Below, piece by piece: positions 1 to 64,000 of a stretch of DNA of 64,000 bases. This DNA is from Selaginella moellendorffii (lineage: Eukaryota > Plantae > Lycopodiophyta). Each line of letters begins with the position of its first letter. Position 1 is the first letter of the stretch. Both the position numbers and the translations under genes were made by a program. A model generated the notes under the pieces. The model did no database searches and was not told the DNA's origin. It saw only the letters and a list, made by a program, of their open reading frames with translations. The DNA lies in the NCBI RefSeq assembly GCF_000143415.4, contig NW_003314276.1, positions 2,355,072 to 2,419,071 of the forward strand. The letters run 5' to 3'.

Positions 1-216
1 CACTGCTAAATCATCATCAACCAAAGCAAGTGTCAACGGTCCTTGATGAAGTCTACAAGTAATCACTAGTCNNNNNNNNNNNNNNNNNNNNNNNNNNNNN
101 NNNNNNNNNNNNNNNNNNNNNNNNNNNNNNNNNNNNNNNNNNNNNNNNNNNNNNNNNNNNNNNNNNNNNNNNNNNNNNNNNNNNNNNNNNNNNNNNNNNN
201 NNNNNNNNNNNNNNNN

Positions 217-3200
217 ACTCGAATCCAACTCAACCGCAATAAGCTCACTAATGCATTTAGTCAATAGCTCTGAGCATGCCTTGAAGAGGCTAGCTATGTG
301 ATCAACACTCAGTCGAAACTAAAGTGAAAACCATGAGATGGATTTATATCGGTACACAACCTCCTCATAAACAAAGCTATAGTATAGGTACCAACATCTT
401 AACCTTAAACAACCAAGTTGGACATCACCATCCTTAGCCAAGGCACAGGGCCACCAAGACTAAGTCAAGATCAGTGAGAGCTCATTACTCTCGTAGAGTC
501 TAACGAAATGCAAGGTGCAACCTACCACCAAGCAAAACGCTATAAGAAAGGCATAAGGATCACCTTTCTTAGAAAAGTGCAATGGCCACTTTTCTATACC
601 AACTCCAGACTTTATCCAACTCAATTGCCTTAGCCCCAAAAATTAGCATCCCTTTCGGGCTACATCATACAAACTATATACTAAGGTTTAAGCCGACCGA
701 AGTCAACTTCAACCCCTTTACTAGTTTGTACTGGCTTTCGAAAACGGAATGGTTTTTGGGCAAAATGATCAATAAATCAGCCATTGGAAAAGTCTAAGAA
801 AATTTGTGGAAAATTTTCCATCCTAGAGAAAGAATGACTCTCAGTTCAGGAATGCAAACTTTCAAGACTCAACCAACTTCCTCTTACAAACAATTTCACA
901 TAGGTTCACCTCAACACAAATTCTCATGACCCATAATATGCTTAAGCATCGAACACCTTTGCCCATTTTTCTGATATTCAACACTGACATTTGCAAAGTG
1001 CTAAATGAACATCTAAAGCTTGATCATGAAGACCACATCTTCAGACATTCACATTGCACTAACACTCTTCTTCAATCACCTTCAAGATCCAATGTGAAGC
1101 CAAAACACTAATAAGAAAAATGGCACGGAAAATCAAGGTCTAAGGAAAATTCCTCATCACTCGAATCAACAATGCCACTTCCACTAACACAAGTGCTAGC
1201 AATGTCAATGCCTCAACTACACACCTTCTCCATCCAACAATCTACTCCAAGTGCTAACGGATCAACTGATAAGTTATAGCAAATGAATGCTACAACCCTT
1301 TTTCTAACACATTATGGGCAAACCATCAAGAATAAGGAACCAACTTAAGCTTAGCATAATGGACCACCATTGAGATTCCAATCAAGGCTATTACAATGCT
1401 ACTATATGCAAGTAGACTAACTTCACCATCAACCACCTTGGGGTTGATCATCATTTAACCAAACAACTTCATAAACGCATTACTTATTATCACATGGATA
1501 TGATATAAGCATTACAATGACTTGATCATCAATTGAGCAACACCACGAGCAATGCCTATATCATTACTTCAAAAGTTTATGTGAGTATCAAGTGTCAACT
1601 CGATTTGACAAAATGCAACATAAATGCCACACTCCACCAATAGAGATTTACAACACCGAACACCACTAACTTTTGTTCACAACACGGTCAAGCTCATGCC
1701 ATTCTCTTTCCGACCAAACTCAAAACTAATCCAATACCAAGCTACTCAAGGGGCAATAGCAAAGTTCCCCGGAAAAGAATTAAGCATTGCAATCCAAGTC
1801 TTCCAATAGCAAGCCTAGACAAAATGGTATAACACTTCACCGCTATCCATCCCATAACTCACCACTTGTAAAACCATCATTTCCAATATGCATTAAGGTA
1901 GGGACTCTTGATTGCATGATGTGAACACGAGCAATGAGTTAACACCTCGTTGCAAATCATCCCTCCAAGAAAAGAAGATGATTTACATGTTTGATCCTTC
2001 GTCCACGACGACTCTTTTTTCGGCCTCATCTTTGACTAAACCTCAAGTTTGCTTTTGCACTGCCTTCAGTCCAATCTAAGAAAAGTTTATGAGAGAGCAC
2101 GGCAATAATTACCTGAATCAATAGACTAATCCCTACAGTCTTGATTGATCCACTCATAATCACGCCTAGGAAGGATCCACTAGTGTTGTGCTAAACAGCT
2201 ACGGACTAGTCTATTTGCCACTCATAAAAAACCTAAGGAGGTTTGCTTTCACCCACGGTATATGGAACAACTCATGGAACCACCGATAGGCTAACATTAA
2301 TCCTGCCAACTCAAAGTGTAACCTTGAGTTGCTAATGTGCCCCACTCACGAGCCCAAGTGAAAACTCGTGCAAACAGAACACCTCAAACTATCTTATGAG
2401 CCCAAGAGCAAGCTCACATTATCACAGTACAAAAAGGTAATAAAAACCATACCCAAGGAACAACTGCGGAGTCTTAGCACCCAAACGTGTACCCACTTGG
2501 ATCATTGTTTTCATCTCTGCGTATGCAATGAGACTAGTTGCCCAATCTCATTAGATAGCACTCGCTGAGACTTATCCTCTGATACCAAATGTAACGCACG
2601 TGGTTTTTACCCTTTATCCTATGGTGATTTACCATAGGATAACACCACGAAGCGGAACCTAAACCCTCTTTGTGCCACGTGACAGATGCCACATGTCACA
2701 TGCCACGTGTCCAAAGGACAGTGGTGTGGAACCCGAGTTTCAGGGCCTTGGGCCACTGTACGAAGGAACGGTGCCAAACCCCCAAGCATGGAGCCAAGGA
2801 GTGATGGAACTGGTCCACGGAGCAACTCTCGAGCATAAAGCCCAAGGAGCGAAGGGACAGGAGCTCGGAGCGACTTGGAACAGTCCTAAAGTAACCAGCA
2901 TCCCAATNNNNNNNNNNNNNNNNNNNNNNNNNNNNNNNNNNNNNNNNNNNNNNNNNNNNNNNNNNNNNNNNNNNNNNNNNNNNNNNNNNNNNNNNNNNNN
3001 NNNNNNNNNNNNNNNNNNNNNNNNNNNNNNNNNNNNNNNNNNNNNNNNNNNNNNNNNNNNNNNNNNNNNNNNNNNNNNNNNNNNNNNNNNNNNNNNNNNN
3101 NNNNNNNNNNNNNNNNNNNNNNNNNNNNNNNNNNNNNNNNNNNNNNNNNNNNNNNNNNNNNNNNNNNNNNNNNNNNNNNNNNNNNNNNNNNNNNNNNNNN

Positions 3201-3636
3201 NNNNNNNNNNNNNNNNNNNNNNNNNNNNNNNNNNNNNNNNNNNNNNNNNNNNNNNNNNNNNNNNNNNNNNNNNNNNNNNNNNNNNNNNNNNNNNNNNNNN
3301 NNAGTGTTTGGCAGACACGGTAAGCTATCATCTAGCGAATATTGAAGGACCAAGCTCAATATCACGGGGGTTCCCAACACTAGCAAGTGCAAGTCAACAA
3401 CATGAGTTTCTCATCACCGTGTCAAGTCTGCTTGACAAATGACAACTTAGGATTTCCTTCCTTAGTGCCCTTCCGGTCTACGTACACATGTGATGACCAA
3501 TTTCTCAACTAGCTCAGGTAGAGACTGATAACGAATCCAACAATACTGACCCCCTGCCGTCGTGGTAGTAAGGAAAGAATATCCGAAAGGACAGGCCAAC
3601 AAGTAACTTTCAATACCTGAAGTCACATTTGCGACA
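217..3636 (-). mobile_element. LTR retrotransposon family F1, copy 1: 5' LTR (2590-3636, contains an N gap), PBS and degenerate internal region
   Basis: On the minus strand the LTR runs TGTCGCAAAT (3636) to GCGTTACA (2590) and is followed by TGGTATCAGAG (2587-2577). Region ~600-3636 is the reverse complement of ~39499-42617. No intact ORF. Confidence 0.85.
2577..2587 (-). promoter_or_regulatory. Primer-binding site (tRNA-iMet type) of F1 copy 1
   Basis: TGGTATCAGAG lies 2 nt after the LTR terminal CA. Confidence 0.85.
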
Positions 3637-3714
3637 ATGTGTCACAACGCCTTTTTCTCCCACCCCACACAATTTGGTTGCCTCCCATTGGCCGGGAGCA
3701 AACATCAACACTTC

Positions 3715-5010
3715 CTCTTTATTATAGAAGGACTTCTTGAAGAGTGCATTCGTGAGAGCTTGAGCAGCTGAGGGACAATTTTTTGTTGCTGGATGCATTA
3801 GAGACTTGATCAAGCTTTGGAACGCAAGAGAGAATCCAAGAAAAAGAGCGAGCTTTCCCTGGCGGATAGCTTGATATTGCCTTCTAGACGTTGGTAGTGG
3901 CAAGCATCTCATGAGCTCATAGAATGTTGCCCCTAGGGAAAACATGTCAGCTTTGTTGAGGTGGCTGTGATCATCATTGATGAGCTCCATTGGGAGATAT
4001 CTCAAGTTGCCATCCTTGATAGAAGTGGTTCCATTTGATTTGACTAGCAAGGCCAAAGTCACCAATCTTGTAGACACAATTGCAGATGTAGATCTTGTTG
4101 GGCGTCACATCCAGGTGAGTGAGGCCATACGAGTGTAAGTGCTTCAAAGTGTTTAAGAGCTGTCATGCATGACAAACTAAGAAAAGAACACAATTTAGCT
4201 ACTTACTTGAAACATTGCCTCAGTCAGCTTCTTCTCCATGAATGTCCATGCAAGGCTCTTGTCTCATAGATTCATCTTGCACAGCTCCATTTGGATATAC
4301 AAAAAGTCATTCTCGAACCATGAAGAGAAGTAGCACATTACGTTTTCATGGTAACCTGGAAGCTGGATAAGTTTTGAGGAAGCTAGTGGTAATACTGAAA
4401 GAAAAAAGCCAACTCACCAAGACATGAAAGTGCCTAAACTTCTCTCAATGCTTTCCTCTTGCAAAGAGAAAAATTTGCCAAATCAATACCATAGTCTCTT
4501 GAATATCTCCCTCATTTAGCTGATGCCGATTGGAATGCTTTACAGCATAAAGGCAGCCGTCAAGTCTTTTGAGAACTTTATAAACATAGCTAAAATCACC
4601 TTGTCCTATTTCCTGATAGTAGAGTAAGAATGAAGATTATACAAATTCTACACACCACAAATACCTTGATTTGATGGAATTCCTCACGGTAACACAATGA
4701 AAAGCCAAAAACGGAGACACATCCTGTATGAGAATACCAAAGTTATGAAAGAAAAATGAAAAATAACAACATACCCTACCTAGCTCTCTTGAGAAACACA
4801 TCAGTGTTAAAAAAAGGGTTCCAGAAGCATGGTGGGGACATGACATGCTGTTGCAGAGACAATGTCTTTGCATTCTCTGCTTCTTGGTTCAAATATTCAT
4901 CTAGGAAAAGAAGCACAAAACAAAAAAAAGCCAAGTGAGTGTTTAAGATTGTCAAAGCAAAGCTAGACATACCACTTCTTGGTCTTTTGCTCCATAGAGG
5001 CATCAAACCC
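3715..5010 (-). pseudogene. WEE1: WEE1-like kinase pseudogene, intron-containing
   Basis: Minus-strand peptides EIGQGDFSYVYKVLKRLDGCLYAVKHS, GYHENVMCYFSSWFENDFLYIQMELC, YKIGDFG and DGNLRYLPMELINDDHSHLNKADMFSLGATFYEL resemble plant WEE1. The catalytic loop is degenerate (HLDVTPNK) and there is a frameshift between the DFG and DGNLRY segments. Confidence 0.8.
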
Positions 5011-5179
5011 ATAGGGAATAGCTTTGAGATTTGAGCATTATGGTTTTGTTGCCAGTATTTCTCCTGCAGAAAGAAAAACCAGAAAAGAAAAGAAAACTGT
5101 TAAGTTGAGAGCATAAGAAAGTGAAAACTTGCGATGGGTTTCTTGGGAGCAAAGACACCACAAAGTATTGCAAAAAACA

Positions 5180-8065
5180 GTGTTGATGTTTGCTCTCAGC
5201 CAATGGGAGGCAGCCAAGCTGCATGGGGCAGGAAAGGGAAGGCACTGCAACACAAGTCGCATACAATGTGTTAACTGTGACTGTGCCTATGGTCTGTCGA
5301 GCAAATTGGTTTTTGTTTTGTAATGTTTTTCTAGGGTTATGAAATGGTGGGAGAGCCCTGCCACTACTGCTGATTCACAATCGAAATCTGAGGTGCTATA
5401 TCAACTCTGCCGGAACAAGCCATGTCCTGGTACGGCTTGTGTCAAGATCTAATCGATTTATCCGTGCTTTCTTCTAGCATTGTTTCAGTTCTAGATCTGC
5501 TTTGGTAGTGGTAAAGTTAAAAATGAAGGTCAGATGCTTATAAGCCAAATCTATATGGCAAGACAATAGTGATTGAGCAGAGAATCACTACTGGAAGCAA
5601 CACTATTGTTTTGAAAAATCACCAAGGTTGGTTTTCTATCATGCAAGGGATTTACTTCTTCTGTATTGTGTATTCTAGGTGAACAAATTTCTTCAAACAA
5701 GCAGCATTTGTGTGATGTGATCAACCATCTGTGTAAGCTAAGATTGTATTTTTAAAATTTTCTACTTTTCTACTGTCACCTTTTTTTTTGTAGATTGACA
5801 TGGAAAACCTATGTGTGATTACATGAATTGAGATTTTTTGAGTCCTGGTAGTGAGAAAGAGAAATTCAAGGTAACAATAGCTTTCGTTTCCAAGTTGAAG
5901 GTGGTCTAACATATTCTTATGATGTAACACTTTTGGAGAAAGTCTGGAAATTGCTAGATATGAACATGAAGACTATTCAAGTGTGTCATGATTGCCTTCA
6001 AGAGGACAGAAAATCTTCTGAAGTGCTCAGACAAGATTTGGTGAAGATAGAAGAGAAACTTCTCCATGTGGAACAAGTAGATGAACTTGCTGAAAAAGTT
6101 CACACCTTGTGAAAGAGATTGGCTTGGGCTGTAGTTTATGAGATAGACAAGAAACTCAATGACATCCAAGTGGTTGTAAGAGAACTCAAGCAAGAGGACA
6201 TTGAGATGCAAATAGTGAGCAGTTTGGTCTTTTATTTGTTGGAAATTACAGCAATTACATATAGGCATGAAACTTACATTTCAAACATGAGATTTACCAT
6301 TAAACACCCTTATAAATCTTTTGACTAATTTAGTTTATTAGGTTTTGAATTTATAATTTGTATTTAAATTCTACTTTTTGTACTTTCTGTACCAACTACT
6401 GTACATTTTGCAATTCTTTTCTTAATTTTACCTGGGTCTGGATAATAGTGTTAGTGTTTTTAATATTTTTGAGTTTAAGGGTATATATAATTTTTTATTT
6501 ATAGGTTAGACTTTAGTTTTTCAATAGTTCTATTTTTTTAATTGAGAAATCCTCTCTGGGGTCTGAGAAATATATTAATATTCTTAAAATCTTACTTATA
6601 TATTTATTCATATTCCAAGTAAACACTTAATCCCTAAATTAATAATAATTAATCTTAGTAATTCTTTGTTGCTTTTGTTTGAGTCTAGGTAGTAATATAT
6701 TAGTTTTTTCTTACCATTTTAGGATTCTAAATTTTTTTGTATCCCAAGTGAAAACATACTTCACATGTAACATCTAATTAATAAAATTACTTTTTAGTAA
6801 TTCTTCATTTGCTTTTTTAATTTCTGGGAGTGTACTAAATATATTTATAATCTAATAACTATTAAAAAATTATTCTTAGCAATTTTTATTTTACTTTTCT
6901 CTGGTTATTAAGTTTCTTGAAATTTTAATATTCTATATTCCCAAATAGTACTTTGCATGTATTATCTTTATTACTAATATTTACTTACTAATTCTTCTTT
7001 TCTCACTTTAGGAATATATTAATATTCTAAATTTATGGTCTATGTTGTATATTATTATGTATGTATATGTGAAGATATGAAAAGGAAAAAATTGTATAAA
7101 TTTTTTTATTTTTGTACTTATCCAGCATTTGCTAGGCAACATGTTATATGCAAAGTATTAACTGACATTAACACTCAATTGTTTGCAATAGAGACCCTCT
7201 GAAATTGAGAGGGTAAGTTCTAAGGTTTAGTGGAGAGCATTTGGGATGATAGCAAGCTTGACTATTAGTGCTTTTAAGTTGTGATTGAAATTTATATGTG
7301 AATCTATTTCCCTTGATTTGGGGTTTTGTGAGCTATAGCACATGCTCTTGCAAAAGTAAAAGAGTGAGCTCTTGCAACTGTAGATGTATTTGATTGTGCA
7401 ATATTTAATTAAACAATAATATTTTAAAAAAAATTCTTAACTGTAAATATAGTTTATTAGTACATAATAATATGGAATTATAGTTTCTATAGCATATATT
7501 TACAAACGTTTTTATTAGTAATTATTTTCTTAAATGGATCTGGGTAGTAATATATTAATGTAAACATATTGTTTTATATTCTAAATAAAAATCATAATTA
7601 AGTAATATCTTGCTAATAAAAATGAGTAATAATTATTCTTAATAATTATTCTCTTCTGTTTGATAAAATTATAATATAAGTTTATCCCAAGTAAAAATAT
7701 AATTTACATATAACATATTAGTATAAATAGAAATTTTATTTTTACTTTTTTCTGGGTTGGATATTTTTCTAAATATATTCATATTTCCAAATACTAATTT
7801 GTGTCTAATATTTTATTAATGAATAGTTATTCTTATTTATGAATAGGAATATATTTTTTTCTAAATATTTATTATCAAATTTACAAGAATTTATTTTTAT
7901 ATTCACCTAGAATTTTCTAGGCATAATTCCCACAATCCTTCTTTCAAAGTGAAATACAATATTTATTTATTTTATATTATTCTATTTTTATTTTCAATAT
8001 AACAAAATTATAACAAAGAAAACAATATTTTGCTAATTGTGCAGCATATACTGGGCAAGTGCTAG
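5180..8065 (+). mobile_element. Non-autonomous Helitron-like AT-rich element
   Basis: Ends GTGCAGCATATACTGGGCAAGTGCTAG (CTAG 8062-8065). Its blocks recur at 12436-13250 and 13448-14080, and inverted at 11150-11640. Confidence 0.55.
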
Positions 8066-8369
8066 ATCTTTTCAACTGGCTCTTGACTAGAACACAAGGT
8101 TCTTCTCTTTTTTTTTTCCTGTTGGTTTTTTCTCTTGCTTGTCAATCTCACTCTGTTTGCATATTGAGGATAAGAGGAGAAAGTTATGACTGTTTCAATG
8201 CATTCCACACACCCAAAGTTGAAGTTTCCACCTCCTTTTTCTTCCTTGCATCTCAGCTTTCTTCCTAGTTTACTAGTCAAGTTGAATTTATTTCTCTTGG
8301 CAAGAAAACAGTTGAATTTCTATTCCCAATCAATCTTTTGGGACTGTAGAAAAGTAAAAACAAGAAAAA

Positions 8370-9520
8370 CAAGAATTTCTGGCCATTTAGAGTTGCAAGT
8401 GAAAGTAATGAAAATATCTGGTTTTGAGTAATGAGTAACAATTGCTATTGCATCTTGATAATTTTGTTACATTGTTCTAGGACCACCACCAAAACTTGAA
8501 GGTAGTATAACAATTTTATCAAGGTTTATATTTTCATTTAAAGCATGGTTTGCAACATAATCCATAAGACTAATATACATTTGTACTTGTAATTGTTTTT
8601 GGTGGGTACAATTAATATAGGTTATTACTCTCAACTTTGACATAAGCATCAACAATGTATTATTGAGTAAGCTTGCCAGCATGCATAACTTAATTGTAGT
8701 GTGTCTCTTTTAGATAAGAAATATGCATAATATAGAAGTAATGTAGCTCGACGTCGTCATGTATTCAAAATATTAGTATGTCATCCTTTATCACCAAAAT
8801 GAAATATCAAAGGATAAACCTTAGGATCACAATTAATATCAAGTGTTGAAATCATTCTAGAAAGATTTGTTATAGGATATATACAAATTTCACATCCATG
8901 TGCGGGTTCTCCATTCTCACTAACAAAAACAATAGAAATTTCATTTGTTTATGGTATATTATAATGTCGATGATCGGTTCCTTCATTCCTTAGTAATATA
9001 TAAATACCATATAAAGGTCGACCTGTAACTGCTACTTGATGAAGTTATTTTTGTTCTATTTCATACATCATTCTATAAGCCTGTGCATATGAGTGTATCA
9101 AGATGTAATAATAAATTTCACTCACAACTTGTATTAAATTGGTTTTGATACTTTATGTCTGTGGCTTTTTATGTATCTAGCATATAAAGTTGGCCATAAA
9201 ATGGACTTTAATCACCAAAAGAATGTGATGACATGACACTATGGTAAATCTATCCATGAATTCTAAAGCAATAAGGACCATTACCCTTTAAAGTGTCAAT
9301 GTTAGCACCCATTGATGCAAATGCGAAGGCACTATTATAGTGTTTAATATTAGTTCTGAAATTAGAGTTTTTGTTTTGCTTGTAAAGTGTAAGTAAAGTA
9401 TTTAGTAAAGGTAATACAAGTGGCAATATCACTTGACCATGTTGACAACACATAGCAATGTTCTCATCTTTAAAATGTGATGCATTACAAAAAACACAAA
9501 TAGATCATAAAAAACCAATT
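8370..9520 (-). mobile_element. Degenerate Helitron Rep/helicase N-terminal and Rep coding remnant
   Basis: CCQHGQVILP...NIKHYNSAFAFASMGA...GPYCFRIHG and ILPSSFGGGPRTM*QNYQDAIAIV..YSKPDIFITFTCNSKWPEI are typical Helitron Rep motifs. Multiple stops. Confidence 0.88.
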
Positions 9521-12429
9521 TCAAAAGTTGAAATTTGTGAATCTTTATAAATAGTGTGCCTTGCTAGTATGGTTTGTGAAGGTGAAGATGGTGTAGTGGA
9601 TATTGCTTGATGTGTATATATTTCATTTTGATCTGAAGTAATTTGAAGCAGCTTAGGGTGTTTATCAGAATTGTTAGTATCAAAATTCTTATCAAAATGA
9701 TTGGTCTTTCTTATAGTTCTAAGAAGATGATGAAGGTGAGGCATAATTTAAAATTTCTTAGTACAATTTTTAATATGTAGTGGAGGCTAAGGATATAAGT
9801 TAGTTCATGCAAGACTCATGATTATTGTTAGGCAAGACTTAACTATGGACTTCTTCAAGTTTTTGGTTCTTTGGGTTTTCATACTCATTGTTTTATTTGT
9901 TAGAAGTTATTAGGGAACATCATACTGTGGAATTCTAATTCCAAAAGTAACAAACACAAACTTATGATTGGTTTTGTGTGTAGGATTTTCCAATTGCTTG
10001 CCGGAAAAGGGTGTGCCATGAACTAAGAAGAAAGACTAACCTTTTGCTATAAGCTGTTGTGATTCTTGGTAGTGCCCTCAAGCACAAAACCTAATCATAA
10101 GATGTAGGCTTATGTGAAGTAAGAGCAAAAAAAGTGTGACGGATTAGATCTAGTGGGATTAGGATTTTCAGGGCATTGTGAGGCATTGAGGTTTGTTGCT
10201 ACCTTAGCTACAACATTTTCAGATCTATTGCCAATTTAGGTAAAGTTGATTATTTTATTAGTAAAGCATTAAAAATAAATTTGTTCACTTAAAAATAAAT
10301 ATTCACTCTCTTAGGGTAACCTATTAAACAGAATTCAAATTTCTATCAGTTTTGTAATTTGATCTAGTGGTGCCACCAAAGATATACATCATTATCATAG
10401 GTACAACTTGTCATTGGTTAGATTAGCAAGAGCACTATGCATTGCCATCTGGATAACATAAAACCTTTTGATACCACTCTTCCTAGAACCTATCATTAGA
10501 GTTTGGCTAGCACTCAACACCTAATGTCCCAATCTTTACACCCATGAATTCATCTGGTAAAGAAAGTAAAAGACTTACCATCCTGGTGGCCATGCAAATC
10601 TACCACAATGAGAAGAATGTAAGTTGCTCCTTTGATGCTAGTGGCTGAGAAACTACATACCAAGCAATTCTTCAATGTGCTGCCCAACATAATCCTCCCA
10701 ATAGAAAGATCACAAAGAATGTCACCATCCAAGCATAAACTCAAGCTAAGGACCAATTGCCACAGCTACTGCTACAAGCTTGTGGTTTAGACATGTTGCT
10801 AGAGGCATCACACCACCATACTGTCAAAGCAACTTTGCCTTGAATCCAAAGAAACAAAACAAAATAGAATAAAAATGAAGAAGAGAAAAAAAAATACATG
10901 CAATCTTAGTGACTCTCCCAAAATCTTTCCATTGCTAGTGACCCAATAAGAAGTTTGAGAAAATAGAATCTCACTACAAGAAAATCAACTTATAACAGCA
11001 GCTCTAGTGGCATTATAGCTCATCTCAATTCACAAAACAAGTAGCAAACCAGTAGCTATAGTGAGAAAAGAAGGGTGTTGTGCAGGAGTTTGTGCATTTA
11101 GGATCAATGTGAGGTGCCATTGCCAAGGATTGGCAAGAGCATATACCAAAGCTCACAAAACCCTAAATTGAGGGAAAGAGATTCATATATCACCAATAGG
11201 CACCAATAGTCAGACTTACTGTCACAGCAAACACTCTCCACTAAACCTTAAAACTTACCCTTTCAATTTCAGAGGGTCTCTATTGCAAAAGGTTAAATGT
11301 TAATGCCAATTAACACTTTATATGTGACATGTTGCCCACCAAATGCTGGATGAGTATAAAAATCAATAATTTTATATAATTTTTTCCTTCTAATATCTCT
11401 ATATACACACACAATACTATATACTTAAAATACTAATATATTTCCAAAGTGAGAAAAGAAGAATTAGTAAGTAAATATTAGTAATAAGGATAATATATGC
11501 AAAATACTACTTGGGAATATGAATATATTTAGAATATTAAAATTTTATGAAACTTAATACCCAGATTAAAGTAAAGCAAAAATTGTCAAGAATAATTTTT
11601 TATAGTTATTAGATTATAAATATATTTAGTACTCTCCCAAAAAAAAAGTAAATCCTAGTGAATAATCATGCTGATGTTTGCTCTTAACCAATGGGAGGCA
11701 GCCAAGCTATGTGGGGTTAGAGAAGAAGGCACTGTGACATGTGGCATATGCAAAGTGTTGATTGGACTGCTTCTTTCCTGAAATTGCTATCATCATCCAA
11801 ACTTGCATCTCCACAGATTTTTCTTGAGATCTTTTAAATTTTCCTGCAGAAATCGCCTCCATCGCTCCCGATGTGGAGCACTGCTGCTTTAGGGAAAGGG
11901 CAAGAGAGCGATGCACTTGAGTAAATGGCCAGTGAAGCTCCGACTCCTGGATCTCCCAGGCAAAGATCTTCCCAGAGATCTCTCGCTCAACTGCCACAGC
12001 AATCCCCATAGGAATAGGTGCCAGCACCAGATCTGGAGCTTGATGGGATGCCTTTCTACAATCTCGCCACTGTCACTTCCGGCATGGAGGATCTCCACCG
12101 TTGCTTTAGGGAAAGGGCGTAGCCCTAGAGGAAAGCAAGTAAATGGCTAGTGAAGCTGTGGCTCCCAATCCCCACAGGAACAAGAGCCAGTAGTAGATCT
12201 GGAGCTGCAGGCTCTAGATCCACAACAGGATGCAAGCACTCCTCCTAAGCCCCTGGTGGCAGTGGCAGTGGCGGCTTTGCCAGCGACAATAGAGGTGAGT
12301 GTGGCTGCTGGAGAGGAGCCAGAAAATGCCATTTAGCCTTTCATACATTTTTCTTCTTTATGTACCTCACCAATTGATAAGGTAATTCTTTTGTAATGAT
12401 GTAGGTTGATGGTTAGCTTAGTCTTAATA

Positions 12430-14090
12430 CAATCACATTAAACACCTTTATAAATCTTTTAACTAACATAGTTTATTAGGTTTTGAATCTATAGTTTGTA
12501 TTTAATATATATTATAAATATATATTTTTTGTAATTCTTTTCTTAGTTTTACCTGGGTCTGGGTAGTAGTGTTAGTGTTTTTAATATTTTATTATTCTAT
12601 ATTCTAAGTAAAGCACATAGCAAAGTAATTCTTTGCTAAATGAATTAATTTAGATGTTTGTGTTTAAGGGTACATACAATTTTTTATTTCCAGGCTAGAC
12701 ATTAGATTTTTAATAGTGCTACTTTTTCATTGAGCAATCCTCTGTGGGGTCTAATGTTCTTAAAATCTTAGTTATATATTTATTCATATTCCAAGTAAAC
12801 ACATAATAATTAAATAATGCTTCCCTAAAATAATTATAATTAATCTTAGTAATTCTTCTTTACTTTTGTTTGAATCTAGTAATATATTAGTTTTCTTACC
12901 ATTTTAGGATTTTAAATTTTTTTGTATTCCAAGTAAAAACATACTTTACATATAACAGCTAATTAAGAAAATTCTCTGTGAGGAATTCTTCATTTCCTTT
13001 TTTTGTCTGGGAGTGTACTAAATACATTTATATTCTAATAACTATTAAAATTTTATTCTTGGAAATTTTTTTTAACTTTTCTCTAGGTTGGGTATTAAGT
13101 TTTATAAATTTTAGTATTCTAAATATATTTATATTCCCAAGTAGTACATTGCATATATTATCTTTATCAATAATATTTTTTACTAATTCTTATTTTCTCA
13201 CTTTGGGAATATATTAGTATTCTAAACATATGGTCTATATTGTGTAGTTTTTTTTTGGTGTTTATATATATATAGGGTGCATTGGGCAAGTACTAGTCTA
13301 TCATCTATCACAATAAGGAGTTGTTAAACTTTCTGGGCTGCTAGATCTGGCCAATCTTAGCCATCCGATAGGGGGGGGGGGGGGGGGGGGTTAATTGCAA
13401 AGGGGTTATTTCTTTAACCTCACCCCAGTGAATAATTGATAATTGGGCTGATGTTTACTCCCGGCCAATGGGAGGCAGCCAAATTGCATAGGGTGAGAGA
13501 GGAAGGTGTGGCAACATATGTCATATGCAAATGTGTTGACTATAACTGTGGTTTGTCAAGCAAATTGGTTTTGTTTTATAATGTTTTTCTAGGGTTTATG
13601 AAATGGTGAGAGAGCCCCTTGCTGCTGCTGCTGATTTGTGATCCAAATCTGAGGCACTGTGTCAATGCAATTGGAATAAACCATGTCCTGGTAGTATCAA
13701 GATTTAATCTATTTGTCCAAGCCTTCTTCTAGCATTTTTTTAGTTCCAAGTCTGCTTTGGTAGTGGTAGAGCTAAAAAATGAAGGGTCAAATGCTTATAA
13801 ACAAATCTACATGGCAAGACAATAGTAATTGAGCAAAGAATCACTGCTGGAAGCAACACTATTGTCTTGAAAAATCACCAAGGATTGTTTTCTATCGTGC
13901 AAGGGATTTACTTCTTTTATATTGTGTATTCCAAGTGAAAAACTTTCTTCAAACAAACAAGATTTGTGTGATGTGATTGACCATCTTAGTGTAAGCTAAG
14001 ATTGTATTTTTAAAATTTTCTACTTTCCTACTGTCACCTTTTTTTTTGTAGATTGACGCAGAAAACCCGTGTGTGATTATGTCTCAACAT
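12430..14090 (+). mobile_element. Head-to-tail junction of two non-autonomous Helitron pieces
   Basis: A 3' end GGGCAAGTACTAG (CTAG 13293-13296) is followed directly by a 5'-type start TCTATCATCTATCACAATAAGGAG (13297). Both flanks are homologous to 5180-7060. Confidence 0.55.
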
Positions 14091-14659
14091 GAGTCAAGAT
14101 TTTCTGAGTGCTGGTCAAGGTAACAATAGACATCCAACAAATAAAAGACCAAATTGCTCACTATTTGCATCTCAATGTTTTCTTCAGCTAGAAGTATAAG
14201 TTGCTTGAGTTCTCTTACAAATGCTTGGATGTCTTCGAGTTTCTTGTATGTCTCATAAATTACAGCCCAAGCCAATCTCTTTCACAAGGTGCAAACTTCT
14301 TCAGCAAGTTCATCCACTTGTTTTGCATGGTGAAATTTCTCTTCTATCTTCACCAGATCCCGTTTGAGCACTTCAGAAGATTTTCTGTCCTCTTGAAGGC
14401 AATCACAACACACTTGAATAGTCTTCTTGTTCATATCCAGCATTTTCAAGACTTTTTCCAAAAGTGAGGTTTTTGCATTGGAGCAATTACTTGCATAGAC
14501 ATTATTTTAAATGTAATAATGATAATCAAAATGGTGTTTGCTAACTGGGGCAGCATATGCTAGGCAATGTAAGTTAATATATTCATAATACAAAATTGCT
14601 TCAACTAGTTTCACTGTTCTAAATAGTCTGATATGTTTTTTTTCCTTAAAATTTTTATC

Positions 14660-15610
14660 CAATGCAGGATCTATGACCGAGCTTACATCAAGTTCCGTGG
14701 CCAAAACTGCCCAAACTTCCCCTACTAGATGTGATATCCCATGTATGATCATATTAACGTTTCCACCAAAGTTTTTGGAGAGATCTAACAGCTCTATTTT
14801 CTCGGCAGTGGATCAATCTGTCTGACAAAGTATTCATCAACATGAGTTGCAGCGAGTCATTGCTCTGGTTTACACCCAAACTTCTTGAAGGTGACGCTGG
14901 CGCTCCATGCATGAGGCAGACTTGGCCTCGAGCATCAAACTATCGCCGAGTCTAGTCAAGAAGTCTCTTGGGCACCTTCCATAAGGTAATTTATCCCTGG
15001 ATGTGAAATACAGCGAAGGCAACAATATAGTCCAGAGCCAACACTCAAGCTTTCTAGTTTTTATCTGTAGGCTGGACTCTCATACGATTCGACTGGATGA
15101 GTCTTTCATTATATGTTTCAAGAGATGAACTTTGATATTTCACTTAAAATTGCTTGGATTGTTTTTGTTTTGCATTTCCAGGGTCATATAAGACACAAGA
15201 GGAGGCAGCATTGCCAAAGAATCTAATAACTGCTCGGTCATGGTCATATGGAAACAATGTGTTAGATTCATAGTAATAAGCGAGTGAGGTTTGCAACTTC
15301 GCATATGAAGACTACACTATGAGATGCCTCAGGTGATTTGTTTGCATGTCCTGATTGAGATTCTAAGACGATATTACAGTGGATCACTTTGAGCAAGGAA
15401 GATTTTATTTCCTGCATATGGAAATCTGCGCAGTCAAGCAAGAAAAGGAAGTTCAAAGTACATACAGCTCCAAGAGCTGCATACGATAGGAAGGTGAAGG
15501 AGAGGAGGATTGATGATTGTGTGGTAAACGAAGCAATGCCACATTGCATAGGATCGGTGACTGTGTGGTAAATGAAGGGCTGCAACACGATGTAGATGTT
15601 GGGCTTGAGG
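14660..15610 (+). pseudogene. AP2 pseudogene copy 1 (exons 3-8 of the 49092-51078 gene)
   Basis: GATCTATGACCGAGCTTACATCAAGTTCCGTG and later exon and intron blocks are colinear with the intact AP2 gene. Stops and deletions present. Confidence 0.85.
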
Positions 15611-15933
15611 AAGCACCAAGAATATAAGAGGAATGAACGCTGTGGGTGCAATGGACAATTCGAATTTCGACAAAGACACTTAGACTGCCAGACTCTCATA
15701 TGTCATTGTCCATGAATAAATCCAGTCACAAGAGACATTGTTTCCTGGGATGCTTTACGCCAAGAATACTTCAACGCTTGCATGGCATTTTGCAGCGCAT
15801 GTATCCTCTTCTCATGCAGATTTCGAACTAAATCTTGTAACTTTTAGATGGTTACAGGAAATGGGGCATGCAAGAGGTTCTCCAGCCCGAGCCAAGCCAA
15901 TAACAAAGAAGAATCGGGGCATTCTCTGGGTGA

Positions 15934-18460
15934 ATGAAGCGATCTTCCATCGGAGCTATGCATATATCGCCATCCACGAACCACGGTTTCGATCTGGAAT
16001 GGGCATAGAGGGAATCTCGAGCCAAGAGAGCTGCCCAATTGCATCCGACTGCGCTCCTCTTCTCCGCCAGTGCTCCAAGCAATGATCCCTCTACTGGGGA
16101 AGGCGGCTCCACGCCGCCACCGCCTCGATCGCCCCACGCTCCTCTGCAATCTTCTCGTCCGAATATATGGCCGCTGCGGCTGTCTCGACGAGGCCAGATC
16201 CAAGGCCCCGGCTTCTCGTGGACGCAGCGTATGCTCATAATGGGCATCCCAACTCTCGCGCTTGCGGTGTACCGGGAGATGCTCCACAGATCCATCGACC
16301 ACGTACATGAGCGCTTGCTCGGCGCTAGGGGTTCTAGAGACCGGCAAATCCATTCACACGCGAATCCTCTCTAGCAAGCTCAAGATCGGCGCTTTCCTGG
16401 GCATAGCATTGATCAGCATGTAGTCCATTGCGTTCTTATCGTCTTGGAACTCGATGATTCGCAAGGATGGGCCGGATCTCGCTCATCGATGTCTACGGCA
16501 AGTGCGTGGACGTGGATTGAGCAAGGGCGGTGTTTGATTCCATCGCGATCAAGAATGTTCTCTCCTGGAACGCCGTGCCGATCACATGGATTTAGAATGA
16601 ACTGCTGAAAGAATCAGAATATCCAAAAGAATCAGAATCTACTCAAAGATTCGTGCATGCGTGTCATAAAATGCACTCACAATGCCTGTGTCGAGAATGG
16701 TAAGTATTTATGCCTCTTTTCCAGGATGATGAAAGTAGTGGAGAGAACACAAGGAGGAACAACTCTATATCTCAATTATGATGTAGAAACTACTACTATA
16801 CATGCCACATCATCTTTACCTTTAACACTAAAATCAAGCAATTGACCCAAGCTTGAATTTAAGCATGAATCATGCCTAAATAGTCTAAGATGATGGGCTT
16901 GGAGAGCTGATGAAAAAAGTATATGAAAAACTTATCAATCAACTACCCAAAACTTAGTTTTTGGTTTTAATCTTGCTTGCACACACTTTTGCTCATTATT
17001 ATGGCTTTTATCTTGCCACTAGCATGTGGTCTTAGTTGTGAATTAACAACCTTTCACATCTACTGTTATTAAGCACTTAAGCATCCTTCTCAATTGCTAC
17101 AAATTTTTGCAAAGAATTGCTATATAATATTCTTGACTTTTGAACAAATCCTGAAGTGGGTTGTTAAAATCTTTCAATCTCCCACTAGCTTGATTATTTG
17201 TTTACTATTATTTGTTACTCAACACCTTTGCACAGTCTGGTGCCTTAATGCAACACCTCAAGTATCTAGTGCATCTAATAAAAACTTAAAGCATTGCAAA
17301 AAGGATTGCAATCAGGAGGCTCATTTGCCACTTGGTCAGAAAATGCCATGCCCAAGATCAAGGAATTAATTGGTTTGATACCATGAAAACAGTGGAAAGA
17401 TGATCACACAAGTAGGAAAAAGTTGTGCATCTCAATTATATATAGATGGGTACATATACATAAAAACTATTGCCACATAGGCATAACTATATATGCCACA
17501 TCATCTCTACAATCCGTCATAAGTCCTTGAGGCATTTTCTTTGCTGGGCAACCTTGCAAAGCCATCCGGGTGGATGCTACCATGGTGACCAATGTGCTCA
17601 TCACTATGTGGCAGCCTGTTTGATGCTAGAAGAGGTTCTCGACTCAAGCTCATCGAGAGATGTAGTGTCGTGGAATGCAATGATTGCAGCATCACTGCTG
17701 CTCGACTCAGTGTTACACTGGCTACTCTAGATTTTGGAGTTGTCCAAACAAATTAGCAGTATGGATGCATGATTGATCTCCTAGAACATGAGATCTCGTC
17801 ACCATCAAGACTTTTGTTACTCTCTCATAAGCTCATCTTCGAATCAAATCATACCACCCAAACATTTTCATGGCTGTATAGCATCCTTGGCATCCCACTG
17901 GCTTTGTGCTAGGGCAAGTGGAAATTAGAGCATTTGCAGCAGGGTTTAAAGCTCGAGATAGCCGAAATTTTGTTATTGGGAATTCATGGTTTGTTGCGGT
18001 GATGATTCATGGATTCTGATCTGAATAACTCGTTGGAGAAAATTATTGTGCTTCTGCTGTATGCGTATAGACAGTACCATCACCAGCACGGGCATAGCAA
18101 GCAAGCCTTCTGACTCTTTAGTTCCATGGTGCTGGATGGCATTGCCACTGATGCTGTGACACTAGCCTCAGCGTGCAGCAGCCACTCAGCAGCGTGAAGC
18201 TTGGGTGCAATTACTTTGTGTTGTGCAACTTTGGTGAGCGGCCAACTTTAAAGCACTATATGGATCTCAGATATTCTCAGCCGAGTTGGGAGGCTTGAGG
18301 AGGCCAAGGATATGCTGAGAAGTATGCCGTTCCAGGTGGACTCGGTGTCATGGAGGACGCTGCACTGCTGATTGCATCCTGGAGCCCAGTTCCATTGGTT
18401 TGCTCTGCTGCCGGGATGAGTGATAAAGCTAAGAAGTTGAGGTACGAGCACAAGAACAAA
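15934..18460 (+). pseudogene. PPR-A pseudogene fragments (15934-16730, ~17620-17710, ~18060-18460) with an inverted PPR-B piece at ~17720-17810
   Basis: Colinear, deletion-riddled match to 20863-23643, including the start ATGAAGCGATCTT and the E-domain TATGCCGTTCCAG. Confidence 0.85.
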
Positions 18461-19099
18461 CTTTTTTATCTTGTAGTTGGCTTCAAAAACGAGTTACGGA
18501 ACTAAATGATGGTGACGAGAGCTGGTTTGTGGGCGAACTGATCTTGTATCTTCTCTGTAAAACGTTTTCATGTCCGAAAATATATCCTGTTTCGAGAAAG
18601 CATGGTGTTCCAGGACATAGATAAGAACCCCTCCTGATGCCCAACCCATATCCAGAGGAAAGAAAATCAAAAAGGCAAAATAATCCTAAAAGTGGGAGAA
18701 TATTCTCTGGGATCTTTCAGAAATGGCTGTACTCCGGGTTTTGAAGAGTGCCAGAATCCTTTGCCTTGCACTTGCCCAAATCCACTGGAGAGGAAAAATG
18801 TTTGGGTCCAATGTACGTCAATTTTCCTGTATTGGCTCTACCTTTACTTTTAATTTTACCTTTCCCATTAGATATGACCCTGCCCATATGCTCTGTGGGT
18901 ATAGAATATCTTCATAATCATATATCCCTTTTGCCTCGAATGGGCTTAAAGGAATGACTAAGTTAAGTTTAGTCAGTTTATTTTAACATGGATGATTTTG
19001 GGACATGGTGGAAGTGGAGCAGTGGTGCAGAGGGTTTGAGGGTGGCTTGATTTGCTTTGTATCAGTGTGGTAATTCTTCTTTAGATTCTAATATTAGAG

Positions 19100-20200
19100 G
19101 ATAGAGTTTGAGAATCTGCAAGTTTGTTGCTATGGATTTTACAGAGCAAGCTGTTAATCAATCATTTATGGAGGCTTGGACAATAGATAAGGTAGTACTA
19201 GAATTCTTCAACAACAATATCCAAACCCCTAAGGTTGACATGCCTTTGGCAGACATGTATAAGTGCATTAAGAAGATGGGAGAATTCTTGAGGTGGCTAG
19301 AGTTGTATCACAAATCAAGCTTAGATTCCTGAGTATGTGGCATTGATATCCCTGCAAATGAGGCACTCAGCTAGTTACAAAAGACCTTGAAATTGATCTA
19401 GGTTCAAGAATTGTTAAATGAGGATATTGATCCTTGTCGAGGTGGTGTTTAAAGGCTGGGCTACACATTTGTGGACTTGCCTTTTGAACTAACACACCAC
19501 TATTGGCAAGGGACCTTTAGCGTCACTAAATGAATTTGAGTTTAAGCAGGAATTTGATCCTTGCTATGATGCTTCTTATGCATAATGTGAACTTCACTAC
19601 TTGAAACAAGACAATTTAAGCCTAGAAAAGTATATTGAGAAATTTGGGATGTTATTGAGTCATGTGCCCAATGATTATACTAAGGGTTTGAGAAGTTTGG
19701 AATGTTATGAATCATGTACCCAATAATTATACTGAGGAGTTCAGAAAAATCACTTTGTGGACAACTTGCACAACAATGGGATGTGAGATCATTTGAAAAC
19801 TTAACAAAGTTTTTAGAAGTGTTTTTTGAACAAGCTTAGAACATAGTGGATAAGGGTGATACACATCCTTAGGACAAGGGTGCCAAACATGGGAGGAGCC
19901 CCTCCTGAGACAAGACTAGTGGCGGCAGTAGGAGGTAATTTCATTTGAAGTTTTGTGTGGAGAATGGTGGTGGCAATGGTGGTCAAGGCAATGAAAAGAA
20001 GCTTTGGATTACCAAGAAAATGCACAACTACTAGAGTTTGCCTCAGTTTGGTACCGCTCTTGCACAATAGTAGTGAGCACGAGATAGATGATTGACCACC
20101 AGCAGCCAACAACACATGGATGGGCGACCACACCCGCACACATCACTGGTCACGAGAAGTGTGGTGAGGAAGGTCATTGGAAGGTAGATTGTCCTAGAAT
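19100..20200 (+). mobile_element. Ty3/Gypsy gag remnant
   Basis: LKQDNLSLEKYIEKF (retrotransposon gag-like) at ~19600 and the knuckle remnant CGEEGHWKVDCP at ~20160-20195. Many stops. Confidence 0.7.
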
Positions 20201-20234
20201 AAGCCTTCAATTCTAACATTGTGGTTTTCATCTT

Positions 20235-20721
20235 TGGTGCAGGCTGGACTCTCGTACAGTTTCACTGGGCGAGTGGTTCATTATTTATTCCAAGAGCTGA
20301 ACTTTGATATTTCATTTTTCTTTGTTTTATTTTTGTTTTGCATTTCATTTGGGGTGATATATGACAGAAGACATTGTTTCGACAGCAGCTATGATCGAGT
20401 GGTGATCAGATTCTTCAGAAGGCTAAAGCACTCAACTTTGCATGTGAAGACTACACCGATGAGATGCCACCGGTTATTTTGTTTACATGTCCTGATCGAG
20501 AAACTAAGACGATTTTACAGTGGACCACTTTGATCAAGGAAGAGTTTATTTCGTACATACGGAATTCTGCACAGTCGAGCAAGAAAAGGAAGTTCGAGGT
20601 ACATACAGCTCGAAAAGCTGTATACGATAAAAAGGTGAAGAAGTGGAGGATTACTGATTGTGTGGTAAACGAAGCAATGCCACACTATATCGGTGAAGAC
20701 GCTGTGCAATGGACGAGTTGA
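20235..20721 (+). pseudogene. AP2 pseudogene copy 2 (exons 5-8)
   Basis: Matches 50540-51050 (YDRVVIRFF..., QWTTLIKEEFISYIRNSAQSSKKRKF). The 5' part is missing and the gag remnant sits in its place. Confidence 0.85.
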
Positions 20722-20862
20722 ATTTGGACACACTAGCTCCCATTTTCCTGGACCAGCTTTTCGATGGCTACAGGAAATGGTGCTTGCAAGAGCCCGAGCC
20801 AAGCCAATAAGGAAGAAAGAGTTCCACCAAAAAAATTAAAATAGAGGGCATTCTCTGTGTGA

Positions 20863-23643
20863 ATGAAGCGATCTTTCATCCGAGCTATGCACTTCTCGGC
20901 ATCATCCTCGAACCATGTTTTTGATCTGGAGAGAGCAGTGGAGCGAATCTCGAGCCAAGAGAGCTGCCCAATTGTGTCCGACTACGCCCCTCTCCTCCGC
21001 CAGTGCTCCAAGCAAAGATCCCTCCACTCGGGAAGGCGGCTCCACGCGCAAATCCTCCGCCACCGCCTGGATCGCCACACTCTCCTCTGCAATCTTCTCG
21101 TCCAGATGTATGGCCGCTGCGGCTGTCTCGATGAGGCCAGATCCATCTTCGACAAGACCCCGGAGAGGAACCTCTTCTCGTGGAGCATCATGATCGCAGC
21201 ATATGCCCAGAACGGGCATCCTACTTTTGCGCTTGCGGTGTACCGAGAGATGCTCCAGCGATCCATCCACGCAATCGACAGCACCACGTACGTGAGCGCG
21301 CTCAGCGCTTGCTCGGCGCTGGGCGATCTAGAAACGGGTAAATCCATCCACGAACGAATCCTCTCCAGCAAGCTTGAGATCGACGCTTTTCTGGGCACAG
21401 CACTGATCAGCATGTACTCCAAGTGTGGATGCCTGGAAGAAGCTCACGAGTGCTTTGATTGCGTTCTTCGCAAGGATATCGTCGTGTGGAACGCGATGAT
21501 TGCGGCATTTGCCCAGAATGGGCATCCACAGCGCGCGCTAAACTTCTTCCATGCGATCCCGCGGGGTGAGCTCCAGCCCAACAATCTCACGCTGGTAAGC
21601 GCGCTGGACGCGTGCTCGGATCTGGCCGCGCTGGAGGAGGGAAGGAAGATCCACGCGCTGATCGAATCGTCGCCGGAGCTGACGCTGGGTGGGAGCATGG
21701 GGAATGCGCTCGTCAATCTCTACGGCAAATGCGGGAGGGCGATCGATGCGAGGGCCGTGTTTGATGCGCTCCGCCCGAGAACTGTGGTGTCGTGGACATC
21801 CATGATCGCGGCCTACGCGCAAAACGGGCACAGCGATCAAGCGCTGGAGCTGTTCCAGCGGATGGACATGGCGCCCAATGGCGTGACGCTCTTGAGCGTG
21901 CTCCAGGCCTGCGTGGGAAGGCTCGATCGGCTGCGCGAGATCCATGCCACTGCGGAGTCGCGAGGATTGGCCAGGGATCTCTCGGTGGCAAACACGCTCA
22001 TCGATGTCTACGGCAAGTGCGAGGACGTGGATGGAGCGAGGGCGGTGTTTGATTCCATCCCGATCAAGAACGTTGTCTCCTGGAACGCGATGATCGCAGC
22101 CTACGCGCACAATTGGCATACCAATCCCGCAGTAGAGCTGTTCCATCGCATGGATTTGGAAGGAGCAATGCCCAACGCGATTACCTTCGTCACTGTTCTA
22201 GGCGCATGCCCGCCTTCTTCTTCTTCCACGCATATATGGAATCGGAGTCAGAATATCCCAGAGAATCAGACTCTGGATCTGAATATTCAAGGAAATCAGA
22301 ATATGCAAAAGATTCGTGGGTTTTCCCTCGCGCTGGGCGCCCAGATCCACGAGAGGATCGTCGCGTCCGGGCTCCAATCCGATGTGATCGTCGCGACTGC
22401 GGTGCTGACCATGTATGGGCGATGCCAGCGGCTGGATGTGGCGGGGCGCGTCTTCCTGGAGATCGGCGGCGCCAAGAACGCCGTGTCGTGGAACGCGCTC
22501 ATCAACGCCTGCGTCGAGAATGGCGAGTGCGATGCGGCCTTGCGGCTGTTTTTCAGGATGATGAGCGAGCACTCCGTCCAGCCTAATGGCCTCACCTTCG
22601 TGGCGGCGCTCGAGGCGTCTTCGGCGCTGGGCGATCTGGCCACCGGCAAAGCTATCCACGAGAGAATCGTCGATCTGGCGATGGACGCCGAGACCGTGGT
22701 GACCAACGCGCTCATAACGATGTATGGAAGATGCGGCAGCCTGAGCGACGCTAGAAAGGTTCTCGAGTCAAGCTCGTCGAGAGATGTAGTGTCGTGGAAT
22801 GCGATGATCGCAGCATATGCCCAGAATGGGCATCACAAGGAGGTACTAGATCTATACTGGGCAATGCTGCTCGAAGGATACAGGCCCGTGGAGGCCACTT
22901 TTCTTCCACTCCTCGACGCCTGCTGCTGCCTCCGAGATGTCGAGTCCGAGCACCGCAAAGGCTCTCACGCAGGGAAAACGATCCACGCTCACATACGGCT
23001 CGCTGGCTTCGATGGCTCCCCGCTGCTCGACTCGGCGCTCGTCAACATGTATGGCAAGGTCGGAAACCTCGACTCCGCCATGGTGGTGTTTACACAAATG
23101 CGGGAGCGAGACGCCATCACTTGGACTGCTATGATCTCCTCGTACGCCCAGCATGGGCATAGCAGGCAAGCACTCTCACTCTTTAGTTCCATGCTGCTGG
23201 ACGGCATCGCCACCGATGCTGTGACGCTCGCCTGTGTAAGTTCGGCGTGCAGCCACTCGGGAGACGTGAAGCTCGGGTGGGACTACTTCGTGTCGAGTGT
23301 GCGCGACTTTGGCGAGCGGCCAACTTTCGAGCACTATGTGGTGATGTCGGATATGCTCAGCCGAGCTGGGAGGCTCCAGGAGGCCGAGGATTTGCTGAGA
23401 AGTATGCCGTTCCAGCCGGACTTGGTGTCGTGGAGGACGCTGCTCAGTGCGTGCTCGAATCACAACAATCCCCACGTTGGAAAACGAGTCGCCGATCGTA
23501 TCCTAGAGCTGAGTCCCAGCGATCCTGCAGCATTGGTTTTGCTGTCCAACATATACTCGGCCGCAGGGATGAGTGATGAGGCCGAGAAGTTGAGGCGAGA
23601 ACACAAGATCGGGGTTTGGAATTCGATTTGTCAATTTCATTAA
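20863..23643 (+). CDS. PLS-class (E-type, no DYW) pentatricopeptide repeat protein PPR-A, probable organellar RNA-editing factor
   Basis: Intronless 926-aa ORF with repeated P-L-S triplets (MYGRCG, VVSWNAMIAAYAQNGH) and an E domain (MPFQPDLVSWRTLLSAC...LLSNIYSAAG). The R/S-rich N-terminus looks like a transit peptide. Confidence 0.95.
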   Translation: MKRSFIRAMHFSASSSNHVFDLERAVERISSQESCPIVSDYAPLLRQCSKQRSLHSGRRLHAQILRHRLDRHTLLCNLLVQMYGRCGCLDEARSIFDKTPERNLFSWSIMIAAYAQNGHPTFALAVYREMLQRSIHAIDSTTYVSALSACSALGDLETGKSIHERILSSKLEIDAFLGTALISMYSKCGCLEEAHECFDCVLRKDIVVWNAMIAAFAQNGHPQRALNFFHAIPRGELQPNNLTLVSALDACSDLAALEEGRKIHALIESSPELTLGGSMGNALVNLYGKCGRAIDARAVFDALRPRTVVSWTSMIAAYAQNGHSDQALELFQRMDMAPNGVTLLSVLQACVGRLDRLREIHATAESRGLARDLSVANTLIDVYGKCEDVDGARAVFDSIPIKNVVSWNAMIAAYAHNWHTNPAVELFHRMDLEGAMPNAITFVTVLGACPPSSSSTHIWNRSQNIPENQTLDLNIQGNQNMQKIRGFSLALGAQIHERIVASGLQSDVIVATAVLTMYGRCQRLDVAGRVFLEIGGAKNAVSWNALINACVENGECDAALRLFFRMMSEHSVQPNGLTFVAALEASSALGDLATGKAIHERIVDLAMDAETVVTNALITMYGRCGSLSDARKVLESSSSRDVVSWNAMIAAYAQNGHHKEVLDLYWAMLLEGYRPVEATFLPLLDACCCLRDVESEHRKGSHAGKTIHAHIRLAGFDGSPLLDSALVNMYGKVGNLDSAMVVFTQMRERDAITWTAMISSYAQHGHSRQALSLFSSMLLDGIATDAVTLACVSSACSHSGDVKLGWDYFVSSVRDFGERPTFEHYVVMSDMLSRAGRLQEAEDLLRSMPFQPDLVSWRTLLSACSNHNNPHVGKRVADRILELSPSDPAALVLLSNIYSAAGMSDEAEKLRREHKIGVWNSICQFH

Positions 23644-23845
23644 AAGCGCGTTTGCGGAGCAGGGAATGAAGACTCCCCTGCGATCGTAAGGAGTAAACAC
23701 GAGCTTCGTGATCATGTCGCTTGGCTTCGAAAACAGATCGAGAATAATGGTGATGAGATCTCACGTCCCAGGAGATCGATCATTATCCATACTGCTGGTT
23801 TGTGGGGACAAATTCGAAATCCAGAGTAGCCAGCGGTCTACACTT
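23644..23845 (-). pseudogene. 3' remnant of PPR-B
   Basis: Matches 52720-53010 (FVPTNQQYG, IDLLGR, HEARV), with deletions. Confidence 0.8.
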
Positions 23846-24049
23846 GAAGTGTTCAGCACAGAAACAATTTGTCAGGAGGGAGCCCCAGCTGTTGGAGCTT
23901 CTTGGAGCAAGCACCAAATGAACCGATGCCCATTTCGCTGTGTCATCCTTAGACGTTTTCATGTGCCCACACATTGTGCCAACTGTGACTATCCCACAGG
24001 TGTTTGCATAGACTTTCAAATGTGGCATTGGTAAATTATCTCCAAAGGT

Positions 24050-25950
24050 AGGTGGTATCAATGCCACATATGTAATATCTAGAAGATCAATTTATTGAAC
24101 ATCATGCTAAATTTCATAAATTGCAATCTAACTTATAACACTTGATATAATCCCTTCCACTGAACAAGGAGCTCTTAGACAAACAATATATCATAAGATT
24201 GAGAAAACAAACTAATATTAAATCATCCACTTTGTACTCTATAAGTGGATGATGATGAGAGTTATAGTGATTTTGTTGTCTTATTTGTATGTAGCCTAAA
24301 GTGTTTAACATACTCCATTAAAAGAAGTGGAAGAATACTTGTTAAATATAGATCTTAAGACTTAATATTGTTAGCTCGTTGCAATCATGAAAGTAAACTC
24401 AATGATATATGTATACTGAAGATATAACAAATAACTATCCCAATCTAAATGCTAAAGGTTCATCTACTTTGTTATCATCTTTTGAAGGTTCGAACAAATC
24501 GTTCCACCAAACTATTTGTCTGTGGATGATAAACACTTGTGAAAGTGTAGTGTATCCCCAAACAAGATGTTAAAACATGAAATGTCTCAACCATAAATGT
24601 AAAACCATTATTCGAGAGAATCTGCTCTAAACAAGAATGCTAGGACATTACTTGATTGAGGAGGAAATATCTAATAGTACTAGTAAGAGCACTAACTTCC
24701 ATTTAATGAGTTAAGTAGTCAGAAGCAATAATGATATATTCATTACTAGTAGTCGACCATGAAAAAGACCCTATTAGATCACCAACTCAAACAGATGGAA
24801 AACTATAATTAACTCTAATTATCCTTCTGCAATATGAAGGAGAGTATTACAAACTTGGCACCAAATGCAGTTATTCATATACCAAATAACATCATGTTAT
24901 ATCTCCAGTCAATAAAAAGATCTATAGAATTTCTTAATCACACGACAATATTCCATATGCCCATTTAGAATAGAAGAATTATAATAGGCATAGAGAAAGT
25001 GTTGAATAAAACATGAAGGCACCTCCAACCATAAATCATTAGGATCAGTCCCTATAAAATAAAGAAGGTTATCTTCAAAATGATATTAAGAATGTAAATG
25101 CTAAAATGGTAAGTCATTACCAAATGATATAGGATTCTCAAATTTATTACAAAGTTTTTGGATCTACCACCCAACCTTTTAAGCTTCACAAACCATGTCA
25201 AGAGAAAGTAAATTTTGCTCCACACCTTATGGACATTAAATATCAAGTACAACAACTATTAACGATACAAAACCCTTGTTCAAAAAGTCCATTAACGCTA
25301 GAACAATAAGTTCATTAGGAATAGGAGAAAAGAGTGAAGAAGGGAGATGAGTTCAAGAAAAAGCATTAGCATCAACCATAAAACTCTTGGGTAATAAACA
25401 ATTTCAAAATTATATATCTAAAGTTTCAGGGCCCAAACCAAATAACATCACTAAAAACTCATATAAAGTAAATAATATATGAAAAGTAATTTTAGAAATA
25501 TCCTTTTCAGCCATTGGCATTTACCAGTATCCAAAAGTAAAATCTAACTCAATGAATTAATAACCTCTCCCCAAATGATTTAGGAAATCAACAATATGAG
25601 GAAGAGGGTACACATCTAGGATAATCACTTTATTTAATGAACAATAGTCAATGTAGAAGTGAATGCTTCAATTAGGCTTTATCATAAGATGAGGTTCACA
25701 TACCTAAAGACTCCAAGACTTTTGGATAACACCCTTTTCTAACATTTTCTTGACGTTTATGTGTAAAATCTTGATCTTCTTTGATGACTGAGGCAAAATT
25801 GAAGCTTTGATTGGATAGGCATCCTCAGTTGAGATAGAATGACGTGTTGCAATCTTAGCCTCAGACAACATATTAAAGTTGAAGAGATCAACATACTCTT
25901 TCTTGAGTTGATCCACCACTGCAACATAAAGACTATTTGAGGGATCTAGA
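24050..25950 (-). mobile_element. Degenerate Ty3/Gypsy pol (RT best preserved)
   Basis: MLEKGVIQKS, FYIDYCSLNKV..DVYPLPHI and LDFTFGYW*MPMAEKD at ~25500-25750. Confidence 0.75.
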
Positions 25951-26060
25951 GAGGGAATAAAGGAGCAAGATAGAAACACAATAAGAATAATAGGGAGAAA
26001 AAAGTGATGGAAGTAAAGGTAAAAGTGGAAGGATGAAAGGGAATAAAAGTGAGAGGAATG

Positions 26061-26655
26061 TGTAAACAACCAAAGCGAGAGACGATTCATAAGGGTTCAA
26101 ATATAAAGGGAAAGGGCCTATGAATAATAGTGCACTTCCTTTTTTAATCGGTTAAAAGTATTGGGATACTTGCGGTTAAGTGTCCATGGGTTTGAATAAT
26201 ATTAGGCTGGATGACCTCTCAGGAAGTCCAAATCCAAAAGCTTACATTTGGTATTAGAGCAGTCTCAGGTCCAACTTTGTTGGTTGGCTTAGGGAAATCG
26301 CATCACATGTTGATTGACATTTGGTAAGTCTAGTTTGCTCTGGCTGGGCTTGATTGACATTTGGTTGATTGACATTTGGCAAGTCTAGTTTGCTCTGGCT
26401 GGGTTTGATTGACATTTGGCAAATCTAGTTTGCTTTGGCTGGGCTCGACTTGAGGGGTAGGGTGTCAAGAGAGTGGGGCTTTTGGGAGAGCTGCGGCTTT
26501 TAGTTTTCATTCACGAGGGCATGAACTTGTAGGGAAGTGTGGTGGATTATAAAGAACTAAAGAGAATAACTCAAGAAATAATCTATAGAGGTTCAAATAT
26601 AAAAGGAAAGGACCCAAGAATAAAAGTGCACTCAGTTAAGGGTCTTGGGATATTA
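26061..26655 (+). mobile_element. Cassandra-type TRIM: 5' LTR with 5S rRNA segment, PBS, short internal region, truncated 3' LTR
   Basis: LTR 26061-26246 (TGTAAAC...GCTTACA); 5S-like segment 26175-26229; PBS TGGTATTAGAGC 26249-26260; ~300-bp non-coding interior; purine tract before a degenerate second LTR starting at 26548. Confidence 0.85.
26310..26445 (+). repeat. ~39-bp tandem repeat x3 in the Cassandra interior
   Basis: TTGATTGACATTTGGYAAGTCTAGTTTGCTCTGGCTGGG occurs three times, plus a partial unit. Confidence 0.85.
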
Positions 26656-29600
26656 AATATGAGGAAGTATAAAACAAGAGGGAGCAACAACAAAAGATCT
26701 CCTATTATTTTCTCTGTATTGGTTGATATAAGCTTGAGTTTATTTTCTATTGCTCAGTTTGTTGCCACACATTGCCATCTATAGCTGCATTACACGGCAG
26801 AGGCAACTCAAGTTTATTGAGTTTGAACTTCAATTGTTTCGGGTGGTGCTAAGTCAAGTTTTTGACCTCATCCTTGGTATGGATTGGTTGTAGTGCAATT
26901 ATGCCAACTGTGATTTTGAGATAAAAATGAGTTTGGAAAGTAAACATTGAATAAATTATATAAGCAACTAATTTTTCCATTCTACGTTAGCCACTTAACC
27001 ACACTTTTGACCATTTAAAGGAGTCTCACTCACAACCTTCATAAATTTTATTCCCAACTTAAGGATATAATAACCCTGTGAATGACATTTATATCATTGA
27101 ACCTTTGCACTTACTCCAAGTGCTCCATGAATCCCATGACTGACACTTAAAGGTACCATTAATATATTAACCTATTACGTTAAAGCCATGCCCATTCACC
27201 TCGATAGTCTAAGACCATCTGCATCACAGTCCCATCTCTCAAAGACTAGGCCCTTCATACATAAATAATCATCCCTTAACCACACCTTAGCACCCTTAGA
27301 ATGCTTAGAGACATAGGGAACATCCTTCCCCAATATCCCTTCTTTAGTCCTTACCAACTCCTTGTAAGTGACTAAATTTTTCTGCCCATTCACCCTTGTC
27401 ACATTGGTAATTCAAGACTACCTACATCACAGTCTTGTCTCTCAAAAACTAGGCCATCCGTCCATGAGTGGTCATCCTTTGACCACACCTTAACACCCTT
27501 AGGATGCCTAAAGATATAAAGAACACCCTTCTCAAATATCCTTGCTTCCATTCCCCCTAAGTCCCTCTCCCTCCACGGCCATACTTGCCAACATTGCCAC
27601 TGGGTCAAGGCTAAAAGGCCTAACCATTAAATCTCATTGACTTTTGAGATTTTTTCACTATATAATTGTATCTTTCGTCACTATACTAGAGGACTGCTCA
27701 TTTTCCTTTCTATAGTCCGAGACTTTGGGATGATATTTTAAAATACCGTGGCCTTATGCGAGCCTCGTGGTTACTTTCCCCACCTTCTACCCTTAAATGC
27801 CTTAGTCATGTGGCTAGAGTGAAGTTCCAATGAGCCATGCCAAGTATTAAAGTAGGTAGTGCCACCCACATTTGGATTGGGAACATCGACTATTAGATCT
27901 CTTGGGGGAGTTAGAGTTGGCTCATGAAACTTCACCAAGTTACCATGCTTGTCTCTCTATATTCACTTTAGCTTTGAATTCTTTAATCGTTATATCATCA
28001 CCCAACATATGGGTGTAGCCTTCTTTGGTCACATTAGTTTTTTCTAGCCAACTGACTCCATTGAAGTCCTCCTCCTATTATACTTTTGGAGCTCATCAAA
28101 CCCTCCAGGGTCTAAGAGATGATCGCTTTGGGCTTTTACCCTCGGACTCAGACTTGGACTTGGACTTGGACTCAGTCTTGGTCTCGAATTCGGTTTCGGA
28201 CTCAGTCTCAGTCTTAGTCTCGGTCTTGGTCTCGATCTTGATCTTGGTCTCAATCTTGGACTCAGTCTTGGTCTCGAATTCGGTTTCGGACTCAGTCTCA
28301 GTCTTAGTCTCGGTCTCGGTCTCCATCTCGATCTCGGTCTCGATCTCGATCTCGGTCTCAATCTTGGACTCAATCTCAGACTCCATCTCAAGTCTATCTT
28401 GGACTCCATCTTAGGTCCATATCAGACTCCATCTCGGACTTCCATTTTGGGTCTATCTCGGACTCCTTCTCAGACTCCATCTTTAGTTCCTTTGTGAGAC
28501 ACAAATCCCTAAGCCCCAAAGTGGAGCTAAAAGGGTGCCATGTGGTAGTGGCTGAAGTGAAAGCCAAACAAGCGTAACATATTTGGATTAAAAGCTCCGA
28601 CTTGAGGAGTCGAGAGCGGGAGTGGAACTCCCGATGCAGTGCTCAAGAAACAAGCATGAAGCAAGCAATAAAAGAGTCTCTAGAAAAGAGACATAAGAGG
28701 ACTCGAGATGCAGTTCGAGATGGAGTCCGAGATGGACTCAAGATGGAGTCTGAGATGGACCAAGATGGAGTCCGAGATGGAGTCCGAGATGAAGTCCAAG
28801 ATGAACCCGAGATGGAGTTCGAGATGGACCGAGATGGACCCGAGATGCAGTCTGAGATGGAGTCTGAGATGGACCCGAGATGGAGTCCAAGATGGACCCA
28901 AGATGGAGTCTAAGATGGACCAAGATGGAGTTCAAGATGGAGTTCGAGATGGACTAAGATAGAGTCCGAGATGGAGTCCAAGATGGACCCAAGATGGAGT
29001 CTAAGATGGACCTGAGATGGAATCCGAGATAGAGTCTGAGAAGGACCCAAGATGGAGTCTGAGGTTGAGACTGAGGCCGACTCGAGCCCAAGGCCAAGCC
29101 TGAGGCCAAGGCCGAGTCATACCATTTGATGAAATAGTAGGCTTATACTACACTCGCTACAAGCTAAAATCTCTGGGCCGATAAATTGTCAAATTCAAAA
29201 TTTCGGACGACCGGCCTAGTTGTCCAAATGACAAAACTTGGACACGGGTGGCAAAGTGTAGTCCAAACTTCGTTTTCTTGGCCAAACTGACTCCACTGGA
29301 GTCCTCCCCCTTCTATACTTTTGGAGCTCACCAAACCCCCTAGAGTCTGGGAGACGAACGCTTTAGGCTTTCACCCTCGGACTCGGACTCGAACTCGGGC
29401 CAGTTTGGCCCAAGAAGGCTGTACCCAAGTGTTGGGTGATGGGAAGTCCAAGGCTAGAGTGAATATGGACCGATAAACAAGGTAGCTTGGTGAAGTGTTC
29501 AAGAGCTGGCTCTAATTCCCTTGGGAAATTGAATGGTCGATGCTCCTAGTCCAAGCGTGGGTGGCACTACCTACTTGGATGCCTGGCGTGGCTAACGGAA

Positions 29601-32600
29601 CCTTGCTCTAAGCCCATTGCTAAAGCACCCAAAAGCGGAAGGTGGGGAGAGTACTCATGAGGCTCGCATAGGGCCATGGTGTTCCAAAATATTGTCCCAA
29701 AGTCCCAGACTATGGAAAGGAAGAAGGGCAATCCTCTGATGTAGTAACCAAGGCTACGGTCATATGGTGTGGAAGTCCCAAAGGACAATGGGATTTAGTG
29801 GTCGAGCCGGTGAGCCTTGACCCAGTAGCAGTATCGGCGAATACAACCATGGACAGAAAGGGACTTGGTAGGGATTGGAAAAGGGATATTGGGGAATTCT
29901 ATTCCCTATGTCTATGAGCATCCTAAAGATGCTAAGGAGTGGATCTAAGATGACCACTTATGGATGGATGGCTTAGTCTATGAAAGATGGGACTGTGAGG
30001 CAAGTAGTGTTGGACCACTAGTGTGGCAAAGGTAAATAAACATGGCCTTAGCGTAACGGGTTAATATGTCGGTGATACCTTTGGGTGTTAGTCATGAGAT
30101 CAAACAAGTGGAGCACTTGGACCAAGTGCAAAGGTTGAGTGGCATGGATGCCACTCTCGGGGCTAGCAAACCCCAAATTCTAAATTGGACTTATGGAGGT
30201 TGTGAATGACACTCCTTCAAGTGGTTAGAGGTGTGGTTAAGTGACTAAAGTAAAATTACATGCTTACAACTTGGTATCGGAGCTGTTCTTTAGTCTGACT
30301 TTTATTGGTGCTCAAGTATATCACCGCTTGTGTTGGCATCGGAAGGTTGTAGGAGTGGGCCTATCCTTAAGGAGTAGCAAGTCAGGAGGACATGGCTCTC
30401 CACTACAGTTCATGTGTGAACTTGTAGGCAAGGTAGTGGATAGAAAAGGACCAATGAGGGAACGACTTTGGGATCTTAGGAATAATATAAGGTTTTTCTC
30501 AGAGAGTTGAGGATGTGATCCAGATGAGCATTTGACTTAGCAAATTAGCTAATGTAGTTGTGATAAATAACTATAGTTAGGATCACGGGGAAGGTAGAGA
30601 CTCCAAAACAATGAAGGAGTCACAAGATTACCATCATATGGTTGAGGTTGGTGCTCATGAATTTGAGACCAGAATTGATGACCGTAGGAGGTCAAATACG
30701 GAGGAAGATATAAGTCCTTAAAACACTAGCTGGGCTACCTTTTATAAATGCTAGAACAAACCCAAGGAGTTGGGGGTGTGCTCAGAGGATGAGTTGGTAT
30801 TCCCATCATTTGGATGGATAGTCCTAAAGGGCAAAGGTAACCCATGGAAAACGGGGAATGATCAAGTGTTAAAGCAACACTTGCAAAGATGGTCTTTGTG
30901 GGATATGAATACAACAAGATGTATTCTTGTGAATTGACACTTCAACACTAGGACCTCATAGGTCATTTGATTAGCAAAGTACAAAAAATTGGATGACTCA
31001 AGTAGAGTCCGGGAATGGTTCTAAGGGATTGGTAGAAGCATTTGGACTGAGGCATGTTGTGCCTTACAAAGGATGGGGACGATCATAAGAACTAAGTATA
31101 AGAACAGTGAGTATCTCATTGATGGCAGAACATGCCATACTAAAGTCGTAGGAAAAGTGTTCCCCAAAAAAGAAAACAACTTTGGCACAAAATTGTGCAT
31201 AAACTTTATAGTGCAGTGCTAATGGATAGTTGGTATGAGAAACAACTGTATTAGTCTTGGAAAAAACCTAGACATAAGTAAAAAGTGTCATAAGGGTAAA
31301 CTCGTGGAGCTAATGGTGTGGAGACACCGAATGTGCCAAGGTGTGATGCCTTGAGGTTAAGTTGGTGGGTTCATAAGAACCCCTTCTCAAAGGAACCCTA
31401 ACGGAAATGGGAATGACATAGCCTAAGCTGGAAGGTATGTAGTTGGAGTGTGATGACAAATAATGATGGAGGTGTGGAAGCACCAGCAATGAGTTGTAGG
31501 ACTTGACCACTATAAGGCAATTAAGCAAAAGGTGCAAAATAATTAGTTAAATTAGTAAAAAGTAACTACCTTAGACTTTTTATTAGGATAAGGAAGTTGA
31601 ATATACCCTTATAGAGGATAAATTGTTTATGTTGCGATATAGTAAGTCAATGTCATAAAGGAAATGCTCATTAAAAAAGGCTATCATTAGGACACTCAAA
31701 CACTCTAAAACACCAAAAAGTGGTATTTGGTGTCATGAGGGCATTAGATAAGGCCTAAGGGACTAAGTCCCTAACAAATGATGGGTAGTAAATGTTATCC
31801 AATATCCAAAGTTATGGAGACAAAAGTAATCCATTTATCCGAATTGAACAAAGCCAAAAAAAGATTTTGGCAAGACTAGTGGTGGGCATATAAAGGCCCA
31901 TAAGTAACAACGATAATCCCAGTGTATGGGATTACAAGGTGACCTTACTCAGATTGAGGAACCACTCCCTAAGCTATCAAGTAAATTCATCCCTAAGAAT
32001 ATTTGCTAAGGCATGGTAGAAAGTGCAAAGCTATCCTCCTAGTCTAGAAGAGAATAACCGAAAGAAACGTATGAAGCCAAAAGCAAATAGTAAAGGGATA
32101 GAACCGAACCATATTAATTGAAGGGCATAACCAAGGGTGGTTATACAAGTTGGGAGTGAAGAATTAAAAGGGTGCTCGAATGTGTTATTACTAGCAATTA
32201 TGATGCCATAAAGAGTCTAAAATATGGAATTATCCATGTTAGACTATATAGCAAGTAGAAAGCTTGCGAAAGGAGAGGCCTTAGCAAGCTAAGGGACAGA
32301 GTTCCTTCAATGTTCCCAAAGATAATTCTAGGTAATTTAGTACCTAAAAAACTAAATGTAAATGGTTCATAGAATGCGCGAAATCAAAGTGGCACAGTAG
32401 AAGCATGGTCTTAGAGCTTACTATGAGGCAATGCTATCAAAATTTGGGAAGAAATTCCCGAGTGTTCAAAATGATGGCTTTAAACAAAAGTCGATGGTTA
32501 AGGACTTTCACGCTTATGCATGAACCATGTTATAGTGGTCAAATGACTTGCTAAGCTAGGTTGGCAAGTCGGGGGAACAAGTATCCTAGTTGAAGGTGCT

Positions 32601-35600
32601 TACTTCAAAAGAGGCAGCCTATGGGGCCAAGTATGGAGGAGTCCATGCATGATCACAAACTTGTCAAGTGAGAGGACTTAGCAGTGTAGAGGAACTAAGT
32701 TCCTAAGCTGTGATCTATAATGTGCTGTAAGTATAAATTGGTGCACCAGTGTGGGGAGTCATGCCTGGCATCCTGGGTAATGCCATCCGTAGATGCATAT
32801 ACAGAGCTTAGATTTGAATCCCAACCCTCTAGTGCTTGGGTTCGAGTCCCAAATCACTAGGGCATGGTGATGGTTTGAAATATGAGAACACTCATATTTC
32901 AGTGGTCATGGAGTCTCAGTGAGGAGACTGGTTTGAGCACACTGCCAAGTGGGGGATGCCCTAAAGTTGTAATGCACAGTTAGATTGCTTAGAGTGAAAG
33001 TTCGATATATCTAACTTGAACACCTTAATGCAAGTGGCACCAAGGACGTGGTGAATGAGATGGGGACACCCAGTCTCAGTTGCTATGGACCCTTGGCCAA
33101 AAGGGCTGACTTAGGTGCACCGCAAAGTGTAGGGGATGCCCCCAAGGTCATAGTTAACAAGTTAAAGGTCTAGAAGATCTAGTACCTATTGGCAAATCTG
33201 TTAAGGTGATAAAGGTTAAATCACTAGGTGATTTTACAACTAAACAAGGATGAGGTCCTTATGAGACTAAGGAATAAAGTTCCTAGTTCAAAGTGTTGTT
33301 TTGAACTATTGGTAATTGTGTGGCTTGGTCAAGGCAACCAAGTGGGAAGGTCACCTAAAGGGAAATTAGTTGTGCCAATACGATGGTATAGTGAGTCCAA
33401 GAAAATAGTCTCTATTAACGACCCATGGGAAGGTTGCAAAGTGGGGCCATGGATGGAGCCCATAGTAGAAAATGTTAAAGAGACCTACTAGGGGTGAACA
33501 CCCTCTAAATTTAGCAAAGTAGAGCCTTTGCCATGGAACCAAAAGGATACCTCGAGAATGGAGGTAGTGATCGTATGTTACTTGGTACAATAATCAACAA
33601 ATAAGAGTAAAAAATTAATGGCCAAGTTTGGGCCATAGAATTCATTGGAAGGAATTCAAATGGCAAAGTTAGACAAAGAACACCAATATGTTAGGTGTTA
33701 ATGGATTGTGGGAAAGGAAATATGTTTCCAAGGATGGATTCCAAATGCTCTAATTTGGCAAAGATGAAAGTTCTAAAGGAGGGAGTGATAAATTAGCCAA
33801 ATAATAGGGCCGTGAACAGCCCTAACCCAACTTATAATAACTAAAACTTAGTGCTAGAAGTGGCACAAAATAGAAAAGAGGATGATGGTACTCTTAAGGA
33901 GAGAACTTCCTAGAATGGGGAAGTGGAATTTGCACAATATATGCAATAAAAGGTGTCGGAGACATATAAGAAATTGACTTCAAGAAGTTAAGATTAAAAG
34001 TTTCAAAGTGGCCATTTTAGTTTAATATATTTTAAAATAAAAAATAAAAATATGGATAAATTTTAAAAAAAATAAAAACTATTGATAATGAGTAGTGAGA
34101 TTAACATAGAGAAGGTCTCTCTAATGGGTTTAACAAGAAATAACCAATAAAAAAGAAAGAACCACCTCAAGTGGTCAATCGAGTTTTTATATTAAAGAGA
34201 CAATACTCCTTAGAGGATGGGAAGGAATGGTAAGCCTTCGGTGTCAAACCATTGACGAATATTGGCTAGATGCCAAGGATGGAAAGGGTAATATATGTTA
34301 GTGTTACTTTATAAAATGGTTTATCATTCAATAAAGATATTAAACTTCGTTTATAGGTGGTGGAGTTTATGAGACACAAATCCCTAAGCTCAAAGTGGAG
34401 CCGAAAGGGTGCCACATGGTAGTGGCTGAAGTGAAAGCCAAACAAGCATAACATGTTTAGACTAAAAGCTTTGATTTGAAGAGTCGAGAGTGGGAGTAGA
34501 ACTTTCGATGGAGTGCTCAAGAAACGAGCATGAAGCGAGTAATAAGAGAGTCTCTAGAAAAGGGACACAAGAGGACCCGAGATGCAATCTGAGATGGAGT
34601 CCAAGATGGACCCGAGATGAAGTTTGAGATGGATCGAGATGGAGTTCGAGATGGACCCGAGATGGAGTCTGAAATGGACTAAAATGGACCCAAGATGCAA
34701 TCCAAGATGGAGTTCGAGATGGACCCAAGATGGAGTCCAAGATGGACCCGAGATGGAATCCAAGAAGGACCCAAGATGGAGTCCGAGGTTGAGACCAAGA
34801 CTGAGACCGAGACCAAGACTAGGACCAAGACTAAGACCGAGTCTGAGCCCGAGTCCAAGTCCAAGTCCAAGTCCAAGTCCAAGTCTAAGTCCGAAGGTGA
34901 AAGCCCAAAGCGTTTATCTCCTAGACCCTAGGGGGTTTGGTGAGCTCCAAAAGTATAGAAGGGGGAGGACTATAGTGGAGCTAGTTTAGCCAGAAAAGGT
35001 CAATTTGGCCAGAAAAGGCCAATTTGGCCCAGGAAGGCTATACCCAAGTGTTGGGTGATAGGATAACCACTAAGAAGTCCAAGGCTAGAGTGAATACGGA
35101 CCGACAAACAAGGTAGCTTAGTGAAGTGTTCAAAAGTCAGCTTTCCCCCGAGAGATCGAATGGTCGATGCTCCCAGTCCAAGCGTGGGTGGCACTACCTA
35201 CTTGGATATTTAGTGTGGCTCAACGGAAACCTTGCTCTTGGATATTTGGTGTGGCTCAACGGAACCTTGCTCTAAGCCCATGGCTAGAGCACCCAAAGGC
35301 GAAAGGTGGGGAAAGTACCCATGAGGCTTGCGTAGGGCCACGGTATTCCAAAATATTGTCCCAAAGTCCTAGACTATGGAAAGGAAGAGGGGTAGTCCTC
35401 TGGTGTAGTGACCAAGGCTACGGTCACATGGTGTGGAAGTCCCAAAGAATAGTGGGACTTAGTGGTCGGGCTTGTGAGCCTTGACCCAGTGGTAGTGTCA
35501 GCGAATACAGCCATAGATAGAAAGGGACTTGGTAGGGATTGGAAAAGGGATATTGGGGAAGGTTGTTCCTCATGTCTATGGGCATCCTAAGGATGCTAAA

Positions 35601-35623
35601 GAGTGGATCTAGGATGACCATTC

Positions 35624-37369
35624 TATAAGCGACTAATTTTTCCATTTTACTTTAGTCACTTAACCACACCTCTGACCACTTGGAGGAGTCTCATTCACAA
35701 CCTCCATCAGTCCAATTCAGGACTTGGGACTTGCTAGCCCCAAGAATGGCATCCATGCCACTCAACACTTGCACCTGGTCCAAGTGCTCCACGTGTCCGG
35801 TCCCAAGACCGACACCCAAAGGTACCACTGACATCTCGGCCCGTTACGCTAAGGCCATGCCCATTCACCTTTGCTGCACTAGTGGTCCAATACCACTTGC
35901 ATCACCATCCCGTCTCTCCAAGACTAGGCCATCTGTCCACGAGTGGTCATCCTAGATCCACTCCTTAGCATCCTTAAGATGCCCACAGACCTGGGGAATC
36001 GCCTTCCCCAAAGTCCCTTTGTCAGTTCCTACCAAGTCCCTTTCTGCCCTTGGCCGTGTTTGCCAACACTGCCACTGGATCGAGGCCCACAGGCCCGACC
36101 ACTAAGTCCCATGGTCCTCTGGGACTTCCTCACCACACGACTGTGTCCTTGGTCACTACCCCAGAGGACTGCTCCTCTTCCTTTCCACAGTCTAGGCCTT
36201 TGGGACAACATTTCGGAACACCGTGGCCTTACGCGAGCCACCTGGGTACTCTCCCCGCCTTTCGCCTTTAGGTGCTCTAGCCATGGGCTTAGAGCGAGGT
36301 TCCATTGAGCCATGCCTGGTATCCAAGTAGGTAGTGCCACCCACACTTGGATTGGGAGCATCGGCCAGTCGATCTCCCGGGGGAACTAGAGTCGGCTCTT
36401 GAACACTTCACCAAGCTACCCCGCTTGTCGGTCCGTATTCACTCTAGTCTTGGACTTCCCAGTGGTCAGTTCATCACCCAACACTGGGTCTGGCCTTCCT
36501 GGGCCAAACTGGCCTTTCCTGGCCAAACTGGCTCCACTGCAGTCCTCCCCCTACTATACTTTTGGAGCTCACCAAACCCCCCAGGGTCTGGGAGACGAAC
36601 GCTTTGGGCTTTCACCCTCTCAGGCTCCGGACTCGGACTCGGACTCGGACTCGGACTCGGACTCGGATTCGGATTCGGACTCGGACTCGGGCTCGGGCTC
36701 GGTCTCGGGCTCGGCCTCGGTCTCGGTCTCAGTCCCGATCTCGGTCTCGGTCTCGGTCTCGGTCCCGGTCTCGGTCTCGACTTCGGACTCCATCTTGGAC
36801 TCCATCTCGGACTCCATCTCGGACTCCATCTCGGACTCCATCTCGGGTCCATCTCGGGTCCATCTCGGACTCCATCTCGGACTCCATCTCAGGTCCATCT
36901 CGGACTCCATCTCGGACTCCATTTCGGGTCCATCTCGGACTCCATCTCGGACTCCATCTCGGGTCCATCTCGGACTCCATCTCGGACTCCATCTCGGACT
37001 CCATCTCGGGTCCATCTCGGGTCCATCTCGGACTCCATCTCGGACTCCATTTCGGGTCCATCTCGGGTCCATCTCGGACTCCACTTCGGACTCCAACTCG
37101 GGTCCACCTCGGACTCCACTTCGGACTCCATCTCAGACACTCCCACGTGTCATGTGTTGGTCCTTTTGGGTCCCTTTTTGGAGCCTCGCCTTTTGCTCGC
37201 TTCGTGCTCGTTCCTCGAGCACTTCGTTGGGAGTTCCACTCCCGCTCTTGACTTTTCAAGTTGGAGCTTTTGGTCCAAACGTGTTACGCTCATTTGGCTC
37301 TCGCTTCGGCCACTACCATGTGGCGCCCTTCCGGCTCCACTTTGGGGCCTAGGGATTTTGTGTCTCACA
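35624..37369 (-). mobile_element. Family F2 level 4 solo LTR (youngest, 1746 bp)
   Basis: Minus strand TGTGAGACAC...CGCTTATA with perfect TSD CATTC at 35619-35623 and 37370-37374. Confidence 0.92.
36625..37138. repeat. LTR-internal minisatellite: (GGACTC)n, (GGTCTC)n and 11/12-bp GGACTCCATCTC / GGGTCCATCTC units
   Basis: Directly visible. Degenerate versions occur at 28140-28490, 28700-29115, 34575-34890 and 38630-38800. Confidence 0.95.
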
Positions 37370-39498
37370 CATTCATAAATGGATGGCCTAGTCTGTGAAA
37401 GACGGGATTGTGAGGCAAGTGGTGTTGGACCATTAGTATGGCAAAGGTAAATAGATATAGCCTTAGCGTAACGGGCCAATATGTCGGTGATACCTTTGGG
37501 TGTTAGTCATGAGATCAAACAAGTGGAGCACTTGGACCAAGTGCAAAGGTTGAGTGGCATGGATGCCACTCTCGGGGCTAGCAAACCCCAAATTCTAAAT
37601 TGAACTTATGGAGGTTGTGAATGAGACTCAAGTGGTCGGAGGTGTGGTTAAGTGACTAAAGTAGAATGGAAAACTTAGTCACTTACATCCTTCTTGGACT
37701 CTTTCTTAAACTCCATCTTAGGTCCCATCTCAGGTCCCATCTTGGACTCGTTCTTGACACTTTTATATATCATAACACTCACCATATGTTAGTCTTTTTT
37801 GTGTCCTTTTTTAGAGACTTATTCACCAATTGCTTCATACTCATTCCTCAAGCACTTTGTTCAGAGTTCCATTCCCGCCCTCAACTTTCCAAGTTAGAGC
37901 TTTTGGTCCAAACATGTTACCCTTATTGGACTTTTACTTTAACCACTACCATGTGGCACCTTTTTAGCACCACTCTAGGGGCTCATGGATTTGTGTCTCA
38001 CACTCCCTCTCCATCCACGGCCGTACTTGCCAACACCACCATTGGGTCAAGGATTGAAGGCCTGACCACTAAATCAAATTGACTTCTGAGACTTCCTCAC
38101 CATATGATTGTATCCTTGGTCATACTACATAAGAGGATTGCTCATGTTCCTTTCTATAGTCTAGGACTTTGGGATGACATTTCAAAACACAGTGGCCTTA
38201 CATGGGCCTCATGAGTACTCTCCCCACCTTCTGCTTTTGGGTGCCCTAACCATATGGGTAAAGTGAGGTTCCAATGAGCCATGCTAGGTATCTAAGTAGG
38301 TAATGCCACCCACACTTAGATTGGGATAATCAATTGTTCGATCTTCTAGGGAGCTAGAGCCAACTCTTAAATACTTCACCAAGTTACAATTAATTGACCG
38401 TTCGTGTTCACTCTAGCCTAAAACTCCTCAATAGTTATATCATTACCCACCACATGGGTATAGCCTTCCTTGGTTATATTGTCCTTTCCTGGCCAAATTA
38501 GCCTTTTCTAGGCAAATTGGTTTTTCTTGGCCAAACTAGCTCCATTAGAGTTTTCCCCCTTACTATACTTTTGGAGCTCACCAAACCCCCTAGGGTTTAG
38601 GAGACGATCATTTTAGGATTTCACCCTCGGACTTAGACTTAGACTCGGTCCCGATCTTAGTCTCAGTCTCAATCCCCGTCTTGGACTTCTTCTTGGGTCC
38701 ATCTCAGACTCCTTCTTAAACACCTTCTCAAACTCCTTCTCAAGTCTATCTCGGGTTCATCTTGGGCCCATCTTAGACTCCATCTTAGACTCCATCTTGG
38801 GTCTTTATCTAGCGACTTGTTTATTGATCACTTTGTGCTCATTCCTTGAGCAATTCATTAAAAGTTCCACTTTTACTCTTGACTTTTTGAATTGGAGTTT
38901 TTGGTTTAAATATGTTACGCTTATTGAACTTTCACTTCAACCACTACTATGTGGCACCCTTTTGGCTCTACTTTGTTGCTTAAGGATTTGCCTCTCACAA
39001 CTCCACCACCCATAGATGAAGTTCAATATCCTTATCGAAAGATAAACTTTTTTGTAAAGTAACTTCACCATAAATTACCATTTTCATCTTTAGCACCAAA
39101 CCAATATTCATCAAAAAATACTCGTTAAAAAATCTTCCACTACTTGTGTGACTCCTCATTTCTTGGAAGAATCTTTGTGTTAAAACCTTCCACTATAACA
39201 GTACTAATAGAATGTTGTTGATGTTAAAGCCTCTACCTAGAAATGGAGGACACCAATCCGAAAAATATCAACAATGCCAATATATGAACCTCATCACATG
39301 CCCAATAGTGGATATCATGGCTATGACCACATCTTCATCTTTGTCCTTGAACAAAAGTAATAGTAGCATCAACCTCTATTAGAACAAAACCATCTCACAT
39401 AGAAAGTGGAGATAAAGGACTTTTAGCGAGAAGTGGAAGAGGCAATATTTTATAACATTGTGTCAATTGAAAAGCATTATCAAGGTGACTAAAGTAAG

Positions 39499-42400
39499 TG
39501 TCGCAAATGTGTCTTCAGGTATTGAAAGTTACCTGTTGGCTAGTCCTTACAAACACTCTTTCCTTACTGCCACGATGGCAGGAGGTCGGTATTGCTAGTT
39601 CCCATTATCAGCCCCTTTTGTCCAAGTGTTAGTAAACTGGGCTTAGCATCTGTACTTAACTAGATGGACATAAGGTAGGAACTCCTATGTATTTCTAGCT
39701 GAGCATTCTCGGCCTAGCTTTTAGTTCCCTTTTGCTCTGTCTTGTACTGGCTTAACAAGAACCCTCGCGTATTGAGATTAGTCCCTCAATATCGCTACAT
39801 GATAGTTTACCATGTCTGCCAAACACCCTCGCTATCATGCCCTTTATATTAGTCTCATTTCGGTCCCAAATGCTATTTATGGAAAGTGTCTAGATTTGCT
39901 CATTTGGCATATCTATGGAATGTAGAGATCAGCCTGAACACAATGGTGTTTGTCCTGTGTCCAAATTCGCAATCTAGCGCCATTCCATATTTAGTAAGTT
40001 TTGAGCTTGTCCCAAAGACTAACTCCTGATACTAAGGGAGGCTTGGGGTGAAAGCCCAAAGCGTGTGTTCCTGAAGAAGGGGGGGGCTATGGGGGGTTCC
40101 AAATGTATAGTAGGGATAGTGGGTAGGTCGGGTATGGCTAACCAACCTGAGGCATAGTCTAGATTCCGCTTGCGTGCTTGTCTTTGTTCTACGTCCAGCT
40201 TGGGTCTAAGCCTAAGTTCCATTCCATGCTAGCTAGTGGAGTACCCATATCCTTGCGTTAGGCCACTAGTATGCCGAAATAGCGCTAGACTCTGTTTGGC
40301 TCTGTTTTGCATGCTAGTCCTGGCATTGGGATGCTAGTTGCTCTAGGACTGTTCCAAGTCGCTCCAGACTCCTGTCCCTTCGCTCCTTGGGCTGTTTGCT
40401 CAAGAGTTGCTCCATAGACCGGTTCTATCACTCCTTGGCTCCATGCTTGGGAGTTTGGCACTGTTCCTTCGTTCAGTGGCTCAAGGCCCTGAAACTCAGG
40501 TTCCACACCACGTTCCTTTGGACACGTGGCATGTGACATGTGGCATCTGTCACATGGCACAAAGAGGGTTTAGTTTCCGCTTCGTGGTGTTATCCTATGG
40601 TAAATCACCATAGGATAAAGGGTCAAAACCATGTGCGCTACATTTGGTATTAGAGGATAAGTCTCGGCGAGTACTATCCAATGAGATTGGGCAACTAGTC
40701 TCATTGCATACGCAGAGATGAAAACGGGTACACGTTTGGGTGCAAAGACTTCGCAATCATTCCTTGGGTATGGATTTGGTTACTGTTTGTACCGTATTAT
40801 ATGAGCTTGCTCTTGGGCTCATAGGATGGTTTGGAGATGTTCCGTTTGCACGAGTTTGAGCTTGGGCTCGTAAGTGAGGCACATTAGCAACTCAAGGTTA
40901 CACTTTGAGTTGGCAAGATTAATGTTAGCCTATCGGTGGTTCCATGAGTTGTTCCATATACCAAGGGTGAAAATAAACCTTCCCTGGGTTTTCTTTAAGT
41001 GGCAAATAGGCTGGTCCATAGCTGTTTAGCACAACATTAGTGGATCCTTCCTAGGCATGATTATGAGTGGATCAATCAAGACTGTGGGGATTAGTCTATT
41101 GGTTCAAGTAATCATTGGCATACTCTTTCATAGACTTTTCTTGGATTGAACTGAAAGCAGTGCGAAAGCAAGATTGAGGTTTAGTCAAGATGAGGCCGGA
41201 AAGAAAGTTGTCAGGGACGAAGGATCAAACACGTAAATCATTTTCTCTTCTTGGAGAGATGATTTGCAACGAGGTGTTAACTCATTGCTCATATTCACAT
41301 CATGCAAACAAGAGTCCCTATCTTGATGCATGTTGGAGATGATGGTCTTACAATAGTGAGTTGTGGGATGGATAGCGGTGAAGTGCTATACCATTTTGTC
41401 TAGGTTTGCTATTGGAAGACTTGGGTTACAATGCTTAATTCTTTTCTAGGGAACCTTGCTATTGCTCCTTGAGTAGCTTGGTGTTGGATTAGTTTTGAGT
41501 TTGGTCGGAAAGAGAGTGGCATGAGCTTGTCCATGTTGTGAACAAAAGTTAGTGATGTTCAGTGTTGTAAATCTCTATCAATGAAGTGTGGCATTTATGT
41601 TGCCTTTTGTTGAATTGAGTTGACACTTGATACTTACATAAACCTTGGTAGTAATGACATGGGCATTGCTCGTAATGTTGCTCGATTGATGATCAAGTCA
41701 TTGTGATACTCATATCATATCCATATGATAATAAGCAATGTGTTTACGAAGTTGCTTGGTTAAACGATGATCACCCCAAAGTGGTTGATGGTGAAGCTAG
41801 TCTACTTGCACAAAGTAGCATTGTAGTAGCCTTGACTGGATTCTTGATGGTGGTCAATTATGCTAAACTTAAGTAGGTATCTTGTTTCCTAGAGTTCCCC
41901 CATTAAGGTGTTGGAAAAAGGTTATAACATTCATTTGCTATAACTTGTCGGTTGATCTGTTAACACTTGGAGTAAATTGTTGGATGGAGAAGGTGTGTAA
42001 TTGAGGCATTAACATCACTAGCACTAGTGTTGGTGGAAGTGGCATTGTTATTTCGAGTGATGAGAAATTTTCCTTAAAGCTTGATTTTCCATATTATTTT
42101 TCTTCTTAGTGTTTTGGCTTCACATTGGATCTTGAAGGTGGTTGAAGAAGAGTGTTAGTGCAAAGGTGGATATCCGAAGATATGGTCTTCGTGATCAAGC
42201 CTTAGATGTTCATTTTGCATTTTTGCGGATGTCGGTGTTGGATATCGGAAAAATGGGCAAAGATGTTCGATGCTTAAACATATTATGGGTCATGAGAATT
42301 TGTATTGAGGTGAACCTATGTGAAGTTGTTTGTAGGAGGAAGTTAGTTGAGTCTTGAAAGTTTGCATTCCTAGACTAAGAGTCATTCTTTCTCTAAGATG

Positions 42401-44360
42401 GAAAATTTTCCACAAATTTTCTTAGACTTTTCCAATGGCTGATCTATTGATCACTTTGCCCGAAAACTATTCCGTTTTCGAAAGCCAGTACAAACTAGTG
42501 AAGGGGTTGAAGTTAACTTCGGTCGGCTTAAACCTTAGTAGATAGTTTGTATGATGCGGCCTGAAAGGGATGCTAACTTTTGGGGCTAAGGCAATTGAGT
42601 TGGATAGAGTCTAGAGTGGCATTCGTGCATTTGCTAGTTAGCAACTGTGTTGACGTTCAAACGAACTGAGTGGCAAGTTGAGTTAGTTGTGTTCTAGACG
42701 AGATTATTTAGTAGAGGGTTGAGCTTTAGCTTTTCCTTGAAAAGTGATTTAGTCGTGGACTATGCTAACTCTACGAGAGGAAGAGTTAGTGATCGATATT
42801 AGAATGTTAAGTCCTTGCTGGATTTGAGTTCGGGATATAGCGATCATTAATAATTCTTTTTAGGCTTGTTATGAAGTGAGTTATGTTTTGCTATAGATGG
42901 ATTCATGGAGGATCGTTTAGTGATCACTTGTAGAGCATAGCTTCGTTTTGCTTAGCTTTTGGATTGATGTAGATATGTTCTTCATTAGTTTTGGCATTAT
43001 GAAGTTTGGTTTATGGATGTGTTGAGGAAGATATTGTAGGTTGTATCACGATTTCTTCTTTAGTATTAAAGTTAGCTTCTATGAGACTTGTGATCCTTAT
43101 TAAACAAGACTTGGCTATAGGCTTCTTCGAGCTTTGGTTCCTTGAGTTTTATGTTCATTGTTCCATTTGTTAGAAGTTGTTGGGGAAGTGTAAGCTCCTG
43201 AGTTTAGACTTCCCGGGAGGTCACCCAGCCCAGTACTATTCAAACCCAAGGACGCTTAACCCCAAATATCCCAAGACCCTTAACCAATTGGAAAAGGGGG
43301 TGCACTCTTGTTCATGGGCCCTTTCCCTCTATATTTAAACCCCATGGATCGTCTCTCGAGTTGTTCCCTTTAGTTGCTTACAGGAAGGCATTTTGGCTCC
43401 TAGCTTCGATGTTGAAGTTAGTATTAGCATTTAGCAATCATTGGTGATGATTGACTATCATCTAGGATAGTTGATTATCCTTGTTAAAAAAGTTTTGCTT
43501 GATTATTGTTGGTATAGAATGATTTGTCGTTCTTCGGGATGGTAGATTCCTTCTTAGACGATGATTATGCATCTCTCTATTAATAGGATGATTGATGATC
43601 TTTCATGATAGTTAGTTGTTCTTTTTGATAGCTTATGGCTTTTCGCAATACCACATGTTGTTTATGGTTTGCTCTGGATTTGTCTCTTGGGTTTGAGACA
43701 TCAGTAAGATGTTGCCGACACTTGCTAAAGTAACTTGGGTTCCTTTGTATTATTGACCGGGATCTATTCAGATTGGCTGGTGCGATGGTTGGCATGACTA
43801 AGTGTTTGTTAGTTCTACCACATTCATTATGTTCTGTTGATTGTTGCTCGAGTTAGTTCTAATCGATTAGAATGCTATTTTCTTTGGGTGATACATTTGC
43901 GAGTCTCTTGCTTGCCAATCAATGATACTTTGTGTTCTTGAGTTCTCTTTGGTAAATTGTTTAGCATACTATCTACCATTTTCGGTAGTTAAGTTTCATC
44001 ATTGAGTTTCCTTGATGATATACTTGCTATTGAATTTTGTTGGATGGTCAATCCTATGTTTCCAAACTATACTGATCTTGGTGGTTCCTATACTGTAATA
44101 CTAGTTTATCGGATGATAACTTACTTGGAATACTTTTGTGTTCTAATCTAAGCTTTATTCATTGATAATTAAGTCTGTAAGATATTATTGTCTATGACTT
44201 TGATATTGTCCATCTATTGATCTTTGAGTTTGGGCTAGTATAGGCAAACTGGCTTTGGCACTTCGTATGCATGCTGAAATCTCTAGTCATGGGGTAGCTA
44301 TTGTCGACTGGTCATATAACCCACCTCTCTATCGATGTTCCTTTTTCGTTGAAAGGGCGT
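39499..44360 (+). mobile_element. LTR family F1 copy 2: 5' LTR 39499-40642, PBS 40645-40656, degenerate interior
   Basis: TGTCGCAAAT...GCGCTACA followed by TGGTATTAGAGG. Inverted homolog of 600-3636. Faint RT-like traces (IDDL, LDLSLG) at ~43590-43700. The right boundary is uncertain. Confidence 0.8.
43189..43382 (-). mobile_element. Cassandra-type solo LTR (194 bp) with 5S rRNA internal control region
   Basis: 7-bp terminal inverted repeats TGTAAGC/GCTTACA and perfect TSD GGAAG (43184-43188, 43383-43387). Minus strand 43260-43207 reads GTTAAGCGTCCTTGGGTTTGAATAGTACTGGGCTGGGTGACCTCCCGGGAAGTC. Confidence 0.93.
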
Positions 44361-45799
44361 AACCGTGTAAACAACTCTAACTGCCACAACATTCCCAACT
44401 TTATTCATTCTAATATATTTGGCTCTGCACAAAGTAAGAGGCTCTAGAAGCAAATGCCAAATTGCATCACTGACTTAAATGGCCTTTGACTAAAATGATT
44501 CAATTGTTAAAAGGTATCATCACAATCATTAACATGTTTAAATATGCATTTGAAGACATCTAGGAGAATGCTCCAATCTACACAAGTAATTTTGCTCAAA
44601 CCATTGTACCACTACAATGCCATTCCTTAGATACATGTGGGAAACTCATGTAAACATCGAGCATCATCCCAAGAATGATAGATAGTAATCACTGTAAAGT
44701 GATCAAGCTAATGGTACACATCATCCTCAAGATTCCCACAGAAGAACTTTGGCTGGATGCAAGAATTGGTAATAATAGCAAAAAAAGTTATACCACACAC
44801 TGTGAATGCCACTATTAACTTAATTTAATTATTCAACTATAACCACATAGCATCAAGCAATTGTAATAACTGCTATTCCAAAATCAAAAAAGAAAGAGGC
44901 TATTTCTTTACTATGAAGATGAATAAAAAGGAAAAAAGAAAATGAAGAAAACTAAGGAAAGTGATATTTAAACAATGTAAAAGCTAGATCTAAACTAAAA
45001 TCCTAAATCTAAACACTCCTTAGAGATAATCAAAGCTGTCCCTCACCTCTACCTGCATTGAATATAAAAATAGAATATAGAAATGTATACATCAATTAGC
45101 CCAAAAATAGTAGCTTATATATATGAGCAAGTGGTTAGGTTTGAAACCAATCTGAGAGTTATCAAAATCCCACTACACTATTATTAGTATATGGCATCAT
45201 AGTCATACACTTGGACCTCACAACTTAAATTTGAATGAATTAAATTTTATTGAATTTAGAATGAAGTTTTTGAATTTGAGTTTCAAAAACCCTAGTATGG
45301 ACTTTTAGGACTTAATGATGATTTGGAATCACTTTCAAATGCCTTTTATTGACACAATCTTGGATGTTATCATAGGAATTCATAGATGGGTTTTAGTGGA
45401 TTCAAAACCATCCTCTAAATTAGTTGACACCCTAGAAACTTTATATTATATATAAAGTTCTTCTTTTTGGACTTGTGAATGCTCTCTTCACTTTCTAGGG
45501 TCTCATCAGCTTTGCTTCCACAACTTAATGTTGCATTCAATACTGACTTACATCAATAAATTTGATTGCCACTAACACTTGCTTCATCTTTGGTAAATCT
45601 TGGAGTGTTGTCACCTCTACTCAATCCAACTCATTCCAGCAATATTGGGGCCACCAAAGTGGGATGGAGACTTCCATCTTTATAGTCTCTCTCTTGGATA
45701 GAGCATGTGGGATAGCATTGTATCAGTAGGATTATGATAGCAAACTTTATGCCATTTACTTCCCTAGACACTAGAACTCCCTTGGATTGAGATGGATTA

Positions 45800-46900
45800 G
45801 CATGTGGGCTTTGTAGTGTATTCTTTCCAATGGCTTTTCCACTACTTGCTTACTCATTATATGGCACTTCATGTGCATTTACATACACCCAATGATTTAC
45901 TTGCTGCACAATCCAAGGTAAACATAGTTGCTGGATTTCTCTTGTAAGAGTATGACTTTTCCATGGTGGTTGAGAAAGGAAAAGTCTTTTATCCAAGAAA
46001 TCTTGTGTTTGTGTTACCTGGAATGAAGTAAACTGATGACTAGCAGCTTGAATAGCCTTTTCAAGATGAGGTGCTCAACTACGTTAGCCATGAATAGCCA
46101 TGGTATTCTGACATCATTGCAACACTCAAAGCTCAATTGTTTGAGAACAATTTGGCATCAAACCAGCATCATCTTCAAAAGGCAGCTGGTTATATTCTTC
46201 TTGGTAGACATCTTTACAAGAGACATAGTGACAGTTTACTGCTACAATGCATTATAATAGAGGAGTTCCCCGCAATTATCACAAATTGCCACTCATGTAG
46301 TGGCTATCTTTCATCACTTCTCTTTGCAAAGCACATCCTTCGAGTAGGGTATTTCTGATTTACTCTTTTTTGCAATATCAAGTCCTTTTTCTAGTATTTT
46401 CTGCCATGCCAGAAGTTCCAAAAAAATCGGTGTGATTGCTGCTATCCATTGGTTCCCATCAATCCAAAAGGTCCATTCACTCAATGAGGATTGGATTTTG
46501 TGGGACCATTTCCACAAGTGCAAAACCACCATCTTCATATCATCGCAGCCACAGATTATTGCACGAAGTGGTCTCAGTGATCTCTGCCAATCAAAAAGCC
46601 ATAATGAAATTCATCTATGACTTATGTTGTAACTTTGGAGTGCCTTGCATCATTGTCTCTACAGTTCATGGGGAATATTTTTGAGAAGCTTAGCATCAAA
46701 CACATACATATTATCCATAATGCAATGGCCAAGTAAAGTCTACCAACAAGGTTCTCAAAGCCATGCTCTAGAGTATGGTTGGTGAGAATCCTCACTTGTA
46801 GCCATTTCATCTCCGAGCACTATAGCATTTTAGAACCACATACTGATCAACATTGAGCACCTACCAATCTCTCTCTTGACTACTATGGTTGATCCAAGGA
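45800..46900 (+). mobile_element. Degenerate Gypsy integrase (possibly with RNase H) remnant
   Basis: AKHILRVGYF, PFTQ*GLDFVGPFP, YIIAATDY and FGVPCIIVS integrase-core motifs. Confidence 0.7.
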
Positions 46901-49091
46901 CAGCTCCTCTTGCAAAGGCAGCATTGGCATTTGCCAAGATGCTGCTGTGATGAACTAGCTCTATTAGAGGCATATGGCACTTTGTGTTGCAAAGCAATGT
47001 GAGACAAAGTTTGGCTCTTCCTTAAAGAACATCATTGTGGCAAGTTGGAGGCACTATGGATTGGACCATTCTGCCATGGGTGAAAACTCCTATTAGACCA
47101 TGGTGGGTGAGCTATTTCCAAACCTCAAGGAATGGCTTGCACTTGAGGCATGACTACTTTTGATGCCTCTTTTTGGTGCTTTTTGCTCTACTAATATTGT
47201 TGTGTTAAGCTTAGGCAAAAATTTTAATGGAACCCTAGCACTGTGTTGTCACCCTTGTGTCCACTGATAACTAGACCAGGTACTAGAATTGGCATGTTTC
47301 CTATTCTTGCTTATTCATCTTGTACATGGCTCTTTGAGAAATATTTCATCCATGAGTAGCTTCAAGTGCTTTTGGAATTTCTTGCTCACACCCAGTCCTT
47401 ATAATGGATAAATGATACTTGCAAAGTGATATCAAATGATTAGAATTTTCTAGCATACATTTAGAAATTTCACATCATCTAGAACTGCTCTGCAGTATAG
47501 AAAACAAAGTGATTGCTGCCATACCACAAAAAAACACAATGATACAAAATTGCAAAGTGATTTTCTAGAATGAAGCTGCCAAAGAATAAGTTTACTCTCA
47601 GGTCATGGCTTGTTTATGACTTTGTATTTGTTTTGGAGTTTCGGATGGTGCATGTTTGATCCACTCTTTGTGGTCATCTTGTTATCTTTAGACATATTCT
47701 GGTTTGTGGCATTAGGATGGCCCAGTGGAGAGTGCCCTTGATCCATGTTTGATACATAGACCAGTGCAAAATAGGTAAGGACAGGATGGCTCAGCATCTT
47801 AGTATAAGGCCTTCAGATCCTCAAGGATCTTGTCTTGCATCTTTTACTGAGCTAACTCGGTCAAAGCTTCACTAAGAGAGTCTAAGCTGGCATAATGACA
47901 TTGGGAGTAGCCGTCATGCTAACATGTCTTACTCAACCTTCTCGGTTGGCAAATAACATACTTCTGCTTTGCACCTTACACTGGAACGCAAGCTTCAAAC
48001 CTTGGATGAAAGGCTTTTAGCATAGCTTATGACCAATAATTATATCCAGGAATATGCCTAGCATCAATGGTCAAAACTGAGGATCAAGATTACACAATGT
48101 AATGGGGCTTTAGCTTTTCACATCGTTTGTTCCACAATGGAAGGGCACAGGCGGGAGTAATACTGTGTATTCTTGACTCCAGACTGCTGATGACTGGTAT
48201 GGCTGGTATGGTATTGGTTTTGTTTGTGGGCTTGTAATTGCCATCTTTGCAGTGGAGTCACAAGACAAGAACCATGTATATCATGATCTATTTTCAAGGC
48301 TGGTTCATTACTCCAAATTCTAAATGCTTATTATGATGGTCTAGTCGACAAATCATGCCCAAAACTATCCAACGTTGCCTAACTCCAAACATGGTCTTGT
48401 TGTGAAACTTTGAATGGTATAAACTCAGAATAATCTTACTAGTTGAAGAGTGATATTGAACCTTGAACGTAAAGAACTTGTGTTCTTATTGAGGTCTCTC
48501 CTTTAACTTCCTTTTGGAAGGTACCAGTTAAACTGTGAAAATCAGATGTTTGTATGTACACATCAAATGTCGCAGTTAACTCCGTTCAGCCAAGCACAAT
48601 ATTTCCCAGAGGCAGGTGGTCGATTCTGATTGAGGTCTTTCATGCATGCTGCGGATTTGTTGGGCATGGTCACATGCTCAAGGCCCAGATTTCTTGATGG
48701 CATATGACCATTTGTTGGGGCGGGCGGGCGAGGGAAGAGCAGCGATAAATCTTCTCTCGCTTGCACAACACGTATGCGGACTACTCTCTATTTTCGTATA
48801 TATATGAATGCGAATCCAGCGGCCCTGAAAACCAGGGTGCGTACGTTTTAATGGGGCTGCGTGGCCTCATGTCAAAGGCGGTCGTCGTGGGCGGCCCCGA
48901 TACGGTAGCCGGGTAGCGTAAACGAGAGCTGGCGGGCTCGAAGAAACAAATAACCTCTCTATCAGAGCCAGGAAGAAAATATCCCGCGGTTCGTGGTCTC
49001 TGAGTATAAGAAAGGGAAGAAAATCTCTTATACTGTACAGCGCTCCCTTGGTTTCTCTGGTTCCTTCTCTTTCGATTTGTTTTGCTCGGTC

Positions 49092-51078
49092 ATGCCTCGC
49101 TCTAATCCTGTTCGATCGTCCAGGGCAGCACGGCCACCGCAACCCAGTCGCCGCCGCCCGCCGGCCCGTATGCATCGTGCCTCCTCGTGGAATGAACTAC
49201 TGGCAGTGGAGGTACTTGCGAGGGGATTCCAGCTTGCTCCAGGAGATTTCACGGCCCCGGATCAAGATCCCAACATCAAGGACACGCGTTCGGCGCCCAA
49301 GGATAGATCTCCATCGCCGTCACCCCCTCTTCCAGCTCTCTCTACACCTGATCTGGCAGCTATCGATAATCATGATCTAGCAGCTCCTTCTCTTGATGAT
49401 GGTGCTGATCCTGCAGCCACATTGACAATGTCCCCGGTGGCTTCAGCAGCGTCCCGGGCGCCAAGAAGAAAGCAACGTCGTCTAGCGATGGATTCGCAAA
49501 GCTCTGGTATCCCTTCATCATCGGCTACTGTATTCAAAAATCAAGATGAGAGCTCGAGTGCTTCAAGCGATGGTGTGCCGGGTGGTGACGATCATCCAAT
49601 GACCGAGGAGAAGCCCACCTCCATTGCCACACGGGCCGCAGCTTTGAAGACCAAGCGACCTCCAAGTGGCTGCTCGAGCTCTAAGGTCAAACGGTCCAAT
49701 TGTGTGAAGAAGAAGAAGACGGTTTCCAAGCAAGAAGAAACGAGCAGGAAGAGGAAGCCACCAACGTGCGCGAGGAGATATGCTAAAAAGACGTCCCGCT
49801 ACGTTGGAGTCTCGTACTACAAGCGAATCAAACGGTGGGAGACGCACATTTGGTGAGTATGTTATTCTTTTCCTTCTTTTCTTCAAAAGGAAGCAACCAC
49901 GCTGATTTTTCTTGAAGGGGTACAAGGAAAAGCAAGCAGATATACGTCGGTTCATGCAGTAACGAGGAAGCTGGAGCCAGGTTTTCATCTTCTTTTTTCT
50001 TTTCTTTGTGGCGCTTATGAAGTTCAAGATGTTAATCACAGGATCTATGACCGAGCTTACATCAAGTTCCGTGACAAAAGCTGCCCAAACTTTCCCTACT
50101 CGGACTACGTGCACGAGATACCCCAGGCATGATCATATTAACATTTCTACCGAAAGTTTGGAAAGATCTAACGCTTAGATTTTCTCTGCAGTGGATCAAT
50201 CTGCCTGACAAGGACTTCATCAACATGCTACGTAACATGAGTCGTGGCGAGTCGTTGGTCTGGTTTGCACCGGAGCTGCTTGAAAGTGGCGCTGGATCTC
50301 CATTCACGAGGGAGACTCGGCCTCGAGCATCAAAATATCGCGGAGTCTATCTTCTCAAAGGTCGAAAAGTCCCTTGGACGGCTTCCATAACGTAAGTAGC
50401 CTCATCCCTCTAAACCTCTTTCTTTTCTTTGAGACACCATCTAGCTATCTGGATGTGAAACACAACGATGCTTTGTGTGAAACATGACCAACACCCAAGC
50501 TTTCGGCCATCACCATTCTAACATTATGGTTTTCATCTTTGATGCAGGCTGGACTCTCGTGCAATTCGACTGGGTGAGTTTTCCAAGAGCTGATTTCTTT
50601 TTTTATTGTTTGTGTTGTTTTTTTTTTTGCATATCCAGGGTCATATGAGACACAAGAGGAGGCAGCAAGGTTCAAGAAAAACTAAAACCTCAATCGCTAA
50701 TTACTAAATATAACACGTTGTTTTGACAGGAACTATGACCGAGCAGCTATTAGATTCTTTGGCAAGGCTAAAGCACTCAACTTCGCATATGAAGACTACA
50801 CTCATGAGATGCCACAGGTAATTTTGTTTTCATGTCCTGATTGTAAAACTAAGACGATATTACAGTGGATCACTTTGAGCAAGGAAGAGTTCATTTACTA
50901 CATACGGAATTCTGCACAGTCGAGCAAGAAAAGGAAGTTCAAAGTACATACAGCTCAAAGAGCTGTATACGATAGGAAGGCCAAACAAAAGGGGATTGAT
51001 GTTTGTGAGGTAAACGAAGCAATCCCACACTATATAGATGAGAAGGGGATAGGTGTGGTAAACGAAGACACAATATAG
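49092..51078 (+). CDS. Double AP2-domain transcription factor, euAP2-related; exons 49092-49852, 49918-49980, 50042-50126, 50192-50391, 50548-50573, 50639-50669, 50730-50817, 50866-51078
   Basis: Manual splicing gives an open frame: SRYVGVSYYKRIKRWETHIW-GTRKSKQIYVGS..EEAGARIYDRAYIKFR, then SKYRGV..WTASIT-LDSRAIRLGSYETQEEAARNYDRAAIRFFG. Intron 3 needs a GC donor. Confidence 0.88.
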
Positions 51079-51341
51079 ATCTTGCGCTTGAGGAAGCACC
51101 AACCATATCAGAATCGCATTCAAAGGGAGGAAAAGAGAAAGAGCATCGTTTCCTGGAGAGATTTTATATCCGCGTGGACTTCAATGCTTTGCCCGGGTTG
51201 GGCATCTGGACAGCATATGCATATTAAAACGTTTAGAAGCGAGATACAAGCTCTTGGGCATCAGTTCTTTAGATGCTTGCTCGAAGCGGCTGCCACAGGC
51301 TCCCTCCTGACGAACCGAGCGACTAGATCATGAGGCTCGAA

Positions 51342-52400
51342 TCACTCCCCGGGAGCCGGCACCGTATTCCCTGCTTGCAAACATGCTTTTGATGACATAC
51401 ACAAATCCCAAACCGCGATCTTGTGTTCGTCCATCAACTTCTCGGCCTCATCACTCATTCCCGCGGCCGAGATGATGCTGGACAGCAAAGCTAATGCCGG
51501 AGGATTGCTGGGACTGAGGTCTAGGATCGGCAGCTCGTGGGGATTGTTGTGATTCGAGCACGCACTGAGCAGCGTCCTCCACGACACCGAGTCCGGCTGG
51601 AACGGCATACTTCTTAGCAAATTCTCGGCCTCTTCGAGCCTCCCAGCTCGGCTGAGCATATCCGAGATGACCACATAGTGCTCGAAAGTTGGCCGCTCGC
51701 CAAAGGCGAGCGCCATAACATCGGTGGAGATGCCGTCCAGCAGCATGGAACTGAAGGGAGAGGTAGAGTGCTTACTTATGCCCGTGCTGGGCATACGAGG
51801 AGATCATTGCAGTCCAGATGATGACGTCTCGCTCCCGCATTTGTATAAACACCAACGTGGTGGAGAACTTGCCAGGCAAAACAATCCACGCACACAGGCT
51901 TCGATGGCTCAGGCTTCGATGGCTCCCTGCTGCTCGACTCGGCACTCATCAACATGTATGGCTGCGCAAGAGCTTTCGCGGTGCTAGGACACGGCATTCC
52001 GGAAGCTCCACGGGCCTGTATCCCTCGAGCAGCATCGCCAAGTAGATCTAGCACCTTCTTGTGACCCATTGAGGGCATCATCGTATTCCACGACACCCAT
52101 CTCTCAACGAGCTTTGAGTCGAGAACCTTCCAGGCTGCCGCATTTTCCATACATGGTTGGTCACCACAGTCTCCGCGTCCACGGGCCGGTGGCGAGATCG
52201 CACAGCGAAGAAGACGCCTCGACGGAGGCTCGCTCATCATCCTGAAAAAGAACCGTAGGGCCGCATCGCACTCGCCATTCTCGACGCAGGCGTTGATGAG
52301 CACCCGCCATCTCCAGGACGTCGCGATCTGGATTCCGCATATTCCAGATGTTTATGATTTATGATTTCTTGGGATATTCGGATTCTGCACATGACCATGT
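51342..52400 (-). pseudogene. Inverted PPR-A pseudogene (3' half)
   Basis: LINACVENGECDAALR and FGERPTFEHYVVISDMLSRAGRL..MPFQPD are near-identical to PPR-A but carry many deletions and frameshifts. Confidence 0.88.
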
Positions 52401-52709
52401 TGAGTTTCTGATCGGATTGAACACCGGCCTCGCTCCATCGACTCGCCGTAGACTTCGATGAGGGAGATTTGGAATTCTTCACGGTCAGGAAAGGTTTGCA
52501 AAATCTGAAGTACTTGCGAATTTTCCAACAGACAAGAGAAGGGAGCAAAGCTATGGTCTTTTTCCATTTCTCTTGTACACTCTATTTTCTCCTTTCAAAG
52601 AGTTGTTTATAATAGGAAGGTGGTAAACAAAGGAACGGCAGATGTATATACATTTAGTGACGCTGCTCAAAGATCGGTGCGTGCTCAAAGAATACAAGAT
52701 CGAAGTCAT

Positions 52710-54470
52710 CTATGTGATCGAGAGCGCGTTTGCGAGCAGGGAATACGGTGAAGACTCCCCAGGGTGTGATTCGATCGCAAGGGAGGAAACGCGAGCTTCG
52801 TGGTCTTCACGCTGGCTTCGAAACGAGTTCATGAGAGAGGCCCAGACTTCCACACCCGGAACGAAAGGCATGTTGGTGACAAGATCTCGAGCCCCTCCAA
52901 TGTAGCCCGAGCGTCCCAGGAGATCGATCATGCATCCATACTGCTGGTTCGTGGGGACAAATCCGTAATCCAGAATTATGGAGCAGAAGTAGTAGCAGCC
53001 AGCCTCTACATTCCCGGCATGGCTGCAAGCAATCAGCACAGAAACAAAGCTCGGTTCGGCAGGAGTAAGTCCCTCCTGCTGCATTGTCTCGTATAGGTTT
53101 TGGGCTCTTTCATGATAGCCGTTACGAGCATGCATCGAAAGAACTGATGCCCAAGAGCTTGCATCTCGCTCTGGCATCGTCACAAAAGTTTTCATGGCTG
53201 AAAACACATGCCCAGTTTGGGCGTATGCTGCAAGCATGGTGTTCCAAGAAACGTGTGTACGAGAAAACCCACAATAGAATAGTTCTTCGGCCTCTCTAAC
53301 ACGCCCGTTATTTGAGTACGCTTCCAGCATTGCATTGAACGTAGCGGAATCTCGGTTCTCACGCAAAAGATCAAAGACAATCTTAGCCTTCTGCAGATGC
53401 CCAATGGTGGCATATGCTGCAAGCATTGAAGTCCACGCCATAGAATCTCTCCTAGGCATAGAATCGAAAAGCTCTCGAGCTTTGCACAAATTTTCGTGGC
53501 GTATATATACATCAAGTATTGCCCCCCAGGAAACTATGTCTCTCTCTGGCATGGAATCGAATAGCTCCTTTGCCTCCCCCGCCAAATTCCGTTCCAGTGA
53601 CGAAGATGAAGCATAGGCAGACACCATCGCATTCCAGGAAACAAGATTCCAGGCAGCCATCTCAAAATAAAAAAGATCTCTCGCAAATTCGATGTGGCCG
53701 GCAAGAGCAGCCCATGAAAGCATTGCAGTCCACGACACAAGATCATATGCCGGCATCAAGCGATAGAGCTCCATGGCTGATTTGAGATCGCCGCCACTCG
53801 CAAATGCGTTGATCATCGAGGTCCATGACACCATATCCTTGGCAGGCATCCAATCAAACAGCCCCTTTGCTTCGTTGATCCACCGGCGATCTACACTTAG
53901 CTGTGAAGAAGCAGATCTCGGGTTTCCGTAAGCCGAGAGCATGGAGTTCCATGAGACGAGGTTGTGACCTGGCATTCGATTGAAGATCTCGCGAGCTTGG
54001 TCAACATGCCCCGACCGGGCATACGCCGCAAGCATCGTCGTCCAGGAGATCACATTTTTGTTCGGGAAGCGATCAAAGAAATCAGAGGCAAAGGCAAGGT
54101 TTCCTACTTGTATGGCTGCCGCCAGTATCGTGTTCCACTGCGCCAGATCCCAGTCCGGCATTGCATCAAACACGGCAATGGCCAGATCAAAATGCCCGTT
54201 ACGGGCATACGCCCCCAGCAGCAGATTCCACGAGAAGGCGTCCTTGAGCACGATCGAATCGAAGGCGGCACGGGCGCCCTCCACGCTGCCGTGCTTCCCA
54301 TACATGTGAACGAAGAGATTCACAACAAAGGTCTCGTCCTTTGCAGGAATTCTCTTTTGTAGCTGCTGCTCAAGGAAACTTTGGTGAATCTTCTCCACTT
54401 CGCAGAGAGCCTGGCACGATCGAATGAGCTCACTCCATTGCATAATTCCAAGCGGATATTCTACATGCAA
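52710..54470 (-). CDS. PLS-class PPR protein PPR-B, rich in short (S-type) repeats, truncated E domain, no DYW
   Basis: Intronless 586-aa ORF with repeated ~31-aa F..MP..D.VSW..ML.AYA motifs and terminal YGCMIDLLGRSG..MPFVP. The exact start codon is uncertain. Confidence 0.9.
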   Translation of the reverse strand: MHVEYPLGIMQWSELIRSCQALCEVEKIHQSFLEQQLQKRIPAKDETFVVNLFVHMYGKHGSVEGARAAFDSIVLKDAFSWNLLLGAYARNGHFDLAIAVFDAMPDWDLAQWNTILAAAIQVGNLAFASDFFDRFPNKNVISWTTMLAAYARSGHVDQAREIFNRMPGHNLVSWNSMLSAYGNPRSASSQLSVDRRWINEAKGLFDWMPAKDMVSWTSMINAFASGGDLKSAMELYRLMPAYDLVSWTAMLSWAALAGHIEFARDLFYFEMAAWNLVSWNAMVSAYASSSSLERNLAGEAKELFDSMPERDIVSWGAILDVYIRHENLCKARELFDSMPRRDSMAWTSMLAAYATIGHLQKAKIVFDLLRENRDSATFNAMLEAYSNNGRVREAEELFYCGFSRTHVSWNTMLAAYAQTGHVFSAMKTFVTMPERDASSWASVLSMHARNGYHERAQNLYETMQQEGLTPAEPSFVSVLIACSHAGNVEAGCYYFCSIILDYGFVPTNQQYGCMIDLLGRSGYIGGARDLVTNMPFVPGVEVWASLMNSFRSQREDHEARVSSLAIESHPGESSPYSLLANALSIT

Positions 54471-57109
54471 TTGCTCGCCAAAAGGTGAAGGGACGGATTA
54501 ACAACTTTAATTTTGTTTGGCTCAAGGAAGTTTAAACCCACAAAGTCTAGTGGAAGCACTGAATAACTAGTATTTCAGTCACAGCATTTAAATTTCTTCT
54601 ACACAATGCTTGGGAGGATTGTTGGAAGTACCACTTCTTCTACATTTTCAGCTGATATAGACCTAGTTTGACTGAAATTTAACTGCTTCATTAGCAGCTC
54701 AGACCATTGTGCCATGAACTTATAGCAATATTCTCTTTTTAAAAAAATTTAATGATATTTTCAAGTATGTTTCACAAATTGTCTAGCAAAGCTAGTCAGA
54801 CACCGTCCCTCCCATGCTTGACGTTGCCAGCAAATGCAGCCCCTTAGGCACAACGAGTTAAGCATTCATCCAAGTGACGTGCTTCACTGGGGTGTCACTA
54901 GGATCAACTTGGGCATCTGGTGCGAGGACCAAATCCCTCACCCCAGGATTCCCGGTTGTTTCCGATCGCCCGTCTCAAATCCCTGTGCGGGAACAAGCAT
55001 CCTATGACACCCAGAGCGGCATCCTGACCGTGGCCAGGGACTTCGAGGACTAGAGCACCCTCGTCGTCAGGGATTTTCCCACCTCCAGGCCCGCTCGACA
55101 GAGAACGTCGCCAGCAGCAGCGATCCATCAAGCAATGCCCCCGTCACAATGTGACACTGCGCTTGGTCGCGAATGAAGCTCCAAACGACGCCATCCGAGC
55201 ACCACACCACAAGATTGTAATCCCAGGGAGGGGACGAAGAACCAGTGGCGATGAGGCGGACCCTGGCATGTCCCCAGAGCTCAGGTAGACGAAGAGCCTC
55301 CTGGAAGAGGTGCTTGTTGAGACACGGCGCACAGCAAGTCCTTCTCCACGTCCTCGAAATGTCCTGGATGCGGAGAAGAGCCAGGCGCTGTTCCTGCTCC
55401 GGAAGCCGAGAAAGGCAATGAGCTTAAGAAAGAGGCTGCTATCCCCAAGAAGAAAAACAAAATAATATAATTTTCACCCACAATTTCACCACACCGAACC
55501 AGCATCTTCAACGAGACAAGCTTATTAAAGCTAGAATCATAAGTATTCTTGATTTTGCCTTGGTGCGAAAGCAACCCATCTATCGAAAAAACAACGGCCA
55601 CGCTCTTCTGACAAGATTCCCAGTGGAGATTCTACCACAAGCTGACGCTGTAACTAATTATCTTTGCCACTTACTAAGTGCTCAATAGGTGTCGTTGTCT
55701 ACGCATGGATCATCCTCATGCGTCCAGGATGGTAGCCATCTTCCCAGTTCTTCATTACGAACAATCCACTCCTCTTTCTCTACATCCATAGTCTATCTGT
55801 CCCACTGGTGCCCATAGTCACCAATTTGACTGTGACTCTCCCATTTCTGAGTTCATGAGTCATAGACAAAGGTAGCCTGGATCAAAAGCCTGAAACATTT
55901 TGAATTCCTTACCCATGGATTGAGCAACACTGCCCAGTAGAATGTTGGAGCGGGTGCCAGGGAAGCCACACTGAAGGCACCTCATTGGCCAAGAACCTTT
56001 ACACAACCCCACCCCCCAAAGGCCACGAGCACTCACACATGGGACACTGCTCAAAGAGTTTCACATTTGAATCACTGATCAAGTAACACTTTGATAGATG
56101 CTACACGTGCTTGCTACTAAAGTAGTGGGCACAAGAAGCCCACAGGGTGAGGCACATAAAAGAAGCCATTGAATTCTAATGATGGGACTTTGGTAAGTGA
56201 GCCAACTCTTGTTTGCATGAGAAGCTGAGTTAAGCACTACCTGAGAACCTCCATTTCCATCCATCATCAAGTAAAAAAGTTCCTCATGTTTTTGAGATAA
56301 CACAAGTCCAAGTCTCATCTTGAGTGTGAGTTAAGAGCCCAAGTCCCTTTTAGCTATTTGTCCAAGTCTGATTTTGACCTCAATTGTGAGTAAGAGCCCA
56401 AGTCCGAGCACAAGGCTGAGTAAAAGTTCAAGTTTGTGTTCAAGCCCAACTTCAAGCCTAAGTTTGACCAGCTGAGCCAAAATTCCAACAAGGAGTGAGG
56501 TTTGACTTTAGCTGCCAACACTTCATCCTTGAGTTTATAGCTTACCACATTTTAGTAATCAAGTGCTTTGGACTTTCACCACGTGTCCACGTCAGAACTT
56601 GAACCCAAGTTCGAAATAAAGCCCAACCCCAAATCCAACATGGTGCATAAAAGGTGAAGCCTAAGAGCCCATGCATGAGCTGGAACTCCAGTAGCATTTT
56701 CAAGCGCTGCAAAGTCCACATCCCACATGAATGATGGATGGCAGAGTCAGAATCTGCAATAGTAATTTTGATTAGCAAAGTTGCCAATATCAATTGTTTT
56801 TCGGGCAGTGCCAGTGCCAGTAGAATCGCATCTAGCGTGTTGAGTCCAATCAATCAGCGCAGCTAGAGGGGTGTGCAAGCGCTGGAGAAGCAAGCTCTGC
56901 GACTCATTCTTCAAAGACTGGATCCTCATGGGCAGCGATGACCTTCATCTAAGGTTTTTCTAAGAATATTCTTGCAAATAAAGTTCCCCTGGTAAACAAA
57001 GTGTGACATGATCGTCAGAGTCCTTGTTTGCTGTTGAGTAAAATTCCAATGAGTTGGTTGTTGGTGACAACCAAGAAACTTTAAAAGCTCCAGTAGCTTC
57101 ATTGTCAAC

Positions 57110-57400
57110 GACTACTACCTTCGCCTATGAAAACGCATTAATCTTTGGAAAAGAAAAGCTCGAATAGAGCTGCAACTTTTGCAACTTGTTTCTCCATCGC
57201 CACTGCTGCAATTGTGCTTCTCATACATTTGGACGAAGAGATTCACAACAAAGGTCTCGTCCTTTGCCGGAGTTAACTTTTCTCGCTGCTGCTCCTGCTG
57301 CTACTCGAGCAAACTTTGAGGAATCCTCTCCACGAACCTGGCACGACCGGATGAGCTCAGTCCACAGCCTATTTCCGAGCGGATATTTCCAAAACGGATT
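57110..57400. pseudogene. Chimeric remnant: ABCB exon 1-2 piece (+, ~57120-57215) next to a PPR-B 5' piece (-, ~57230-57390)
   Basis: CCTATGAAAACGCAT...CTCCATCGCCACTGC matches 57676-57805. GAAGAGATTCACAACAAAGGTCTCGTCCTTTGC matches 54312-54345. Confidence 0.75.
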
Positions 57401-57519
57401 TTGTTCCGCACGATAATTCGCTCTCTGTTGCTCGAAAGAAATTGTATCTGTGAGTGGGAATCGAATCGTGATGAGTTTTCAGTGGTTTAAAAGAGATATT
57501 TGGTCTTACCTCGGAAGTC

Positions 57520-60500
57520 ATGGCTGCCACGAGCTTGTTTCGCGCAGCAACTACTCTCGACGCCACCTTGATGATTCTTGGAACCATTGCTGCTGCCGCT
57601 AATGGCCTCGCGTTGCCGGCCATTCTCATTGTCGCAAGCCTTGTTTACGACCAATACGGGCGATCAGAATCATCACCTATGAAAACGCATCCCAAGGAAT
57701 TCGTAAGTTTAATCTTTCCTTAAGACAAAGCTCGAATACTGACCACGCTAGAGCTGGATCTTTGGCAACAGGCTCAGAGGTATCTCTCCATCGCCACTGC
57801 CGCAATGCTTGCTGCGTATGTCAGTGAGTTTCTCAGTATCGTATACTTTAAAGGCGATCAATCGACCTGAGTTTTTGGCAGATGTGAGCTGCTGGAGTTG
57901 CACTGCCGACCGGCAAGTTCGAAAGCTTCGACTGATGTATATGAGCTCGCTACTGAGCCAAAGCGTTGGCGATGTTGACAACTCTACTGCGAACGTGATA
58001 GACAACGTTACCAGCAATCTGGTGTTAGTCCAAAAAGCAATCGGAGAGAAGGTAACATCTCTACGCTTTTCTCTTCTTCACGAAATTGTTGCAGATCGGG
58101 AACATTATCTACAGCGTTGCATTTTTTCTTGGAGGCTACCTGGTAGCAGTAGTGTTGATATGGAGGATTTCTCTACTTCTGCTGCCTTGCACGCCGCTGC
58201 TCATATTACCGAGTGTTCTCTATGCAAGGATTGTGCGAAAGTGCGCCCAGAAGAGATTATCTTCCCAGAAAGAAGGTGGAACAATAGTCAAGCAGGCAAT
58301 CTCCAACATAAGAGTGGCGTACGCTTTTACCAGCGAGAAGAGAACACTGCAGCTGTATTCCAGCTCTCTGGAGAAAGTGGCCGAGATCGAGAGAGTAGAA
58401 AGCCTGGCAAAAGGAGTGACTGTAGGCCTCAACGGCATCTCGTTGATGATCTGGGCTCTTTTGATGTGGTACGGGAGCAAGCTGGTTGCTGAAAACCATG
58501 GCACTGGAGCTCAAATCCTTGTTGTCGGGGTTGGTTTTATGATCTCCTCCGCGTAAGTTTTGACGTCTATTCTCTCCCATGATGTTCGCGTTGAGCGTGA
58601 TGCAGGCAGCTTCAAACTGCAATAAGCGACAGCAAAGGACTTATTGAGGGCCAAAACGCGATGAAAAACATTCTTCAAGCCATAGAACGCGCACCTTTCA
58701 AGCAATGCCAAGGACGGGCGGGACTGGAGCTTAGAACAGTTGAAGGTCACATAGCCTTCAAAAGTGTCAGCTTCTCATATCCATCCAGGCCCACGCAGCT
58801 CGCGCTTGAAGTCCTCACGCTAGATATTCCGGCTGGTAAGCGGCTGGAATTCCCTCATCTTCAATCTGCATGAAAAACATTGCAGGTAAGGTTACCGCTC
58901 TTGTGGGAAGAAGCGGATCGGGAAAGTCTACAGTCATTGCGCTCCTAGAGCGATTTTATCATCCAACCGCAGGTGAAATCACTCTGGATGGTGTATGCAT
59001 CAGAAGTCTTGACTTAAACTGGTGGAGGTGCCGGATTGGACTGGTAAGCCAGGAGCCGACGCTGTTATCCTCTTCCATCAGGCAAAACATTCTATATGGA
59101 AACGAGAGAGCCAGTATGGCAGACATTATTGCTGCTGCGAAGCTAGCCGATGCACACGACTTCATCCAAAGACTACCTAATGGATACGACACGCAGGTAT
59201 GTTGTGATCGACATCCACCTAACATGCAAGGCAAGACGTTTTGCAGGTTGGTGAACTGGGTACGCAAATCTCAGGGGGTCAGAAACAGCGTATTGCAATC
59301 GCAAGAGCCATCGTGAGGAAACCACGCATCATGCTGCTAGACGAAGCTACGAGCGCACTCGACAACGAGTCCGAGAGAGTTGTCCAGGAAGCTCTAGACA
59401 ACGCATGCAAGGACGTCACAACAGTAACAATCTCGCACAGGCTCAAGTCAATCCAAAATGCACACTACGTCGCTGTCATGGATGGTGGGAAGGTGCTCGA
59501 GGCAGGACGACAGCAGCAATTGCTTTCGAGAAGGGATGGGATCTACGCAGGCATAGTAAAAAACGTGAACAGGAGCGATACAGACCTTGGCGTGCTGTAT
59601 AACGGGTTCGAGCATCTGACATACGGAAAAAACATTTCAGAAGGTACGGAGCAAGAAAAAAAAGCCGCACCTTCAAGCGTCAAAGGCACTCCTCCAGCAC
59701 AAAAACAAGGGTGCTCGACTTTCCTGCAGATACTCAGTTTGAATAGCCCAGAGTGGAAACATGGATGCATGATAGTAGTCAGTGCGACACTGACCGGATT
59801 CATTACTCCAGCGAATGGCGTACTAAATGGAGTCACAGTTGCAGCCTTCTACAGCCAAACCTCCCAGGAGCTGAAGCACACAGTGAGATTCGCATGCGGA
59901 TTATATATCTTGGCCTCTGTGGCACTTTTCATCGCAAACTTCAACCTGCATTACCGAGCTGGAGTCACTGGAGCAGCACTAACGATGAGAATACGACGTG
60001 CAATGCTAGCTAAGATATTTCAGCAGGAGGTGGGATGGTTTGAGAAGGATGGAAACTCAAGCGGACAAATCTACAACCGCCTAGGAAATGATGCGAAAAC
60101 CGTGAGTGGCTGACTGACCTGCTTGCTTTGCAACTTCTCTCACTGTTGTCCTGGTTGACAGGTCGGAGAACTCTTTTGGGACCGTGGCCAGTCGCTGGTA
60201 CAGGTGATCACAACAGTTGTCTTTTGCATGAGCTTGAGCTTTTGCCTGTCGTGGAAGCTAGCAGTTGTCGCTTCAATCCCTCAACTTCTGATCGCCGGTG
60301 CTTTCTACGCCAGAAGCAGGAGCCTCATCGGACTTATGCGTCAGATTGCTGCAGAGCACAAGAGAGTTAGTGATCTAGCCAATGATGCGGCCTCACAACA
60401 GAAAACAATCACGGCCTACTGCTTGCAAGACACGGTTTTAAAAGAAATCAAGGCCACCTCAGCGAGAACTCTGGCTGCATCTCAAGTTGCAGGGTTTCTC

Positions 60501-61557
60501 TACGGCTTCTGCTTCTTTGCACTCTACAACTTCTATGCCCTCTGCATCTGGTATGGAGGAACACTACTGGTAGCAAGAAGAATAACCTTCCAGAATTTTG
60601 TGATCTGCTACAGCGCTCTGGTGTCCGCCGGGCGAGCACTAGCAGAGACCGCAGGAGCAACTCCAGCAGTGGCTCATGGCTTGACAGCAAAAGCATCGGT
60701 CCTCGAGATACTCAACAAGAAAACAGCAGTTTCCGACGTAGAAATGTCTGGAAACGAAGACAACATGCGAGGCGAGGTGGAGTTTCGCGACGTCAGCTTT
60801 ACGTATCCCTCGAGCATGGAAATACTGGTGTTAAAGAACTTCAGCATTAAAGTGGACGCAGGCCAGACTGCAGCATTGGTTGGAAGGAGCGGGACGGGAA
60901 AATCGACAGTCATAGCTCTGCTGGAGAGATTCTACGAACCAACAGCAGGCACAATTCTCCTAGACGGCAAAGACATGAGGAGCATCCACGTTCACACGCT
61001 CAGGAAACAAATGGCACTGGTAAACCAGGAGCCAGCTTTGTTCGCGATGAGCATCAGAGACAACATAGCGTATGGCCTAGACAACGCGACGGACGCGGAG
61101 ATCATCGAAGCAGCAAGCGTAGCAAACGCACACACATTCATCAGGTACCAAAGAACTCTCCAAGAAAACTCTCTAAAGATGGATGCATGGCAGTGCTCTC
61201 CCGGAGGGATACGAAACAAATGCCGGCGAAGGAGGCGTCCTTCTCTCCGGAGGACAAAAGCAACGCATAGCAATCGCTCGAGCAGTGATGAAAAAGCCAG
61301 CGATTCTTCTCCTGGACGAAGCAACAAGCGCTCTCGACGGTGAGTCCGAGCGCACCGTCCAGCAAGCCCTGGACAAGATCGTGCACGGCAGCACGGCAAA
61401 GACGACGATCATCGTCGTCGCTCACAGGCTCTCGACGATCCAACACGCAGATCTCATCGCAGTGATGGAGAATGGCGGGGTTTCGGAACAGGGCAAGCAT
61501 CAAGAGCTCCTGGCCAAGAATGGCCGATATTTCGCTCTGATCCACTCTCAGCTCTAG
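57520..61557 (+). CDS. Full-size ABCB (MDR/P-glycoprotein) transporter, multi-exon
   Basis: TMD-NBD-TMD-NBD layout. Walker [10 protein letters not shown] / GRSGTGKST, signatures [14 protein letters not shown] / [14 protein letters not shown], Walker [11 protein letters not shown]. Short GT-AG introns, e.g. 57703-57771. Confidence 0.93.
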
Positions 61558-61709
61558 CAATCGAGGAGACGATCGATCCAAACGTACCTAGACATGCTAG
61601 CGCCTTGCCGCCTTGCCGCATTGCCGCCATAAACCCTAAGTAGCTACATTGTGATAGAGATTGATACATATCATCGTTACTCGTTAGGGAGCTATATACT
61701 TCTTCCATT

Positions 61710-62149
61710 CTATCGAGCGTGAGGCTTCCAGCACGAAGACATCTCTTTGACATGCGACGAGTAGGGGTCCTCGGGACCATTTGGAACGTCTCGATCGGGC
61801 TTGGCGACCACCGCCGGAGGATCATTCGATGATGGAGCGGTCTGGAAGTCTCTCCCGCCGCAGCCGCTCGTCCTGTGCTTCATCCGGTACTGCTCCGGAT
61901 CGTCAGGGCCGGATGGAGCCTCTCTTTCGGGATTGGAAACCAGCTTCCTCGACTGGATTGGTCCTGCACCAAGAGAGAACAGCCACACTCGTTAGTATCT
62001 CGGATCATCTCGAGAAAAAATCGAATTTTTTTCTTCTTTTTTTGCTCTGGAACGAACGAACCTCCTCCAACGCAGCGAGTCATGAGTGGAAAAAGCAGGA
62101 GGAGGATGATAGCCACAACACGGTGGCTGCTTTTGGCGGATGGAGTCAT
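61710..62149 (-). CDS. Predicted 113-aa secreted peptide precursor with two CLE-like motifs (exons 62149-62062 and 61963-61710)
   Basis: Exon 1 encodes the signal-peptide-like MTPSAKSSHRVVAIILLLLFPLMTRCVGG. A 98-bp GT-AG intron with a TACTAAC branch point joins it in frame to GPIQSRKLV...REAPSGPDDPEQY...RDVPNGPEDPYSSH. Confidence 0.75.
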
Positions 62150-62758
62150 GGCTTTGGCAGTGATGATGGCCAAAGAAACAGCACAGGAGCTAGCTTAATG
62201 ATTCGAAGCACAGCACAAGTTACACAGAGCAAAGCATCATTCACACCTCCAAGCACAGCGTCACAGAAAAAAAAAGGAAAAAAGAATCACAGAAAATGGA
62301 GGAGCAGAATCATACAACTCTACACTTAAAAACCACTCAACTCTCGTCCAACGATCGACAAAGATCTCTCTAGAACACAAGCAGACCTCAACAAAACGGC
62401 CGTTTGCCACTCCCACTCCACAAAGATCCCGCAAGAACACGCCGTATAAATACCCGAGCGACGATGAGACCTTTGCTCGAGGTACTAATCCGTGCTTGGT
62501 TTCTTCGTTTCTTCCTCTTTCGTGTCTTGTCTTGTCCATCTTTTTAACACACACTTACACACACACAGCGCACAAAGCCTTTTGTTTCCAATTCCAACAC
62601 GGCCAGACAGACACACACAGAAAGATGGAACACAGCTTTTGCATTCATTCCTGATTTGAGAGCTCTCTCGTTTAACGCATGAGGGATGGATTTAACGGAA
62701 CGAATTGGGCAATCAAAGCACAGAATCGTTGGAAGAATAGAAGGAGTCACAGACAAAA

Positions 62759-62808
62759 TGGTGGCGGTGGTGGCGGTGGCGGCGGTGGTGGTGGCGGTGG
62801 CGGTGGCG
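62759..62808 (+). repeat. (GGY)n trinucleotide repeat
   Basis: About 16 GGT/GGC units. Confidence 0.9.
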
Positions 62809-63698
62809 AAGTTTTGGTGGTGGCGAGCAACGTAGCAGCTTTCCAGGCAGACAAAACTTACAGGAAAGAAAAGCTCGCTCCTGCAGAGGAGACAAGCCTC
62901 CACAGATTCCAAATGATTCCTGCCCGGAGCTTGCGAGCCTGCTTGGCTTGGATACAAAAAATCCCACTCGCATCCCACTATAACAAAAAAAAGCCAGTAA
63001 CGATCAAAGAAGAACATTTCATGGCTTGTGGAAAGCCTACAAAAGCAAGACAACCAACTTGTTTTTTTCTAATGTTGTGTCGTGTGGCTTCTTTTGGAGA
63101 ATCAATGTCTCTCGTAGATTCTACTGCGGAAACTCCTTGTTTAATCCCCGCAATGTTTTTCTGTGAGGCAATGGCATGGAATCTCTGGGGCGAGGAGATC
63201 GATGCGTGCTGTCTGTCTGCCTGCCTCTCTGTGTCGAGTTGCTTGCATTATGCTCGAGATCCATGGCGTTGCTCGCCGTGAATTCTTGCGAAGAACAAAC
63301 CTTTGCTCCCGGACTTGTTGATGGGTGTTTGTATGATTCTCGTGGAAACACTACTAAACAATGGGGAATTTGAAAGCACAATCCAAGGATTCCCTATGAT
63401 TGAGCTCACGTTCCACCCGTCTTTATCACTTGGACTGTTCAACAGCCAAAGTTTCTTCCATATTCCAAAGTTCTCTTCCATCTTTCTTGTCGATTTTTGG
63501 TACTCTAGAACTACCAACAATGTCGTGACATAAGCTGGTGCTATATTATAATTTTTCAAAAGTCATTATATACATATTTCAGAAGTTCCAAAATTGAATT
63601 TTTTTTCCCTTTTTTTCTTTCGAATCTTCTTTTGCCTGGCATATTCCCAAAATGTAAAGGACGAGAAAAAAACGGAGAATGAAGCTCGTTTTTTTTTT

Positions 63699-64000
63699 TC
63701 AGTTCAAATCGGGAATGAGCATGGATGGAGGCGTCGATCTGTGATGTAAAGGATCAGGGCCCCCAGGAACATATCGATCCGGGTGGTCGATTTGATGAAC
63801 TTCGCGAACTTCACTGGATCGATTCACATTCACAAGTTTGCGATCATCACCCCCGTGGTGATTCTCAATTGCTACTGTTGCTGCTGCTGCTGCTGCTGCT
63901 GCTTGGTACTCGAGCATCTTTCTTCCCACGAGCTGATTGCTCTCCGGGTGATCCCTGCGTGGTCGCGGTGGGATCCTCTGGCAAGAAGAACTCGTTAGAG
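63699..64000 (-). CDS. CLE: CLE (CLAVATA3/ESR-related) peptide precursor; 5' end lies outside the window
   Basis: The frame is open to the window edge: LTSSSCQR...GRKML...HPD-RYVPGGPDPLHH-RSTPPSMLIPDLN*. The canonical 12-aa CLE motif is at 63741-63776. Confidence 0.88.
   Translation of the reverse strand, partial: LTSSSCQRIPPRPRRDHPESNQLVGRKMLEYQAAAAAAAATVAIENHHGGDDRKLVNVNRSSEVREVHQIDHPDRYVPGGPDPLHHRSTPPSMLIPDLN

Follow-up and report, generated by a model that had tools for sequence, protein, structure and literature searches.

Can a gene without a canonical CLE unit belong to the family of CLE peptides, the best-understood stem-cell signals of land plants? The question is raised by a locus of Selaginella moellendorffii on the minus strand at positions 61710–62149 of a 64-kb window (the whole stretch of DNA analysed here, to which all positions refer unless another record is named). 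An earlier note on this DNA described the locus as a hidden two-exon gene for a secreted product with two non-canonical CLE-like motifs (here repeats A and B), derived in tandem from a canonical CLE gene 1.6 kb away.

The sequence supports the proposed gene model in all its parts: exon and intron coordinates, branch point, and in-frame join are correct. In particular, the coding part of exon 1 (62062–62149, minus strand, ATG at 62149) comprises 29 codons, MTPSAKSSHRVVAIILLLLFPLMTRCVGG, and the first base of codon 30; the intron (61964–62061) has a length of 98 nt, is in phase 1, and begins with GT at 62061–62060, has a TACTAAC box, and closes with a CAG whose last base is 61964; and the coding part of exon 2 (61710–61963) encodes residues 30–113, with the stop codon at 61710–61712. 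The gene is not hidden, however, since its 113-aa product is already present in RefSeq as XP_024531451.1 (LOC112346529, "uncharacterized"), which was identified by a database match of exon 2 at 100% identity and is equal in sequence to the two-exon model. This RefSeq record was used as the sequence for all full-length analyses.

To assess transcription, we mapped four public runs from four studies as contigs over 60800–64000, an approach that reports presence only and gives no expression level. Contigs of X1, X6, and X7, from three studies, contain a joint that skips exactly 61964–62061 (CT..AC on the plus strand, equivalent to GT..AG on the minus strand), and the 62062/61963 junction that the earlier note had named as a check is therefore spliced exactly as predicted. 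That the mapped runs are RNA is our guess, supported by the removal of the intron of LOC112346529, by the removal in X6 of a 49-nt intron of a neighbouring ABCB-type transporter gene, and by the silence of the intergenic segment 62726–63581, with zero depth in all four runs. The contigs extend past the stop codon without a further joint; no downstream exon with a CLE unit was found, and the window contains no other CLE-like unit. By contig reach, the 5′ UTR spans 62150–62406 (X1 record 62072–62406; also X4 and X6) and the 3′ UTR spans 61588–61709. Weak X1 contigs extend the 5′ side to 62721, and contigs cannot fix the true transcript start. The 5′ UTR contains short upstream ORFs on the minus strand at 62230–62320 (MMLCSV and MILLLHFL, each followed by a stop codon). 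LOC112346529 is thus a real, spliced, and expressed small gene of S. moellendorffii, for a protein that is predicted to be secreted.

The predicted protein has the organization of a small precursor. The N-terminus is signal-peptide-like, as the earlier note had proposed, with two K/R residues in the n-region, an 11-residue core, VVAIILLLLFP, of mean Kyte–Doolittle value 3.24, a small-residue C-V-G-G region at −3/−1, and an AF2-predicted helix at residues 5–27. It is followed by an R-K-L-V site (61938–61949, residues 35–38) that fits the R-(R/K)-L-X preference of SBT6.1/S1P and that is conserved as SRKL (RKLL) in SmCLE7, the homologue described below, and as ARKL (ARKLL) in the neighbouring CLE precursor. 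SBT6.1/S1P prefers R-(R/K)-L-X or R-(R/K)-X-L, in the variable pro-region of its precursors; in CLEL precursors such a site serves as a Golgi pre-processing step, and CLE precursors are reported to contain sites of this kind as well (PMC7162652). Repeat A, taken with its prefix as PE-REAPSGPDDPEQY, spans 61887–61931 (residues 41–55; motif at 61887–61925), and repeat B with its prefix, PD-RDVPNGPEDPYSSH, occupies 61752–61799 (residues 85–100; motif at 61752–61793). The motif positions and the P-E or P-D that precedes each motif are as first described, and the neighbouring CLE motif is likewise preceded in a P-D-R context. Cys64 (61860–61862), invariant in the alignment with SmCLE7, lies between the repeats, and a tail, C107-W108-K-P-H-A-R (61713–61733), which shares its conserved C, W, and KPH with SmCLE7, ends the protein. 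With the signal peptide removed, LOC112346529 and SmCLE7 have exactly two cysteines each, both conserved and bracketing repeat B.

The protein is predicted to be mostly disordered (AF2 pLDDT 54 with a four-sequence alignment; Atlas model pLDDT 0.55), with the signal helix alone folded, as expected for a peptide precursor. Pfam returned no match for LOC112346529 and none for the neighbouring bona fide CLE precursor, and its silence is therefore uninformative. The ESM Atlas neighbours are unnamed plant clusters, and the similarity of 0.77 to IDL5 and RGF9 is in the chance range. Two other classes of peptide were considered and rejected. Specifically, tyrosine sulfation requires Asp-Tyr (PMC7162652), and a tyrosine-sulfated peptide of the PSK, PSY, RGF/CLEL, or CIF type was rejected because the protein contains no Asp-Tyr, its tyrosines being in Q-Y and P-Y contexts; the tyrosine of repeat B is a phenylalanine in SmCLE7. 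IDA/IDL peptides are Pro-rich 12-mers that have Pro at the centre and end in His-Asn or His-His (PMC8462819); no Pro-rich 12-mer with such an end is present in the protein, and a motif scan of the loci was negative.

An exhaustive phmmer search of 1.84 billion representatives identified SmCLE7 as the sole homologue (E = 7.5e-4 library-wide; pairwise BLASTP 3e-12). No relative outside S. moellendorffii was found by that search or by word-indexed protein searches with exon 2, with a four-sequence profile, and with the SmCLE7 N-terminal module, so that, for the databases searched, the evidence for conservation is that of a single paralogue pair. The SmCLE7 cluster comprises BAH56538.1 (UniProt C0STN5), which GenBank designates "CLAVATA3/endosperm surrounding region 7", and RefSeq XP_024543134.1 and XP_024527273.1, both of which carry the wrong name, "flocculation protein FLO11-like, partial", and are without exon 1. 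The name SmCLE7 reportedly goes back to Miwa et al. in 2009; the motif strings, locus names, and accession names had no match in the literature full texts searched. At the SmCLE7 locus (L001 9878–10025, scaffold GL377618.1), a signal-peptide exon, MALELHSLILFFFMALLCCYALESR, and a 72-nt phase-1 GT..AG intron lie directly upstream of the RefSeq models, and the intron is at the place homologous to that of the intron of LOC112346529. The GenBank entry BAH56538 begins at an internal Met and thereby cuts into the signal peptide. The two SmCLE7 haplotype proteins have lengths of 235 and 230 aa, the difference being located in the Ser/Pro-rich repeats, SSKDSIPVP-like sequences (L001 10310–10620) between the two-repeat module and the CLE unit.

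The two proteins share the same order of elements, namely, a signal-peptide exon, a phase-1 intron, SRKL, repeat A, Cys, repeat B, and CW..KPH, with 37–43% identity over about 90 residues. Repeat A (PE-REAPSGPDDPEQY in LOC112346529; PE-RLIPSGPSDPKQY in SmCLE7) has the common pattern R-x-x-PSGP-x-DP-x-QY, and repeat B (PD-RDVPNGPEDPY in LOC112346529; LE-REVPTGPEDPF in SmCLE7) has the common pattern R-[DE]-VP-x-GPEDP-[YF]. The proteins differ in what follows. SmCLE7 continues with six to seven Ser/Pro-rich repeats and a canonical C-terminal CLE unit, PE-RQVPSGADPIHH, whereas LOC112346529 ends two codons past KPH, before the region equivalent to the Ser/Pro-rich repeats and the CLE unit. The genes are on different scaffolds and have no neighbouring genes in common. 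The link to the CLE family that the earlier note had drawn from the motifs therefore holds by way of SmCLE7: the only homologue is the pro-region of a recognised CLE precursor, in which the same two motifs stand upstream of a canonical CLE unit, and the match is to that pro-region and not to the CLE domain.

Divergence between the two paralogues is concentrated outside the repeats. In the ten-residue repeat cores, 15 of 20 residues are identical, versus 19 of 57 elsewhere (75% versus 33%; Fisher p = 0.0017), and the NG86 dN/dS is 0.28/1.51 (about 0.18) in the repeats versus 0.71/1.08 (about 0.66) outside. With synonymous sites near saturation, this pattern requires that the repeats were preserved in both lineages over most of the period that followed duplication. 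The earlier note had held that motifs no better conserved than their flanks would speak against it; they are better conserved, in one paralogue pair rather than in orthologues. The second haplotype carries its own intact copy, LOC112342690, with V27L, I32V, L36M, A44T, and two synonymous changes. Repeat A of that haplotype reads RETPSGP, and the variant, at 61919, is also present in the RNA contigs; the haplotype differences in repeat B (61767 and 61797) are both synonymous. The haplotypes diverge by about 2% everywhere, and the four non-synonymous and two synonymous differences in the gene give no hint of constraint but are too few to show selection. Neither haplotype shows damage to the ORF, the splice sites, or the two cysteines.

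How the repeats relate to CLE units can be judged first from their occurrence. The pattern R..P.GP occurs three times in the six-frame translation of the 64-kb window, in the neighbouring CLE unit and in repeats A and B, and a loose 12-mer CLE pattern matches the neighbouring gene only. Repeats A and B are clearly related to each other: in LOC112346529 their comparison scores 60, versus 24.4 ± 5.0 for shuffled sequences (0 of 2000 shuffles reach the score), and in SmCLE7 likewise no shuffle of 2000 reaches the score. The resemblance to CLE units is fainter. The score is reached by 4 of 2000 shuffles for LOC112346529 against the CLE region of SmCLE7, by 15 of 2000 for LOC112346529 against the neighbouring CLE unit, and by 12 of 2000 for the SmCLE7 module against its own CLE unit (common Q-P-E-R-x-[IV]-P-S-G), versus 0 of 2000 (z about 9) for a positive control of CLE against CLE. 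The three repeat-versus-CLE comparisons are not independent and, with p about 0.002–0.008, indicate a short similarity of modest significance.

An alignment of six units defines what is common to them and what sets the repeats apart. R1, P4, G6, and the D and P are invariant, and an [ED] is present at −1 in six of six. In the four odd units, those of LOC112346529 and SmCLE7, a single residue (D, S, E, E) is inserted between Pro7 and Asp, which shifts the register after Gly6. The extra residue before the second proline that the earlier note had observed is thus present in both repeats, but it is not constantly acidic, being Ser in motif A of SmCLE7. The reported absence of the usual HH/HN end is borne out. 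Specifically, repeat A ends in x-Q-Y, and repeat B ends in YSSH in LOC112346529 versus FQRL in SmCLE7, such that the terminal His of repeat B is not conserved. The CLE motif is defined as 12–13 residues, [RH]-x-x-P-x-G-[PAS]-[DN]-P-x-x-[HNS], at or near the C-terminus, with His11 and His/Asn12, and its His-His or His-Asn end docks on two receptor arginines (PMC8462819). Because both repeats have one residue too many and neither has a conserved His-His or His-Asn end (His11 or His/Asn12), they are by definition not CLE peptides.

Comparison with known systems places the repeats close to CLE units without making them such. Like the canonical CLE peptides (CLV3, CLE40, and TDIF; 12–13 residues), they are contained in a precursor that is predicted to be secreted and have R1, P4, G6, P7, and a D-P pair, and their [ED]-R context is that of the two canonical CLE units examined in this genome. 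Unlike canonical CLE units, they lie within the protein and not at its C-terminus, and repeat B is enclosed by a conserved pair of cysteines; linear CLE peptides, to our knowledge, have no cysteines. Several CLE-type units per precursor, as in LOC112346529, are present in the multi-CLE-domain precursors of rice, wheat, and Medicago (CLE75, CLE76, CLE68, CLE30, and CLE31). In those precursors, the units are near-identical, of canonical length, and regularly spaced (PMC2254619), whereas the two units of LOC112346529 differ from each other and from CLE units, and the protein contains no canonical unit at all, which places it outside that class. Some multi-CLE units also lack the HN end, an example being rice CLE76, ...GPDPITSD (Oelkers et al. 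2008, PMC2254619). Other plants are also known to have multi-motif CLE precursors, as well as secondary motifs that are conserved ahead of the CLE unit (PMC2254619). Based on the shuffle results, the six-unit alignment, and the existence of multi-unit CLE precursors elsewhere, we interpret repeats A and B, with moderate confidence, as old, diverged intragenic copies of a CLE unit.

We consider it probable that LOC112346529 belongs to the CLE family as a truncated, lineage-specific gene that is paralogous to the N-terminal pro-region module of SmCLE7 and whose repeats are old CLE copies. An alternative, which we judge unlikely, is that the gene is an expressed remnant: a partial duplicate of a SmCLE7-like gene that is still transcribed and spliced, is without function, and drifts. 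The gene lacks the only part of SmCLE7 of a known activity type, no CLE-like unit is present downstream or elsewhere in the window, no relatives in other species appear in the databases searched, and four of the six haplotype changes are non-synonymous, all as a remnant would lead one to expect. Drift, however, fits poorly with repeat cores that are 75% identical, versus 33% elsewhere, at a synonymous divergence from SmCLE7 of >1, with the intact ORF, splice sites, and cysteines of both haplotypes, and with transcription in at least three studies, as compared with one of four runs for the neighbouring canonical CLE gene.

A more distant alternative is that the module is not derived from CLE units at all and is instead an independent Cys-bridged secreted domain, or a pro-domain that, for example, aids folding, trafficking, or processing of SmCLE7, in which R-x-x-P-x-G-P arose by chance or convergence. 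Conservation of the Cys pair, W108, and KPH outside the repeats would suit such a domain, as would the one-residue insertion, the lack of a conserved H11 and H12/N12, the restriction of loose 12-mer matches to the neighbouring gene, and p-values against CLE units of only 0.002–0.008; further, pro-regions with an SBT6.1 site matter for the secretion of CLEL precursors (PMC7162652). Chance or convergence would nevertheless have to account for the Q-P-E-R-x-[IV]-P-S-G that repeat A of SmCLE7 shares with the true CLE unit, for the [ED]-R at −1/1, P4, G6, and D-P common to six units, and for the physical location of the module within a CLE precursor, and other plants offer documented cases in which CLE units multiplied within a gene (PMC2254619). 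In addition, neither AF2 nor ESM predicts a fold for the supposed domain. We regard this alternative as quite improbable. A bolder proposal goes beyond descent and assigns the units a function of their own: the 13-residue R-x-x-P-x-G-P-x-D-P units would act as a lycophyte-specific, CLE-derived class of secreted signals, or would antagonize or modulate CLE receptors, SmCLE7 being a mixed precursor and LOC112346529 one dedicated to the elongated type. We put this forward tentatively and think it rather doubtful.

Under the preferred reading, a truncated CLE-family member with old CLE copies, a CLE unit of the form P[ED]-R-x-[VIA]-P-x-G-[PA]-(x)-D-P would have been copied intragenically to yield repeats A and B, which would have acquired an additional residue between Pro7 and Asp8 and no longer end in His-His or His-Asn. 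The protein would enter the ER, with the signal peptide probably cut around G28/G29; an SBT6.1/S1P-type subtilase could then pre-process R-K-L-V in the Golgi, by analogy with other plant peptide precursors, and prolines may be hydroxylated. The secreted product might be either two short Pro-rich peptides, excised before Arg, or a polypeptide of about 75 residues in which a C64–C107 bridge loops around repeat B. Given the conserved Cys pair, two free linear peptides may not be the right description of the unit, and, given the missing C-terminal His/Asn anchor, docking of the canonical CLE type is not expected. A modulating or distinct receptor interaction of the product is possible and is, at this stage, hypothetical.

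The module has significance at several levels. It belongs to what is usually dismissed as "variable pro-region", has been retained by two old paralogues, and stands alone in LOC112346529. If the 13-residue units are signals, SmCLE7 would release canonical and elongated peptides, and LOC112346529 would show that no canonical CLE unit is needed for the module to work. Should the elongated repeats be released and have activity, they would represent a natural case in which a CLE unit changed in length and lost its anchor to the receptor, with a bearing on ligand–receptor co-evolution in early vascular plants and on strict 12-mer motif scans. If they are inactive, annotation value remains: an "uncharacterized" RefSeq gene is tied to SmCLE7, and the RefSeq models of SmCLE7 are shown to be mis-named and to lack their first exon.

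The canonical CLE gene next door does not appear to be the direct source of LOC112346529. It lies 1.6 kb upstream on the same strand and encodes a 158-aa protein in three exons, of which the last (63699–63977, minus strand; CLE motif RYVPGGPDPLHH at 63741–63776) is in the window and exons 1 and 2 are beyond the window end. Its transcript was detected in one of four runs (X1), versus runs of at least three studies for LOC112346529, and a loose contig end at 63980 coincides with the end of its exon 2, confirming the splice. Like LOC112346529, the gene has a phase-1 intron after the signal-peptide exon, followed by ARKLL, and P-D-R before the motif; unlike it, the gene is split into three exons and encodes a true 12-mer, RYVPGGPDPLHH. 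Outside the CLE unit, its pro-region showed no similarity to LOC112346529 (160, 472, and 1111 of 2000 shuffles reach the score), and direct tandem descent is therefore not supported; the closest relative is SmCLE7, on another scaffold. The closeness of the two genes and their structure would fit a tandem origin of great age, which the sequence does not show. From the original proposal, then, a real spliced gene and the CLE link stand, and its hidden status, its tandem derivation, and a constant acidic insert do not. The neighbouring gene (window 63699–64000; L002 7855–8451) contains a poly-Ala (GCA)n run at 63865–63911, and its second exon encodes a CPGC pair and "PRNVPNF".

The DNA on either side of LOC112346529 has features of its own. 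Upstream, within the transcriptionally silent intergenic segment, a (CCN)n/(GGN)n run at 62756–62815 gives rise to spurious poly-Gly and poly-Pro ORFs on both strands. Downstream, the ABCB-type transporter gene (plus strand; window 61557–61617) converges on LOC112346529, and contigs of both transcripts share 61588–61617. This interval is a short repeat of the GGCAAGGCG type in which the haplotypes differ by an 8-nt indel; all contigs break at it, and the contig ends located there were rejected as transcript ends. The 49-nt GT..AG intron of the ABCB gene (window 61141–61191) is removed in X6 and retained in X1 and X4 contigs, a difference that may reflect either intron retention or the assembler's choice of contig.
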